Source of the DNA: a virus | Strand: one strand, 5' to 3' | DNA length: 32,960 nucleotides | Virus record (IMG/VR): IMGVR_UViG_3300045988_088052 | Part shown: positions 1 through 32,960 of the stretch, in pieces | Layout: each line of letters begins with the position of its first letter | How positions within the stretch are numbered: position 1 is the first letter of the stretch | Position numbers and translations under genes: made by a program | The notes under the pieces: generated by a model | Databases searched by the model: none | Told to the model about the DNA's origin: nothing | The model's input: the letters and a program-made list of their open reading frames with translations, nothing else

Positions 1-141
1 CGCCGGAGCCATGGGTAACAGCCATCGTATAGCTGGTGATAGGGATATCTCTTGTTACCCTGCGCCCAATCTCCAGTTTGAGGAATGCTATGTCCTCGGC
101 GTAGTAGTCCTCCATGTCCAGCTTGCACATGATATCGCCCA
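1..141. repeat. Terminal direct repeat, left copy (identical to 32820..32960)
   Basis: By-eye comparison shows bases 1..141 (cgccggagccatgggtaacagcc...gatatcgccca) recur identically at 32820..32960. Confidence 0.95.
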
Positions 142-475
142 TAATGTCTTGGTCGGTGTCCCTGGCTGTCCTCGCTTCGTGGTTACCGGATACCGCGCAG
201 AGTATCTTATCCTTGATGGGCGTTAGCATTTCCACCATCATCTTTTTCTGCTCCCGCGGGCGAATATAATCCTCAAAGGGGCTTCCCACCGCGTTCCTGG
301 TATTGTTGTTGATGAGATCGCCGCCAAGGATGAGATAAGCATCCTCCCGCTCTACCCGGCGGCAGAATGCTTGCCAGCCCTCTTTATCATGTAGGATGCT
401 GCCCAAATGCACATCAGATACCGGATATACCTTGATGGTGTCGTTCTGCGGGATTTTGCGGACTATTAAATCCAG
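1..475 (-). CDS. Calcineurin-like metallophosphoesterase, N-terminal part (gene wraps the window ends; about 263 aa in total)
   Basis: The minus-strand translation reads PLDLIVRKIPQNDTIKVYPVSDVHLGS...AYLILGGDLINN...AVSGNHE. It is in frame with ORF 32503..32949 (475-130 = 345 nt). An AAGGAGGGG RBS lies at 490..482, but no ATG, GTG or TTG follows in frame. CTG at 475..473 is the only plausible start. Confidence 0.75.
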   Translation of the reverse strand, partial: MDLIVRKIPQNDTIKVYPVSDVHLGSILHDKEGWQAFCRRVEREDAYLILGGDLINNNTRNAVGSPFEDYIRPREQKKMMVEMLTPIKDKILCAVSGNHEARTARDTDQDIMGDIMCKLDMEDYYAEDIAFLKLEIGRRVTRDIPITSYTMAVTHGSG

Positions 476-666
476 AGGTATCCCCTCCTTTATGGCATAA
501 AGAAAGAGAGCGCCTTTCGGTACTCTCTGATTGCTTTTTTGTAAGGCAGACTATTGCGAACTTGCGGCCTGCCAGCGCGGCACCTTTTTTACGAAGGTCA
601 TGTATCTTCGGCCGATGGGATAACGGGGCATCGGCGGCCCCGTAAAAAGGAAATAAAACATGAAGG

Positions 667-741
667 TGGAGCACCCGATAGGGCTTGAACCTATAACTCG
701 CTGCTTACAAGGCAGCCGCTCTACCATTGAGCTACGGGAGC
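667..741 (-). tRNA. tRNA-Thr (anticodon UGU) with encoded CCA
   Basis: The reverse complement folds by hand into a cloverleaf: GCTCCCG TA GCTC AATGGTA GAGC G GCTGC CTTGTAA GCAGC GAGTT ATAGG TTCAAGC CCTAT CGGGTGC T CCA. The D, anticodon and T stems pair perfectly. The acceptor stem has one U:U mismatch at 3:70. Confidence 0.8.
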
Positions 742-862
742 AGATCGCCGGGATTAGGGGCCCGGCTCCCCACCAGGAGGAATGTCAAGGGAAGTCTGTG
801 TTTTACCACACTATCAGTATACACTGTATATGCATCTTATTTCTGCAATGTTTCTGCAAACT

Positions 863-1303
863 TTACAGTTCGGTCAACCCATACCGGCAAAGGGCATATC
901 TCCGGATGGCTTCGTCCTTATCGTAGTAGATTTGCCGCTCGCTCTCGTTAAACTCCTGGCAAAGCCGCTGTATGTAGCCGTATTCCCGGCGGATGTAGAA
1001 CAACTCAAGGATGCGCCGCTGCTTTCCCGTCAGGCAGGCCAGTCCTTTCTCCACTTGTGAAGTCTGCCACTTGACTACCGCAAGGTTTGCCGAGAGCGCA
1101 TCCCGGCGGGAGATTGCGTTAATCAAATGATCTTCCCGGCCGCAGCCACCACCCTTTACTGGTGTAGCATCGCTGGTAGCGGACCGAATGCCGTCCATCT
1201 GCTCATTGTAGCGGCGGATTTCTTCCGGCAGACTTTCCAACGACCGGAGCTTATAGCTATGGCATTTCAGCTCGTCAATGCAGATGCGCTTGTAGTCAAT
1301 CAT
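863..1303 (-). CDS. Sigma-70 region-4-like / ArpU-RinA-type late transcriptional regulator
   Basis: The C-terminal LTGKQRRILELFYIRREYGYIQRLCQEFNESERQIYYDKDEAIRRY resembles a sigma region-4 HTH. The gene is the last in the early operon, just before the packaging genes. The ATG at 1303 overlaps the upstream stop (ATGA). Confidence 0.6.
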   Translation of the reverse strand: MIDYKRICIDELKCHSYKLRSLESLPEEIRRYNEQMDGIRSATSDATPVKGGGCGREDHLINAISRRDALSANLAVVKWQTSQVEKGLACLTGKQRRILELFYIRREYGYIQRLCQEFNESERQIYYDKDEAIRRYALCRYGLTEL

Positions 1304-1563
1304 ATTTCTCCCTCCTCCGGCGGTTCCTTTTCCGCCCGCCTTTCTCCATAGCTGCAGAAATCGTCCTCGTGCATCTGCGCACAAAGTATATTCGGCTTCC
1401 CCGGCGTGCCATCTCTGTACTTGCAGTCCTTACATCTGACCACCGGCACTGCATCCGCAGTGGGGACGCTATCAACCAAATCAAGGATTGTATCCTCGTC
1501 AACGGAAGATAGGGATGCGTCCATAAGGGCCAGAATGAATTTATCAGCATCAATTAACCGCAT
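1300..1563 (-). CDS. Hypothetical small Cys-containing protein (MRLIDADKF...)
   Basis: ATG at 1563 follows a GGAGGTGACAACG RBS. The protein contains CKDCKY and is translationally coupled to its neighbours. Confidence 0.6.
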   Translation of the reverse strand: MRLIDADKFILALMDASLSSVDEDTILDLVDSVPTADAVPVVRCKDCKYRDGTPGKPNILCAQMHEDDFCSYGERRAEKEPPEEGEI

Positions 1564-1711
1564 CGTTGTCACCTCCGTCCTTTTTATATGGAGAACAAAA
1601 CATCCTATCAACCCAAGACACTTTTCCGCTTCCGCCAGTAGCGCATTTTTTCGACTGGCAAGTTCTGTTCTCTTTGTGGTAATAGATGCAGTCCTTACAT
1701 GGATTTCGCAT
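1550..1711 (-). CDS. Hypothetical zinc-ribbon-like protein (53 aa)
   Basis: ATG at 1711 sits in the same 22-bp RBS context as 1563. Motifs CKDC...CQSKKC are present. Confidence 0.5.
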   Translation of the reverse strand: MRNPCKDCIYYHKENRTCQSKKCATGGSGKVSWVDRMFCSPYKKDGGDNDAVN

Positions 1712-2036
1712 CGTTGTCACCTCCGTCCATCTTTGCACCGCAGTTGGGACAATAGCTATACGAACGATCAACAGACGGGTCAAGTGTCCACCAATTACAA
1801 ATCGAGCACCTTAATTGACCATAAGTGTTGATAGTTGGAAGATCGTATTCCCACCGCCCATGCACCACCGGGGCCACATCAGCGGGCTGGAAACAATCTA
1901 CCTCATCGAGCATATCGTCAACCCAACAGGCACGACACCAGCATCCGTTGTGGTCTTTTCCCTCCGCCTTGCACGGCTTACAATAACGCTCCTCAACGCT
2001 TTTCTTAAACGCTTCCCAGTCCAAGTATTCAGCCAT
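1695..2036 (-). CDS. Hypothetical Cys-rich protein (113 aa)
   Basis: ATG at 2036 follows a GGAGGG RBS. Several CxxC pairs are present (CKPC, CRAC, CSIC, CPNC). Confidence 0.6.
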   Translation of the reverse strand: MAEYLDWEAFKKSVEERYCKPCKAEGKDHNGCWCRACWVDDMLDEVDCFQPADVAPVVHGRWEYDLPTINTYGQLRCSICNWWTLDPSVDRSYSYCPNCGAKMDGGDNDAKSM

Positions 2037-2220
2037 TGTCAGCCCTCCTGTTCCAAAGCCAAGCCATATATTGACGGTATCCACTCTTATCAAAATATTT
2101 TCGGAAAACACCGCCAGCAGATGGAATTGTCGCTTCGCACCGCGAGCACTGAGGTGCTTTGTTCTTTTCATCCCATTTTGCTTCACCGCCACAGAACGGG
2201 CAGGACTTCAATTCAGTCAT
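2029..2220 (-). CDS. Lar-family restriction-alleviation-like protein
   Basis: MTELKSCPFCGGEAKW...CSRCEA...AWLWNRR matches the Lar-family pattern (N-terminal CPFCGG and C-terminal WNxR) recalled from memory. Confidence 0.6.
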   Translation of the reverse strand: MTELKSCPFCGGEAKWDEKNKAPQCSRCEATIPSAGGVFRKYFDKSGYRQYMAWLWNRRADNG

Positions 2221-2617
2221 CCTTCATCGCCTCCAATGCTTTCTCCGCCTCCTCGCGGGTGAGGAATACGGTCTTACCAATGCTTGTTCCATCGTTACGC
2301 AAACGGTACGCACAATACCCATCAGGCCCACGATTACAAGTTGACATACATAAATTGTCCTCGTCCGTGCACACCGTTCTGATGTCCGGCGGTTCAAGCT
2401 CCATTTCTCGTGGCACATTGTCTCGTCCAGTTACCCATAGTTTTTCGCCCACCCTGCACGGCATCACCACCAAGCGTCCCTCCTTGTCTGCCTCGGCCAG
2501 CTCCCGCAGGCGGGTATAACTGCAAAGGCTTTCCAAATCAGCAAGGCGCATCAGCTTCAGCGCGATCTCGTCTGCGCTCTCATCCACTCTGACCTCTTCA
2601 TTCGTTAGTCGTTCCAT
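2213..2617 (-). CDS. Hypothetical protein (134 aa)
   Basis: ATG at 2617 overlaps the upstream stop (TGATG). Coding is continuous. No family recognised. Confidence 0.55.
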   Translation of the reverse strand: MERLTNEEVRVDESADEIALKLMRLADLESLCSYTRLRELAEADKEGRLVVMPCRVGEKLWVTGRDNVPREMELEPPDIRTVCTDEDNLCMSTCNRGPDGYCAYRLRNDGTSIGKTVFLTREEAEKALEAMKDD

Positions 2618-2793
2618 CACTCTACCTCCCTTTTTCGCTTCACTCTGTAGCATAGTTTTCCGCACCGTTCACAGACTGCGTAATTTGTGTGGTACTTCCC
2701 GCCGTGCCGGTCGCTTCTGCGGCGAGATACCTTAACATACGCATACTTGTTCAGCTTGTGCATACCAATGCGGCAAAGAAAAGGTTTTTTCAT
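2617..2793 (-). CDS. Hypothetical small basic zinc-ribbon protein (58 aa; below the ORF-track cut-off)
   Basis: Hand translation gives MKKPFLCRIGMHKLNKYAYVKVSRRRSDRHGGKYHTNYAVCERCGKLCYRVKRKREVE. A TAAAGGAGGTGG RBS lies upstream of the ATG at 2793. The stop overlaps the next start. Confidence 0.55.
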   Translation of the reverse strand: MKKPFLCRIGMHKLNKYAYVKVSRRRSDRHGGKYHTNYAVCERCGKLCYRVKRKREVE

Positions 2794-2806
2794 AATTCCA
2801 CCTCCT

Positions 2807-3115
2807 TTATCCAGCGTCCCGCAGCCTAAAAAAGACTGTAATGCTCAAGTCAAAACCGTCATTAACGATCTCACGTTCACCGCTTTCTCTCCATTGTGCG
2901 CCTTTGTTATAAGACTGTTCGATCATTTTTGAAACAATATTGTCAGTAATTGCGGAAGCTAATTCAACGGTTACGCCCTGATGCTTAAAGAATTTAAATT
3001 TATATCCAAACTTGTCCGGCAGATGATTGTAAAAAACATCAATCTTATCATCTATCCTTAATCGCAATTGCGTTGGGACAACACTCCGGTCTGGGGGATA
3101 AAAATCAATATTCAT
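2807..3115 (-). CDS. Hypothetical protein (102 aa)
   Basis: ORF with ATG at 3115, overlapping the end of the upstream gene. No recognisable motif. Confidence 0.55.
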   Translation of the reverse strand: MNIDFYPPDRSVVPTQLRLRIDDKIDVFYNHLPDKFGYKFKFFKHQGVTVELASAITDNIVSKMIEQSYNKGAQWRESGEREIVNDGFDLSITVFFRLRDAG

Positions 3116-3494
3116 TGTCGCCCTCCTGTTCCAGCTTAATCTCTCCGTCGCTCTCTGCAGATACCATATCGCTCAGGTACTTAATATCCTGTTCGTCAAG
3201 CCCTAATATGTCACGCTCCCCATCGCTGTTGATGCCTTCCTTTAACAACACGATATCCCCTAAAATCCAATTTCCATGATAGTTCGTCCCGTAAAGGAAA
3301 CTGCCGAAGATGTTCCTCGGGAGGTTAATAAGCGCCCCTTCTTCGTTGACTATCATGCAGTACGGGCGCTTCAAGCGCACAGGGCGGACGACCTCAATCC
3401 ACCCTCCCACGGCCTCGCCGATGCTCTTGTGTGCAGGCTCGGAAAACTCCTGCACCCGCATCTCGTCCTTTGTTGTGATTACTATTCCTTTCAC
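3105..3494 (-). CDS. DUF3846-like protein
   Basis: The pattern ...IGEAVGGWIEVV...MIVNEEGALINLPRN... matches the DUF3846 signature as I recall it. The likely start is GTG at 3494, 7 nt after GGAGG. The ORF-track ATG at 3512 would overlap that RBS. Confidence 0.65.
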   Translation of the reverse strand: MKGIVITTKDEMRVQEFSEPAHKSIGEAVGGWIEVVRPVRLKRPYCMIVNEEGALINLPRNIFGSFLYGTNYHGNWILGDIVLLKEGINSDGERDILGLDEQDIKYLSDMVSAESDGEIKLEQEGDNEY

Positions 3495-3505
3495 TTTTCT
3501 ACCTC

Positions 3506-3700
3506 CTAACATCCAGTCCCAACGCCATAATCGGGATTATTGGCAATCTTTGCAGTTTCGTCTGCGGTCAGCGTATGGTTGCTTGCAGTATATGTAACAG
3601 GCCCTTTGCACCTGTTCTGACACGCCAAGCACTCACAACGGTTACAGTTACTTGTTGTATTCTGACGGAACGGGCAAAGATGATTGAAACAGTCCATCAT
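3506..3700 (-). CDS. Hypothetical Cys-rich protein (64 aa)
   Basis: Sequence begins MMDCFNHLCPF...CNRCECLACQNRC. The ATG overlaps the upstream stop (ATGA). Confidence 0.55.
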   Translation of the reverse strand: MMDCFNHLCPFRQNTTSNCNRCECLACQNRCKGPVTYTASNHTLTADETAKIANNPDYGVGTGC

Positions 3701-3831
3701 TCTATCTCCTCTTTCATTTTTTCATACAATTCGCTAAACCGTTTGCTCCACTTCCTTAGCCCGAAGAAAAAGCACGCGCCTAACACAATCCACAGCCCGC
3801 TGGCGATGTTTAGTAATAGATTATCCATCAT
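3697..3831 (-). CDS. Hypothetical small membrane protein (44 aa; below the ORF-track cut-off)
   Basis: Hand translation gives MMDNLLLNIASGLWIVLGACFFFGLRKWSKRFSELYEKMKEEIE. There is one hydrophobic helix. ATGA overlaps occur at both ends. Confidence 0.5.
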   Translation of the reverse strand: MMDNLLLNIASGLWIVLGACFFFGLRKWSKRFSELYEKMKEEIE

Positions 3832-4190
3832 TCTACCTCCTGCATCCAAAACTCTCGACAACAATCTACGCACCTTATTCGAGGTTCTTTACACTCGCCG
3901 TCACCATCTCTGTGCGCCGCAGAAATATACCGCGGACAAATCTGCAGCACCCCGAACTTGTCAGCGAGTGCCTCCGGATTTCGCTCCAGAAACACACTCT
4001 GCCGCGTCTTGCGCGGGTGTGCAGCAGACCACTCCTCAACGATCTTGACGGCTCTTTCGGGGTTTTCAAACATCCACAGATAGCATTCGCTCATCACCGG
4101 TTTTTCTTCATCCACGCGGCATCCTTCGCAATCCGGCGAAAACGAATTACACATTCTTGCTCTTTCCTGCAAAAACTTCACAGCGTCCAT
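3828..4190 (-). CDS. Hypothetical Cys-rich protein (about 120 aa)
   Basis: ATG at 4190 lies 7 nt after GGAGGG. An alternative ATG is at 4211. No family recognised. Confidence 0.55.
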   Translation of the reverse strand: MDAVKFLQERARMCNSFSPDCEGCRVDEEKPVMSECYLWMFENPERAVKIVEEWSAAHPRKTRQSVFLERNPEALADKFGVLQICPRYISAAHRDGDGECKEPRIRCVDCCREFWMQEVE

Positions 4191-4380
4191 CACATATCCC
4201 TCCATTTGCACCCGTCACACGCGCCCTCGTGTGCTTGTTTGTACTTCCCGCAGTATATTGGCATAGCTCGTTTTCCTCGTACCGGCACACGCCTGGATGG
4301 TTTACTACGGGGCAAAAATCTGCAACCGCCGGGCAATCGCCGTTTACACAGACTTCATCTTTCATCCATTTACACATCAT
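4147..4380 (-). CDS. Hypothetical Cys-rich protein (77 aa)
   Basis: Sequence begins MMCKWMKDEVCVNGDCPAVADFCPVVNHPGVCRY. The 3' end overlaps the next gene by about 44 nt, so the true extent is uncertain. Confidence 0.4.
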   Translation of the reverse strand: MMCKWMKDEVCVNGDCPAVADFCPVVNHPGVCRYEENELCQYTAGSTNKHTRARVTGANGGICDGRCEVFAGKSKNV

Positions 4381-4538
4381 TCTACCTCCTTAGCCATCAG
4401 CAAATCCCTGTAGTCCAGCAGCAGCGCCCATATCTGCTCCGCATCGTCATAGTCGAGGGTGACTGCCCCCTCTGCGTCAACCAACGCAGCCAGCCTTTCT
4501 ATGTCCCGGATTGTTTCGTAGTAGTCCTTTACGGTCAT
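4377..4538 (-). CDS. Hypothetical small acidic protein (53 aa)
   Basis: ATG at 4538 follows a GGAGGGTGA RBS. Sequence begins MTVKDYYETIRDIERLAALVD. Confidence 0.5.
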   Translation of the reverse strand: MTVKDYYETIRDIERLAALVDAEGAVTLDYDDAEQIWALLLDYRDLLMAKEVE

Positions 4539-4542
4539 TGGC

Positions 4543-4755
4543 TCACCCTCCAAAATTCTCAAGATAATATTGCTTGCAGTCCTGCCAACCCTTGTAATAG
4601 GCTGCCTGCTCCCGGCGTTCCTGTTCCTCCGCGGTGATCTCCGCCTGGGCCACTTCATCCAACTGATTCCACCTTTCGGCCGAAATAGCCGATAGAACCA
4701 TTATGCAGAAAGCAGCTAAGATTATCGTAACTACCGCTGCCGTCCAGTTCCTCAT
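4543..4755 (-). CDS. Hypothetical membrane-anchored protein (70 aa)
   Basis: An N-terminal hydrophobic helix (AAVVTIILAAFCIMVLSAI) is followed by a charged tail. Confidence 0.55.
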   Translation of the reverse strand: MRNWTAAVVTIILAAFCIMVLSAISAERWNQLDEVAQAEITAEEQERREQAAYYKGWQDCKQYYLENFGG

Positions 4756-5396
4756 AGCGAATCCCTCCTAAATCCGAAGAATGTCTTTATTTGCGGCAGG
4801 GTCTCCAGCCTGTGGCCATCTACCGTTATCAGCGCTGCGTAGCCCCGGCCTATCCAGCCATTGTGCCAAATCTCCCGTGCCTCGTAGTAGTCCACACTCT
4901 CCCGGCGCTCTGTTGTTTTGCCGCAAACCCTTATCTCGATGTCGATTTTCCCATCCCGGCGCTTTATCCAATTCTTGGGGCGCTTATACTTACCGGATGC
5001 CGCCGCATCCTTGTAGCATTGCTTTGAGCAGTACTTTTGTCCCGGCTGGCCGAAATAGTCCTTCCCGCAGTATTCGCATTTCTTCGGCTCGGCTTTTTTC
5101 ATACTGCTTTTGCGGGCCCGGATGCTGTCCATGGCCTTTTGGCAGTCTTTGCAATACAGCTGCCGGGTGTTGGTGCTGCCTATCGGCCCTCCGCATCTCT
5201 TGCAGGGCCGGTTGGGGTCTCTCTTGATTCCATAGCGAGACAAGATTGGGGCCACAGAGCCGTAATCAAGATCGAGAATTAAGGCAATCTCCCTGTTTGT
5301 CTTGCCCTCCCGCACCAGCTGCTCCAGGAGCTCCGGGTCGTTTGAATTAGAACAGCCGATTTTGGCGTTAGGAAAGTCTTTATCGTATGACATCAT
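4752..5396 (-). CDS. HTH plus double zinc-ribbon protein (putative DNA-binding, 214 aa)
   Basis: An HTH-like segment (GKTNREIALILDLDYGSVAPILSRYG) is followed by CKRCGG...CKDC and CEYCGK...CSKQC. Confidence 0.55.
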   Translation of the reverse strand: MMSYDKDFPNAKIGCSNSNDPELLEQLVREGKTNREIALILDLDYGSVAPILSRYGIKRDPNRPCKRCGGPIGSTNTRQLYCKDCQKAMDSIRARKSSMKKAEPKKCEYCGKDYFGQPGQKYCSKQCYKDAAASGKYKRPKNWIKRRDGKIDIEIRVCGKTTERRESVDYYEAREIWHNGWIGRGYAALITVDGHRLETLPQIKTFFGFRRDSL

Positions 5397-5541
5397 AACT
5401 CACCACCTTTTCCTGCTCGGCCGTCTCTGCGCGCCTTTTTATGGCTTTGGTGACAGCGTTCCATCGCTTGATAGATTCCTCGGCACTTTGTCCCTCAAAA
5501 AGCGGATTCTCCCGCTCTATTTCCGTTCCGTGTTTACCCAT
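5380..5541 (-). CDS. Hypothetical small protein (53 aa; below the ORF-track cut-off)
   Basis: Hand translation begins MGKHGTEIERENPLFEGQSAEESIKRWNAVTKAIKRRAETAEQEKVV. A GAGGAGG RBS lies 8 nt upstream. The ORF fills the gap between rusA and the next gene. Confidence 0.45.
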   Translation of the reverse strand: MGKHGTEIERENPLFEGQSAEESIKRWNAVTKAIKRRAETAEQEKVVSYDVIR

Positions 5542-5882
5542 TGTGTTACCTCCTCTATGTCAATTTCTGTTCTTGGGTTTTTGGGGTCATATGCCCCACG
5601 CAGCCGCAGCTCGACATGGTCAAAGCTATCATCTGCGATTACTCCCCGGTGTACCAGCCCGTCCATCAGCATCTTGCCGTTGTAGTTGTCCGGGTCATGC
5701 CGGTGCCTGGTTGGAAAGTAGTAGGTGATAGTCACCACCGCCTTGCCCATTGGTTTGCACTTGGGGCAGTATGCAACAAACAGCTGCAGCCAGCGCTGCT
5801 TTTCTGCCCGGTAGTCCCAGGCGTTCGCCCGTCCGGCGTACTTGTTCAGAGATGGCGGGATTTCGGGGATCGTTATTTTCAC
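5517..5882 (-). CDS. rusA: RusA-family Holliday-junction resolvase
   Basis: IPPSLNKY...HRHDPDNYNGKMLMDGLV...ADDS is the RusA pattern. GTG start follows GGAGG. Confidence 0.8.
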   Translation of the reverse strand: MKITIPEIPPSLNKYAGRANAWDYRAEKQRWLQLFVAYCPKCKPMGKAVVTITYYFPTRHRHDPDNYNGKMLMDGLVHRGVIADDSFDHVELRLRGAYDPKNPRTEIDIEEVTQWVNTERK

Positions 5883-6460
5883 GCATTTTCCTCCATCATC
5901 CGCTCCGCCAGCGCTATGTCATAGCTGGGCAGCTGCTTTACCTCGGCCATACCGGCCAGCTTTGCCCGGATATCCGCAGGCAGGGCTTGCATTTTTCGCT
6001 CGCTCTCCTGCCTTGCCCGGTAGCTGCGCATAAAGTTGGACTGCACCACGCTCTGCACTGTCCCGGTGTCCATGCTGGCCCATTCCCGCAGCTGGGATGG
6101 GTGTCCTACCAATCGTTGTAGGTTCTCCGGCAGGGCTGCAAACTCTTTCTCGCTGTTGTAGCCGCTGTTCCGCAGGGCCTTTGCAATCAGCGCCCATGCT
6201 TCCCCCTCGGAGAGTTCCGCCGGGCGGCTGATCTCCCCGATGCTGGCGATAATAGCCCCAATATGCGGGGGGAAACCCTTGCGGTCGCTGGCAATGTGGG
6301 ACTTAACCGCCGCTGCCACAAGGTTAGCCGGGTAGTCTGCCAGCATCTCCGACCACAGGTTCACCACCGCTTCCGCATCCTGCCGCTTCATGTCCCTGTA
6401 GTAGCCGGGGTATGCGGCCTTGAGGATGGACATAACAGCCAATGTTTCAGTACGGTTCAT
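5879..6460 (-). CDS. G39P-like replicative helicase loader/inhibitor
   Basis: MNRTETLAVMSILKAAYPGYY...VNLWSEMLADYP...FPPHIGAII resembles the SPP1 G39P N-terminal family. ATG at 6460 follows AGGAGGAGGG. Confidence 0.55.
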   Translation of the reverse strand: MNRTETLAVMSILKAAYPGYYRDMKRQDAEAVVNLWSEMLADYPANLVAAAVKSHIASDRKGFPPHIGAIIASIGEISRPAELSEGEAWALIAKALRNSGYNSEKEFAALPENLQRLVGHPSQLREWASMDTGTVQSVVQSNFMRSYRARQESERKMQALPADIRAKLAGMAEVKQLPSYDIALAERMMEENA

Positions 6461-7106
6461 GTTGTCCCTCCTCCTGCAGCATCTGCAAAAATACATTGTC
6501 GGTCCCACCAGCAGACTTGTCGGCTTTCAACGGGTAAACATCCTGCCAGCAGCGCTTAACGCTCTGATCGAGAATAAGTCCCTTGGTGTGGTTGTCCCCC
6601 GGTGCCAGCCGTTCCAGCTCATTCAGGATCATCTTTGCGGCACGATCAGTGAGGGGCTTTTTGATTTTCTTGCGCATCTCACAAAAGCCGTTCCAGTTCT
6701 CCATCAAGGCTTCCGGGACATCCACACGCCCCCTTGGGGGGGTAGGGGGGGTATTATTCCCGGAGGGAATATTTTCTTTGTCTTTGTCTTTGTCATTGTC
6801 TTTGTCTTGGCTTTTCTGGGTTTTTGAAAAACCCGCTGGGTTTTTTGGGTTACATTGGGTTTTCTTCGGCCTACCGCCCTTGGAACCGTTTTCCCTGCTT
6901 GTTTTGGCTCTTCCTTCGCATTCAGCAGCCATCCGGTCTATTTGCAACTTTGCTACCGGCCATATAAAACGCTCGTTTCCCCGGAAATCGGGGGCTGCGC
7001 CCGTCTCTGCATATTTCAGCATAGCCGTGAACAGCCGCCCTCTCTCCGCATCTCCGAGTTCCTCCATGGCATCTGCAAAGTCTGTAAAGACTTTAAGGTA
7101 CTTCAT
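6447..7106 (-). CDS. Replisome-organiser / DnaD-domain-like replication protein
   Basis: The N-terminus (FADAMEELGDAERGRLFTAMLKYAETG) is joined to a C-terminal WNGFCEMRKKIKKPLTDRAAKMILNELERL domain by a low-complexity DKDNDKDKDK/PPTPP linker. Confidence 0.55.
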   Translation of the reverse strand: MKYLKVFTDFADAMEELGDAERGRLFTAMLKYAETGAAPDFRGNERFIWPVAKLQIDRMAAECEGRAKTSRENGSKGGRPKKTQCNPKNPAGFSKTQKSQDKDNDKDKDKENIPSGNNTPPTPPRGRVDVPEALMENWNGFCEMRKKIKKPLTDRAAKMILNELERLAPGDNHTKGLILDQSVKRCWQDVYPLKADKSAGGTDNVFLQMLQEEGQHEPY

Positions 7107-7146
7107 GGGTTGTCCTCCTGTCGCTTTTTACTGGGAAGCGTAACCC

Positions 7147-7545
7147 TTAATTAAAAGGGAGGTCGTTAGGGTCTCCCTCGACTTCTTCAAATCCGCCCTG
7201 CTCACTCTCTGCGGGCTTTTCCTCTGCTTTTCCGGTAGATTTGCTTCCGCCGAAAAGGGCTTCCTCTGCGATAACCTCGGTGGCTGTGCGCTTATTGCCG
7301 TTCTTGTCCTCGTAGTTGCGAACTTCGATGCGCCCCACAATGGTGATAAGGTCGCCCTTGCCAAACCACTGGTTCACGAATTCCGCGGTCTTGCCCCATG
7401 CTACGATAGGGACGAAGTCAGTCTTTTCCCGGTCACGGCTGCGGCCTACGGCGATGGTAAAGCCGCATACGCTCTTACCGTTCTGGGTCTGTTTCAGCTC
7501 GGGGGCCTTGGTCAGCCGCCCATTAAGTATCGCTTTGTTCAGCAT
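7147..7545 (-). CDS. ssb: Single-stranded DNA-binding protein
   Basis: MLNKAILNGRLTKAPELKQTQNGKSVCGFTIAV...IVAWGKTAEF... is an OB-fold pattern, with an acidic C-terminal DLPF tail. ATG at 7545 follows GGAGGA. Confidence 0.9.
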   Translation of the reverse strand: MLNKAILNGRLTKAPELKQTQNGKSVCGFTIAVGRSRDREKTDFVPIVAWGKTAEFVNQWFGKGDLITIVGRIEVRNYEDKNGNKRTATEVIAEEALFGGSKSTGKAEEKPAESEQGGFEEVEGDPNDLPFN

Positions 7546-7886
7546 TCTGTTTCCTCCAAATAGTTCGTGTAAAATTCCTCCCGGAACATCGGGATCGTGA
7601 AATCGTAGTTGTCGATACAGGCTTGCTCGCCCAGCCGGTGCAGCCAATCCATCACCTCTGCACAGCCGTGTGCGTGTGCCAGGTGGCATGGCGTGTGGCA
7701 CAGGGAAACCCAAAGGCCCATGCGCTTGCTTTTGCTCCGCATGGCGTTGCCGAATATTTCGTGCCGGTCGAACTTTACGCCGGAGCGCTGGCACAAAAAG
7801 CACTTTGATGTGTCGGCCTGTACGATGCTCGGAGCGTAACCGTTTCGGTCAAGCTCTGCGCCCCATTCGTTTTTCATTTTCCCCAT
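7539..7886 (-). CDS. Putative HNH/Ref/NinG-like zinc-binding nuclease
   Basis: The motif is CFLCQRSG...DRHEIFGNAMR...LCHTPCHLAHAH. The family assignment is tentative. Confidence 0.35.
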   Translation of the reverse strand: MGKMKNEWGAELDRNGYAPSIVQADTSKCFLCQRSGVKFDRHEIFGNAMRSKSKRMGLWVSLCHTPCHLAHAHGCAEVMDWLHRLGEQACIDNYDFTIPMFREEFYTNYLEETEC

Positions 7887-8431
7887 TCCTCCTTTAGCAA
7901 GGCCAGCTCGGCCGGAGTGGCAACATCTATCCCTTGCTCTTTGCAGTCTGCGATGACGGCATCCAGCAGCCGGGACATCTGTTTGGTGTTGTAGGTGCTG
8001 CTGCCGTAGTACAGCCGGATCACCAGATGGTCACCGTCTGGCTCGTAGTCTACCTGTTCCGTTACCCAGCCAGTACCGAGCATTTCCCACGCTGTCCGGA
8101 CGGTCTTGGCGGCTTCCGGCTCGATATTGTGCACATCCTTCCAGATGCCAACCTCCTTAATGTACTTCCGGTACAGCTCCTCCTTAGTCAGCGGGGCCGC
8201 CTGGGTGGAGAGGGTAAAGGCCAGATCATCAAGGAGCGCCCAAAGGTACGAGTTGGCCGAAAGGCTCCTGCGCTCGTGGTGCTCCTTTAGTTCGGCGGCG
8301 TACATCTTGCCGGGCTTCATTTCATCAAGGAAAGCCTGGGCGGCTGCGGCATCTTTGGTATACAGGGTGATGCCGTAGCCGTTCCGGTCTCTTGTCCAGT
8401 CGGCAGAATCAAACCGGAGCCTTGTTTTCAT
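7874..8431 (-). CDS. NinB/Orf-like recombination mediator (tentative)
   Basis: RRSLSANSYLWALLDDLA resembles the lambda NinB RSLDQNRKLWACLGDV motif. ATG at 8431 is preferred over the ORF-track TTG at 8458. Confidence 0.45.
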   Translation of the reverse strand: MKTRLRFDSADWTRDRNGYGITLYTKDAAAAQAFLDEMKPGKMYAAELKEHHERRSLSANSYLWALLDDLAFTLSTQAAPLTKEELYRKYIKEVGIWKDVHNIEPEAAKTVRTAWEMLGTGWVTEQVDYEPDGDHLVIRLYYGSSTYNTKQMSRLLDAVIADCKEQGIDVATPAELALLKEEWGK

Positions 8432-9008
8432 TCTTCTCGGTCTCCTTTTCGGCGGCAAAGGCTTTCTTCTGGCAGTTGGTGCACAGCTTTCGGCCGAACC
8501 GCTGGACGCTGTAGGCGGCGATCTCGCTTACTGGCCAATACTCCCCGTTGCGCTTGTTGATACCGGTGATCTGCTGCCCGCAGTCGATGCAATACTCGGT
8601 AGGCTCCGGTTCTCTTTCTGCGCCCTCCGGTAAGTCCTCGCCAGCGTAGATATACAGGCCAAGGCCATGACGGGCACAGGCTTTTGTAAGGGAACGCTGG
8701 ATTGCCTTATTGGCATCGAATGAGGTAACATCACTGGCCGGGATTGAGCGGTTGCGGTTATCCATGACCGGCAGATACTCGATGTGCTCAATGCCGTTGA
8801 CGGTTACGCCAGTCTTAACCCAGCAGGTCTTACCGTCTGTGTGGTAAAACAGGCCGTTAGCATCCTCGTAGATGGTATAGGTGGCATCCGGGTGCAGCTT
8901 CTTGATTTCTCCCCAGGCCCATGCCCAGGAAAGGTATGTAAGGCCATTCTTCTTCTCTGTCTTGTCAGAGCAGTTGATGCTGTTCAATTCTCGAAAGTAG
9001 TTCTCCAT
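8409..9008 (-). CDS. Sak/Rad52-like single-strand annealing protein with C-terminal zinc ribbon
   Basis: The pattern NGLTYLSWAWAWGEIKKLHPDATY...AIQRSLTKACARHGLGLYIY matches the Sak/DUF1071 family. A C-terminal CIDCG...CTNC is appended. Confidence 0.65.
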   Translation of the reverse strand: MENYFRELNSINCSDKTEKKNGLTYLSWAWAWGEIKKLHPDATYTIYEDANGLFYHTDGKTCWVKTGVTVNGIEHIEYLPVMDNRNRSIPASDVTSFDANKAIQRSLTKACARHGLGLYIYAGEDLPEGAEREPEPTEYCIDCGQQITGINKRNGEYWPVSEIAAYSVQRFGRKLCTNCQKKAFAAEKETEKNENKAPV

Positions 9009-9017
9009 AGCTCCTCC

Positions 9018-9233
9018 TTAATATCTGTCTGGTTCTTCATCAAAGTACCTGTCAGCATCCGCATCGCTGGCGTCAAAACGCTTAACACAGTTTTCACAGC
9101 CAATGACCATTCCGTCCTTAATGTAAATTGTCTCGTTGATCTCGCAGCCGCACTCCGGGCAGATGTGCGGCTTATCATCGTAGTTATCCACCCAGCTCGG
9201 GATGGGCCTATCCGGGATATCGTATGGGTTCAT
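9018..9233 (-). CDS. Hypothetical zinc-ribbon protein (71 aa)
   Basis: CPECGC...CENC motifs with an acidic tail. Confidence 0.55.
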   Translation of the reverse strand: MNPYDIPDRPIPSWVDNYDDKPHICPECGCEINETIYIKDGMVIGCENCVKRFDASDADADRYFDEEPDRY

Positions 9234-10168
9234 GCTTCCACGACCTCCCCATTTTCCAGTTTGTAAAATACCCCAGGTTTTATAATCTCACCATCTACCT
9301 TTACAGCTCGCACCTCTTTAATTGGGAAAGTATCACCATTCCAGCCACACCTCTCGGTTAGGACGAGCCAGCATCCAATGGCGCCGGATGCCTTACTATC
9401 AACTCCGGTGACGATTGCAATAGACTCCTTCCCATCAACGGTGGCTGCGCTACGGTAGCCGGTGTTGGTGGCTGCACTACGGTCGCCGGTGTTGGTGGCT
9501 GCACTACAGCAGCCGGTGTTGGTGGCTGCACTACAGCAGCCGGTGTTGGTGGCTGCACTACAGCAGCCGGTGTTGGTGGCTGCGCTACGGTAGCCGGTGT
9601 TGGTGGCTGCACTACAGTCGCCGGTGTTGGTGGCTGCGCTACGGTAGCCGGTGTTGGTGGCTGCACTACGGTTGCCGGTGTTGGTGGCTGCACTACAGTC
9701 GCCGGTGTTGGTGGCTGCACTACGGTTGCCGGTGTTGGTGGCTGCACTACAGTCGCCGGTGTTGGTGGCTGCGCTACGGTAGCCGGTGTTGGTGGCTGCG
9801 CTACGGTAGCCGGTGTTGGTGGCTGCGCTATAGTTGCCAGTCTGAGTTTTGCTGCTCTCGGCTTTTTCTTTTATGTACTCAACCGCAGCTTTTACAATAC
9901 CAGCGATACCGATTTCCGCCCGGAGCTTTATTTTCGTTCCAGCTCGCTTGCTGTCACCTTCTTCTTCTTCGTCCGTCACACCATCGAGGTCAGCCACGAA
10001 AAACCGACTGTCGGCCGGTGCGTAATGGGCGAACACATCCAGCGGATACTCGCATCCATGGAAACCTTTATTGCATAGTTTCGCTTCCTCCTCCACATAT
10101 TCTTTGCCAAGATCGAATTTGAGGCCTCGGCATTTCATGTCCTTGTCGGTTCCCTTGTAGACGATCAC
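9230..10168 (-). CDS. Repeat protein: conserved N-domain, about 15 x 9-aa SAATNTGxx repeats, C-domain
   Basis: GTG start lies 7 nt after GGGGAGGG. The N-terminus (KCRGLKFDLGKEY...LCNKGFHGCEYPLDVFAHY) recurs in uncharacterised phage proteins, from memory. The central 135 aa are near-perfect nonapeptide repeats. Confidence 0.75.
   Translation of the reverse strand: MIVYKGTDKDMKCRGLKFDLGKEYVEEEAKLCNKGFHGCEYPLDVFAHYAPADSRFFVADLDGVTDEEEEGDSKRAGTKIKLRAEIGIAGIVKAAVEYIKEKAESSKTQTGNYSAATNTGYRSAATNTGYRSAATNTGDCSAATNTGNRSAATNTGDCSAATNTGNRSAATNTGYRSAATNTGDCSAATNTGYRSAATNTGCCSAATNTGCCSAATNTGCCSAATNTGDRSAATNTGYRSAATVDGKESIAIVTGVDSKASGAIGCWLVLTERCGWNGDTFPIKEVRAVKVDGEIIKPGVFYKLENGEVVEA
9434..9838. repeat. 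27-bp tandem repeat, about 15 units (coding)
   Basis: The minus-strand unit is GGC-[TAC/GAC/AAC/TGC]-[CGT/TGT]-AG[C/T]-GCAGCCACCAACACC. All other positions are invariant across units. Confidence 0.9.
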
Positions 10169-10539
10169 TTGACATCCCTCCCCTTATCGTGTATAGTTGT
10201 GGTGGTGGTTGGGTCTCCGTCTCTGACGGGGGCCTTTCTTTTTTTGTACTCCTCCTGCTGGCGGCGGATACAGCGCAGAACCCATGCTGTGAAGTTGCAG
10301 TAACCCATTTCGATAAGCTGCTGACGGAACTCCGCCATATTCACATAACCCAAAGGAATACGCACAGACAGCTTATAGTTTGCTTCCCGCTTCCTGCCGG
10401 GCTTGTCCGCTATCAGCGCTTCCGCTTCGGCGGTGCGCCGAACTCCGTAATACTCCGGTCGTTTGCACATACTGTCCAGCGGCTTTGTGTAGCCGGGGAA
10501 TACCTCCCGGATGGCCGCTATCCTCTCGTTCTGCTCCAT
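10165..10539 (-). CDS. Hypothetical protein (124 aa)
   Basis: ORF with ATG start, coupled to the downstream GTG (GTGA overlap). No family recognised. Confidence 0.55.
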   Translation of the reverse strand: MEQNERIAAIREVFPGYTKPLDSMCKRPEYYGVRRTAEAEALIADKPGRKREANYKLSVRIPLGYVNMAEFRQQLIEMGYCNFTAWVLRCIRRQQEEYKKRKAPVRDGDPTTTTTIHDKGRDVK

Positions 10540-10543
10540 GGCC

Positions 10544-10639
10544 TTACCTCACCAGCAGCAGAATAGCCGCTGCCACGAAGATGGTTCCCATGCCGAGGAC
10601 TACGGCCAAGGCTTCCCGCAGCCATTCCTTTTTACTCAT
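10544..10639 (-). CDS. Hypothetical 31-aa membrane peptide
   Basis: MSKKEWLREALAVVLGMGTIFVAAAILLLVR. ATG at 10639 follows GGAGG. Confidence 0.4.
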   Translation of the reverse strand: MSKKEWLREALAVVLGMGTIFVAAAILLLVR

Positions 10640-10865
10640 CTTCCTGTACCTCCTTCTGCGGAAGCTCCGGCAGGAATGCCCACCACTGAACTCCCAGAGC
10701 GGTTTCCACATAATCTCCGCTGACATTGAACATCTTGTGCTTTGTGCTGAACGGCAGGGTTGTGTATCTCCCCGGCATCGTCTGGCATAGATAATACCCG
10801 TCCTTGCTGGGTACGATCTCGTCCGAGTTAAACCACCGGATATGGACTCCTATTGTTGCTTCCAT
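10632..10865 (-). CDS. Hypothetical protein (77 aa)
   Basis: Internal ATG at 10865 (MEATIGVHIRWFNSDEIVPSKDGYYL...). No family recognised. Confidence 0.5.
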   Translation of the reverse strand: MEATIGVHIRWFNSDEIVPSKDGYYLCQTMPGRYTTLPFSTKHKMFNVSGDYVETALGVQWWAFLPELPQKEVQEDE

Positions 10866-11103
10866 GTTGTCCCTCCTTCTCCACCCCGTTTGGTGGGAAA
10901 AACTTCTTGACATCTTTTATGGGGATAAATAGTGCGTCGCAGACCTTATAGACTTCCTCCAATGTCCATGGGGTCTTGCAAATCATTCTGTCGCTGATCT
11001 GCTGGCGGCTCATACCTGTGCGCTTCCCAAGGCTTGTCTGGTCATGTCCGAGCTCCAGCATCAGTGCCCGCAGCCTGCGGTAGGTATCAACCTTCCTTGA
11101 CAT
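10828..11103 (-). CDS. HTH DNA-binding protein (early regulator)
   Basis: The HTH-like segment is LGHDQTSLGKRTGMSRQQISDRM. This is the second gene of the leftward early operon. Confidence 0.55.
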   Translation of the reverse strand: MSRKVDTYRRLRALMLELGHDQTSLGKRTGMSRQQISDRMICKTPWTLEEVYKVCDALFIPIKDVKKFFPPNGVEKEGQHGSNNRSPYPVV

Positions 11104-11299
11104 TGTCCTCCTCCCTTTCCTTAATAAGCTCGTCCAGAGCAGCGTTAAAGCGCTGTTCTGCGTCTTTGGGGCTGCGGCGGCCGTTTAGTATCGCACACAC
11201 ATACGCCTTTCCAACGCCGAGCTTTTCTCCAAGCTGTGCCATTGTGATTCTGTTGTTGTGCATCTTGCCGACCACATCGCCAGTCCATTGTGCAGGCAT
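11087..11299 (-). CDS. Cro-like HTH regulator (70 aa)
   Basis: The HTH-like segment is ITMAQLGEKLGVGKAYVCAILNG. This is the first gene leftward of the divergent switch region, with an AAAGGAG RBS. Confidence 0.6.
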   Translation of the reverse strand: MPAQWTGDVVGKMHNNRITMAQLGEKLGVGKAYVCAILNGRRSPKDAEQRFNAALDELIKEREEDNVKEG

Positions 11300-11317
11300 C
11301 TAAACTTTTCTCCTTTC

Positions 11318-11347
11318 TTTATATTTGTGTTGCAAAAGTTTACACAA
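11318..11347 (-). promoter_or_regulatory. Second, weaker leftward promoter candidate next to the cro-like gene
   Basis: On the minus strand, TTGTGT (11347..11342) is followed by an 18-nt spacer and TATAAA (11323..11318). Confidence 0.3.
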
Positions 11348-11358
11348 AGTGTTATCAT
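11330..11358 (+). promoter_or_regulatory. Candidate rightward promoter for the CI-like gene
   Basis: TTGCAA (11330..11335) is followed by a 17-nt spacer and TATCAT (11353..11358). Confidence 0.4.
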
Positions 11359-11430
11359 GTCCTTGCGAGGGATAATGAAGTATGGCACCTTGAGTGCCCG
11401 CTTTGCGTTGCGCTTGTTGCTTATGTTTTC

Positions 11431-11459
11431 ATTATAGTGTAAACATACGCAACAGTCAA
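11431..11459 (-). promoter_or_regulatory. Consensus-like sigma-70 promoter facing left (early lytic)
   Basis: On the minus strand, TTGACT (11459..11454) is followed by a 17-nt spacer and TATAAT (11436..11431). Confidence 0.5.
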
Positions 11460-11466
11460 GGCGGAA

Positions 11467-11841
11467 ATGTACCTTTTGTTTACTTTCTACTATTTGCACA
11501 AAAAGGGTGTGTTGCGTTTGTTTTATATTAACTATGTTGCTCTTTGTAATAAAATTGGGAAATCCCCATCCGCCGTTGCTGAAGAACTGGGTTTTATGCG
11601 TTCTGTAGTTACGCGATGGAGTAAGGGAACAATTCCAAGGCAGGCAACATTGCAAAAAGTTGCCGATTATTTCGGGGTAAGCGTCGAATATCTTTTGGGC
11701 AAAGAAAAACAGCCCGCCATATTTGGCGAGCTGTCGGGGCCTAAGAAAGCTCTGATTGATTTCGTAATGCCTCTATCAGATGAGGACGCTGAGACGGTTC
11801 TGCAGATAGCGCAAATTGCACTTGCTCGCAAAACCAAGTAA
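11467..11841 (+). CDS. CI-like XRE-family HTH repressor
   Basis: INYVALCNKIGKSPSAVAEELGFMRSVVTRWSKGTIPRQATLQKVADYFGVSVEYLLG is a classic XRE HTH. The true start is probably TTG at 11512 or 11518, after AAAAAGGG, rather than the ATG at 11467. Confidence 0.75.
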   Translation: MYLLFTFYYLHKKGVLRLFYINYVALCNKIGKSPSAVAEELGFMRSVVTRWSKGTIPRQATLQKVADYFGVSVEYLLGKEKQPAIFGELSGPKKALIDFVMPLSDEDAETVLQIAQIALARKTK

Positions 11842-12083
11842 ACTGTTCTTGGGTCATTTGTGAAATTGCCTTTAAGATTTCATACTTCTTCTCCATTGTG
11901 CTCCCTCCATTTTGTCGATTATTGTAAAATAAAAATCCTTCCAAATTCAACCGATATCTGCTACAATTCTATTGTAACAGGTCGCATTATCAATCTGTAC
12001 TGCCAAATTCGGCGGTTTCGGCGCAAAATCTGTCATGTTTTTCGGGCAAAAGTGTCCGGTAACAAAAAACAGGAGATGAGTTT

Positions 12084-12494
12084 GTGAATTCTGACGATGA
12101 AAGGAATTGGGATAACTTTTTATTGGAGGTAGCTGCAAAGCGGCAGGAGCAGGGCATGACACACAAGGACTTGGCTGACAACGCCGGGACGGTCGAAAGG
12201 ACGATCTCACGGCTGCTTTCAGAGCCGACCAAAAATCCGAGCCTTTTCCTCGTAGCTTCCATCTGTCAAGCGCTGCACATATCTCTCGATAAATATTTTG
12301 TTCGGGATGTCTATAACAAAGCCGACAGCCAGAGCAGCGAAGAAATGATAGAGGTGCTGAAAGAGCAGGTGCGCCAGCGCCGGAAGCTGTCCAACACGCT
12401 TTTCGCGGTTATTTTTGTCCTGCTGGCGATGATGATTTTATACCTCGTCCTAATCGATGCAAATAACCTTAACTACGGTTTAATTCGGGATTAA
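12084..12494 (+). CDS. Membrane-anchored XRE-type HTH protein (RodZ-like architecture)
   Basis: GTG start lies 8 nt after AGGAG. The HTH is QGMTHKDLADNAGTVERTISRLLS. A charged linker follows, then one C-terminal transmembrane helix (LFAVIFVLLAMMILYLVLI). Confidence 0.65.
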   Translation: MNSDDERNWDNFLLEVAAKRQEQGMTHKDLADNAGTVERTISRLLSEPTKNPSLFLVASICQALHISLDKYFVRDVYNKADSQSSEEMIEVLKEQVRQRRKLSNTLFAVIFVLLAMMILYLVLIDANNLNYGLIRD

Positions 12495-12565
12495 GAACAG
12501 ATGTTCTTTCCAAATATAATCGTACACCGTAAAGTGTACAATAATCAGTACTGGAGGAGACGACT

Positions 12566-13114
12566 ATGGAGGAAATGGAGAAAACAACACCAGAGATCAA
12601 GCCAAAGAAGAAAAAAACGATGGTAACAGCAATAATCCTAATTGTTATCATAATTGCAATCATCGGAGCGCTTGCCGGCGGAGAAAAGGATAAAGACAAA
12701 CAAGACAATCAGCAAAATCAGCAGCAACAGCAAGAGGAGCAAAACGCAGAAGTGGATATGTCCGTAGTCGCTTCGGCCATAAAAACTGTGCTTGATAAAA
12801 ATGCGGAGGGCACAGGGATTGAGTACTCTTTAGAATACGATGACACCGGTCTTGTTATAGCAGCAAAAGCGTCAGGAGTAGCTGCAGAAGTGGCGCAAGC
12901 AAAAGCGGACGGATACGACGATACATACGAGCCATGGGTAACAATGCGTGAAAGCATGGTTAAACTGTGCAATTCGATATCTGATGCTGTTGATACGCTT
13001 GGCGCAAAGGATAAATATGTAACAGTCACAGTGGTCAACGATGCCAATGAGGACAACACCCTCTTGACGATTATGAACGGCGTGGTTGTATACGATGTAA
13101 TGGCAGAAAAATAA
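12566..13114 (+). CDS. Type-II membrane / exported protein of unknown function (182 aa)
   Basis: GGAGGAG RBS. The order is a K-rich N-terminus, a transmembrane helix (MVTAIILIVIIIAIIGALAGG), a Q/D/K-rich linker (KDKDKQDNQQNQQQQQEEQ), and a domain of about 110 aa. Confidence 0.65.
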   Translation: MEEMEKTTPEIKPKKKKTMVTAIILIVIIIAIIGALAGGEKDKDKQDNQQNQQQQQEEQNAEVDMSVVASAIKTVLDKNAEGTGIEYSLEYDDTGLVIAAKASGVAAEVAQAKADGYDDTYEPWVTMRESMVKLCNSISDAVDTLGAKDKYVTVTVVNDANEDNTLLTIMNGVVVYDVMAEK

Positions 13115-13120
13115 AAAAAC

Positions 13121-13144
13121 ACCGCCCTCGTTGCCGGGGGCGGT
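13121..13144 (-). terminator. GC-rich hairpin with its U-tract on the minus strand
   Basis: ACCGCCC (13121..13127) pairs with GGGCGGT (13138..13144). The T-run (GTTTTTTTATTTTT) follows only in the minus orientation. Confidence 0.4.
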
Positions 13145-13164
13145 TGTCTATCAGGAGGAGAAAA

Positions 13165-14250
13165 ATGAAAGAAAGGACAAATACGGCAAAGTGGCTTGAG
13201 AAGCAGAACCGCTGGCAGATCGCCGTCCAGAAAGATGGCGTAAGAAAAACATTTACAAGCAGTCGGCCGGGAAGGGAAGGGCAGAGGGAAGCGAACCGAA
13301 AAGCAGATGACTGGCTGGCATCAGGCATCTGCGGGACGAAGCTGCACCTATCGGAGCTGCACGAAAGCTATATGGAGCAGCTTAAAATTCGGACTTCGCA
13401 ATCGAATTGGCGACCGCAGGAAAGCCGCTGGAAAACATGGATTGACCCAAGGATAGGCCACCTAAAGGCAGATGCACTTTGCGATGGGATTTTGCAAAAG
13501 GTTATCGACTATGCATACAATAACGGGAAATTGTCGAAGAAGTATCTGCAAAACATCCGTGCTGACATGGTTTCTTTCTGCAAATATTTGCGGAAAATGA
13601 AAGTAACCGGCTTTACCCCGGAAGACATAACAATTCCAAAGGGAGCCCCCGTTGGCGTTCGCAACATTTTGCAGCCGGAGGACATTGTGACACTTTTCTC
13701 CGTTGATACGACGATCTACAAGGGTAAATTGGTAAAAGACCCATATATAAATGCTTATCGCCTTGAGGTTTTGACCGGACTGCGGCCGGGGGAATTGCGC
13801 GGTATCATGCGAAACGATTTCAAACAAGGCAGATTGGAGGTAAGGCGGTCGATAAACGAGGATAATGAAATCACTACAGGCAAAAACGAAAATGCGATAC
13901 GCAGCGTTTATTTGGGCGAAATCGCAGAAGCGATTGTAAAAGATCAAGCATCCAAGTCAAACGGCCTGTATCTATTCCAAATGCCGACAACAGAAACCTA
14001 TCGCAAGTTTTTCCAAAGATATTGCAACGCAAACGGGATTCCGAAAACGACACCATACGAGCTGCGACACACTTTCGTTTCTCTTGCACAGTCCCTCCCG
14101 GAGGGATGGGTAAAGCAATTGGTCGGACACTCCAAGAGTATGGACACATTCGGGGTTTACGGTCACGCTGTGTCCGGGATGGATCGGCAAATAACCAGCG
14201 CACTTGATGGCGTGTTTACATCAATTCTTGGCCAGCAGGGAAAAAAGTGA
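13165..14250 (+). CDS. int: Tyrosine recombinase / phage integrase
   Basis: C-terminal catalytic motifs are present (GLRPGELRG..., ELRHTFVSLA, LVGHSKSMDTFGVYGH). ATG at 13165 follows GGAGGAG. Confidence 0.92.
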   Translation: MKERTNTAKWLEKQNRWQIAVQKDGVRKTFTSSRPGREGQREANRKADDWLASGICGTKLHLSELHESYMEQLKIRTSQSNWRPQESRWKTWIDPRIGHLKADALCDGILQKVIDYAYNNGKLSKKYLQNIRADMVSFCKYLRKMKVTGFTPEDITIPKGAPVGVRNILQPEDIVTLFSVDTTIYKGKLVKDPYINAYRLEVLTGLRPGELRGIMRNDFKQGRLEVRRSINEDNEITTGKNENAIRSVYLGEIAEAIVKDQASKSNGLYLFQMPTTETYRKFFQRYCNANGIPKTTPYELRHTFVSLAQSLPEGWVKQLVGHSKSMDTFGVYGHAVSGMDRQITSALDGVFTSILGQQGKK

Positions 14251-14280
14251 GTTATTTTGTGAGTTTTTTTGCAAAAGAAA

Positions 14281-14311
14281 AAAGCCAGTAACCCGCATGG
14301 TTACTGGCTTT
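14281..14311 (-). terminator. Perfect 12-bp hairpin terminator next to the tRNA-derived core
   Basis: AAAGCCAGTAAC pairs with GTTACTGGCTTT around a 7-nt loop. A/T runs lie on both sides, so it could work in either direction. Confidence 0.6.
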
Positions 14312-14316
14312 CTCGT

Positions 14317-14348
14317 TGGTGCGGAAGATGGGACTTGAACCCACACGC
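14317..14348 (-). other. tRNA 3'-end fragment (T-arm, acceptor 3' strand, ACCA): the attP core
   Basis: The reverse complement is GCGT GTGGG TTCAAGT CCCAT CTTCCGC A CCA. No D arm or anticodon arm lies upstream, so this is not a complete tRNA. Confidence 0.7.
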
Positions 14349-14410
14349 AAAATTATGTTATTGCCGTAAAGTGTAGGAATCAAGCGGTTTTTCCGGCTTT
14401 CATTCCGCTG

Positions 14411-14451
14411 AAAAAAGCATGAAAAACTCACTTTCGGAACAAAAGTGAGTT
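14411..14451 (-). terminator. Rho-independent terminator of the lysis operon
   Basis: On the minus strand, AACTCACTTT-TGTTCCG-AAAGTGAGTT forms a 10-bp stem, followed by TTTTCATGCTTTTTT. It lies directly downstream of the amidase stop. Confidence 0.65.
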
Positions 14452-14461
14452 GCAAAGTGAG

Positions 14462-15163
14462 TTATTTTGCCACCGTATCGTACTGCTCAATAGCTGCCAA
14501 AATTCTCCCGCGCAGCGCCTGCGCACTGGCGTGTTCGGTTCTGTATTTTTCTTTGATGTCTTCCAGCTCGGCAAGAAGTTTGTCATAGTCGGTCTGCGGC
14601 TTTTCTTCCTCTTTGTAGGTCACGCCGAACCAGTCGCATACACCTTTGCAGAGTGCCTCGGCGATGCGCTGCTTGTTTTGCACAATCCAAATGGCATCCT
14701 GCCCATTGTCATGGAATGCGATTTCGGGATAGATCGACAGCATGGGAGTTCTGCCGATCTCGTAAAACTCGTCCTTCTGATAGACCCCTCGGTGGGTGTT
14801 TCGGGGGTAAATCTCCATCAGCCTGCGGTAGACCATCTGACAGGCCCGGTCGCTGATGCCTCCGGCTCTGCCGTAGCGCAGGACAGTCGGTCCCTGTGCA
14901 GTCCCTTCTTTCAAGGTGGCCGTGCTTGCATTGGTATGGATGGGCATGTGGAGGTTGGATTTCCAAGCGATGCTTTCCGCTACTCGCTCCTGCATCGTTT
15001 TGTCGGGGGATGCGACCATCACATCAAACCCGCAGCGAGTGAGAGCCTCGGCGCAATAAGCGCCGATCTCTACACACACATCATGCTCGTACACGCCAGG
15101 AAAGCCGTAGTACGGAGCATGGGGAGCCGGTCTGCGTTCGGGGGAAAGATACACTTTAGGCAT
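14462..15163 (-). CDS. N-acetylmuramoyl-L-alanine amidase (endolysin)
   Basis: The pattern resembles Amidase_3: YLSPE...VCVEIG...LHMPIHTNAS...IYPEIAFHDN. It lies downstream of the holin. GAGGAGGTGG RBS. Confidence 0.8.
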   Translation of the reverse strand: MPKVYLSPERRPAPHAPYYGFPGVYEHDVCVEIGAYCAEALTRCGFDVMVASPDKTMQERVAESIAWKSNLHMPIHTNASTATLKEGTAQGPTVLRYGRAGGISDRACQMVYRRLMEIYPRNTHRGVYQKDEFYEIGRTPMLSIYPEIAFHDNGQDAIWIVQNKQRIAEALCKGVCDWFGVTYKEEEKPQTDYDKLLAELEDIKEKYRTEHASAQALRGRILAAIEQYDTVAK

Positions 15164-15482
15164 CTTTCACCACCTCCTCAAGAGGAAATTCCTCCTCTTT
15201 GACCTTTTTCACCATGCCGGTGGTGGCTGCGTCATATGTACCATTAGCAGCCAAAGCGACAATAACAGCGTTCAGCAGGCACAGCACCACGCCCTGTACC
15301 GTCAGAGCAGAGCCGTTAAAGGCTTCGGCTCCGATGAGGATGGCCACAGAGATGATGTAAGCAAGCAGCTGGGTGTTGATGTCCCGCAGGGGGGTCTGCT
15401 TGAGGAACTGGGTAATGATTGTGACCATCATTACAGCGCCAGCATAGGTACCAAGGGTCTGCCAAGTTACAAATTCGTTCAT
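15156..15482 (-). CDS. Holin
   Basis: The 108-aa protein has 2-3 hydrophobic helices and a charged C-terminus. It overlaps the endolysin start. Confidence 0.65.
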   Translation of the reverse strand: MNEFVTWQTLGTYAGAVMMVTIITQFLKQTPLRDINTQLLAYIISVAILIGAEAFNGSALTVQGVVLCLLNAVIVALAANGTYDAATTGMVKKVKEEEFPLEEVVKDA

Positions 15483-15494
15483 TTTATGTCCTCC

Positions 15495-15887
15495 TTAAAG
15501 GAATTTGAGTTCGCCACGAATACAGCGGTCGTGGACGCTCTTAATGTTGCGGATCGCTGCATCCGCTTTGGAATTGATGTAGACATCTTCGTGCTCCACA
15601 CAGTACTCTGTGTAGTTGTCGATATCCTCCAGCACATTGTTGAAGGATTCTTCGCTGTGGTTCGCCCCACGGCGCAGCTCGTCCGAAAAGCGCAGGATGC
15701 GGATACGGCACATATCTGTCCGGTAGCGTTCGTCAGAATCAATATGCTGTTGCAGCTTATTGTCCAAGGCTGCCATACCGGAGATAATCTGATCCTGCTT
15801 GTCCTGCTTGCGGTCAATACGATGCAGCAGCCAGCTAATGACGGTAGCCAATGCGCCGGAGCCGAGGAGGGCCAGTGCAATTTCCAT
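15495..15887 (-). CDS. Membrane-anchored lysis-cassette protein of unknown function
   Basis: An N-terminal transmembrane helix (MEIALALLGSGALATVISWLL) is followed by a helical cytoplasmic domain. The gene is immediately upstream of the holin. Confidence 0.55.
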   Translation of the reverse strand: MEIALALLGSGALATVISWLLHRIDRKQDKQDQIISGMAALDNKLQQHIDSDERYRTDMCRIRILRFSDELRRGANHSEESFNNVLEDIDNYTEYCVEHEDVYINSKADAAIRNIKSVHDRCIRGELKFL

Positions 15888-15890
15888 GGG

Positions 15891-16325
15891 TTATGCCTCC
15901 TCAAAATACTGGCCTATAAGCTCATGCGGCAGGTAATACAGCACGATGGTGCCGGTCTCATTCAAACGCTTGCAGAGGTAGGTTTTGCTGTCCTCCGGGT
16001 CGAGGTAGTACTTTCCGTACTCGTACTCCATGCCCCTCGATGCCTGGATGGGGTCATCAATCGTTCCGGGAGAACTGGTGTTGACGACTACCCACAGGGC
16101 AGGAACAGCCGGGGGTTCCCAGTCTGCTTGCGAGGTGTGCGCCTGCAAGCACTTGTATACCTTGCCATCGTGTCGTCTGCGGTCACCCACCGCATACTTG
16201 GTATCAACTTCCCATGGTAGGAACAGCATGGGGTTCTTTGCTGCATCAGCGTCCGCCATGGCGCCGGTCACGCTGTCAATGCTCGTCCGGATTTCCTGCG
16301 CCTGCTTCAAGATATCATCCCGCAT
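15891..16325 (-). CDS. CBM5/12-like carbohydrate-binding protein (tail/lysis accessory)
   Basis: YAVGDRRRHDGKVYKCLQAHTSQADWEPPAVPALW matches the chitin-binding-type Y-x-GD...GK-Y-x-C...W-x-P...LW pattern. Confidence 0.5.
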   Translation of the reverse strand: MRDDILKQAQEIRTSIDSVTGAMADADAAKNPMLFLPWEVDTKYAVGDRRRHDGKVYKCLQAHTSQADWEPPAVPALWVVVNTSSPGTIDDPIQASRGMEYEYGKYYLDPEDSKTYLCKRLNETGTIVLYYLPHELIGQYFEEA

Positions 16326-16326
16326 T

Positions 16327-16446
16327 AGATGTTTCCTCCTTTTCTTCGGTTTCTACGCCAAGGGTTTGCAGAGCTGCTTTTAGCTGTTCCAACTCTGCTT
16401 CCTGCTTTGCTTTTACTTCTTTGGCTTTTTCGGTATAATAACCCAT
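16327..16446 (-). CDS. Hypothetical 39-aa coiled-coil peptide
   Basis: Hand translation gives MGYYTEKAKEVKAKQEAELEQLKAALQTLGVETEEKEETSNAG. Overlaps occur at both ends (TAATG upstream; the 3' end overlaps the next ATG). Confidence 0.35.
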
Positions 16447-17735
16447 TAAGTCACCCCCATAATATTAAGAGCATTAAGTGTATCAAGGATATAACTTTCG
16501 CCAGAAAGTGTTTTCCACTGATTTGTAGTTGTATCGTAAATATAAGCATTTGTGAGTTGGGCGATGTTGTTTGAATCTCCGATGTAAGCGTTTCGTAAGT
16601 AGGCTTCAAATTCGGATTTTTGACCTTTTACGACTGTGAATGGATTGTCAAAACCAAAGTCTGCTTGTAGAAATAAATGATTTTGTTGCAAAACAGTCGA
16701 TTGTGTAAATGTTTCTACTGAAGAAACTCCAGAACCACCAAGAAGATAAAATTTATCACCAACAAATCCACAGCAAGCTGATACTCTACTTGCGTGCAAT
16801 TCAGACTCAAGCACGTCAACGGCCAAGTTATCTAAATTTACACGAATTATCTTTTTTTGATACTGAGTAGAATCTATATTTCCAAAGATATATGCATAGC
16901 TACCGATTCTACAGCACCTATTTGCTTGGTTCACCATATAAGGTAGTACATTGTTATTCTGAGTATATTCTTGTGTATCGACATCAAATGTCTGTATAGA
17001 CTTCCGTGGGTCAAATGAGACTCTTGTTGTGCCTCCAAATACATAAACTTTGCTTCCTACTGCAACACAAGCTGCATTATAGGTTCCTTGAGCTTGTACT
17101 GGCATATTTCCATGATAAGTAAATTTTTCTGTTGTTACATCGAAAACTGATACAGTAGCAGAGTTTGTACTTCCAATAAATGAGCCAACAAGAAATATTT
17201 TATTGCCACTAACACAGCCACTTGAAAAATAGTATACTTGCGAACCGGGAAAGGGATAAGAAACATTTCTTAGTGTAGTTTTTTCTCCTGTTTCCAAATC
17301 AAACTTATCTACATACTCGGAATCTGCTCCAACATTATGATTAAAAGTATATATGTATTTGCCAACAGTAAATGCGAGTACATAATATTGGTAAACCAGG
17401 TCTGAATAAAAAGTCGTTTTTTCTCCCGTTGTTACATCATATCTATATATATCATTTTGCTGGCTACCTGTATATGGACAAACAGAATAAATATAATTAC
17501 CGTATGAACACATTTGCGGGTAGTCATTTCTAAGCTGAGAAAAACCAACTGTCCAATTCTTTGTCTCCGTGTATTCATTTCCATAATTCAAAACAGGACT
17601 GCATTTCACGAAGTCTGGCTTACTTACCAACGGAACCCATAGTTTGCTTGTATCTACGGGAGGGGTGGAACCAAAGTCAATGTTCAAATCAGCTCCACCA
17701 CCACCCAATGTAATAGGATTTCCTAAAATACTCAT
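16446..17735 (-). CDS. Receptor-binding tail fibre, Kelch-like beta-propeller (paralog 1)
   Basis: About six blade motifs are visible (KVYVFGGTT, KFYLLGGSG, YAYIFGN, KIFLVGS, YIYTF, YIYSV). The N- and C-termini are shared with paralog 2. The ATG at 17735 gives MSILGNPI, parallel to paralog 2. The ORF track used GTG at 17741. Confidence 0.7.
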   Translation of the reverse strand: MSILGNPITLGGGGADLNIDFGSTPPVDTSKLWVPLVSKPDFVKCSPVLNYGNEYTETKNWTVGFSQLRNDYPQMCSYGNYIYSVCPYTGSQQNDIYRYDVTTGEKTTFYSDLVYQYYVLAFTVGKYIYTFNHNVGADSEYVDKFDLETGEKTTLRNVSYPFPGSQVYYFSSGCVSGNKIFLVGSFIGSTNSATVSVFDVTTEKFTYHGNMPVQAQGTYNAACVAVGSKVYVFGGTTRVSFDPRKSIQTFDVDTQEYTQNNNVLPYMVNQANRCCRIGSYAYIFGNIDSTQYQKKIIRVNLDNLAVDVLESELHASRVSACCGFVGDKFYLLGGSGVSSVETFTQSTVLQQNHLFLQADFGFDNPFTVVKGQKSEFEAYLRNAYIGDSNNIAQLTNAYIYDTTTNQWKTLSGESYILDTLNALNIMGVT

Positions 17736-17759
17736 ATTCACCCTTTCCGGGGTGAGTAT

Positions 17760-19129
17760 TTAGTTCACCCCTAATATATTTAGTGCGTTCTGCATATCCG
17801 CTACATAGCTTTCACCGGAGAGGGATTTCCATTTGAGGTCTTTGCTGTCGTAGAGATATGCGTTTGTTAATTGTGCTATATTGTTACTGTCCCCAAGATA
17901 GGCATTGATTACCTTAACCTTTAAGTCTGTATCTTTGGATTTAAGCGCCGTCCACAGTCCATCGTAGCCATAGTCTTCTTGCAAGAACAGGTGGTTGTTA
18001 GTAAGGGGAGTTTCAACGACAAATTTCGCTGTATATGGAACTTTTGCAACCATATAACTCCCACTTTTCGATGCATTATTAGGAGCGCATATTATATACT
18101 TTGCTTCGTTTATTTTATAAAATAATGCCCATATACTAACTTGCGGAAGAACAGTAGAAAGCTGCGTAAATTGATTTGTAGCTGTGTCAAATTTATAAAT
18201 AGTATTTATTTGCGAATCGGGAATGTCATTATTAAAATCTGTTGAAGAGCCACCAAAACAATAAATGTATCTGCCATAAGATATGCAGGTCATCCCAGCA
18301 ACATTAACAGGATATGTTGTTACAGATACACATGTATCATTTGAAATATCATAAGCATACACACCATTTTTAGGAGAATATTGTTGTGCTCCTCCCATTA
18401 TGTATATCTTCGAACCAACAACACATGTCGTAAACATCTTTCCCGGTATTGGAATTTTTGCATTTGATATCAATGCAGAGTTCGTATTTAAGTCAACTAT
18501 TTTAATTGAGTTGGTTGTGTTAGCGTAAGATATGCGTATTCCACCAAACAGGTACAATTTATTATTGGCGTATTCCATCGCCATATAGTTAATTTCTGAA
18601 GCGCCTAACGAAGAGTCGAAAGGCAGAGAACAAATTTTTTCTGCTGTTTTTGTAGTTAAATTGCTTTTAATTATAGAATTACTATAACCCGTTCCCGAAA
18701 TTGATGTGGAATTTATCGCACAATAAACAATGTTCCCGTGTTGACAAAAAGAATAGCGGCCTGCGTTTGATGAAGACCCATCGTGACCTAAAACAGAATT
18801 CATTGTTACTTGGTCAACAACATTCGTTTCAATATTCAATCTTTTTAATGCTGTACCGGAATACCCCCAATACAAATAATTTTCATACTGAAATGAAGAA
18901 GACCAGCTGCCACGTGCGCTTGCAAATTCATTGCCAGTTCCAATCTCAGAATAATTACTTAAATACTCACTTCCAAATGCCAATTCTGGCTTACACTCAA
19001 CAGCATCAGGCTTTTTCTCCAAAGGCACCCATAGTTTAGTTGTGTCTGTCGGAGGGGTAGAACCGTAATCAATGTTGAGTTTTACCCCCCCCCGTTGGTA
19101 ATTATTGGATTGCCATAGATGATGCTCAT
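17760..19129 (-). pseudogene. Receptor-binding tail fibre, Kelch-like beta-propeller (paralog 2), interrupted by a G9 tract
   Basis: The ATG at 19129 overlaps the upstream stop (ATGA) and encodes MSIIYGNPIITNGGG, then a stop. The rest (VKLNIDYGSTPPTDTTKLWVPLEKKPD..., 17760..19085) is in the -1 frame. One extra G or a -1 slip restores a 455-aa protein colinear with paralog 1. Confidence 0.7.
19085..19093. repeat. Homopolymer G9 (C9 on the plus strand) at the frame break
   Basis: Counted directly: C at 19085..19093. Confidence 0.95.
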
Positions 19130-19998
19130 GCGGTTACCTCCGTTATCGTTACCTGTACCGCCATATCCGCATTGGGCTTTTCGCCCATTGCTTTGGCGGT
19201 AAGGGTACCATTGTTGTTCTCAATCCAAAGGGCAGATGTGCCGCTGTCTATGATAACGCCAAGAGCGGTTGCGTCCATCTGGATATCCACCTTGCTGTTG
19301 GCCGTAGTTCCAAGCCCGCTGATGGTTTGGCTGTACGGACTTTCGGAGCCGAGCCAAGATGCCGCAGGAAGCGAAAGCTGCTTAATAACAACCGCACGGT
19401 TTATCTTGTACTCCATCTTTCCGATGGCCTGCGTTACCGTGTCTGTTGTGGTTACATTCTGCCGGGAGGTTGCCTGCTTGTAGCCGGGGATTTTGATTTG
19501 GCTGCCGGTGTAATCGCCGGTTTGCGGTGTCACCGCTCCGGTGCGGCCGTTAAAGCTCGCAACAGTACCGGGGCTGATGGTGTGCGCTACATACTGCAAA
19601 TCGGAGATCATTGTGGGCTGGGCTGTGTAAGTGGCTATCGGCAGCTGGTACACAGTACCGCTTGCATTGATATCCTCCTGCACAAGTGCCGGAAGCGGAT
19701 CGGCTGCCTGCGTCACAAAAGCAATCGGCGCTTCGGTGTTTGCCATGTCAATTTGGATAAGCAATCTTCCGGGGACGGAACCGCTGGTCGGAAGCGTCGC
19801 ATTGATCGTCTGGGCTTCCACGACAAAGTTTCGGCCGAGGATTATACCACGGCCATCGGAAACATTGATGATGTTACCGCCCTGTGTAGTTACCTCAACG
19901 CCAGTAAAGATCCCGCTGTCGTTGATAATGTGATTGTATAGATACGCATCATCAGTCGGCGTGACGATGGATGCGTTATACTGGAGCAGCGTTATCAT
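19126..19998 (-). CDS. Tail fibre / baseplate-associated protein (290 aa)
   Basis: The call rests on position, between the Tal-like protein and the receptor-binding genes. The protein is Thr/Gly/Ala-rich and looks beta-rich. ATGA coupling occurs at both ends. Confidence 0.5.
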   Translation of the reverse strand: MITLLQYNASIVTPTDDAYLYNHIINDSGIFTGVEVTTQGGNIINVSDGRGIILGRNFVVEAQTINATLPTSGSVPGRLLIQIDMANTEAPIAFVTQAADPLPALVQEDINASGTVYQLPIATYTAQPTMISDLQYVAHTISPGTVASFNGRTGAVTPQTGDYTGSQIKIPGYKQATSRQNVTTTDTVTQAIGKMEYKINRAVVIKQLSLPAASWLGSESPYSQTISGLGTTANSKVDIQMDATALGVIIDSGTSALWIENNNGTLTAKAMGEKPNADMAVQVTITEVTA

Positions 19999-21050
19999 GC
20001 GTTTGCCCTCCTTTCAAGGATCAAAATTTTGGTAAGGTCGGCACGGACAACGCCGAAGGTCATTTTTGTAACATCCTGCGACCTTGCATAGCCGGTAAGG
20101 ATAGATTTGTAACTACTGTCGCCATCAATGACCAAAACCTCTGTGCCGATGGCCATTGAGGTATCAAGTACGCCACAGTCGTTTCGGGCAGTCAGCTCGA
20201 TCATGTTGTCATACTTTTGCGGGCTTAACGCTTCGTAAGCCTTTTTGTATGCAGCAGATTCAAAATTGATATCCGTTTCCAAAAACTGCGCCGCAAAAAA
20301 CACAGGTGTAATTCTGTCCGTGTTGTTTGTGTCGACATTGCCGTTAGGATGTAGATAGTAGGTTATGCGCTGCGTCTCATCGGCCTTGTTGTAGATGGTT
20401 ACCTTGTTCAGCTGGCCTGTGCTGTCGCCGATGATGATGTTTTTGTCAACGATAGCCTGTAGGTTTGTTTCTATGACAGCAGTCTCGCTGACCTTGCCCA
20501 CCTTAACAGAGATTGTCTTTTTCTGCGGGTCAAAGCTCATGTTGACAGCTACGCCATAAGCCGTCAGCGATTTCGTGATGATTTCGTAAAAGCTGTGGAT
20601 GTTGTCCTTTAGATTGAGCGCCCCGGTCGTTTCGGAGGTCGTTTCCACCGTCATACCGGATATGTTTTGCAAAGCATCTCCAGAAGAAACAAAGTTATCT
20701 CGGATGATTGAAGCAATAAAAGGCTCGATCTTTGCAGAGGTCGTGCGATCGAAATATACCTCGGTGTCAAAAAGCGACATAAGAGGCTGCGCCGAAATCG
20801 TTACGCCCGTTTTATCTGTTTCCACATCGTCAACGATTCCCTGATAAGCTACATTCCCGTTTTGGTCTGTAACGCTTATAAAGTCGCCCTTTTTTGCATC
20901 CAGCTTTACAGCCCGGAGAGTAGTTTTTTCTACGGTCAGGTAGTCAAACTGTATCTCCGGGCTTTCAATCGGAGCAAAACTTCGGAATGTGAAATCCCTT
21001 GCGAATACTTCGCACTTAAACAGAGTATGCAAGTTTCTCCACCTCCACAT
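19995..21050 (-). CDS. Tail-tip (Tal-position) protein, siphovirus Gp37-like
   Basis: The 351-aa gene lies directly after Dit. The call rests on position and general resemblance. An alternative TTG start is at 21035. Confidence 0.5.
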   Translation of the reverse strand: MWRWRNLHTLFKCEVFARDFTFRSFAPIESPEIQFDYLTVEKTTLRAVKLDAKKGDFISVTDQNGNVAYQGIVDDVETDKTGVTISAQPLMSLFDTEVYFDRTTSAKIEPFIASIIRDNFVSSGDALQNISGMTVETTSETTGALNLKDNIHSFYEIITKSLTAYGVAVNMSFDPQKKTISVKVGKVSETAVIETNLQAIVDKNIIIGDSTGQLNKVTIYNKADETQRITYYLHPNGNVDTNNTDRITPVFFAAQFLETDINFESAAYKKAYEALSPQKYDNMIELTARNDCGVLDTSMAIGTEVLVIDGDSSYKSILTGYARSQDVTKMTFGVVRADLTKILILERRANA

Positions 21051-21837
21051 ATGCTACGATATCCGATGTGCCGTCGTGCGAAAATGTCAAAGTGCTTTCT
21101 CCCGGCGGAGCATAGATAAATCTTCCGGTCGAAAAGTCGCTGGACTGGTACAGGTTTTGGATGTATGTCCCGTCGAGCGCATACTCTGCGATCTCCATTG
21201 TTGCAGGGTCAGCATCAACAACGAGTTTGTGTCCGTCAGGGATTGTTGCGGTTACTTTTCCGACCGCTACACGGGTACCGGCCTTGATAAGCGCCCAAGC
21301 AGGATTGACGACCGGGCCGAAGATTTGCAGTTTGCACGGTGATGCCAAATCCCCGTTTCTTATTTTTGCAGTTCCTGTTGCTGTTTCTGCGTAGTAATAA
21401 GGATAAGTGTAACTGTACCTTTTAATTCCTTGGTCTGGCGCTTGACTTTGTGTTACCTTAACAGCTTCGTGCCAAGTCCCGAAGCAGAGGAATGTAATCG
21501 GTACTGCCAAATAGCCGGATTTCAGTTCCGACTTATCCGCAGACTGCACTTCACACTTGATTTTGTACCATGTGTCCAGCGGGGAATACATCAGGTAAAG
21601 CGGGCCTTTTGTCACGAACGAAATAAACGCCTGATACCGGGAATAGTCGAAGAATATCATTTCGCCTGTCACGGCATACTGGTTAAGGAATTCATCCGAT
21701 ACCAGCCATGCGCTTCCGGCTTGGATGGTGGAGTAGGTTTTGCCAAAGCCTAATCCACCTGGCGCATTGAAGTACGCCGTTTTGTCCATCAAATCCCATT
21801 CGGCGCCGACACCGTTCTTGAGCTTAAATTTTCTCAT
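21016..21837 (-). CDS. Distal tail protein (Dit)
   Basis: The 273-aa gene follows the tape measure directly with an ATGA overlap, which is the typical position and size. Confidence 0.65.
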   Translation of the reverse strand: MRKFKLKNGVGAEWDLMDKTAYFNAPGGLGFGKTYSTIQAGSAWLVSDEFLNQYAVTGEMIFFDYSRYQAFISFVTKGPLYLMYSPLDTWYKIKCEVQSADKSELKSGYLAVPITFLCFGTWHEAVKVTQSQAPDQGIKRYSYTYPYYYAETATGTAKIRNGDLASPCKLQIFGPVVNPAWALIKAGTRVAVGKVTATIPDGHKLVVDADPATMEIAEYALDGTYIQNLYQSSDFSTGRFIYAPPGESTLTFSHDGTSDIVAYVEVEKLAYSV

Positions 21838-24203
21838 CAGTAAGCCCTCCCAAGCGCACGGTTGACCGCCTGTACCAAGTTCCTTGCGGCAGCTTCACCG
21901 GCTGCGTTATCGTAGCCGTTAAATGTGTTGTTCATTTCGATGGTGATGCCGCCACGGTCGTTTCCGTTCAGTGGCATAACATGGGCACGGCCACCGGCCA
22001 TGGTAAGCAGCTCCGGCCCGGCTTCGCCGACGATGGCGCTGCCGGAGGACAAAACTCCGCCCTTGGCAAGATAAGCAATTTTTCCGATGGTCGGAATATT
22101 AAATCCGAGGGACTTACCGCCCAAAACAGGAACCCAATCCGGAACATCAAAGTGAATGCTGTTAAGGCCGTTTATCATCCAGTTAATGGCGTCAATAACC
22201 ATGTTGATAAGGCCGATGATTCCATTAAGAGGAGCCTTTGCAATCGCCACAAGGGCTGTAAAGATGCCCTTAAAGATTTCCTGAACACCTGTCCATGCTC
22301 TTTCCCAGTCCCCCGTGAATACGCCACGAATAAAATCGATAATACCGTCAAAAACGGCCTTTATGGAATCCCAAACGGATTTTACTGTTGCGAAGAAGAA
22401 ATTTAAGATTTCCCCCAATACTCCAAACGATTCCGACCAATCCGTCGTAAATACGCCCTGTAAGAAATCATCCACACGCTGGAGGATGGCCTGTATCTCG
22501 TCTCCACTTGTTGCAATCCAAGCAACAAGTCCTACAATGGCAGCTATGAGAAGCACGATAGGATTTGCGATTATGAAATTTATGGCCGTTATCAGCGCCG
22601 GGATAACCGTTCCAGTTATAAAACTGATGGCTCCGGCAATTCCCGAAATAATGCCTGCAATCGGGGAAATCGCCGCAATAAGACCGCCGACAATAAGGAT
22701 CGTCTTTTTGACCCCATCGTCTAGGTTTGAAAACCAACCGATTGCATTTTGAAGCCCTGCGACGATTTTATTGATAATCGGCAGCAGGATATCACCGATA
22801 GAGATTGCCAAGTTATTGAGCCCGTTTCGGAGGATTTTCATCTGGCTTTCGGTCGTAGCGTATCTCTTGGACGCTTCTTCCGATAGTGCTGTGTTTTCCT
22901 CCCATGCAGTATTTGCGGTTGTAACAGCATCGTCCAATACATTGGACGCAAGGGCTAACGCACGGAGCATATTTGACTGGCGAATCCCGGAGAGCCCCAA
23001 TTCATCCAATACGGAGATTGTGTCCTCTCCATTTTCGTTCATCTTCCCAAGCCCGCCGATGAAAGCACTGATTGCGTCTATCGGTTCATTGCCCCACATA
23101 TCTGCGAATTCAGAAGCAGATACACCAGCGATCTTTGCGAATGTTTCAAGATCATCACCGCCGGCAGACACAGCCTTGCTTATTGCGGTCATTGTTTGGG
23201 TCATTGCCGTACCGCCTGCCTCTGCGTTGATGCCAACAGAGGACATTGCGGTGGACAATGCAAGGATATCCTGTTCGGACAACCCGGCAACTGTACCAGC
23301 AGACGCAAGGCGTGTAGCCATCTCAACAATATCGCGCTCTGTTGTGGCAAAGTTATTGCCAAGGTCAACGATGGTACTGCCGAGTTTGGAGTATTCATCA
23401 GCGGTCGTTCCGGTAATGTTGGCAAATTTGGCAAGTGCAGAGGCAGCTTCATCAGCGGAAAGGTTGGTTGCTTCGCCCAAGTCGATCATAACGCGGGTAA
23501 AGTCAAGTACATCATCGGTGGCAATACCCAACTGTCCAGCAGCTTCCGCAACCGCCGCAATCTCCGTAGTGGACGCAGGAATTTCTTCTGCCATGTCCAA
23601 TATGCCCTGCCGGAGTGCCGCAAGCTGCTCTGTAGTGCCGTCTACTGTTTTTTCAACGCCAGCAAAGGCGCTTTCAAATTCTACAGCCGCTTTTGTGGCT
23701 GCCACTCCTGCTCCTGCAAAGGCCAAAGATGCCGGTGCAAACTTCTTTGCAATGGTCCCGGACTTTTCTGCTATTTCGCCGGTAACCGCTGAAACCTGTG
23801 CAAGTGCCGCACGGCTCCTGGACGCTTCGGCCTGTAGGTCTTTCAGCTTTAGTTCGGCGCTGGTCAGTTCCCGGACTAACTCACGGTATTGTTTTTGGTT
23901 GATCTCCGTGCCGTCCGCCATTTCCTGATCCGCTTTCTTTTTGGCGTTTCGGAGGCTTTCAACCTTGTTTTCTGTATTTTTGATTTGTTCCCCGAGCAAT
24001 TGCTCCTTTTGTTTGAGCAGGTCAATATTAGTCGGGTCGAGTTTCAGCAGGCGATTGACTTTATTAAGCTCCGATTGTGTCCCACGGATTTCGCTGTTCA
24101 GCGAGCTGATCGCTTTCGACAATCCCTTTGTATCGCCGCCGATTTCAACAACGATGCCTTTAACATTTTCAGCCAATCTTACCACCTCCTGCAAAGAAAT
24201 CAC
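21837..24203 (-). CDS. Tape measure protein
   Basis: The 788-aa protein has an N-terminal coiled coil, a central Ala/Gly-rich helical region and hydrophobic helices (ILIVGGLIAAISPIAGIISGIAGAI). The likely start is TTG at 24176, 8 nt after AGGAGG. Confidence 0.9.
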   Translation of the reverse strand: MISLQEVVRLAENVKGIVVEIGGDTKGLSKAISSLNSEIRGTQSELNKVNRLLKLDPTNIDLLKQKEQLLGEQIKNTENKVESLRNAKKKADQEMADGTEINQKQYRELVRELTSAELKLKDLQAEASRSRAALAQVSAVTGEIAEKSGTIAKKFAPASLAFAGAGVAATKAAVEFESAFAGVEKTVDGTTEQLAALRQGILDMAEEIPASTTEIAAVAEAAGQLGIATDDVLDFTRVMIDLGEATNLSADEAASALAKFANITGTTADEYSKLGSTIVDLGNNFATTERDIVEMATRLASAGTVAGLSEQDILALSTAMSSVGINAEAGGTAMTQTMTAISKAVSAGGDDLETFAKIAGVSASEFADMWGNEPIDAISAFIGGLGKMNENGEDTISVLDELGLSGIRQSNMLRALALASNVLDDAVTTANTAWEENTALSEEASKRYATTESQMKILRNGLNNLAISIGDILLPIINKIVAGLQNAIGWFSNLDDGVKKTILIVGGLIAAISPIAGIISGIAGAISFITGTVIPALITAINFIIANPIVLLIAAIVGLVAWIATSGDEIQAILQRVDDFLQGVFTTDWSESFGVLGEILNFFFATVKSVWDSIKAVFDGIIDFIRGVFTGDWERAWTGVQEIFKGIFTALVAIAKAPLNGIIGLINMVIDAINWMINGLNSIHFDVPDWVPVLGGKSLGFNIPTIGKIAYLAKGGVLSSGSAIVGEAGPELLTMAGGRAHVMPLNGNDRGGITIEMNNTFNGYDNAAGEAAARNLVQAVNRALGRAY

Positions 24204-24716
24204 GCAAGCCGCCGGGTCTGCCCCTTATGGCATACTGTTCTGCATCATTGGCCTTTTCGATCATCAGATCGTAGACCATTCCGCAGGTCATGTCCTCCAG
24301 CGCTTCGTCGGATAACCCGAGTTCAGCGCAGCGGAGCATAAAGGTTGACCCGGTGGGCTCACGCACGGTTTGTTTTATTTTTTTTTTGGAACAGCGGTAG
24401 TCTTGTTGTTGAGGCTCCAAAGCTCCAAAATGGCAGGCAGCACTTTGTAGATGGAAAACATCTCAAACTGCTCCAGCCACTCGTCAACATTGTCTGGGAT
24501 AGACCCGTCATATTGCCGAGCCATGATAAAAGCGACATCCTCAAAGATTTCAAGATCGCTTACGGAAAAAGAACCGTCCTCGGATGTCGCTGCCGTTTGT
24601 AGCTTTTGCAGGTCACGGACAATGTCCCGCCCCACCTTATGGCGGTAAATGCGGGGGGTCAGCGCATTAGCGCACAACCCTACGCTTTTTCCGTCGATCT
24701 CGATTACTTTGTTCAT
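24169..24716 (-). CDS. Tail assembly chaperone -1 frameshift product (GT-like)
   Basis: ORF 24169..24420 is in the -1 frame relative to 24375..24716. The two share the slippery run CCAAAAAAAAAATAA. Confidence 0.6.
24375..24716 (-). CDS. Tail assembly chaperone (G-like)
   Basis: The gene lies between the major tail protein and the tape measure. ATG at 24716 is 5 nt after GGAGG. The protein ends VPKKK-stop inside an A10 run. Confidence 0.7.
   Translation of the reverse strand: MNKVIEIDGKSVGLCANALTPRIYRHKVGRDIVRDLQKLQTAATSEDGSFSVSDLEIFEDVAFIMARQYDGSIPDNVDEWLEQFEMFSIYKVLPAILELWSLNNKTTAVPKKK
24378..24387 (-). promoter_or_regulatory. A10 slippery sequence for the -1 programmed frameshift
   Basis: T10 on the plus strand at 24378..24387. 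The zero frame reads CCA AAA AAA AAA TAA. Confidence 0.6.
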
Positions 24717-24717
24717 T

Positions 24718-25275
24718 TCAGCCTCCAGTCGTCGGAGTGAATACGGCATTGTACCAGCCGTTTACGGTGGCCTCGGGGGTTTCTGCTGTGGTATAGGCAA
24801 GGGAATTGCCATTGGCCAGCGGGGAAGCGGTGATGCTGACGGTCTGTGTCTGCGGCTCCACGCTCTCCGTAGTGGTATTCAGCTCACGAGAGGGACGGGT
24901 GCAGGTGCAGTTATACAGCACAAACTTGGTACCATTGGCGTCGCCCTCCTCCTGGAACAGCAGCGCAAAGGACTTGGGTTGAACATTGGCGTTTTCTATC
25001 ATCACCTTGCTGGTGGTGTCCTGGGTATAGCCAAAGATGTCCTTGAGGAAGGAATCGGGGAAAACCGCAACCTCAAGATCGCCGGTATAACCACTGTTGG
25101 CAACCGCCACAAAGTATTGGATGTTGTCTGCGTAAAAAGGAGTGGTATCGCCGGAGGGCTCCATGGACAGGCTCACAGCGCCGGGGATTGCTACAGGCGT
25201 ACCGTAGGAACTCCCATCGCTTTCGAGCACAGCATAATGGACATTGGAAATACCGAATTTAACTTTATCAGCCAT
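24718..25275 (-). CDS. Major tail protein
   Basis: The 185-aa protein begins MADKVKFGISNVHYAVL, typical of phi13/TP901-type major tail proteins. It lies upstream of the chaperones. Confidence 0.75.
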   Translation of the reverse strand: MADKVKFGISNVHYAVLESDGSSYGTPVAIPGAVSLSMEPSGDTTPFYADNIQYFVAVANSGYTGDLEVAVFPDSFLKDIFGYTQDTTSKVMIENANVQPKSFALLFQEEGDANGTKFVLYNCTCTRPSRELNTTTESVEPQTQTVSITASPLANGNSLAYTTAETPEATVNGWYNAVFTPTTGG

Positions 25276-25277
25276 TA

Positions 25278-25583
25278 TTACACCTCGATTTCATAGATGA
25301 CTTGGTTACATTGCTGATCTTCAATGTAACTCTCGGACTTCTGCCAAAACAGAGAGGACAAAGCCTGTTCGACTTTGCCCTCTGCTGTTAGGTCTTTATC
25401 TTTTGTGTAAAGTTCAACCTGTATATGGTTGATGGGGTGATACACCACATTATCAGCGCCAAAATTATTGGAGTAGGAGACGCGATAGAGGATGTACGGT
25501 AACTTTTGCGGCTTGTTAAAGTAGCCGTAGGCTACGGCCATCCTCGTCTGTTTTAACAGGGAATTGACCTCTTGTAGTGTCAT
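25278..25583 (-). CDS. Tail-completion/terminator-position protein (101 aa)
   Basis: The call rests on position only, between the gp10-like protein and the major tail protein. Confidence 0.45.
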   Translation of the reverse strand: MTLQEVNSLLKQTRMAVAYGYFNKPQKLPYILYRVSYSNNFGADNVVYHPINHIQVELYTKDKDLTAEGKVEQALSSLFWQKSESYIEDQQCNQVIYEIEV

Positions 25584-25972
25584 CCTTTCTTAATCACCAC
25601 CTTTACACGGGTTAATAGTTTCTGCTCTGCCTTTTGCTCCGCGGGGCCGATGTGGGGGAACGGACGAGCAGAGCCTTTTGCGGTTCCGCCGGGGCCTGCG
25701 TGGCCATGTTCCAGCAAGTGGGTGAGCTGGTAATCCGTTTTGTTGAAAACCCTCATGCGAATGTCGCTGTAGCTCTCATATGCAACCTTGTCACGCCAAC
25801 CAGCCTTATAATCTCCCGTCAATACAGGGCTGCCGGAAACAATGTCTTGGCGGCACTCTTTAGCTACCTGCCGAACCTCTTTTTTTATGCCATCCGTGAC
25901 ATCCTGGTCATAGTTTTTCAGTTCGGACAGGATCGCCGCCGCCAGCTCATCCGGCTTAACCGTTTTCGACAT
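25580..25972 (-). CDS. HK97 gp10-family tail component
   Basis: The pattern is DELAAAILSELKNYDQDVTDGIKKEVRQVAKE...TGDYKAGW... ATG at 25972 is preferred over TTG at 25993. Confidence 0.65.
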   Translation of the reverse strand: MSKTVKPDELAAAILSELKNYDQDVTDGIKKEVRQVAKECRQDIVSGSPVLTGDYKAGWRDKVAYESYSDIRMRVFNKTDYQLTHLLEHGHAGPGGTAKGSARPFPHIGPAEQKAEQKLLTRVKVVIKKG

Positions 25973-26294
25973 CGTTGCCCACCTTTTCCTCAAGATACAG
26001 CTCTATTTCATCGCTACCTGTTGCAAAATAGGTGCGATAAATGGAATAGCGTGTACCGCGCCACTCGGCTAATTTCTGCCCAGCATAGTTGGCGATAGGA
26101 GTAATTGCCACGATGGACGGCTGCAGGCCGTTTTGACCGGCGGAATAGAACTCCGCCCGCGTAGCGGACTGCAACCGCGCCCATACCTGCGTTACGGTTT
26201 CTGTGGCAATCTGTACGCCAATGTCGTTTTGCTCAAAGGTTTGGGAGATCAATGTAATGAGATCATCCAAATCAACCACCCGCCTTTTGCTCAA
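25956..26294 (-). CDS. Head closure / head-tail adaptor protein
   Basis: The ...VWARLQSATRAEFYSAGQNG...YRTY... pattern and the gene position support the call. The start is TTG or GTG and uncertain. Confidence 0.6.
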   Translation of the reverse strand: MSKRRVVDLDDLITLISQTFEQNDIGVQIATETVTQVWARLQSATRAEFYSAGQNGLQPSIVAITPIANYAGQKLAEWRGTRYSIYRTYFATGSDEIELYLEEKVGNDVENG

Positions 26295-26544
26295 ACAGCC
26301 GGTTGTTAAGTGCCCACCGGAGCATTCGGGGCATCGCTACCGCCTTTTCTCGGCGCTGCCGGTAAAGGTAGGCGGCGTACATCTCCACCAGCATGGCATC
26401 GCCGGTGCTGGTGGAGAGTACAATCCCTTCGGTAGCAATATACTCCTTGGCAGACGCGATCAGCGCCGAAAGGTAATCGTCGAGCGCTGTTGTGGAAAGC
26501 TGCAAATCAACCTTCAAAATCACGAGGATATCGGCGTCTGTCAT
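26272..26544 (-). CDS. gp6-like head-tail connector protein
   Basis: MTDADILVILKVDLQLSTTALDDYLSALIASAKEYI is the typical gp6-like N-terminus. Confidence 0.65.
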   Translation of the reverse strand: MTDADILVILKVDLQLSTTALDDYLSALIASAKEYIATEGIVLSTSTGDAMLVEMYAAYLYRQRREKAVAMPRMLRWALNNRLFEQKAGG

Positions 26545-26558
26545 GCTTTAACCCCCTT

Positions 26559-28244
26559 TTAGGAAGCCTTGGTTACATTGACGGTGTAAACAACAGTCTC
26601 GTTACCGTTCTTTACAGTGACGGTCAGAGGATGGGCAGTACCATCGGCCAGCCAGGTAACAGTGCCGCCGTTCTTCACATTGGCGTTGTTGTAGGCAATA
26701 GCGACCTGCGCACCGGCAACCTCGGTAGTGGCGTTTACTGCAGCAGTCGCAGCGGAAGCGGTAGCGGTGTAGCTCAGCACATCGCCATCAAAAGCAGGGC
26801 TGAGGGACAGGTTTCCAACGGTCAGAGCGGACAGCTTGGCGTTGTTGGCGGTATCAGCCGCAAAGGTCATGGAGGTGGTTACGGAAGCGCCGTTAATGTT
26901 GATCGCCACAAAAGCGCCGGGGATAACGGGCATACCGTCAGCGCGCTCTTTGCCGCGGAATACGGTGTTGTCCTGAATGAACTGAACCTCGCGGGATGCT
27001 TCGATAGTCATGCCGGAGCGCTGCGCCCACAGGTACAGGTCGCCATAGCCGCCAACGATGTCGCCATCGGGGATAAATTCGAGGATTTCCACATCACCGC
27101 CGATGATGGGCATGGTCATACCGTCAAAGGTGACATACCGGCCCAAAGCGGTAGCAAGGATTGCCTTGGACTGCAGAGTAGCCAGGGTCTTGCTATTCAT
27201 AGCCCAGAAGCGCTCGCCGCGGGAATAGCGGGTGAAGGTGTTACCAGCAGCAACAGCCAGCGCAGCCCAGAAAGCCTCGCCGGTAGAAGCGGTGGGAATG
27301 GTGATGATGTTGGAGGTATGCAGGTCAACCCAAGCAGGAGCATTGGCCGGGTAATCGCTAGGCTTGCTCTCCTGTGCCAGACGGGTCACGATACCGAGAG
27401 GCATCTTCTGACCAGCGCCCTTACCGTACAGGATGGCCTTATCCTTGGCAAGGCCGATAGCCTCGGACAGCATCTCGACGATCCAGGAAGCAAGGTTTAC
27501 ATCGTTATCCTCCAGCAGGGAGTTACAAACAGGAACATAACCGGCAACCTTGAAACCGTCGAGGGTGATCTGGTTAAAGCTGAAGGTCAGCTCATTGATA
27601 GCGCCACACATTTCAGTCCAAACGGCCTCGGGGACAGTACCGGCAATGGTCTGACGGGCTTCGCCATTGACATTGCGGATGCGGACACGACGCATCAGCT
27701 TGGAGTAGCGATACATATTCTCGGCAATGAGCTCGAGGAATACAACAGGGATGGTCAGCTCGCCACCGGTGATATCTCTCTTGCTGTGGGCAGCGTTACG
27801 CAGCTCCGCAAAGAAGGTCTGCACATCGGGCTGGGCTACGATAGCGTCACGCTGCTCCTTGGGGAGAGCGTCAAAGGCGCGTACATTCATAGGGAGGGAG
27901 CGAATGTTGATGGTATTCATAGTAAAATCATTCCTTTCGTCTTTCTTTTTGGGTTCGTGGTCAGCTTTTGGTGGATCTTTTTCAGCGTTTTCCAAATCCT
28001 CCTCAAGGCCCTTAATTTCTGCGGACAGCTTTTCCTTTTCGGCGTTGTGGGCATCCTGATCCTCGGTAAATTGGTTCATTGCATCCTCAACTGCCTGCTG
28101 CTCCTCTTCGGTAGTGGCTTCGCCAATAGCCTTTTCGATTTCAGCGGAGCGGGTTGCAAATTCGGCGTCCTTGGCGATCAGCGCATCAAAAGCGGCCCTT
28201 TTCAGTTCCAGCTTTTTGGCGATCATGATGGATTTCAGTGCCAT
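26559..28244 (-). CDS. HK97-type major capsid protein with C-terminal cadherin/Ig-like beta-sandwich domain
   Basis: An N-terminal coiled-coil delta-like region (aa 1-105) is followed by an HK97-fold core ending about aa 450. A C-terminal extension of about 104 aa begins LSALTVGNLSLSPAFDGDVLSYTATA. Confidence 0.88.
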   Translation of the reverse strand: MALKSIMIAKKLELKRAAFDALIAKDAEFATRSAEIEKAIGEATTEEEQQAVEDAMNQFTEDQDAHNAEKEKLSAEIKGLEEDLENAEKDPPKADHEPKKKDERNDFTMNTINIRSLPMNVRAFDALPKEQRDAIVAQPDVQTFFAELRNAAHSKRDITGGELTIPVVFLELIAENMYRYSKLMRRVRIRNVNGEARQTIAGTVPEAVWTEMCGAINELTFSFNQITLDGFKVAGYVPVCNSLLEDNDVNLASWIVEMLSEAIGLAKDKAILYGKGAGQKMPLGIVTRLAQESKPSDYPANAPAWVDLHTSNIITIPTASTGEAFWAALAVAAGNTFTRYSRGERFWAMNSKTLATLQSKAILATALGRYVTFDGMTMPIIGGDVEILEFIPDGDIVGGYGDLYLWAQRSGMTIEASREVQFIQDNTVFRGKERADGMPVIPGAFVAININGASVTTSMTFAADTANNAKLSALTVGNLSLSPAFDGDVLSYTATASAATAAVNATTEVAGAQVAIAYNNANVKNGGTVTWLADGTAHPLTVTVKNGNETVVYTVNVTKAS

Positions 28245-28245
28245 A

Positions 28246-28818
28246 TCAGCACTCCTTTCTTAGTTTTTTGAGAGCGTCGGCTCTCCATTGGTCGAGCTTG
28301 CGCTCATTGATCTTTTCAAGGTCTTTTTTCCTGGCTTCTACCATGGTGTCCTCATAGGCCGGGAAGGTTACGACCGATACCTCATACAGCTTGACTTTGC
28401 GAATTGTCCACACAGTTGTGCCATCCGGCCGGATTTCGGTTTCCTCGTCAAGGATGTCAAAACCGAAAGAACACTGGGAAACATCTCCACGCTTTACGCG
28501 CTCATAGGCGTTCATAGCGTCTTGGTCGGCTTGGTTTACAAGGATAGACCCCCAAAGGCCCAAATCATCAACGCGGAGGGTCAGTGTACCGGCTGTAGTT
28601 CGTCCGAGTACCATTGTGGTATCATGGTTGACCAGCGCCCGGATATCATCACCGAGGGTGCCGTCAAAGGCCCCGCGGTCAATACGCTCAATGGCCTTAT
28701 CCCACATCCGGTACTCACCGGTAAAGGTTGCGAAATAGCCCTCAATGTAAAGGTTTCCATCGGCAGCGCGTGTCTTAAAGTCGCCGCTGCGGCTGATTGC
28801 CTGTCTTGCTCCTACCAT
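28246..28818 (-). CDS. HK97-family prohead protease
   Basis: The pattern is YIEGYFATF...RALVNHD...VLGRT...L.L. The gene lies between portal and capsid genes. Confidence 0.85.
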   Translation of the reverse strand: MVGARQAISRSGDFKTRAADGNLYIEGYFATFTGEYRMWDKAIERIDRGAFDGTLGDDIRALVNHDTTMVLGRTTAGTLTLRVDDLGLWGSILVNQADQDAMNAYERVKRGDVSQCSFGFDILDEETEIRPDGTTVWTIRKVKLYEVSVVTFPAYEDTMVEARKKDLEKINERKLDQWRADALKKLRKEC

Positions 28819-30012
28819 TTACTCACCTCCTCCGTTTAGTTTTTTCTGATCGCCGAGACGGTCAGCGGGAATGTAGTTTTCAAGGGCCAAAAGCTCGTCC
28901 ATGCCCTCATGCGGAGGAAGCCCCACCCAACTGCGCCACTCATTCCGCGTCATTGCCATGCGGTCAACCATTTCCGCACCAGCTTTGATGGTTTCCTCCA
29001 AGGAATAGTTGTAGAGGGAGCGAACATTGAAGCGGAAAAAGTAATCCGGAGATACGAGCAGCTTTCGGCTAAACTCCTGCTCCAAAATCTGTGCAATCGG
29101 CATGATACGGGAAGAAATAAAGTTGTTCCATTCGTCTCGCTTGAACTCGCCAACGCCCAAAACAAAAGGCGGAACACCGAGAATGGTTGCCACCGTCGTT
29201 TTATCCAGTTTTACGAAGTCTGCCAGCGCAAGATCGGACAGGGTAAGGGGCCGTACCTGTTCCACCGAGAATTGTTCGGCCGGAATCAGCCAAGGTTCCC
29301 CAGCTTTGTTGGATGCCGCAAATTCCTCAAGGAGCTTTGCTCGGCCCTCCGGGTTGGAAAACTCGTCTATCATAGCGTCAACCTTGACAATAAGGGACGG
29401 TTTCCATTCGCTTGCCATGAATCCCTTTTCTGTTGTCGCCGCCTGCTTTAGGTTATTTGCCACATCAGCCAGCGCAATGTTGTACCCAGTACCTTGCCAT
29501 GGGTAGTAATTGCTCGGATTGATTGCAAAGTGCAGTACATCCTCCGGGTCATAGGTTTTCCCAGATATTTCGATGCTGTAATACCGTTCCCCATTCGGGA
29601 CAAATGCCACAAATGCCGCCGGAATCGGGTCAAGCCGCCGAAGCAGGCCCTTCCGGGTCTTTGGGAGCACCACAGCGTTCCCCCTGCCATCCAGAAGCAT
29701 TGTCTTAATGATCCACTGGATAAAATTTGACCGCCCCATGTAGCTGTTTGGTTCGATATCCACTACACGAGACAGCCCGTTTTTTACCCGGATGTCTCCA
29801 CCGTCAGTGTTTTGCATCAGATAGATTGTCATGCTTCCGATTAAGTAAGCGATTCTATCAACGGCAGCACAGATTTCCGGGTTGTGTGCAAGGTCTGTAT
29901 ATCCGGAACAGGTCAGGTCTTTCCATCCGGTTCCATCACACAGGCATACAGCGCTCCGCGTTTGGGGCTTATCCCGAGAGCGGAAGCGCTCAAAAAAATT
30001 TGCTATGCTCAT
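28819..30012 (-). CDS. Portal protein (HK97 family)
   Basis: The 397-aa gene lies directly after TerL with an ATGA-type overlap. Its composition is typical of portal proteins. Confidence 0.85.
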
Positions 30013-31769
30013 TTATCACCCCACCATTTCTTTCCTGCTTTAGATTTATCCAAAGCCTCCAAATACCGCACTGTGGCGAATACAGAGGCGTCGAACACAT
30101 CAATTCGATTTGTCGGTCTTACCTTTTCGTACTGGATCATGTCGTCAGTCTTTTCGATGGCCGAGACATTCCCAACGCAATACTCGTAGGCTTCGGAATG
30201 CATATAGTACAGCGTCCCATTTTTGGCGCTCTGTTCAATATGCCGGAAGCCCTCGGATTTTTTGTAAAAAAACTGCGGCTGATCGATAATGTTAAAGCCT
30301 GCCGTTTTCATGCCAATGAAATACTCTCGGCAGAATTTTCGATCATGCCCAACCTGTCGGATTTTGAATCCCTGCTTGCGCATGGATATAAACCAGTTGA
30401 CAACATCGGCGTGGTTTACGGTCGGACTGTTACACATGGTTAAAAGACCATCATCAGCCCAGCCGAAAAGCGGTATACCATCCTCGTCGGCCTTAACATG
30501 AGCCTGCACCACAGGGAACCAAGCGTGACTGATGATGATATCCACGCCTTTGTAATTTCCAAAAAGCGCAGCCGCCGTTAGGTCGTGCATTTTTGAGAGG
30601 TCTGCACCACCGTACCAGTCTATTGGGAGCTTGGAAAGCTCGTCCAGCGTCCAGTTGTATTTTTCATCGCTTCGCCGGAATTCGTCGAGGTTGAAATAGG
30701 ACTTGATAGCCCCGGTATAGACATTGAGAGACTTTGCGAAGAAATCTTTCCGCTGCTGCGGGTCATTCTGCGCCTGCAAGCTATCGTTTAGAATTTCCTC
30801 CGGCCGGATGGAAACGCCATAGGCCGGATTGGCCATCTCATGTACCAGGGGATTGGTATAGTCGATATTTCCCTCCTCATCCGGATTGGCGCAGCACATA
30901 AAGATAAAATATTGTTCGTCCTTGATGGTGCCATCCAGCACCTTTCGGCAGTATTGCAGCCGCTGCCCAAGGAAGCCCTGTTCGTTATCGCCAGCCGTGG
31001 AAATGCCTATCAGCAGCTTGTTGGTGTAGGCTTTCATGGCTTCCTTAAAAAGATTGTACTGCTTAGGCTTTGTAAAAGCGTGGATTTCATCGCAGATCGC
31101 AATATTGCAGTTAAGAGAATCCTGCGCATCCGGGTTTGCAGCCAGAGCGCGGATAAAAAACGAGCCGTCTGGAAGCTCTGCCTCCATTGAGTGCTCGTTG
31201 TTGTTGTCAATGATCTTTACACCGCCGCCATGCTTCTCGTCCTCGCCCATAAGCCGGATGTTATAATCCAGAAAATTAAAGCTTTCAAGGGACTGCATCA
31301 GAGCCGCGGCCGATATGTAGGTTTTGGAACCGCTGCGCCGGTACCACAGGGACAGCGCCCATGCGAGGGAAGCGGCAAAACTGGTTTTGATGTTCTTTCG
31401 AGGGATAAAAATAAGGGCTTCATGAAACCGCACCACATCGGTGCCTTTCAACTTAAACCCAAGAAGATTGTATATGATGAATTTGTGAAACGGCTCCAAC
31501 AGGAACGGCTTTCCCCGGAGCGGTGTACCGTCCAGCTTTTCCCCCTGCTGGTGGCAGAGGGTCTTTTCGATGATTTGAATACAGAACTCCGGCCCTTTCG
31601 GCGCGAAATCGTACTCGTCATTATCGAGGTCAGCAAAGAAACGGTCAACAGCCTGCCGCAATTCCTTGCAAGCGACCTTTCTCCCGTCTCTGATGCTTTC
31701 GGCATACTCAAGGACTACGGGCCAGTTCTTACCCTTAATCTGTCTCAAGGCTGGCAAGAGCAGCGGCAA
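30009..31769 (-). CDS. terL: Terminase large subunit
   Basis: The 586-aa protein has a Walker-A-like region ([12 protein letters not shown]) and DE residues (IAICDEIH), with a C-terminal nuclease region. The start is TTG, and its exact position is uncertain. Confidence 0.9.
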
Positions 31770-32100
31770 GGCCGCCCTTTTCCTCCTTTTCCTTCACTCC
31801 GCCGGTCATTTTGCGGAAACTCGATGGAGTAAGCCCCAATTCGCGCCAGTATGCCAGTGCGCTCTTGTTGAGGTCGTCCCACAGAATCAATAGAGGGTTT
31901 TTTACCATGTTTGTGGCGTTCCCTTTGTTGGTATATTCGATGACGGACTTACCGCCGGACTTTTTGAACTCGGCCTTGGTCTTATCCCGCTGTTCCAGTA
32001 TCTCTGCAAGCGTTTCTACCGCAGATTGATAAGATGGGTCGGCCGTACCGAGTTTTTCCATCTGTTTTCCGATAGTTTCAACCCATTTTTCCTTTGTCAT
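31735..32100 (-). CDS. terS: Terminase small subunit (P27 family)
   Basis: The pattern is [19 protein letters not shown]...[32 protein letters not shown] at 32100 follows AAAGGGGA. The longer ORF-track start would run into the intergenic region. Confidence 0.75.
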
Positions 32101-32197
32101 GGCTTCCCCTTTCTCAAAAATATACCGTAGAGTTGGAAAAAGTTCCCCCCGCCGGTCCCCATAGACAGGCGGAAGGCGCAACGGATAGGGGGGGGTA

Positions 32198-32452
32198 TCA
32201 GTAACGGCCCCTTGCTGCTGTTGCTTTTTCTGGGTGTTGTTTGTTATGGCAACCCTCACACAGGCTTACTAAATTTTTATCTTCGTAAGCCAGCGCCGGG
32301 TACTCATCTGCGTGTTTGATATGATGCACCGTTGTAGCCTGTACCGCCTTTCCGTACCGCTTGCAGTGCTGGCACATATATCCGTCACGCCTTAATATCT
32401 GTTGGCGCTTCCTCCGCCACCTGGGAGAATTATAATCAAATACAATGTTCAT
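32198..32452 (-). CDS. HNH endonuclease (terminase-associated)
   Basis: The motif is CQHCKR...VHHIKH...NLVSLCEGCHNKQH. The gene lies immediately upstream of terS, as in HK97-like cos phages. Confidence 0.85.
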   Translation of the reverse strand: MNIVFDYNSPRWRRKRQQILRRDGYMCQHCKRYGKAVQATTVHHIKHADEYPALAYEDKNLVSLCEGCHNKQHPEKATAARGRY

Positions 32453-32502
32453 TACCCGCCCTATCCCTCCCGGTGTCTACTATGCCGGGCTACCAATTAT
32501 TG

Positions 32503-32960
32503 TTACCAAACCGTGGTTATCCGCTTAGTGCCTGTCTTGTTCCCGCACAGCAGGAGCGTCTGCGGCTGCTCATGGTCGCTCTCGCTGCTGGGCAGCAGCA
32601 TCTTCCGGGCTGCGTAGCCCCCGTACTGCTGCCATGCGGTACAGCTAACCACTACCAGCTGCTTGGTACGGATAACATTGTTGTTACTGTCCACCACGAT
32701 CTTTTTGGGCTTACTGATGGTGCCTTTGTGGGTATGGCCAACAATCAGAGCGTCAATGCCCTCTATGGTGTAGCCGAAGCGCTCATTGCGGTTGACCGTT
32801 GCACCGGTGTAAATGCCGCCGCCGGAGCCATGGGTAACAGCCATCGTATAGCTGGTGATAGGGATATCTCTTGTTACCCTGCGCCCAATCTCCAGTTTGA
32901 GGAATGCTATGTCCTCGGCGTAGTAGTCCTCCATGTCCAGCTTGCACATGATATCGCCCA
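32503..32960 (-). CDS. Calcineurin-like metallophosphoesterase, C-terminal part (continues from 1..475 through the circular junction)
   Basis: ...GIDALIVGHTHKG... is the GHTH motif. The ORF runs into the 141-bp overlap in the same frame as the N-terminal part. Confidence 0.75.
   Translation of the reverse strand, partial: GDIMCKLDMEDYYAEDIAFLKLEIGRRVTRDIPITSYTMAVTHGSGGGIYTGATVNRNERFGYTIEGIDALIVGHTHKGTISKPKKIVVDSNNNVIRTKQLVVVSCTAWQQYGGYAARKMLLPSSESDHEQPQTLLLCGNKTGTKRITTVW
32820..32960. repeat. Terminal direct repeat, right copy (circularisation overlap)
   Basis: Identical to 1..141. It lies inside the phosphoesterase coding sequence. Confidence 0.95.

Follow-up and report, generated by a model that had tools for sequence, protein, structure and literature searches.

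Sequence comparisons identify a 27-nt coding tandem array in the window (the entire 32,960-nt stretch of DNA analysed here, from virus record IMGVR_UViG_3300045988_088052) as the hypervariable part of an early protein widespread among phages, that of the ES18 gp53 family. We propose that the array provides a fast-evolving specificity surface on an early protein resembling T4 RIIB and acting in phage-host conflict, an assignment of function that, in our judgement, could as easily prove wrong as right. A preliminary description of this DNA, made from the sequence alone, had regarded the array as peculiar to a single gene, but it is conserved throughout a family numbering in the thousands, and the evidence for selection on two residues of each unit is strong.

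If the proposal is correct, thousands of temperate and virulent phages infecting Proteobacteria, Bacillota, Bacteroidota and cyanobacteria would possess a modular, rapidly evolving surface, and its repeat would be the smallest with TAL effector-like variability so far seen. This would constitute a major unstudied arena of phage-host conflict and offer a handle on the long-unsolved RIIB domain. A phenotype could be tested in several tractable phages, including ES18 of Salmonella, phi2 and F116-like phages of Pseudomonas aeruginosa, and Montmirail of Blautia.

Organization of the repeat gene and its operon

The array lies within a minus-strand gene encoding 312 aa (9230..10168), recognized from the ORF list and its translation, that begins with GTG and ends with a TGA overlapping the ATG of the next gene; a record of identical sequence exists for the protein (P0001). 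The GTG start is supported by a Pfam match beginning at residue 1 (see below) and by an N-terminal xxxYKG strand shared among homologues, and direct reading of the sequence reveals a Shine-Dalgarno-like GGGGAGGG (10176..10183, minus strand) 8 nt upstream of it. From its N-terminus the protein comprises a constant domain with the DUF7666 fold and a long helix (aa 1-108; 9845..10168, minus strand); fourteen 27-nt units with the identical core x-x-S-A-A-T-N-T-G (9458..9835, minus strand), delimited by TRF, in-frame reading and a count of the core; three degenerate terminal units, YRSAATVDG, KESIAIVTG and VDSKASGAI, read in frame (9377..9457, minus strand); and a small C-terminal beta domain (aa 265-312; 9233..9376, minus strand) defined by a match to PHROG 27197 and by the structural model.

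TRF reported a single array at 9440..9830, with a period of 27, 14.5 copies, 93% matches and a score of 635. Units 1-14 (9835..9458) occupy the frame of the ORF and share the core AG[C/T] GCA GCC ACC AAC ACC GGC, and unit 15 (9457..9431), YRSAATVDG, is degenerate. The count of about fifteen coding units given in the preliminary description is correct, its coordinates (9434..9838) denoting the same 405 nt in the register G-x-x-SAATNT, and its order of dipeptides, NY YR YR DC NR DC NR YR DC YR CC CC CC DR YR for units 1-15, agrees fully with in-frame reading. Nucleotide variation is located at positions 1 and 2 of codon 1 and position 1 of codon 2, with a linked synonymous AGC/AGT. The variable codons and this linkage had been correctly listed, except that TAT, found in unit 1, was omitted; only in that unit does position 2 of codon 2 vary as well. 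Allowing one mismatch, the 21-nt core is found 14 times, against none expected from 100 shuffles, and nowhere else in the window. The three terminal units carry on the 9-residue period, which their strands retain in the structural model, and close the array with a cap (..SAATVDG KESIAIVTG VDSKASG) that is conserved in 120 relatives. The charge of the array is about neutral (mean -0.7, pI 8.4).

The gene is part of a leftward early operon headed by a sigma-70-like promoter (TTGACT-17-TATAAT, 11 of 12 matches; 11431..11459, minus strand) and containing HTH regulators, orf93, orf124, the repeat gene, a zinc-ribbon-like ORF, Sak, NinB, SSB and an O-like gene. Immediately upstream, orf124 (124 aa; 10165..10539, minus strand, from the ORF list) has no match in Pfam or PHROG; its stop overlaps the GTG start of the repeat gene (GTGA), a sequence arrangement that suggests translational coupling of the two. 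Downstream, a Cys-rich ORF of 71 aa (9018..9233, minus strand, from the ORF list), described as zinc-ribbon-like from sub-threshold zinc-binding matches, has an ATG overlapping the stop of the repeat gene (ATGA). Across 44 loci of the same lineage orf124 is 71-98% identical; for the zinc-ribbon-like ORF, 27 related loci gave a match, with an identity of 90-100% in 25 of them and of 33-41% in the other two; both are specific to the window lineage, and neither was retained as a family-wide conserved gene partner. The repeat gene stands just upstream of Sak, NinB and SSB, and an SSB homologue lies downstream of it in 37 of 51 loci. In ES18, gp53 is located between gene 24 (an N-like antiterminator) and cIII/kil/erf/ssb. 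A position in the early region between regulators and recombination genes, from which a role in host takeover or anti-defence had been surmised, is thus borne out by both the window operon and the context of ES18 gp53, and the N-terminal domain appears, in addition, RIIB-like.

Distribution of the family

The repeat protein matched Pfam DUF7666 (PF24703) at 95.7 bits, against a cut-off of 27, over aa 1-93 and profile positions 1-94 of 95, and matched PHROG 4433 (ES18 gp53-like) at E=1e-100 with the same domain order. Full-length tblastn matches were obtained to ES18 gp53, SEN22, phi2 and Montmirail, phages that are included in a set of 182 phage records containing a relative; a total of 3,763 clusters at 50% identity match the family (E<=1e-3). 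Members of the ES18 gp53 family share with the window protein the DUF7666 N-terminal domain, the x-x-SAATNTG array, the C-terminal beta domain and the early-left position, at a full-length identity of 45-55%, and by these sequence features the window protein is a member without essential difference. The pattern of a variable diresidue per unit occurs in about 100 of 150 diverse representatives, with cores specific to lineages, and the same array pattern was read directly in the DNA of ES18, phi2 and Montmirail. Rheinheimera phages possess a pentapeptide version, NTGxx, in 27 copies. The homologue in these phages was labelled 'pentapeptide' by its authors.

Inspection of longer family members revealed no informative fused domains, and a search of NCBIfam gave nothing usable for the repeat protein. 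The possibility, raised at the outset, that homology would assign the protein to a well-characterised family of known function was not realised: it is catalogued only as DUF7666 and PHROG 4433. Literature searches using the family names, SAATNTG, ES18 gp53, nonapeptide repeats in phages and Rheinheimera repeats retrieved no description of the family.

Homogenised cores and diversified tips

Among 508 units the core residues are kept despite many synonymous codons, serine alternating between AGC and TCA; judged from this codon usage, the core is under selection at the protein level. Core DNA identity is 91-100% within a gene (100% in 23 of 42 arrays), and between genes it averages 82% with a minimum of 62%; on comparison of these sequences, the arrays are homogenised by concerted evolution. 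At positions 1-2 of the variable codons, heterozygosity within an array was 0.36; synonymous core sites had a value of 0.041, and the third position of codon 1, likewise synonymous, one of 0.056. The variable, or tip, codons show about 9 times the diversity of synonymous core sites, an excess seen in every one of 36 arrays (p=1.7e-7). They draw on an alphabet of D/N/Y at position 1 and R/C/Y/W/Q at position 2, in which hydrophobic residues, small residues and stop-adjacent codons are scarce.

Alleles with 100% identical flanking domains differ by indels of whole units or blocks and by single switches, and at 98% flank identity the arrays are essentially unalignable. Of the six SNP sites in a sample of 115 cultured Rheinheimera phages, five are located in the variable codons, these codons accounting for 16.6% of the gene (p=6e-4). 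Each of the five is non-synonymous and a switch within the alphabet; the isolate SNPs are all transitions, and unit number changes by plus or minus one, always in whole units. Family-wide, adjacent units resemble each other no more than they do after shuffling, identity at lags 1-6 being equal to the shuffled value; coupling between neighbouring units was sought and yielded mutual-information z-scores of 2.9 or lower. Unit number shows no preference for parity (59 even versus 56 odd). Recent unequal recombination had been deduced earlier from the runs DC-NR-DC-NR and CC-CC-CC in the window. The indels of whole units and blocks at identical flanks, and the gain or loss of one unit in isolates, both fit unequal recombination, or slippage, but the runs themselves are anecdotal, with neighbours matching the shuffled expectation.

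Predicted structure

AlphaFold2 modelled each nonapeptide as a 5-residue strand (AATNT) followed by a 4-residue turn (G-x-x-S), with the two variable residues at the tip of the turn and a pLDDT of 45-67 for the array. Weak structural neighbours of the model are all beta-solenoids, the top one being the pentapeptide-repeat protein AlbG at a non-significant score. The beta-solenoid with a variable stripe envisaged in the preliminary description is therefore favoured by the strand-turn period, the variable tips and the solenoid neighbours, but tempered by the low pLDDT; a solenoid, a beta-meander and an oligomeric helix would alike be compatible with a model of this confidence. The C-terminal beta domain, within the PHROG 27197 match, was modelled at a pLDDT of about 80-88. 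Separate remote-homology searches with N- and C-terminal domain profiles, a check that had been recommended, found no relative of either among solved structures. The whole protein has no sequence homologue among these, and a PDB fold search returned nothing significant for the whole model or the confident N-domain model, so that the N-domain has no PDB neighbour by either profile or fold.

Relationship of the N-terminal domain to T4 RIIB

The N-terminal domain (AlphaFold2 pLDDT 96.6, pTM 0.87) has eight invariant residues, K5, G6, C13, C32, G35, H37, P42 and K74, and conservation of C39 reaches 94%. From profile and model comparisons, this domain appears to be a remote relative of the conserved domain at the C-terminus of T4 RIIB (precomputed Pfam PF26926). 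Foldseek comparison with predicted RIIB structures gave query-normalised TM-scores of 0.60-0.70, at a probability of 1.0 and E of 4e-4 to 1e-2, and an 86-column profile alignment with the T4 domain matched every DUF7666 signature (C..GK..CxxG[FL]HxC..SR..K). Alignment of DUF7666 with RIIB by hhalign gave E=7e-4 to 3.5e-3, yet a probability of 9-26%. The profile-profile score was 24.3, compared with 12.5 +/- 2.9 for shuffles, and was reached by 1 of 150 shuffles (1 of 40 in a smaller control); with a RIIB HMM, 89% of DUF7666 domains scored above the 95th percentile of decoys. Attempts to connect DUF7666 with RIIB, by way of phage PspYZU05 or by tblastn, were unproductive, the RIIB C-terminal fragment used as a database query retrieved only fragments, and hhalign in global mode produced a meaningless overlap of ends.

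T4 RIIB, the anti-RexAB 'protector from prophage-induced early lysis', is, like the repeat protein, an early, non-structural phage protein. The domain under comparison is, however, C-terminal in RIIB and N-terminal in the repeat protein; the latter lacks the HTH-like N-terminal region (no Pfam HTH match), whereas T4 RIIB, the sole RIIB sequence examined, lacks a repeat array. The window also differs from T4 in having no rIIA-like partner: its ORFs of at least 500 aa on the gene-coding strand are only those of the tape measure protein, the major head protein and the large terminase, and a fourth ORF of this size (26490..28271, plus strand) is antisense to the major head gene. RIIB acts against RexAB, and CARD/NLR-like gasdermin systems in turn sense RIIB, a defence that phages escape by mutating it (bioRxiv 10.1101/2023.05.28.542683).

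Possible roles of the variable stripe

In the mechanism that we favour, each 27-nt unit would encode a short beta-strand, A-A-T-N-T, and a tight turn, G-x-x-S, the tips alone being variable, as depicted in the low-confidence model. Unequal recombination or slippage keeps the array DNA nearly identical as whole units are gained and lost, and non-synonymous changes in the two variable codons are retained at some nine times the synonymous baseline, the outcome being a combinatorial set of side chains drawn from D/N/Y at position 1 and R/C/Y/W/Q at position 2. The resulting stripe could be a fast-evolving surface whose specificity serves to bind a host factor or to evade one. A constant N-terminal domain, which has a conserved Cys/Cys/His/Cys signature and is seemingly a distant relative of RIIB, would carry this stripe, in a protein presumably expressed early from the leftward operon, with its gene directly upstream of the Sak, NinB and SSB recombination genes. 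A likely role would be to counter an abortive-infection or exclusion system, or to escape its sensor.

Escape might be the sole purpose of the variation: the solenoid would then have a constant role, as spacer, scaffold or means of oligomerisation, and its tips would differ only to dodge host immune sensors. Such a role would accommodate the restriction of variation to predicted exposed turn tips and a turnover that is fast relative to the flanks, and it has a precedent in RIIB, a known trigger of CARD/NLR gasdermin defence that is escaped by mutation and that the N-domain resembles. We nevertheless regard it as unlikely. Sensor escape alone would, as we reason, not require the units of one array to differ, yet within-array diversity exceeds the neutral baseline 9-fold in 36 of 36 arrays; moreover, the alphabet is narrow and identical across very distant phages and hosts, and therefore points to a positive functional requirement, not mere pressure to differ.

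A specificity surface could, at the other extreme, operate as a code, each unit contacting one subunit of a linear polymer (DNA, RNA or glycan) and its dipeptide specifying which, as in TAL effectors. The likeness to TAL effector repeats is extensive, embracing near-identical repeat DNA, variation confined to two adjacent residues, a small alphabet, variable unit number, a degenerate last repeat, constant flanks and evolution through recombination between repeats. The near-random order and uncoupled neighbours of the phage units are expected of units acting independently, the same alphabet serves 9-residue and 5-residue units, and D/N/Y combined with R/Q/W/Y/C are typical of residues that contact bases or sugars. 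We consider this scheme improbable all the same. Indels alter the array even where the flanking genes of two phages are identical, and a target in the phage's own genome is therefore unlikely; unit number has no preferred parity, though a solenoid of two units per coil would put alternate units on opposite edges; the array, close to neutral in charge, is not basic; and searches by fold and by sequence revealed no resemblance to a nucleic-acid-binding domain. TAL effector repeats are, furthermore, helical hairpins of 33-35 residues (RVD positions 12/13), in contrast to phage units of 9 or 5 residues consisting of a strand and a turn, and TAL effectors are secreted by a type III system, unlike the cytoplasmic early protein described here, which has no sequence or fold similarity to them and no Pfam TAL match. 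It is likewise improbable that the nonapeptide and pentapeptide NTG-x-x arrays represent a natural programmable recognition system on a beta-solenoid, rewritten by recombination to retarget a host factor. Were the tips to spell out such a code for recognition, the scaffold would provide a compact binding platform open to engineering.

We give equally little credence to the notion that the variation is a functionless by-product of unconstrained turn residues, concerted evolution and ordinary mutation. In old, non-homogenised arrays the same two positions are the least conserved, as for exposed turns; the residues observed are largely one-step mutational neighbours, with NAC codons at position 1 and YRN codons at position 2; and the isolate SNPs are without exception transitions. 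Neutrality is, however, difficult to reconcile with tip sites that exceed synonymous diversity 9-fold when a synonymous third position only 2 nt away stays at baseline (0.056), or with isolate changes in the variable codons that are non-synonymous in five cases and synonymous in none. The alphabet is, in addition, kept across lineages that use different codons, as in phi2, where CGC, TAC and CAG are two steps apart, and hydrophobic or small residues and stop-adjacent codons are rare.

Reliability of the assembled array

The preliminary description considered the array longer than any short-read k-mer and its copy number and unit order therefore prone to mis-assembly. The first point was overstated: the variable codons limit exact repeats, the longest inside the window array being 72 nt, with no repeated k-mer of 77 or more, so that reads of 100-150 nt or large-k assemblers would resolve the order of units. 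The risk, smaller than implied, is nonetheless real, because many related contigs break inside the array. One has the array divided between its two ends, several Pseudomonas phage records terminate within it, and faulty assembly could account for part of the variation in copy number among metagenomic contigs. That short-read mis-assembly made the array itself, its copy number or its unit order is very unlikely. The contigs and Pseudomonas records ending in the array, the array split over both ends of one contig, and the block deletions between identical-flank alleles, which resemble collapse products, speak for such an origin, but the same architecture is present in independently sequenced, cultured ES18, SEN22, phi2 and Montmirail and in the 115 Rheinheimera isolates, the window array has no exact repeat above 72 nt, and its reading frame is intact with a core conserved at the protein level. 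Long-read evidence was sought in complete E. coli genomes, where the lineage is absent. In practical terms, the array is a recurrent breakpoint in short-read phage assemblies and a sensitive strain marker.

Comparison with other repeat systems

Dedicated mutagenesis by a diversity-generating retroelement (DGR), or acidic DNA mimicry like that of pentapeptide-repeat proteins, is almost certainly not the explanation: the NAC codon family (N/D/Y/H) bears a superficial likeness to the product of DGR mutagenesis at AAC codons, and the best, non-significant fold match to AlbG and the 'pentapeptide' annotation in Rheinheimera recall the mimics, but no reverse transcriptase was detected among ten large ORFs scanned against PHROGs and Pfam (a selection of the ORFs of at least 150 aa), the 33-kb genome contains no template (second) copy of the unit, the invariant AAC and other core adenines are never mutated, and the array is about charge-neutral, not acidic, with no Pfam pentapeptide match.

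Several established groups resemble the array in period or class. Pentapeptide-repeat proteins (Qnr, MfpA, AlbG) belong to the beta-solenoid class, and the Rheinheimera sister lineage has a true 5-residue period; membership was rejected since the window protein has no A(D/N)LXX consensus, no PF00805 match at E<=1, a period of 9 and no acidic character. We know of no hypervariable diresidue in pentapeptide-repeat proteins. RTX beta-rolls (GGxGxDxUx), in which two units form each coil, share the nine-residue tandem period and the alternation of short strands and turns; here too membership was rejected, as the GGxGxD calcium consensus, a secretion signal and any Pfam or NCBIfam RTX match are absent and the variable positions are different. 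Matches to collagen-like or LPXTG adhesins (NCBIfam SclA/SclB/Lcl) were set aside as compositional, scoring 18-23 bits against cut-offs of 325-500, and a known defence-system protein was rejected, with 0 PADLOC families matching the repeat protein at E<=1. Prophage-borne genes of Liberibacter asiaticus with coding tandem repeats that vary in number between strains, reportedly described by Zhou et al. in 2011, a study cited in PMC4249863, are probably an unrelated family.

Anatomy and assembly of the array

Tandem Repeats Finder located a single strong array in the window (9440..9830; period 27, 14.5 copies, 93% matches, score 635), lying within a minus-strand ORF (9230..10168) that has a GTG start and encodes a protein of 312 aa. 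Read in frame, each of units 1-14 (9835..9458, minus strand) carries two variable codons, whose products we term tips, ahead of a core, AG[C/T] GCA GCC ACC AAC ACC GGC, specifying S-A-A-T-N-T-G. Unit 15 (9457..9431, minus strand) reads YRSAATVDG and precedes two further degenerate units, KESIAIVTG and VDSKASGAI, that keep up the nine-residue period. The tip dipeptides are, in order, NY YR YR DC NR DC NR YR DC YR CC CC CC DR YR. The 21-nt core occurs 14 times at <=1 mismatch, versus none in 100 shuffles, and a search at that stringency found it nowhere else in the window. The repeat search, in-frame reading and shuffle control bear out in all details the tandem array proposed in the preliminary description, whose dipeptide series is identical to ours and whose claim that synonymous AGC/AGT usage is linked to unit type also holds when units are read in frame. 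Since synonymous variation with conservation is confined to the SAATNTG frame, alternative-frame ORFs within the region (9358..9747, minus strand, 129 aa, "QPPTPATVV..."; 9462..9593 and 9651..9782, plus strand, 43 aa, "LVAALR..." both times) are mechanical by-products of the repeat and not genes.

The longest exact internal repeat of the array is 72 nt and no k-mer >=77 is repeated, so ordinary reads suffice to resolve the reported unit order. A large number of related contigs terminate within the array, and one has it split over both its ends, which leaves copy numbers based on short-read metagenomes uncertain. Compared records L014 and L074 are the two ends of IMGVR_UViG_3300029619_000018, both in a homologous array; L019, L025, L034, L039, L046, L051 and L054-L056 are contigs ending inside one; and GenBank MK511048, like related records of Pseudomonas phages, has its match (61155-61772) at the record end. 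The array is a recurrent short-read assembly breakpoint, at which circular genomes are opened.

Distribution and motif of the family

Residues 1-93 match Pfam DUF7666 (95.7 bits; cut-off, 27), the whole protein matches PHROG 4433 (1e-100) and the C-terminus PHROG 27197, neither with functional annotation. PADLOC returned no match, and NCBIfam only sub-threshold, compositional ones. Relatives retrieved by tblastn from 182 phage records, all at <60% identity and in nearly all cases annotated as hypothetical, include Salmonella phages ES18 (gp53), SEN22 and S135, Pseudomonas phages phi2 and YA3, Blautia phage Montmirail, Vibrio, Ralstonia and Acinetobacter phages, and 115 Rheinheimera phages. An exhaustive HMMER scan yielded 3,763 clusters (50% identity) at E<=1e-3, 515 of them at E<=1e-30. 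A literature search found no mention of DUF7666, phrog_4433, the motif or ES18 gp53 function. The family is already catalogued; we found no description of its two-residue-per-repeat hypervariability, to which repeat-protein hypervariability is likewise limited in TAL effectors, and it is best classed among tandem-repeat proteins with repeat-variable specificity residues.

Two homologues carry unusual labels. That of Salmonella phage Emek (GenBank JQ806763, 27893-28291) is termed "similar to ES18 gp53 with frameshift", and that of Vibrio phage 1.185.O (MG592551, 27868-28674) contains four annotated "CRISPR_spacer" features, which could be genuine spacer matches to the repeated core or a false call made by a repeat finder on the tandem array.

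Across 1,561 units from the 120 closest relatives, S3, A5 and G9 show essentially no variation and A4, T6, N7 and T8 very little; tips draw on D/N/Y at position 1 and R/C/Y/W/Q at position 2, and protein lengths run from 240 to 339 aa in exact 9-aa steps. Core residues use many synonymous codons across phages (Ser is AGC, TCA, TCC or TCG), which shows that selection on the core acts on peptide, not DNA. Identity of the 21-nt core is ~100% within a gene versus a mean of 82% (minimum 62%) between genes, a disparity that marks concerted evolution of the arrays. About 100 of 150 diverse representatives have a core uniform within each protein and two variable post-Gly residues, the core being lineage-specific (SAATNTG, SVASNSG, GAASATG, SSAATSG); other lineages have old, diverged arrays of the pattern G-x-x-S-[AVI]-A-x-N-T-G. 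Two-residue variation in a uniform core is a family-wide property, and throughout the family concerted evolution is accompanied by maintained diversity at the tips.

Selection and tempo of change

Heterozygosity within arrays reaches 0.36 at positions 1-2 of both variable codons, against 0.041 at synonymous core third positions and 0.011 at core positions 1-2, and every one of the 36 arrays shows the excess of tip codons over synonymous core (Wilcoxon p=1.7e-7). In variable codon 1 the third, synonymous position stays at baseline (0.056), though 2 nt from the most variable site, which argues against a regional mutational hot spot. On these codon patterns, the tip residues appear to be under selection. 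Dipeptide order is statistically random, with no strong coupling between adjacent units, and unit number has no even/odd preference. A diversity-generating retroelement was largely excluded: the ten large window ORFs scanned include no reverse transcriptase, the window holds no template copy of the unit, and core adenines are unchanged.

Block indels and single switches, DW to DR for instance, distinguish alleles with 100% identical flanking domains; once flank identity drops to 98%, arrays are essentially unalignable. Genes adjoining the repeat gene at same-lineage loci are mostly 90-100% identical, making the array the hypervariable spot of its operon. Independently sequenced isolates share this anatomy at the DNA level, as read in ES18 (10 units; dipeptides DQ/NW/YQ), Phi2 (core SAASNTG, 15 units; YQ/NR/DY) and Montmirail (core GASSNTG, 15 units), and one Salmonella phage lineage has gene products of 219, 282 and 377 aa. 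In the Rheinheimera Barba phages, a sister lineage, the array is built of 27 pentapeptides, N-T-G-x-x, whose tips use the same alphabet; in Barba30A gp041 (L085:2971-3948, the Barba30A record), labelled "pentapeptide" by its depositors, it follows a DUF7666 N-terminal domain. Two genes further downstream is a bona fide PF00805 pentapeptide-repeat gene. The 115 near-identical Barba isolates show six distinct SNP sites in the DUF7666 gene, five of them in variable codons, which make up 16.6% of that gene (p=6e-4); all five are non-synonymous and exchange one residue of the alphabet for another (Q to R, N to D, R to W), and two isolates differ by exactly one unit. Micro-evolution among isolates is limited to tips and unit number.

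Predicted structure and the constant domain

The full-protein AlphaFold2 model (mean pLDDT 70.5) is confident in the N-domain (aa 1-108; about 85-90) and the C-domain (aa 265-312; about 80-88) but not in the array (45-67). At that low confidence the model gives every unit a 5-residue strand (A-A-T-N-T) plus a 4-residue turn (G-x-x-S), with the variable residues predicted at the turn tip. Foldseek gave the full model no significant PDB match; its weak matches are all beta-solenoids (AlbG, CAP/CARP, pectate-lyase-like proteins, autotransporters). Profiles of the N- and C-domains found no relative among solved structures. A DNA mimic is argued against by arrays that are about charge-neutral.

Modelled alone (pLDDT 96.6, pTM 0.87), the N-domain has no PDB neighbour (best E=0.84); among predicted viral structures it matches further DUF7666 proteins, some from giant viruses. 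DUF7666-like folds (Foldseek BFVD) occur in ankyrin-repeat/DUF4116-annotated proteins of Megavirus, Mimivirus, Tupanvirus and Marseillevirus, which likewise combine a constant domain with a repeat array. The N-domain also matches many predicted RIIB structures (query-normalised TM-score 0.60-0.70, probability 1.0, E 4e-4 to 1e-2). Profile alignment with T4 RIIB spans 86 columns of the RIIB C-terminal domain, and all DUF7666 signatures line up: YKG with WKV, Cys13 with Cys, GK with GK, CxxGFHxC with CxxGLHxC, SR with SR and dsK with nAK. By hhalign, E is 7e-4 to 3.5e-3 with a probability of only 9-26%; the profile score is 24.3, whereas column shuffles average 12.5 +/- 2.9 and 1 in a set of 150 reached the observed value, as did 1 in a separate set of 40; an RIIB HMM places 89% of DUF7666 domains above the 95th percentile of decoys. 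The support is modest, and we rate homology of the two domains as probable. Membership of the RIIB family itself was rejected: in RIIB the domain is C-terminal and accompanied by an HTH-like region and a rIIA partner, whereas the window protein has a different domain order and neither of these. In T4 rIIB (L108:1466-2404, the T4 record) the RIIB N-terminus matches several HTH families just below threshold (HTH_7, 23.6 vs 23.8 bits); the conserved C-terminal domain carries the precomputed Pfam family PF26926. RIIB is the classical T-even factor required for growth on RexAB-carrying cells, and itself triggers CARD/NLR-like gasdermin defence (bioRxiv 10.1101/2023.05.28.542683).

Genomic setting and possible role

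At ~33 kb, the window represents the compact genome of a temperate siphovirus. It encodes an integrase (13144..14250), a divergent HTH switch, a leftward early operon, and large terminase, portal, major head, tape-measure and tail genes. Its nearest genomic relative, 82% identical, comes from a MAG of Absicoccus (gut Bacillota), with others in Clostridia, Bacteroidales and one Paenibacillus chromosome. Headed by a sigma-70-like promoter (11459..11431, minus strand, 11 of 12 matches), the operon runs HTH70, HTH91, orf93, orf124, repeat gene, 71-aa ORF, Sak, NinB, SSB and O-like initiator. The repeat gene has the Shine-Dalgarno sequence GGGGAGGG, and its 4-nt overlap with each neighbour (GTGA, ATGA) suggests translational coupling. 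The 71-aa ORF (9018..9233, minus strand) is zinc-ribbon-like (CxxC...CxxC; zinc-binding Pfam matches sub-threshold), is 90-100% identical in most same-lineage phages and was not found beside distant homologues of the repeat gene. ES18 gp53 lies in the P_L operon, flanked by N-like gene 24 and cIII/kil/erf/ssb, a slot occupied in lambdoid phages by ral/sieB/gene-17. Of 51 related loci with sufficient flanking sequence, 37 encode an SSB homologue downstream in the same orientation. Sak and other single-strand annealing proteins are known to trigger abortive infection, and the repeat protein would be a plausible counter-measure encoded beside them.

We infer that the tips make up a surface conferring specificity in binding or evasion, that the constant N-domain would act as an RIIB-like effector or anchor, and that the protein may act in phage-host conflict. 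The main rivals include a hypothetical TALE-like code, in which one unit would read one subunit and which fits the genetics remarkably well, and pure sensor evasion by the tips. Neutral drift at unconstrained turns, the third main rival, is disfavoured, because tip diversity is 9-fold above synonymous, isolate changes in tips are five non-synonymous to no synonymous, and the alphabet is conserved among lineages with different codons. The variation is widespread, present in genetically tractable phages and open to direct test.

Antisense to the operon, at the orf124/repeat gene junction (10169..10235, plus strand), lie a strong site resembling a promoter (TTGACA-17-TATAGT, 11 of 12 matches) and, directly after it, a terminator-like hairpin; the pair may reflect chance or a small antisense transcript. 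Within the O-like initiator gene (6447..7106, minus strand), short tandem repeats at 6736..6808 (TCTTTG x5.7; GGGGGGGTA x2) code for a DKDNDKDKDK stretch and, by analogy with lambda O, may signal that this replication initiator gene contains an origin of the iteron type.

Follow-up and report, generated by a model that had tools for sequence, protein, structure and literature searches.

A probable moron in an exchangeable cargo slot and a tail-anchored XRE-family protein between the repressor and integrase genes of a temperate gut phage

Introduction

Two small genes, here called ORF1 and ORF2, lie between the CI-like repressor gene and the integrase gene of the virus recorded in IMG/VR as IMGVR_UViG_3300045988_088052. 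The original prediction regarded them as a candidate superinfection exclusion or defence module and considered that they might form a novel pair, in which a sensor or tether in the membrane is coupled to a DNA-binding output. This raises the question whether the two genes belong together and what each of the proteins could do for the phage. The window analysed here, i.e., the whole stretch of DNA of 32,960 nt, stems from a temperate siphovirus of ~33 kb. The gut bacterium in whose tRNA-Leu(GAG) it integrates has a high GC of about 59%. Phages of gut Clostridia are experimentally almost untouched, and hardly any exclusion systems have been described for them.

Organization of the repressor-integrase interval

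The coordinates of ORF1 and ORF2 were verified in the list of open reading frames (Table 1). As had been predicted, both genes are co-oriented with the CI-like gene and with int, and each is preceded by a ribosome binding site. Judging from this orientation and from promoter-like motifs, the two genes are probably expressed in the lysogen. The CI-like protein has no peptidase domain (no Peptidase_S24 match in Pfam). Within the module, its gene is the one that determines immunity and varies strongly, with alleles 38 to 100% identical to the window allele in loci that keep ORF1 at 88-98% identity. Phage_integrase was called on homologues of int, and the attP core was found by comparing the window with an integrated form (L001) and with an empty or remnant site (L005).

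Table 1. Features in and around the interval between the CI-like gene and int
Feature	Position	Strand	Remarks
Gene of conserved 91-aa HTH protein	10828-11103	-	
Cro-like gene	11087-11299	-	divergent from CI-like gene
TGTTGC...GCAACA repeats	11328-11523		CI/Cro spacer; inverted repeats I1, I3, I5
CI-like repressor gene	11467-11841	+	XRE HTH; Pfam HTH_3 and PHROG repressor families
Small divergent ORF	11741-11896	-	51 aa (MEKKYEILKAISQMTQEQF...); RBS GGAGGGAG
Palindrome CTGCTACAAT-tct-ATTGTAACAG	11958-11980	.	near-invariant (inverted repeat I23); between ORF1 and small divergent ORF
ORF1 RBS	12071-12075	+	AGGAG, 8 nt 5' of start
ORF1	12084-12494	+	tail-anchored XRE-family HTH protein, 136 aa, GTG start
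ORF1 HTH_3 (PF01381)	12132-12290	+	residues 17-69
ORF1 TM segment	12393-12458	+	about residues 104-125
Promoter-like element with inverted repeat	12491-12542	+	ORF1-ORF2 spacer; TTAAGA-18-TATAAT (12491-12520), GTACAC-N6-GTGTAC (12522-12539)
ORF2 RBS	12553-12559	+	GGAGGAG, 6 nt 5' of start
ORF2	12566-13114	+	N-in/C-out single-pass membrane protein, 182 aa, ATG start
ORF2 TM segment	12620-12679	+	about residues 19-38
ORF2 alpha/beta domain	12746-13111	+	residues 61-182, about 120 aa; predicted extracytoplasmic
Hairpin ACCGCCC...GGGCGGT	13121-13144	+	GC-rich, directly 3' of ORF2 stop; read from sequence
int	13165-14250	+	tyrosine integrase, 361 aa from ATG at 13165; phrog_1 integrase, 2e-37
attP core	14316-14347	-	32 nt = host tRNA-Leu(GAG) 3' end; sequence comparison

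The interval had also been described as AT-richer than the structural genes. This is true in comparison with most of the genome (GC 0.44-0.47 versus 0.47-0.57), but not for the tail-fibre genes of the Kelch type (16.5-19 kb), whose GC is lower still (0.35-0.38). ORF2 has a GC of 0.44, the genome mean being 0.50.

Both ORF1 and ORF2 are real genes under purifying selection. Homologues of ORF1 form 48 clusters at 90% identity in public data and show a pairwise dN/dS of 0.07-0.14; for ORF2 there are 56 clusters and values of 0.12-0.24. The overall dN/dS does not carry the signature of an arms race.

The gene downstream of ORF1 is exchangeable

We compared 73 related IMG/VR viral loci having a complete slot after an ORF1 of 88-98% identity. 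The first gene 3' of ORF1 is ORF2 in 34 of these loci and unrelated cargo in the remaining 39, namely a 183-aa lipoprotein unrelated to ORF2 (16 loci; BLASTP against ORF2, E 14), a TM and Cys-rich protein (13 loci) or other membrane or secreted proteins (10 loci). One slot additionally contains an Abi_2 gene (PF07751, 2.9e-52). Counted over the sister phages, the cargo unrelated to ORF2 amounts to at least seven lipoprotein or membrane-protein genes. A gene of the ORF2 family is also found in a second phage lineage, the L196-type phages, where it directly follows the CI-like gene in the repressor-integrase interval. The view of this interval as a site for cargo genes is borne out by these comparisons.

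ORF2 of 98-100% identity is found together with ORF1 alleles of 86-94% identity and next to int alleles (n=2) which are 98% and about 70% identical; therefore the gene takes part in mosaic exchange. We regard ORF2 as a probable moron; its slot, located between ORF1 and int, is open to the exchange of cargo. Morons, as the concept is outlined in PMC3594210, are independent, exchangeable accessory genes, e.g., gp15 of HK97. ORF2 resembles them in that its presence varies among close, otherwise near-identical relatives, in coding for a membrane protein, in its slightly low GC and in having a promoter-like element in front and a hairpin behind. It differs from them in two respects. First, the promoter and leader do not move with the cargo and are part of the conserved backbone, so that the locus behaves as a fixed cassette slot; second, the hairpin is no clear terminator, since a clear T tract is lacking and the terminator scan did not call it.

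The leader starting after the ORF1 stop codon is kept before every alternative cargo, and divergence begins at the ribosome binding site (more than 70 loci with different cargo). Its TTAAGA-18-TATAAT element scores 10 of 12 in the promoter scan, which suggests promoter activity, and would serve the cargo slot. The inverted repeat behind it occurs once in the window (0.01 expected) and its loop varies, as would that of an RNA 5' hairpin. The slot is hence delimited by ORF1 and the leader as conserved left flank and by int at the right. Through exchange it has accommodated at least eight different surface or membrane proteins, and an Abi gene as well. It offers a practical route to the mining of candidate exclusion or conversion genes.

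ORF2 carries a conserved domain predicted to lie outside the membrane

TM segments of ORF1 and ORF2 were called by hydropathy and the positive-inside rule. In ORF2 a Lys-rich stub (residues 1-18, with KPKKKK just before the hydrophobic window) is followed by the TM segment (window 19-37, Kyte-Doolittle mean 3.16), a Q/D/K-rich linker (residues 39-60) and the C-terminal domain. This anatomy had been proposed before and agrees with hydropathy, the AF2 fold and the anchors of the homologues. The anchor is of the uncleaved signal-anchor type; there is no Cys after the helix, so that a lipobox is absent. For the C-terminal domain AF2 gave a confident fold (mean pLDDT 95.9, pTM 0.87). Near-invariant W124, a loop N-D-x-N-x-D-N and a C-terminal NGxVxYD are its conserved features. 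A location of the domain outside the membrane is supported by homologues, in which it is anchored by a lipobox or by a Zn-ribbon plus TM.

A profile search seeded with the window protein retrieved 686 clusters at E<=1e-3 and 244 clusters at E<=1e-10; no Pfam entry was found for this domain family. Membership was defined by a profile match over about 115 residues, with the conserved W and N-D-x-N-x-D-N...NGxVxYD, C-terminal to a membrane anchor. The members are always membrane-anchored, by a TM segment or signal in 71 cases, by a Zn-ribbon plus TM in 40 and by a lipobox in 29; a lipobox LVAC, for example, is present in the homologues P0055 and P0105. Across the family the outside domain is conserved and the anchor is not. 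Extracytoplasmic partner domains are few. Lipoprotein_Ltp repeats are among them and occur in the same polypeptide as the ORF2-type domain in 4 of 148 members. For this large, unannotated family a structural model of high confidence and a connection to Ltp-type proteins are now available. In a genome scan a relative with 36% identity was seen in an Oscillospiraceae MAG; the same scan returned a contig labelled 'Helicobacter pylori', which is implausible.

Apart from the HTH, scans of ORF1 and ORF2 against Pfam, NCBIfam, PHROG and PADLOC yielded nothing informative and no match to a known Sie, Abi or defence family, in line with the earlier statement that no such motif is recognizable. The 'superinfection exclusion' families PHROG 4980 and 8545 match ORF2 (E 4e-6) at residues 4-74 only, comprising stub, TM and linker, and the PADLOC matches are confined to residues 26-112, the TM/linker end; the C-terminal domain alone found nothing in PHROG at E<=0.1. 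We rejected the FliL, spanin, DUF2140, gp16.7-like and 'superinfection exclusion' matches, all of which fall on TM or low-complexity segments. A sequence search of the PDB with the domain profile gave no significant match. The Foldseek comparison that had been recommended was run against PDB and BFVD, and no match was informative on function. The top match in the PDB was the secreted protein PA3611 (E 2e-3, TM-score 0.46), followed by non-significant KH/S3-like and T3SS ring-building-motif matches; in BFVD unnamed or DUF5067 phage proteins were obtained with TM-scores of up to 0.64. Neither database contained a convincing structural relative of known function, and similarity to proteins with a demonstrated exclusion function was not found.

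What could ORF2 do?

We favour, with a probability of roughly 0.55, the explanation that ORF2 is an independent exclusion or conversion moron and ORF1 a lineage-conserved, membrane-tethered regulator. The flexible linker would present the alpha/beta domain of ORF2 at the outer surface of the cytoplasmic membrane. There it would most likely act on incoming phages, either by blocking DNA entry or by masking a receptor, as the comparison with known systems suggests; surface conversion of the lysogen would be the less specific option. In either case ORF2 would function without ORF1.

An exclusion role is proposed because Ltp, Sie2009 and further surface proteins encoded in lysogeny modules offer an analogy. 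Sie2009 and Sfi21 orf203 are lysogeny-module exclusion genes comparable to Ltp, and Ltp is built of helical repeats, unlike the alpha/beta fold predicted for ORF2. Ltp of the Streptococcus thermophilus phage TP-J34 (PF07553) is a lipoprotein encoded in the lysogeny module which blocks DNA injection and which a flexible linker tethers at the outer surface of the cytoplasmic membrane (PMC3952083). ORF2 is similarly encoded in the lysogeny module beside int, co-oriented with the repressor gene, and is predicted to be tethered outside through a flexible linker; one of its homologues is a true lipoprotein. In contrast to Ltp, ORF2 has a signal-anchor helix in place of a lipobox and no match to PF07553, and no Ltp structure was among the PDB fold matches.

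Alternatively, ORF2 may not be directed against phages but may be a lysogenic-conversion or general envelope protein for adhesion, binding of cell wall or cations, or niche fitness, which benefits the host. We judge this somewhat unlikely, although several observations agree with it. The domain family is large, its context is mostly chromosomal or not assignable, outside a recognizable phage setting, and it could have a housekeeping role in the envelope; a lone copy has been kept in a host chromosome (see below). In addition, the selection is purifying with no sign of an arms race, the D-x-N-x-D-N loop resembles by eye a cation- or sugar-binding loop, and the weak structural match is a secreted protein. 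Against it stand the recurrence of the family between repressor and integrase genes in two lineages of phages, the sharing of the slot with Abi_2, the fusion to Ltp repeats in four members and the spread of a near-identical allele over mosaic phage backgrounds. These latter points fit a phage-directed role at least as well, and the two readings can coexist. Should ORF2 turn out to be no more than an envelope protein, and ORF1 to be a routine autoregulator, the locus would consist of an ordinary moron plus an accessory regulator.

ORF1 is a tail-anchored XRE-family protein

The HTH_3 match of ORF1 is significant (E 5.5e-8; 33.2 bits versus a cut-off of 23), and the PDB sequences closest to the ORF1 profile are C.BclI, SinR and the 434 repressor. 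In the AF2 model (pLDDT 70) the HTH helices are visible; residues 74-81 form a flexible linker and residues 82-135 one long helix. This helix comprises an amphipathic juxtamembrane segment, the sequence RQRRK, the TM segment and the conserved tail LIDAxNLxYGLIR. The hydrophobic window of 19 residues (106-124) has a Kyte-Doolittle mean of 3.19, with RQRRK before it and 11 residues after it. The HTH match and the hydropathy confirm the predicted XRE-type HTH protein with a single C-terminal TM helix. ORF1 has no Peptidase_S24 match in Pfam, and its C-terminus is the TM helix instead of a self-cleaving domain of the LexA/CI type.

According to the family alignment the last 50 residues are the most conserved part of ORF1, and the membrane segment is conserved more strongly than the protein's own DNA-binding domain. 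Because TM and tail are so strongly conserved, we suggest that ORF1 has a specific membrane partner. Within this phage lineage ORF1 belongs to the core genes. A pattern search with the broader ORF1 alignment returned the own lineage and a single relative of 47% identity, and a search for distant relatives with the membrane module alone brought back nothing beyond fragments of this family. In L194, which belongs to another lineage, a distantly homologous XRE protein with a tail anchor lies between CI and int and adjoins int with no cargo. The small tail-anchored proteins beside CI in the phages L187 and L202 appear winged-helix-like by eye, but this is not supported by Pfam.

ORF1 had been called RodZ-like. 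The topology of an HTH and one TM segment justifies this comparison, but the 11-residue tail does not, as there is no large outside domain. RodZ consists of HTH_25, a TM segment and a large outside (periplasmic) domain, and BcrR of Enterococcus faecalis is a membrane-bound XRE one-component regulator with four TM helices. ORF1 shares with both an N-terminal cytoplasmic XRE-type HTH followed by membrane anchoring, which keeps the DNA-binding domain at the membrane. It differs from RodZ in matching HTH_3 in Pfam and neither HTH_25 nor DUF4115, and from both proteins in being phage-borne in a lysogeny module; the sequence relation is that of a generic HTH only. The literature searched contained no relevant precedent for a membrane- or tail-anchored XRE or HTH regulator in a lysogeny module. 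If ORF1 controls lysogeny from the membrane, this would be a new input to the decision of the phage.

Conserved palindromes flank ORF1

The near-invariant palindrome between ORF1 and the small divergent ORF overlaps candidate -10 boxes on both strands. It was seen in an alignment of eight loci, is present in nearly all loci irrespective of the CI allele and is distinct from the repeats of the CI/Cro spacer. Motifs of the type TACA-N7/8-TGTA occur four times in the window (0.45 expected), two of them flanking ORF1. We regard the palindrome as a candidate operator; candidate binders of the palindromes are ORF1 and the conserved 91-aa HTH protein. The start of the small divergent ORF is 188 nt upstream of ORF1, and its 3' part overlaps the 3' end of the CI-like gene in antisense direction. 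In essentially all related loci an ORF of 44-51 aa, preceded by a strong ribosome binding site, is predicted at the equivalent place. It falls into at least four divergent alleles with the common motif M-[TS]-x-E-Q, and no family match was found in the scans.

According to the favoured explanation the C-terminal tail anchor of ORF1 would keep its XRE domain at the inner side of the membrane. ORF1 would most likely be a membrane-tethered transcription factor whose presumed targets are the conserved palindromes flanking its own gene; it may regulate its own gene, the transcript of cargo and int and/or the small divergent ORF. In layout only, this resembles immI of P22. There, Mnt and Arc, which are soluble ribbon-helix-helix proteins, control the antirepressor Ant. 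ORF1 likewise adds to the CI/Cro switch a further gene for an HTH repressor-like protein, located outside the switch and divergent from a small gene with a palindrome in between, but it has no homology to Mnt or Arc.

A more far-reaching version of the regulator reading, which we think improbable, is that ORF1 represents an undescribed class, a tail-anchored XRE repressor found across heteroimmune phages that couples a membrane event to transcription of cargo, int and the small ORF. The signal sensed might then come from the envelope, from regulated proteolysis or from contact with an entering phage. If this were true, the decision on lysis and lysogeny or on exclusion would have a second layer wired to the membrane, the guarded slot would amount to a natural collection of new exclusion proteins for phages of gut Clostridia, and the ORF2 domain family with its 686 clusters would be one new exclusion type.

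It is still less probable that ORF1 itself is the protective protein, in the sense that the DNA-binding domain parked at the membrane captures or blocks the incoming DNA of related phages, heteroimmune ones included, or that the tail anchor is an Abi device which damages the membrane. In the Abi version the tail anchor oligomerises and damages the membrane once the HTH meets a phage cue. The conservation of ORF1 across phages with different CI alleles is what heteroimmune exclusion would need, constraint is highest in TM and tail, the C-terminal half weakly resembles small membrane proteins of phages (phrog_5503, E 0.002) and the L194 homologue stands alone beside int. On the other hand, there is neither a precedent nor similarity to defence proteins, the PADLOC-DB 2.0 matches being those of a generic HTH (HTH_VI 2.4e-6, RmrA, CapH). 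Furthermore, XRE domains bind specific operators and not arbitrary incoming DNA, and conserved palindromes at promoters on both sides fit an ordinary transcription factor better.

ORF1 and ORF2 occur apart from each other

The proposed novel pair did not withstand the comparison, since the pair is not conserved: ORF1 of 88-98% identity stands beside many different cargos, a distant ORF1-like gene lies beside int free of cargo, and relatives of ORF2 occur without ORF1. In phage contigs ORF1 is upstream of all close ORF2 alleles (36/36), only because all of these belong to one phage lineage. These sequence comparisons show ORF1 and ORF2 to be two independent parts of the lysogeny region and not as a matched two-part defence system. 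A two-component system, in which ORF2 senses or tethers outside and signals from TM to TM to the DNA-binding ORF1, would agree with the adjacent, co-oriented genes of two single-pass proteins, with this constant association and with the unusually conserved TM of ORF1 as a site of helix-helix contact, but is very improbable and largely refuted by the comparative data, as ORF1 is equally conserved beside at least seven unrelated cargo proteins and in a cargo-free lineage, ORF2 relatives exist without ORF1 in hosts and other phages, and the ORF2 family conserves the outside domain and not the anchor, which in the relatives is a lipid or another TM segment and therefore offers no conserved TM partner surface.

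A viral scan with the narrower family alignment matched L196-type phages only, and in L126 a member of the ORF2 family adjoins a terminase gene. The lone gene in a host chromosome mentioned above (P0055) codes for an ORF2-family lipoprotein with 56% identity and is located 40 nt from the 3' end of the tRNA-Leu, i.e., the phage attB. Its GC is 0.40, and the listed neighbour genes in the host region have 0.57-0.67. Neither int nor ORF1 nor a second copy of att was found at this locus. We rejected the capture of P0055 from the host by aberrant excision, since its GC is phage-like (0.40 versus about 0.60) and such an excision would put the gene on the opposite side of attP. A small att-bounded remnant was likewise rejected, as a second att copy was not found. 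The chromosomal copy is followed at its 3' side by a strong hairpin and a T tract.

The lysogeny region

The window represents the complete genome of a temperate siphovirus in its phage form, with genes for terminase, portal, capsid, tape measure, Kelch-type fibre proteins, and an Amidase_3 lysin, the last being adjoined upstream by another gene. The Cro-like gene and the early genes run divergently from the CI-like gene, and TGTTGC...GCAACA repeats lie in between. ORF1 and ORF2 share the orientation of the CI-like gene and the integrase gene, as originally predicted, and both have a strong ribosome binding site: the GTG start codon of ORF1 is situated 8 nt downstream of AGGAG, and ORF2 starts 6 nt downstream of GGAGGAG.

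Features of the phage genome (positions in the window)
Feature	Position	Strand	Remark
tRNA-Thr(TGT) gene	667-741	minus	
DUF7666 protein gene	9230-10168	minus	early region; tandem repeat at 9440-9830
91-aa HTH protein gene	10828-11103		conserved
CI-like gene	11467-11841	plus	lysogeny region
Small ORF, 44-51 aa across loci	11741-11896	minus	divergent from ORF1; very strong ribosome binding site
Palindrome CTGCTACAAT-tct-ATTGTAACAG	11958-11980		overlaps candidate -10 boxes on both strands
ORF1	12084-12494	plus	lysogeny region
Palindrome AAGAAC-AGAT-GTTCTT	12489-12504		overlaps the ORF1 stop codon and the promoter-like -35 of the cargo
Inverted repeat GTACAC-N6-GTGTAC	12522-12539		just downstream of the promoter-like -10 box serving the cargo
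ORF2	12566-13114	plus	lysogeny region
Tyrosine integrase gene	13165-14250	plus	lysogeny region
attP core, 32 nt	14316-14347		identical to the 3' end of the host tRNA-Leu(GAG)
Two Kelch-repeat protein genes	16446-19028	minus	tail-fibre position

The region had also been described as AT-richer than the structural genes. This holds against most of the genome, but not against the fibre genes, which the region does not exceed in AT content. The products of the latter are Kelch-repeat beta-propellers of 431 and 422 aa; with a GC content of 0.35-0.38 vs 0.50 for the genome, their segment is sharply AT-rich, and the two genes look like receptor-binding genes exchanged recently. In the DUF7666 gene (312 aa) the tandem repeat consists of 14.5 copies of a 27-nt unit, giving the 9-residue repeat SAATNTG-x-R; since the homologues in sister phages measure 195-249 aa, its copy number appears to be variable.

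A cassette slot downstream of ORF1

The interval between repressor and integrase had been proposed to be a cargo site, and ORF1 and ORF2 to form a pair of membrane sensor or tether and DNA-binding output. We compared 79 viral contigs encoding ORF1 at 88-98% identity; 73 of these loci contain the complete slot, that is, the interval from ORF1 to the integrase gene. The first gene downstream of ORF1 is ORF2 in 34 loci, a 183-aa lipoprotein unrelated to ORF2 (BLASTP E 14) in 16, and a TM and Cys-rich protein in 13, while the remaining 10 slots start with other multi-TM, His-rich secreted, or larger TM proteins. One sister phage carries an Abi_2 abortive-infection gene in the slot (PF07751, E 2.9e-52; L051 4613-5485), accompanied by two membrane-protein genes. 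The recombinase at the far end varies as well, from window-type alleles of 98% and 70% identity to a different tyrosine integrase and, in one locus (L010), a serine recombinase. As the CI-like gene also varies (38-100% identity among the ORF1-bearing loci), ORF1 is the gene that changes least within the module.

The 70 nt downstream of the ORF1 stop codon are conserved ahead of all cargo types and contain the promoter-like sequence TTAAGA-18-TATAAT together with the inverted repeat GTACAC-N6-GTGTAC, whereas the sequences diverge from the cargo ribosome binding site onward. Consequently, the site acts like a cassette slot in a fixed place, with signals supplied by the backbone, which supports and extends the proposed cargo site. 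The loop of the inverted repeat varies among loci, as expected of a 5' hairpin in RNA. The perfect 6-4-6 palindrome at the ORF1 stop codon was followed through the 97-nt leaders of about 84 related loci; most have it without mismatch, and about 22 show 1-2 substitutions.

Near-identical ORF2 alleles adjoin ORF1 alleles differing by up to 14% and integrase alleles differing by 30%, so ORF2 must have moved between backgrounds. ORF1, the 70%-type integrase, and a 100% identical ORF2 C-terminal domain were also found on a 23.6 kb contig deposited as Helicobacter pylori strain SHZY19 contig_19 (L125, NZ_JAHXLB010000019.1). The attachment site and prophage context of the phage group (tRNA-Leu, gut-metagenome bacterium of about 59% GC) fit H. 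pylori poorly, and the contig is probably a contaminant of that assembly.

The proposed two-gene pair is not borne out: ORF1 precedes ORF2 in only 34 of the 73 slots and otherwise stands next to unrelated cargo or none, and relatives of ORF2 occur without ORF1. Close ORF2 alleles do have ORF1 upstream in 36/36 cases, all within one phage lineage. In a second lineage (integrase about 50% identical, genomes of about 41 kb) a member of the ORF2 family, anchored by three TM segments, is encoded directly after the CI-like gene without ORF1, and in an Oscillospiraceae MAG a family member adjoins a terminase gene. A 56% identical homologue, P0055 (L005 8001-8627; also L006-L009), is a lipoprotein with the lipobox LVAC whose gene stands alone in the host chromosome, with a GC content of 0.40 vs 0.57-0.67 for the listed neighbouring genes. 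A distance of 40 nt separates it from the 3' end of the tRNA-Leu used as the phage attB, and neither an integrase gene nor an ORF1 homologue nor a second att copy is present at the locus. The P0055 gene has the appearance of phage cargo that was retained or domesticated. In L007 the tRNA adjoining the P0055-type gene is tRNA-Leu(TAG), not GAG.

ORF2 is most probably a surface factor

The predicted architecture of ORF2 was confirmed: a K-rich stub (KPKKKK), a hydrophobic helix at residues 19-37 (Kyte-Doolittle mean 3.16), a linker rich in Q/D/K, and the C-terminal outside domain. The gene is under purifying selection (dN/dS 0.12-0.24). A profile of the domain retrieved 686 clusters at E<=1e-3 and 244 at E<=1e-10, counted at 50% identity, and the domain is nearly always located C-terminal to a membrane anchor. 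Among the best approximately 150 members, 71 are anchored by a TM or signal helix, 40 by a Zn-ribbon plus TM, and 29 by a lipobox, which means that the outside domain is conserved and not the anchor. Within the domain, a Trp, a C-terminal NGxVxYD, and the D/N-rich loop N-D-x-N-x-D-N located between two strands are conserved; by eye this loop looks like a cation- or sugar-binding one. From an alignment of 47 members the fold was predicted with a pLDDT of 95.9 and a pTM of 0.87, in the order helix-strand-strand-helix-helix-strand-strand-strand.

As anticipated, no known defence system was recognized: no PADLOC system matched ORF1 or ORF2, and no family in the Pfam, NCBIfam, or PHROG scans covers the ORF2 domain. 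The match of full-length ORF2 to PHROG 'superinfection exclusion' is limited to stub, TM, and linker. No solved structure related by sequence was found in a PDB profile search, and the fold searches that had been suggested returned only the secreted protein PA3611 at a weak TM-score of 0.46 and unnamed phage proteins. In position and topology ORF2 is like the lysogeny-module surface proteins of the Ltp/Sie2009 type, but by every sequence and fold criterion it falls outside this group. One functional hint is that Lipoprotein_Ltp repeats are also present in 4 of 148 family representatives, few other extracytoplasmic partner domains having been found. Ltp of TP-J34 is a lysogeny-module lipoprotein that is located on the outer side of the membrane and blocks DNA injection (PMC3952083).

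We considered two readings of ORF2. The favoured one is a phage-carried surface factor, most probably acting on superinfecting phages, because the family is found between repressor and integrase in two phage lineages, the slot is shared with Abi_2 and other surface proteins, one allele has spread horizontally, and a copy was retained at attB. The alternative, a general envelope or host-fitness protein, we give roughly one chance in four. The locus as a whole is probably a moron slot with a putative accessory regulator, and the potential novelties are the ORF2 domain family and the tail-anchored regulator.

ORF1 and the flanking palindromes

ORF1 is, as predicted, an XRE-type HTH protein with a single C-terminal TM helix. 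Pfam HTH_3 matches residues 17-69 above threshold, and the only strongly hydrophobic segment comprises residues 106-124 (Kyte-Doolittle mean 3.19). As RQRRK precedes this segment and only 11 residues follow, the protein should be tail-anchored with the HTH in the cytoplasm. AlphaFold (pLDDT 70) predicted the HTH, a disordered hinge (residues 74-81), and a continuous helix (residues 82-135). The HTH is a generic XRE domain with C.BclI, SinR, and the 434 repressor as nearest solved relatives by sequence. Selection is purifying (dN/dS 0.07-0.14), and the C-terminal 50 residues, consisting of an amphipathic helix, RQRRK, the TM helix, and the short tail LIDAxNLxYGLIR, are conserved better than the HTH. 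They are nearly unchanged in a 48% identical homologue, and a related tail, D...G-[LW]-[IV]-R, is kept in a 29% identical protein (L194). Searches with the membrane module and with a broader ORF1 alignment detected no relatives outside the ORF1 family. The L194 protein, a distant tail-anchored XRE protein of 121 aa (profile E 2e-8 across HTH, linker, and TM), is encoded between the CI-like gene and int of another phage, with no cargo. ORF1 shares its topology with RodZ and with the membrane-bound XRE regulator BcrR, but lacks the outside part of the former and the multi-TM part of the latter. The literature searched does not describe any lysogeny-module XRE protein with a tail anchor.

Two conserved palindromes flank the ORF1 gene, at 11958-11980 and at 12522-12539. 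They account for 2 of the 4 occurrences of TACA-N7/8-TGTA in the window (0.45 expected). Since they are unlike the CI/Cro operators and do not vary with the CI allele, whatever protein binds them must itself be conserved. The obvious candidate is ORF1; the likewise conserved 91-aa HTH protein is the other. The small divergent ORF begins a fixed 188 nt upstream of ORF1 in essentially all loci (same position in L012-L090 and L011). Missed by the gene callers, it overlaps the 3' end of the CI-like gene in antisense direction; the reading frame and the motif M-[TS]-x-E-Q are preserved in at least four divergent alleles. The pairing of a further repressor-like gene with a small gene running divergently resembles P22 immI, by arrangement only.

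Our best guess, held with modest confidence, is that ORF1 is a membrane-tethered transcription factor that would act on the promoters at the flanking palindromes, its conserved TM helix and tail possibly contacting a membrane partner or protease. A possible rival view is that ORF1 itself is an exclusion or abortive effector.

A single C-terminal TM helix is also present in proteins of about 110 aa from other gut phages whose integrase is related (about 50% identical); the gene directly follows the CI-like gene in L187 (2539-2877) and lies about 1 kb upstream of the repressor gene in L202 (806-1129). Their N-terminal parts appear winged-helix-like by eye and gave no match in the Pfam scan. Small tail-anchored proteins may be a recurring feature of the lysogeny modules of these gut phages.

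Follow-up and report, generated by a model that had tools for sequence, protein, structure and literature searches.

A portable two-slot cassette of Kelch propeller proteins in gut phage tail modules, with a probable poly-G switch in its first slot

Two adjacent Kelch genes in the tail region of a gut phage probably constitute a portable module with two slots for accessory, sugar-binding tail proteins, in which the first slot is phase-variable through slippage at a poly-G tract. The window analyzed here comprises 32,960 nucleotides of IMG/VR virus record IMGVR_UViG_3300045988_088052, and its backbone is that of a temperate HK97-type siphovirus from the human gut. In the window, the tract is nine Gs long and leaves the slot-1 gene out of frame; among 90 related gut-phage contigs its length ranges from G7 to G20, with G9 commonest, and about a third of the contigs (about 31%) are in frame.

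Organization of the locus

The Kelch genes form part of the tail-tip module and follow the genes for TMP, Dit and Tal; the gene order is TMP (PF10145), Dit (Dit_N), a tail protein (phrog_7064), a 290-aa protein that resembles the receptor-binding protein (RBP) of phage p2, the two Kelch proteins, a CBM5/12 protein, a holin and Amidase_3. The gene for the 290-aa protein (19126..19998; minus strand, as for all features of the cassette) overlaps with its stop codon the ATG of the first Kelch gene (ATGA). This upstream paralogue, which occupies slot 1, consists of a leader reading frame (19082..19129) and a body of 441 codons (17760..19085), and is followed by an inter-slot junction (17736..17759) that holds the ribosome-binding site GGAAAGGG, and by the downstream paralogue in slot 2 (16446..17735). 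The most likely start of the slot-2 gene is the ATG at 17735, which gives 429 aa as in homologues, and not the GTG at 17741. Its stop codon is overlapped by the ATG of an ORF for a charged, coiled-coil-like protein of 43 aa (16315..16446), which has a 42-aa counterpart at the matching place in a myovirus-type locus (L001), and the 144-aa CBM5/12 carbohydrate-binding-module protein is encoded at 15891..16325.

The cassette is distinguished by its base composition. Over 16446..19129, the lowest-GC 2.7-kb stretch of the window, the GC fraction is 0.368, compared with 0.533 and 0.496 in the 2-kb flanks and about 51% in the remainder of the window. The drop in GC content that was noted in the original prediction is real, with 36–37% in the two genes, but the flanks are at about 50% (47–62% in 100-nt bins) rather than the 55–70% given there. 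The sharp boundary that it described is seen at the 3′ side, where the slot-2 stop codon marks a fall in the GC fraction from 0.47 to 0.34. Across loci, the cassette maintains a GC content of 36–42% irrespective of that of the backbone (34% to 57%).

Kelch fold and conserved ends

The two Kelch proteins are paralogues with 32% sequence identity (BLASTP, E 5e-60), and have divergent cores enclosed by conserved termini. The conserved N-terminal segment covers the first ~55 aa and is longer than the 35 aa originally proposed; the C-terminal module was recovered with its predicted motifs in the last ~87 aa (17760..18023 in slot 1 and 16446..16709 in slot 2), and is 55% identical between the paralogues. 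The Kelch blades were also correctly predicted, with both proteins exceeding the gathering thresholds of Pfam Kelch models such as PF24681, PF01344 and PF13964: the slot-2 protein scores 93.9 bits for PF24681 (cut-off 50), 48.5 for Kelch_1 (20.1) and 53.1 for Kelch_6 (25.3), and the frame-restored slot-1 protein 68.5, 51.8 and 56.6 bits, respectively, against the same cut-offs. The AlphaFold2 model, which refers to the slot-2 protein only, shows six four-stranded blades at residues 55–348 with a pLDDT of about 90, whereas the N-terminal anchor and the C-terminal module are of low confidence (pLDDT 25–50). When this model was compared with the PDB using Foldseek, the best 50 matches were all Kelch domains (KLHDC3, LZTR1, KLHL12, Keap1; probability 1.0), with target-normalised TM-scores of about 0.6–0.7.

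The C-terminal module is β-rich and holds one additional Kelch-like repeat. Among 1.84 billion representatives it has 90 matches, which only end proteins of ~420–460 aa, i.e., of Kelch-family size; given this family-specific distribution, the idea that the module is a general adaptor common to other head domains is rejected, and a general adaptor role of the termini is not supported. A profile search with the module against PDB sequences returned nothing credible (E 0.36 or worse), and the 57-aa N-terminal anchor, used in a word-indexed search, retrieved seven short fragments only. When 50,697 phage records were searched by tblastn with the Kelch protein as query, the single match was weak and corresponds to a Paenibacillus phage structural protein. 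No homology to an experimentally defined RBP was found in the phage records, the PDB or PHROG, the PDB matches being eukaryotic Kelch domains. Within the family, 34 of 66 members match phrog_16120, annotated as 'virion structural protein', and a genome scan yielded four loci, one of which lies in a probably contaminated H. pylori assembly.

Exchange of cores between slots and phages

The prediction that the cassette is exchanged horizontally, with the conserved ends acting as recombination junctions, is in agreement with the comparison of related contigs: unrelated cores are found between identical flanking genes, i.e., the tail genes upstream and, on the downstream side, the CBM and lysis module. 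In Megablast alignments the identity ends about 137 nt into the slot-1 gene, reappears over the slot-1 C-terminus, the junction and the slot-2 N-terminus, and disappears again in the slot-2 core. At the 80% identity level 33 core types are distinguished; the one present in slot 2 of the window is a slot-2 core in 17 loci and a slot-1 core in 5. The junction DNA is 77–96% identical across 27 non-redundant loci, with the cores at random level; the junction and the coding DNA on either side of it, for the slot-1 C-terminus and the slot-2 N-terminus, form the most conserved DNA of the module, with 88–96% identity across loci.

A 92%-identical copy of the cassette is present in the myovirus-type phage L001 (37% GC), where it follows Baseplate_J and wedge genes. 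The CBM5/12 gene accompanies the cassette at 88–96% identity in nearly all loci, and in L001 it constitutes an island of 57% GC. These comparisons show that cores pass from one slot to the other and among phages that differ in tail type and GC content, with recombination at the conserved ends. Long DNA repeats between the two Kelch genes that could drive internal deletion are absent from the window; single-gene loci such as L016 and L073 show that slot deletions do happen elsewhere. Neither inverted repeats nor long direct repeats were found in 16000..19500, and no reverse transcriptase or invertase was found among the 30 ORFs of the window that were scanned (the two Kelch genes and 28 others).

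A conserved domain upstream of every cassette

The AlphaFold2 model of the 290-aa protein (pLDDT 73) suggests a shoulder-neck-head layout resembling that of the lactococcal phage p2 RBP. Foldseek retrieves 2bsd, 1zru and 2wzp with E-values of 5e-8 to 2e-6 and probability 1.0, at TM-scores of only 0.34–0.42; the neck has a pLDDT below 50, and SPP1 gp22 matches the shoulder domain. At the sequence level, the profile scan gave no family match for this protein. The upstream proteins in other loci range from 132 to 782 aa and share only the C-terminal ~100 aa (residues ~185–290 of the 290-aa protein), and since this is the only domain conserved upstream of every cassette, it is a candidate docking platform for the Kelch proteins.

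The poly-G tract and the slot-1 reading frame

The original prediction treated the upstream Kelch gene as one ORF of about 455 aa, which is not what the DNA encodes. Reading from the ATG at 19129 gives MSIIYGNPIITNGGG and ends at a TAA directly after the run of nine Gs (19085..19093; G9 on the coding strand, C9 on the plus strand), which begins 36 nt after the ATG and spans conserved Gly-Gly-Gly codons. The remainder of the gene, comprising the rest of the N-terminal anchor (VKLNIDYGSTPPTDTTKLWVPL...), the divergent propeller core and the C-terminal module, lies in a different frame and is open in the frame restored by G10; only G10 or G7 yields a 456-aa protein. The earlier translation had been continued across the frameshift, and the tract had been overlooked there. 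Slot 1 is in frame only if the tract length modulo 3 is 1 (7, 10, 13): G7, G10 and G13 correspond to ON, and G8, G9 and G11 to OFF, with a stop within 0–5 codons. The slot-1 gene consequently carries, in its 5′ coding part, a homopolymer of seven or more in which a one-base change shifts the frame.

The paralogue in slot 2 has the same Gly motif without a homopolymer, encoded as GGT GGT GGT GGA in the window and by mixed codons in all cases. A run of at least seven Gs is present in 63 of 72 slot-1 leaders, as opposed to none of 52 slot-2 genes; only 14% of the Gly codons are GGG, and G runs of 6 or more do not occur in 150 kb of gene bodies. The maintenance of the tract against codon bias, and in slot 1 only, is a pattern that fits a selected mutable site.

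An improbable alternative is that the G run is a recoding site, at which ribosomal −1 frameshifting or transcriptional slippage gives full-length slot-1 protein from the out-of-frame genotypes, above all G9, at a low set level and without a switch in the DNA. In its favor, G9 is the commonest length in both contig sets, and the G9 frame meets a stop codon directly after the run (GGG GGG GGG TAA, with the stop in the A site); by its sequence, a −1 slip on G9 would give exactly the G10 product with the consensus N-terminus. Long homopolymers are also known slippage sites for RNA polymerase. However, programmed −1 ribosomal frameshifting involves a fixed slippery sequence and a stimulatory structure, whereas the tract is variable in length and the 100 nt downstream of it show no stable or unusual RNA structure, folding no better than shuffled sequences (z-score 0.04). 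Furthermore, G8 and G11, which together account for about a quarter of the contigs, need the opposite shift, and in-frame genotypes are common. Recoding could instead add leakiness to a DNA-level switch without replacing it. We tentatively entertain a reading of this kind, a possible though not a favored one, in which a conserved docking domain, the two exchangeable Kelch lectin slots, the companion CBM5/12 protein and the poly-G switch form a widespread, self-contained host-range module of uncultured human-gut phages that passes between siphovirus-type and myovirus-type phages of very different GC content; G9 would then be more than an OFF state, being decoded at a low level by a −1 slip at GGG-TAA, and tract length would tune the amount of the second lectin on the virion instead of only toggling it.

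Variation in tract length

The IMG/VR contigs comprise G7 (6 contigs), G8 (7), G9 (19), G10 (11), G11 (6), G13 (2) and G20 (1), with 18 of 49 in frame. In a separate set of metagenome contigs from ENA/JGI assemblies, some of which are possibly duplicates of IMG/VR contigs, G9 occurs 18 times, G11 7, G10 5, G8 4, G7 2 and G13 2 times, and 9 of 36 are in frame. Among pairs of assembled contigs with identical 1.3-kb bodies, 10 of 19 are unequal in tract length, and among those with 1–3 body differences 13 of 15 are, these being differences between assemblies and not between reads. Across six near-identical contigs the tract is the sole frameshifting indel in 6.8 kb, and runs of A6–A7 are constant in length among the same six relatives. 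On the strength of these contig comparisons, tract length appears to change faster than any base substitution.

Could the differences be errors of sequencing or assembly, with the gene uniformly G10 and constitutive, so that the pair amounts to no more than ordinary tail-protein genes? Homopolymers invite errors, the most frequent reading, G9, falls one base short of the in-frame G10, and two contigs terminate at the tract. A non-coding run in the same genomes (32188..32195) is also variable in length (G7 in 45 cases, G8 in 14, others in 7), if less so than the Kelch tract, and G runs may therefore be generally unstable or error-prone in these data; being polymorphic, this run is unfit as a clean negative control for sequencing error. 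The pattern of variation nevertheless argues against this explanation, to which we assign a low probability. Lengths extend from 7 to 20 and include 7, 10 and 13, and differences of 3–6 nt are atypical of consensus errors; SPAdes contigs with 300–1200x coverage still read G8 or G9. Moreover, a second leader class (GGA-Gn-CGCTAAG) is evenly split between G7 (OFF, 4 cases) and G8 (ON, 4 cases), A7 and A8 runs within these genes keep a stable length, and the tract is kept up against codon bias in slot 1 only.

Proposed function of the cassette

A role of the Kelch proteins as RBPs is compatible with their place among the tail genes, with translational coupling and with a sugar-binding fold. With the p2-RBP-like protein directly upstream, it is more likely that they are accessory or secondary binders than the sole RBP; based on its model, the 290-aa protein alone could be the primary RBP. 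It is improbable that the Kelch proteins are instead non-virion proteins, either lysis-associated or host-modifying (for example wall-targeting together with CBM5/12 and the amidase), or acting in lysogenic conversion or exclusion. Their genes do separate the tail genes from those for holin and amidase, always in the company of the CBM5/12 gene, and none of the homologues found is a proven RBP. Against this, slot 1 is translationally coupled to the p2-RBP-like tail protein, the docking-candidate domain co-occurs with every cassette, including behind myovirus-type baseplate genes, Kelch proteins encoded by jumbo phages carry the annotation of virion structural proteins, and no signal peptide or membrane segment is evident on sequence inspection.

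A further reading, of the slot-1 gene as a pseudogene in decay and a redundant duplicate on its way to loss, which the disrupted frame in the window and in roughly two thirds of the related contigs might imply, is very improbable and is rejected on its intact bodies (405–439 codons; 34 of 35 OFF copies lack any other lesion in ~1.3 kb) and on dN/dS values of 0.14–0.26 in clusters that mix ON and OFF states, and is further disfavored by identical core types that occur both ON and OFF and by the retention of the tract in slot-1 leaders across diverged backbones.

For the phase-variable two-slot module, the following mechanism is proposed. Each slot protein combines the conserved ~55-aa N-terminal segment, an exchangeable six-bladed propeller and the conserved ~87-aa C-terminal module, with the propellers as putative lectin-like binders of host cell-wall glycans. 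As suggested by synteny and fold, the N-terminal segments may attach to the p2-like protein through the latter's conserved C-terminal domain. By the comparison of loci, new specificities are brought in by homologous recombination in the conserved terminal and junction DNA, and slipped-strand mispairing at replication would generate mixed progeny, in which some virions carry both propellers and others the slot-2 propeller only; such progeny may serve as bet-hedging against variable host surfaces. The G9 genotype of the window would represent the switch in its OFF position.

Discussion

Little is known about which hosts uncultured gut phages infect, and the cassette offers a signature by which a switchable host-recognition gene may be spotted, namely a poly-G tract over a conserved Gly motif followed by TAAAACTCAACAT, which is present in at least 100 metagenomic contigs. 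If the proposed reading is true, contingency loci are not confined to Campylobacter phages and T-even coliphages but extend to human-gut phages of temperate and lytic type, and the N-terminally truncated or 'frameshifted' tail genes reported by gene callers in these phages are explained. The distribution of tract lengths in reads would then be a direct read-out of phage bet-hedging in vivo, and the combination of conserved ends, exchangeable propellers and a docking domain on two tail types may provide a natural template for host-range engineering.

The baseplates of the lactococcal phages Tuc2009 and TP901-1 have a BppU-BppA-BppL arrangement. The present locus resembles lactococcal siphophage baseplates in the succession of TMP, Dit, Tal, a putative shoulder-neck-head protein and further binding proteins, and the saccharide receptors that lactococcal phages use on Gram-positive walls are a further likeness. 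The distal proteins differ, however, in that they are Kelch propellers with both termini conserved, and not small β-sandwich heads; and the domain at the head position of the 290-aa protein does not vary but is conserved. That propellers can serve as a receptor-binding fold is established, as exemplified by Gp45 of Staphylococcus phage phi11, which has a five-bladed propeller platform that binds wall-teichoic-acid sugars (PMC4901313). Gp45 is a single long trimeric protein with a five-bladed, non-Kelch propeller, and the top matches showed no relation to it by sequence or Foldseek.

Known host-range switches of phages include the invertible G segment of Mu and C segment of P1, and diversity-generating retroelements (cited in PMC12823448). 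The Kelch cassette shares with these the alternative expression or diversification of tail proteins within one phage lineage, but would achieve it by homopolymer frameshift and cassette recombination. Homopolymer slippage as a means of bet-hedging has been described for contingency loci of T2 and T4 (Gomez, Barrick and Waters 2025, bioRxiv, PMC12633550), and homopolymers are depleted in coliphage tail-fibre genes (PMC12633550). In contrast, the tract in the Kelch cassette is maintained in a tail-module gene, and is longer (commonly 9–10).

The closest parallel is found in Campylobacter Fletchervirus, whose receptor-binding genes carry tracts of G7–G11 (Sorensen et al. 2021, Cell Rep 35:109214, as summarised in PMC12633550; also cited in PMC10877375 and PMC12823448). 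Both systems have a poly-G tract inside a phage host-recognition gene with the frame set by tract length, and Fletchervirus populations are phenotypically mixed. The present system differs in occurring in gut phages with a Gram-positive-type lysis and tail module, on siphovirus as well as myovirus backbones, and in its Kelch propeller fold, and its switch is a prediction from sequence. Furthermore, the tract keeps a constant place, at a conserved Gly motif 36 nt into the gene; of the two slots in tandem the first alone can be switched, and the unit is mobile as a cassette. Poly-G RBP genes are already known in Campylobacter phages, and the Kelch cassette is a further variant.

Genome setting and the Kelch gene pair

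The window is a complete-looking genome of a temperate siphovirus of the HK97 type. Almost all genes lie on the minus strand, among them those for an HNH endonuclease, small terminase (Terminase_4) and TerL, for the portal, S78 protease and capsid, for head-tail connectors, tail tube and tape measure protein, and for the tail tip and lysis; no sheath gene is present in the window. The integrase gene is on the plus strand and adjoins the amidase gene, and this adjacency of integrase and lysin marks the order as the phage permutation rather than that of an integrated prophage. The early region carries a tRNA-Thr (TGT) gene (667..741 (-)). The major capsid protein (26559..28244 (-), 561 aa) ends in a Cadherin-like β-sandwich domain, possibly a capsid decoration that has become fused to it. 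A 27-nt tandem repeat (9440..9830; 14.5 copies, 93% match) inside ORF 9230..10168 (-) codes for SAATNTGxR nonapeptides in a 312-aa product with an N-terminal DUF7666 domain.

Two paralogous minus-strand genes, slot 1 upstream (17760..19129 (-)) and slot 2 downstream (16446..17735 (-)), lie between tail-tip and lysis genes. At a GC fraction of 0.368, 16446..19129 is the lowest-GC 2.7-kb stretch of the window, compared with 0.533 and 0.496 in the 2-kb flanks and 0.51 in the rest; the dip in the original prediction is thus real, but the flanks are near 50% and not 55–70%. The paralogues align end to end (32% identity, E 5e-60), with conserved ends (~55 N-terminal and ~87 C-terminal residues) around divergent cores, which agrees with the shared ends proposed before, except that the N-terminal stretch covers ~55 residues instead of 35. 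Their C-terminal modules are 55% identical, and the central part of the module resembles one further Kelch repeat. A search of 1.84 billion representatives with the module yields 90 matches, nearly all of them at the ends of 420–460-aa proteins, and by that search the module is limited to the Kelch family of this cassette.

The predicted Kelch propeller is borne out, as both proteins exceed the gathering scores of several Pfam Kelch models and an AlphaFold2 model of the slot-2 protein (input alignment of 66 sequences) displays six four-stranded blades at residues 55–348 (pLDDT about 90), with low confidence at the termini. The best PDB matches of this model are Kelch domains throughout (probability 1.0).

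A poly-G tract in the slot-1 leader

The probable start codon of the slot-2 gene is the ATG at 17735, which follows the ribosome-binding site GGAAAGGG and gives a product of 429 aa, as in homologues. The slot-1 gene is not open in the window: translation from the ATG at 19129 gives MSIIYGNPIITNGGG and then TAA, directly preceded by a run of nine G (G9, 19085..19093), and the other 441 codons lie in a different frame. A product collinear with the paralogue is regained by adding one G (G10) or removing two (G7). The 455-aa upstream protein described before is therefore not an ORF; that reading crossed the frameshift unmarked and missed the hypervariable tract, which puts the slot-1 gene of the window out of frame (OFF).

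In a comparison of 70 related IMG/VR, two ENA/Logan and 38 metagenome loci, the slot-1 gene nearly always bears a G run, set in the context ACCAAC-Gn-TAAAACTCAACAT, and a second leader class reads GGA-Gn-CGCTAAGCTAAA. Runs of at least seven G are present in 63 of 72 slot-1 leaders versus 0 of 52 slot-2 genes, where the same Gly motif is always coded GGT GGT GGT GGA or similar. GGG is the rarest Gly codon of the family (14%), and a scan of 150 kb of gene bodies returned no G run of six or more. Main-class tracts in IMG/VR comprise G7 (6), G8 (7), G9 (19), G10 (11), G11 (6), G13 (2) and G20 (1), with 18 of 49 in frame; the ENA/JGI metagenomes give 2, 4, 18, 5, 7, 2 and 0, respectively, with 9 of 36 in frame. 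The in-frame share, about one third, is that expected for an unconstrained frame. The second class has four G7 (out of frame) and four G8 (in frame).

Tract length, here as in all these counts compared between assemblies, differs in 10 of 19 pairs with identical 1.3-kb bodies and in 13 of 15 pairs with one to three body differences. The window (G9) and three related loci, L003 (G10), L004 (G11) and L100 (G9), have identical bodies. Six close relatives, aligned over 6.8 kb, show 459 substitution columns and a single frameshifting indel, which is the tract; their A6–A7 runs are constant in length. Two contigs break off precisely at the tract. On this evidence, the tract appears to mutate far faster than the surrounding sequence.

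Instability or a proneness to error is a general property of G runs in these data, since a non-coding G8 run (32188..32195), flanked by the genes for the HNH endonuclease (stop codon 32198) and the small terminase, is polymorphic too (G7 in 45, G8 in 14 and other lengths in seven of 66 relatives; span 6–10); the non-coding run is shorter and less variable than the Kelch tract, and contigs of 300–1200x coverage carry G8 or G9 in the latter. Many related contigs break off no more than about 40 nt from 32188..32195, which may lie in the cos region or be an assembly breakpoint. Further candidate slippage sites lie at 6736..6751 and 6775..6808 in the DUF6291 ORF (6447..7106 (-)), where a pair of neighboring 7-nt G runs (C7 in the coding sense) adjoins a (TCTTTG)x5.7 microsatellite. 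More speculatively, a -1 slip at GGG-TAA in the G9 state would yield the exact G10 product and hence leaky expression. With no unusual RNA structure in the 100 nt that follow the tract (z 0.04), there is no support for a programmed frameshift signal of the classical kind. Decay of the slot-1 gene is contradicted by intact bodies (405–439 codons) in 34 of 35 out-of-frame genes and by dN/dS of 0.14–0.26 in core clusters containing both ON and OFF genes.

The slot-restricted hypervariable tract, intact bodies and low dN/dS are together signatures of a contingency locus. Slot 1 would thus carry a hypervariable poly-G switch, of which the window represents the OFF state.

Exchange of propeller cores

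The proposed cassette exchange gains support from mosaic similarity, core diversity, slot swapping, conserved ends and junction, and spread across phage types. Many contigs are 92–97% identical to the window in the tail genes until about 137 nt into the slot-1 gene, where similarity is lost entirely; it returns over the slot-1 C-terminus, the junction and the slot-2 N-terminus, is lost again in the slot-2 core, and is regained near the slot-2 stop codon. Ungapped DNA identity in 27 non-redundant two-slot loci falls from about 0.8 in the N-terminal codons to about 0.35 (the random level) in the cores, and stands at 0.77–0.96 from the slot-1 C-terminus across the junction to the slot-2 N-terminus.

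Clustering of the 117 complete family genes by core, at 80% identity, yields 33 clusters. In 17 loci the slot-2 core of the window sits in slot 2 and has no poly-G, in five it is preceded by the poly-G leader in slot 1, and one more cluster occurs in both slots. Some loci (L016, L073) contain one gene, in which the poly-G leader is fused to the sole core. L073 (NZ_JAHXLB010000019.1, contig_19 of "Helicobacter pylori strain SHZY19", 23.6 kb) has one Kelch gene and tail genes that match those of the window phage at 97% DNA identity, and is most likely contaminating gut-phage DNA rather than an H. pylori prophage.

A 92% identical copy of the slot-2 gene resides in a lytic-looking, myovirus-type genome of about 37% GC (Baseplate_J, sheath initiator, wedge protein, PolIII-alpha, Thy1), and distant relatives occur in Oscillospirales and Erysipelotrichales assemblies. 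The cassette has 36–42% GC on backbones of 34% to 57%, and the accompanying 144-aa CBM5/12 gene has about 57% everywhere, including the 37%-GC phage; that both retain their own composition argues for recent spread. Annealing proteins of the Sak type favor short-homology recombination, as the phage's own would be expected to do, and its toolkit of a Sak single-strand annealing protein (8409..9008 (-)), SSB (7147..7803 (-)) and G39P-type helicase loader (5879..6508 (-)) in the recombination/replication block fits the extreme mosaicism.

Predicted role at the tail tip

The stop codon of an upstream gene for a 290-aa protein (19126..19998 (-)) overlaps the slot-1 start codon. This protein has no Pfam match, but some homologues contain tail-collar or collagen domains, and its model matches the receptor-binding protein of lactococcal phage p2 (E 5e-8 to 2e-6, though with a TM of only 0.34–0.42), with an SPP1 gp22 match in the N-terminal domain. 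Its C-terminal ~100 aa are the sole part common to the differing pre-cassette proteins (132–782 aa) of other phages, and stand alone as a 135-aa protein in myovirus-type loci. Residues ~200–290 weakly resemble H-type lectins (Helix pomatia agglutinin 2ccv, probability 0.75; SLL-2 3wmp, 0.69), and on these model matches the domain might bind sugar itself, beyond a role as docking platform alone.

A PHROG annotated as virion structural protein is matched by 34 of 66 Kelch family members, and BFVD matches include jumbo-phage Kelch virion proteins. These matches, the neighboring genes and the stop/start overlap suggest a tail-tip role for the Kelch proteins as accessory or secondary receptor-binding proteins that recognize sugars, and their conserved N-termini would dock on the conserved domain of the 290-aa protein. 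A receptor-binding role is thus plausible.

Comparison with known systems

Neither this Kelch family nor a poly-G switch in such gut phages came up in our literature search, and 50,697 phage records held no cultured-phage homologue of the Kelch protein apart from one weak match to a Paenibacillus phage structural protein. Homopolymer contingency loci have recently been described in T2 and T4 (PMC12633550). As summarized in the same paper, citing Sorensen 2021, receptor-binding genes of Campylobacter Fletchervirus phages carry poly-G tracts of 7–11, which on that account are the closest precedent to the slot-1 tract. Receptor-binding proteins of the propeller type are known from Gram-positive siphophages, e.g., Gp45 of phi11 (PMC4901313), which is five-bladed, whereas the slot-2 protein model has six blades.

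Follow-up and report, generated by a model that had tools for sequence, protein, structure and literature searches.

A length-variable poly-G tract in a Kelch-type tail gene of a temperate gut siphophage as a candidate contingency switch

Organisation of the Kelch locus

The window, by which we mean the whole 32,960-nucleotide stretch of viral DNA analysed here (IMG/VR record IMGVR_UViG_3300045988_088052), carries two genes of Kelch type, termed Kelch-A and Kelch-B, close to its tail-tip genes. Kelch-A lies between the genes for Dit, Tal and receptor-binding-protein (RBP)-like products and the lysis cassette. The coordinates of Kelch-A, Kelch-B, the tract and the tail genes were read on the minus strand, and the features are as follows.

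16446..17735, minus strand: Kelch-B (paralog 1), with glycine codons GGT GGT GGT GGA at 17705..17694 and without the switch tract
17760..19085, minus strand: Kelch-A body, read in the -1 frame (441 codons and a stop), assigned from its translation and from Pfam, AF2 and Foldseek/PDB matches
19085..19093, minus strand: poly-G tract (G9), codons 13-15 of Kelch-A, read directly from the sequence
19082..19129, minus strand: OFF-state mini-ORF, consisting of ATG, MSIIYGNPIITNGGG and TAA, from sequence reading
19126..19998, minus strand: upstream 290-aa distal-tail protein, translationally coupled to Kelch-A, with weak RBP similarity
19995..24203, minus strand: tail-tip context (Pfam PhageMin_Tail and Dit_N; PHROGs phrog_7064)
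21050..19995, minus strand: tail protein within that context, phrog_7064 (PHROGs)
21837..21016, minus strand: distal tail protein Dit, within the same context
24203..21837, minus strand: tape measure protein, within the same context
24375..24387, minus strand: 3' end of the tail-chaperone ORF, where A10 runs straight into TAA and forms a canonical programmed -1 slippery site; the tape measure gene lies downstream

The ATG of Kelch-A (19129..19127) overlaps the TGA (19128..19126) of the 290-aa ORF to form ATGA (19129..19126), and direct reading of these coordinates confirmed the original prediction of a coupled start that opens a short ORF ending in TAA. The G run at 19093..19085 is exactly nine bases long, and the 0-frame product MSIIYGNPIITNGGG, a 15-aa peptide with no evident role, stops at the TAA at 19084..19082. 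The -1 frame opens with GTA at 19085 and stays open through 441 codons until the stop at 17762..17760. A Kelch-like body of 422 codons had been predicted in this frame; its frame and Kelch character stand, while the length is 441 codons, the figure of 422 counting from the first GTG, at 19028. Re-initiation at that GTG as a means of expressing the OFF gene was considered and rejected, there being no Shine-Dalgarno sequence and the product lacking the conserved N-terminal module. That the break sits on a slippery tract, and that a G10 run restores the gene, were likewise borne out: G10 restores MSIIYGNPIITNGGGVKLNIDYG..., the frame is also restored by G7 or G13, and the peptide at the junction of tract and body in restored Kelch-A spans GGG-VKLNIDYGSTPP. 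A promoter and terminator scan yielded nothing above shuffled controls.

The continuation after the break is colinear with Kelch-B, as had been noted at the outset, the N-terminus of Kelch-B beginning MSILGNPITLGGGGADLNIDFGSTPP. The further observation that this paralog encodes the same glycines in non-slippery form (GGT GGT GGT GGA) was extended to related loci, where the GGGG stretch of Kelch-B used mixed GGT/GGC/GGA codons in 38/38 cases and a homopolymer in 0/38. Kelch-B, having the same glycine stretch built from codons free of a homopolymer, is thus not switchable in this way.

The coupling of Kelch-A to the gene upstream holds, whereas the original label of that gene as a fibre gene calls for a small correction, as the 290-aa protein matched no Pfam domain and its one link to such a function is a weak phmmer match to PDB chain 30yz_W, annotated 'receptor-binding protein' (E=4.5e-6). 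A public TPA record labels the protein 'Receptor Binding Protein sandwich domain'.

Kelch-A itself is a Kelch-clan beta-propeller protein, on the evidence of profile matches and a predicted structure. The restored protein scored 68.5 bits against PF24681 (cut-off 50), with Kelch_1, Kelch_2 and Kelch_6 also above cut-off, and its AF2 model contained a propeller with pLDDT >90 across about residues 80-370. Foldseek matched it to the Kelch domains of LZTR1 and KLHDC2 (E ~1e-17 to 1e-14), with further Kelch matches in the PDB, and the closest structural matches were used to assign six blades. The layout is therefore a six-bladed Kelch propeller flanked on its N- and C-terminal sides by conserved modules; across relatives the ends are conserved and the Kelch core is hypervariable. 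The tract falls in a low-confidence glycine linker at the extreme 5' end of the gene, and this linker is tolerant of length changes, which makes it a typical site for a contingency tract. Structure and tblastn searches found no Kelch-A homologue among solved or cultured-phage RBPs. Its gene position, modular architecture and fold together suggest that Kelch-A is a putative alternative RBP.

The phage carries an integrase, and its distal tail protein was found on more than 400 public contigs; it is a prevalent, uncultured, temperate siphophage of the human gut, with a putative Bacillota host. A megablast search of the tail region against 50,697 GenBank phages gave no match, and tblastn of restored Kelch-A against cultured phages gave just a weak Kelch match in a Pseudomonas jumbo phage. 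The genome scan for a host matched one Absicoccus MAG contig and one Helicobacter pylori contig, the latter probably a contaminant, and exact-protein look-ups returned nothing other than 'Caudoviricetes sp.' or H. pylori labels. The prophage is flanked by a Na/Ala symporter or an ABC transporter gene. These flanking host genes are taxonomically uninformative.

Tract length and coding state among relatives

Relatives of the locus were collected by scanning viral, genome and metagenome collections for sequence patterns, which yielded 77 loci with a start codon in 72 unique contexts. A G run was present at the homologous position in 76/77 loci, the exception (L075) being more distant. No second G or C run of at least nine bases occurs in the window, where approximately 0.2-0.25 such runs would be expected by chance; a single run is thus unremarkable in itself, and it is its conservation in relatives that matters. 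Over 691 kb of related sequence there was no other G run of at least eight bases, bar one G8 in the window.

All of the length evidence consists of polymorphism between assembled consensus sequences, and the lengths in the 72 unique contexts were G7 (4), G8 (8), G9 (30), G10 (16), G11 (9), G12 (1), G13 (3) and G20 (1). The modal length, G9, accounted for 30/72 contexts (42%) and is an OFF length. By phase, 24 contexts were ON and 18 and 30 fell into the other two phases (48 OFF), a split no different from uniform (p=0.22). In-frame contexts are no more frequent than chance predicts, and thus nothing shows that the ON state is selected in the sampled populations. These populations are probably mostly prophages.

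Variation in length was also seen within single alleles. The window's allele was shared by eleven sequences, with identity of at least 99.2% across the downstream 1300 nt, and their runs were G7, G7, G8, G8, G9, G9, G9, G9, G10, G10 and G11; three of them, 100% identical to the window (G9) over that stretch, had G9, G10 and G11. The 422-aa body was matched exactly in 10 further assemblies, eight with G9 and two with G12. Among allele groups with more than one member, tract length differed inside 9/12, and the tract was kept in some 50 allele groups. The restored protein's 90% cluster held 455-, 456- and 457-aa forms together with truncated gene calls of 407, 420 and 422 aa, lengths being taken from clear Kelch members only, as the listing also contained unrelated endolysin/holin sequences. 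By sequence, the 456-aa form has NGGGV and the 457-aa form NGGGGV, and the 455-aa form presumably has NGGV. An intact 456-aa Kelch-A (P0001) is present in other samples. Most locus ends are storage-chunk ends, the one true contig end being that of L046, inside the tract, and for this reason contig breaks at the tract are unusable as evidence of heterogeneity. The comparison of the same locus in related phages, which had been suggested as a check on the original prediction, thus found a conserved tract ranging from G7 to G20 with ON and OFF states both common. At the level of assembled consensus sequences, tract length is polymorphic among near-identical alleles, ON and OFF both occur across samples, and the tract evidently mutates faster than its flanks.

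OFF copies of the gene were examined for signs of decay. An open body of 407-441 codons was retained at 26/31 OFF loci, and the five with premature stops were mostly explained by locus ends or chimeric sequence, the real lesions being those of L051, which has a second frameshift, and of L034/L038, which are interrupted. Between OFF alleles dN/dS was 0.12-0.45, and on this measure OFF alleles are shown to remain under purifying selection. The tract glycines were encoded by GGG only, while flanking synonymous sites varied freely, and GGG makes up just 16% of the Gly codons in the structural genes; interruptions of the tract were rare (L020/L026, L021, L023/L042 and L069). This pattern of codon use indicates that the homopolymer is maintained. 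The decayed downstream codons that the original prediction had linked to a dead pseudogene were not found: the 441 codons are open, dN/dS is 0.12-0.45 and an intact version is 99.85% identical over 1300 nt.

Explanations of the interrupted frame

A homopolymer is a classic site of sequencing error, and the interruption could have arisen if the true sequence were G10 or G7 and the run had been miscounted in the window's contig, as one reading of the original prediction had it. The intact G10 version (L003/P0001), whose body matches at 99.85% identity over 1300 nt, and the contig L046 that ends within the tract fit such an error. However, G9 together with the identical 422-aa body recurred in eight further assemblies, made independently in different studies and with different assemblers, and the observed range of G7-G13 plus one G20 lies far beyond a miscount of +/-1. 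The A10 chaperone run served as an internal control, albeit an imperfect one given that poly-G and poly-A error profiles can differ: it was A10 in the window and in 21/21 related loci covering that site (22 copies), and was never miscounted in the same contigs. An assembly error is thus very improbable.

A second possibility is that the G9-TAA arrangement is itself functional, with a -1 ribosomal slip on G_GGG_GGG or RNA polymerase stuttering setting a low ratio of Kelch-A. G9 is by far the commonest length (30/72), the 0-frame stop directly follows the run, G_GGG_GGG fits the X_XXY_YYZ pattern, and an 8-bp stem (ACUCAACA/UGUUGAGU) lies 4 nt past the run (fold z=-1.97); the tail chaperone gene of the same phage, moreover, has a slip site made up of a homopolymer and a stop (A10-TAA). 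Against this, both length and phase vary, single alleles holding all three phases, that is, the +1-requiring G8/G11 and the in-frame G7/G10/G13 as well as G9, whereas the genuine programmed A10 site was invariant in the 21/21 related loci that cover it. RNA folds at the tract were marginal (z=-1.97 and -1.55). In a comparison across lineages that reads the 3' arm of the stem only, the 5' arm being fixed by the search pattern, this arm was down to 4-7/8 pairs in other lineages regardless of tract state, and it also codes for a conserved VEC motif. An Rfam search of the locus gave no match, and the 0-frame product would be merely the 15-aa peptide. A hairpin of the G run with a downstream CCCCUCC was judged a by-product of conserved STPP codons. 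Slippage at a fixed ratio, another reading offered in the original prediction, is therefore unsupported as the main mechanism, neither length nor phase being conserved and no conserved structure having been found, and we regard it as unlikely, although low-level leaky slippage may occur at the tract. The G9 mode could reflect either mutational bias, as in Campylobacter poly-G tracts, or slippage decoding of G9.

The remaining possibility is that the tract marks a hotspot without adaptive value, in a gene that is decaying or can be dispensed with; the poly-G would be an inherited coding accident, and OFF would be a loss of function, with no switch. This would agree with an in-frame fraction equal to the random expectation, with a second Kelch gene that could make Kelch-A dispensable, and with the further lesions at a few loci (L051; L034, L038). 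In contrast, OFF bodies are intact with dN/dS of 0.12-0.45, and about 50 allele groups have retained the tract although a single synonymous change would lock it. Kelch-B uses mixed codons throughout, and the tract is placed right at the 5' end, in a glycine linker of low model confidence that tolerates length changes. We consider this explanation improbable, to much the same degree as programmed recoding. The reading favoured here, at a probability of about 0.75, is that G9 belongs to a putative hypermutable poly-G contingency tract acting at the DNA level in Kelch-A, the window having captured its commonest OFF state. Of the readings originally proposed, the supported one is thus that an alternative tail or receptor-binding protein genuinely varies between ON and OFF tract lengths; the support comes from the G7-G20 range, from identical alleles that differ in length and from purifying selection on OFF copies.

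A switch model and its relation to known systems

In the proposed contingency switch, slipped-strand mispairing during DNA replication would add or remove G's, either while the prophage is copied by its host or during lytic replication. Runs of G7, G10 and G13 would give full-length Kelch-A with two, three and four glycines respectively, while with G8, G9, G11 and G12 translation would end after 15-19 codons. OFF phages would presumably still build a working tail tip, with Kelch-B, which lacks the tract, and would present a different adhesin set. Switching of this kind would be rapid and reversible within one population, and may alter host range as a form of bet-hedging. A fuller version of the model is possible, though we would put it below even odds: a prevalent temperate gut lineage would keep under selection a poly-G switch for one of two Kelch tail adhesins, much of the switching would take place in the prophage via the host replisome, lysogens would thereby pre-diversify virion tropism, and the G9 OFF state may be partly read through to give a graded output.

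The nearest parallel is found in the Fletchervirus phages of Campylobacter, in which poly-G tracts of 7-11 G in RBP genes underlie phase-variable expression (Sorensen et al. 2021, Cell Rep 35:109214, as summarised in bioRxiv 10.1101/2025.10.21.683753, PMC10579305 and PMC10877375). As far as these summaries describe that system, it shares with the present locus an intragenic run of approximately 7-11 G in a gene for a phage tail or receptor-binding protein, length changes that toggle the frame and so generate subpopulations with different adhesin sets (a phenotype that would apply to Kelch-A by extension), and receptor-binding-type genes lying side by side of which only some have tracts. Kelch-A is nevertheless an unrelated protein, a Kelch propeller whose conserved N- and C-terminal modules are its own, and it is carried by an integrase-bearing temperate siphophage of a putative gut Bacillota, unlike the lytic Fletchervirus myophages with their Gram-negative host. 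There is also one tract per genome here, and switching probably also occurs in the prophage during host replication.

The locus resembles, more broadly, the contingency loci of Campylobacter, Neisseria and Haemophilus surface genes and of T2/T4 (bioRxiv 10.1101/2025.10.21.683753) in having a homopolymer close to the 5' end of the gene with putative slipped-strand frame toggling, polymorphism among near-identical genomes and an ORF preserved while OFF. Homopolymers of at least six bases are under-represented in the infection proteins of coliphages, tail fibres among them (bioRxiv 10.1101/2025.10.21.683753); here, in contrast, it is a tail gene that specifically keeps a tract. With the lambda G/GT-type chaperone frameshift and transcriptional slippage it shares a homopolymer followed by a stop and a longer product upon a -1 shift, but programmed sites are of fixed length (A10 in the window and in 21/21 loci), while the Kelch-A run spans G7-G20. 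The invertible G segment of Mu/P1 and the diversity-generating retroelement of Bordetella BPP-1 likewise provide heritable, stochastic diversification of host recognition, as Kelch-A is proposed to do, yet the Kelch-A switch would be a simple repeat-length frameshift, and no invertase, inverted repeats, reverse transcriptase or template repeat was seen near its locus. Propeller RBPs of Gram-positive siphophages are known from the phi11/80alpha platform domain and Brochothrix NF5 (PMC4901313, PMC7048315, PMC12917162). Kelch-A is like these in being a peripheral propeller of a siphophage tail tip, with its gene downstream of those for Dit and Tal; theirs, however, are five-bladed with coiled-coil stems and tower domains, whereas Kelch-A is of Kelch type and six-bladed by its closest matches, and no sequence or fold match between it and these propellers was detectable.

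Here the mechanism would occur outside Campylobacter, in a temperate siphophage with a putative Bacillota host, and the switchable gene would be paired with a constitutive paralog. A recent long-read gut study treated poly-G tracts as merely a hypothetical contributor to host range (PMC12823448). Gene calling leaves Kelch-A truncated or unannotated in about two in three assemblies, and a tail gene that seems 'frameshifted' at a G run should be neither corrected nor thrown out as an error. The host-range determinants of uncultured gut phages are largely obscure, and the Kelch-A locus offers a concrete example, in which the tract, through locked-ON and locked-OFF variants, would serve as an experimental handle for finding the receptor and host of this phage group.

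Reading frames and product of Kelch-A

The tail gene Kelch-A lies on the minus strand, where its start reads GGAGGTAACCGC ATG AGC ATC ATC TAT GGC AAT CCA ATA ATT ACC AAC GGG GGG GGG TAA AAC, with the following features.

19129..19127, minus strand: ATG of Kelch-A, overlapping as ATGA the TGA that ends the 290-aa ORF before it (19126..19998)
19093..19085, minus strand: poly-G run, exactly G9
19084..19082, minus strand: 0-frame stop TAA, preceded by the peptide MSIIYGNPIITNGGG
GTA at 19085 to the stop at 17760, minus strand: Kelch-A body, 441 codons open in the -1 frame
17735..16446, minus strand: paralog 1 (Kelch-B), N-terminus MSILGNPITLGGGGADLNIDFGSTPP, glycine codons GGT GGT GGT GGA

The original prediction had described an ATG at 19129 overlapping the upstream stop as ATGA, a short peptide ending in TAA at the G9 run, a Kelch body continuing in the -1 frame and a paralog encoding its glycine stretch in non-slippery codons, and on re-reading of the sequence all of these statements of fact were correct; the 422 codons it gave for the body are those counted from the first GTG at 19028, as in the mechanical ORF list. 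No other G or C run of at least nine bases occurs in the window, and since chance alone would yield approximately 0.2-0.25 of them, the lone G9 run is not significant by itself. At the RNA level, pairing of the run with UACCCCUCC downstream (STPP codons) can give a 9-bp hairpin that includes the slippery run (19035..19093, minus strand); the hairpin is probably a by-product of coding and could influence slippage or translation.

Addition of one G yielded a 456-aa product with Kelch Pfam matches over threshold. The AlphaFold model, based on 86 homologues, displayed a confident propeller (pLDDT >90 across approximately residues 80-370) with low confidence at the first ~55 and last ~80 residues, and its top fold matches were six-bladed Kelch domains (LZTR1, KLHDC2) and jumbo-phage 'virion structural proteins'. 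Among the 86 family members an N-terminal module of ~50 aa and a C-terminal module of ~90 aa were near-invariant, and identity in the propeller core fell to 35-45%. Conserved ends with a variable core are the architecture expected for an exchangeable host-recognition module, and we infer a receptor-binding role.

Tract length in relatives and in control tracts

A protein search recovered an intact 456-aa form (P0001), two residues different from the restored protein and encoded with G10 (locus L003), and a truncated gene call (P0005) whose DNA, differing in its upstream context, has G12 (L004). Viral, genome and metagenome collections were then scanned using the conserved codons 3' of the run, the run itself not being required. 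The 77 loci in which a start codon could be recognised represented 72 unique contexts, and all held a G run at the same position except the more distant sequence L075. The comparison of related phages proposed in the original prediction thus found the tract kept, at lengths from G7 to G20 (G7, four; G8, eight; G9, 30; G10, 16; G11, nine; G12, one; G13, three; G20, one). Twenty-four contexts were in frame (ON), 18 were in one out-of-frame (OFF) phase and 30 in the OFF phase of G9, a distribution compatible with uniformity (chi-square p=0.22).

Approximately 50 allele groups were present, and tract length differed within nine of the 12 multi-member groups. The 11 sequences of the window's own allele (≥99.2% identity over 1300 nt) carried G7 (two), G8 (two), G9 (four), G10 (two) and G11 (one), and three sequences 100% identical to the window over the 1300 nt carried G9, G10 and G11. 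Protein clusters likewise mixed ON forms of 455, 456 and 457 aa with truncated calls of 407, 420 and 422 aa, although the cluster listings also held unrelated proteins (Amidase_2 endolysins in a Kelch cluster, 107-aa holins in the endolysin cluster) and the lengths given here are those of clear Kelch members. By sequence, the 456-aa form has NGGGV and the 457-aa form NGGGGV; the 455-aa form presumably has NGGV. In alleles with TAT GGG AAT CCA ATT ATT (L009, L033 and others) a +1-frame ATG lies within TAT GGG, in frame with the body at G8 or G11, and is called as the start of a 451-aa protein, MGIQLLPTGGVKLN... (P0121); in the window allele (CCA ATA ATT, 19100..19117) the +1 frame of the candidate ATG is shut by TAA.

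Two further homopolymers of the window were noted.

24387..24375, minus strand: A10 then TAA, closing the 124-aa tail-chaperone ORF that precedes the tape measure gene
32188..32195, plus strand: G8 run near the small-terminase end

Past the A10-TAA the -1 frame is open until the tape measure start, and this is the canonical tail-chaperone G/GT programmed -1 frameshift site. Its A10 length was the same in 21 of the 21 related loci covering it; the assemblies thus give reproducible counts for ten-base homopolymers, and a truly programmed site holds its length. Because of this control, and because the window's exact 422-aa body recurs in ten more independent assemblies (G9 in eight of them, G12 in the other two), an isolated assembly error, the first reading offered in the original prediction, is very unlikely. 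Its third reading, programmed ribosomal or transcriptional slippage setting a fixed ratio of products, would accommodate the strong G9 mode but lacks support as the main mechanism, as neither length nor phase is conserved and the sole stem that might act as a stimulator is marginal (z=-1.97) and eroded in other lineages; an Rfam search returned no element at the tract. Leaky slippage on a G9-G13 run is possible.

Two findings speak against a non-adaptive hotspot in a gene that the phage could spare: OFF alleles are under purifying selection, and Kelch-A retains a pure homopolymer that its paralog avoids. The body was uninterrupted in 26 of 31 OFF loci, the exceptions being mostly locus ends, and dN/dS between OFF-allele pairs was 0.12-0.45; decay of the downstream codons, which the original prediction named among the marks of a dead pseudogene, was not the pattern seen. 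The tract glycines of Kelch-A are GGG only, a codon making up 16% of glycine codons in the phage structural genes, whereas the GGGG of Kelch-B was encoded in 38 loci by mixed codons (GGT GGT GGT GGA, GGT GGC GGT GGA, GGT GGA GGC GGA and others) and in none of the 38 as a homopolymer. Synonymous sites beside the Kelch-A tract were variable (TAT/TAC, GGC/GGT/GGA, ATA/ATT/ATC), and broken-up tracts were uncommon (L020/L026, L021, L023/L042, L069). In 691 kb of related sequence, G runs of at least eight bases were confined to the Kelch-A tract (74 occurrences) and the one G8.

Genome context and host

Both Kelch genes belong to a siphophage structural module.

minus strand: TerL, portal and HK97-type capsid protein
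24203..21837, minus strand: tape measure protein
21837..21016, minus strand: Dit
21050..19995, minus strand: phrog_7064 tail protein
19126..19998, minus strand: 290-aa protein, weakly similar (E=4.5e-6) to a chain solved as 'receptor-binding protein'
minus strand: Kelch-A (broken) and Kelch-B
minus strand: CBM5/12 protein, holin-like protein and Amidase_3 endolysin

Exact-protein look-ups found the window proteins again on hundreds of human-gut contigs. The relatives are integrated prophages, in which the lysis genes are followed by an integrase and an HTH repressor, with host genes beyond. The nearest TerL matches were phages of Bacillota, and searches of cultured-phage sequences did not find the Kelch protein in any cultured phage. 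A 23.6-kb RefSeq-assembly contig with this phage's tail genes (L042, NZ_JAHXLB010000019.1, 'Helicobacter pylori strain SHZY19 contig_19') sits in an H. pylori assembly, so that the phage Dit is labelled an H. pylori protein (WP_231176005.1); this most likely reflects contamination rather than the true host.

The Kelch-A/Kelch-B region (16446..19129) has a GC content of ~37-41%, against ~48-55% elsewhere in the phage, which suggests a horizontally acquired cassette. In relatives sharing the window's Dit (L084-L093) the distal-tail region is mosaic, with three alternative cassettes after the 290/291-aa RBP-like gene: Kelch-A (poly-G) with Kelch-B, four small genes with a DUF6273 protein, and DUF6273 with 174-aa and 345-aa genes. 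Of the three, the Kelch-A cassette alone holds a G or C run of at least seven bases.

On the opposite strand after the lysis genes, a 368-aa ORF (13144..14250, plus strand), followed by a 182-aa ORF (12566..13114, plus strand), occupies the site of a 361-aa Phage_integrase in relatives and had no Pfam match. The integrated relatives L085 and L093 carry 425-aa and 444-aa proteins without a Pfam match adjoining host DNA, and all three are candidates for an unrecognised recombinase. The HK97-type major capsid protein (26559..28244, minus strand) bears a C-terminal Cadherin-like beta-sandwich domain (PF12733, residues 478-559), possibly fused on for decoration or adhesion, and a tRNA-Thr (TGT; 667..741, minus strand) lies at one contig end.

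Proposed mechanism and known systems

The best-supported reading is that of a hypermutable poly-G tract acting at the DNA level as a contingency locus. G7, G10 and G13 would give full-length Kelch-A with two to four glycines in the flexible, low-confidence linker, and at all other lengths translation would stop after 15-19 codons; the window's G9, the commonest length, would be OFF. Since Kelch-B lacks a tract, OFF phages are probably still infective with the other adhesin set. The near-random phases would fit a prophage copied by its host, its late genes meanwhile without selection, with selection acting perhaps only at transmission. The phase-variation reading of the original prediction is thus supported, from sequence comparison, as polymorphism between samples; switching inside one population, receptor-binding function and an effect on host range are putative.

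In Campylobacter Fletchervirus phages, receptor-binding protein genes with poly-G tracts 7-11 bases long are described as phase-variably expressed (Sorensen 2021, as cited in PMC10579305, PMC10877375 and bioRxiv 10.1101/2025.10.21.683753). Contingency loci have been described in T2 and T4, and coliphage infection proteins, tail fibres among them, are reported to hold fewer homopolymers of at least six bases than expected (bioRxiv 10.1101/2025.10.21.683753). A 2025 long-read gut study names poly-G tracts only as a possible host-range determinant (PMC12823448), and in the literature searched neither gut Bacillota phages nor Kelch-type tail proteins were reported to carry such a tract. Kelch-A would share the poly-G mechanism with Fletchervirus, but its protein family, phage type and host group are unrelated to those of the Campylobacter phages. 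Given this precedent and the lack of a matching report in those searches, the mechanism is known and the Kelch-A tract is a new, apparently widespread, member. The principle is thus not new, but the locus is a clear-cut example that is prevalent and lends itself to experiment, and it matters in practice for annotation.
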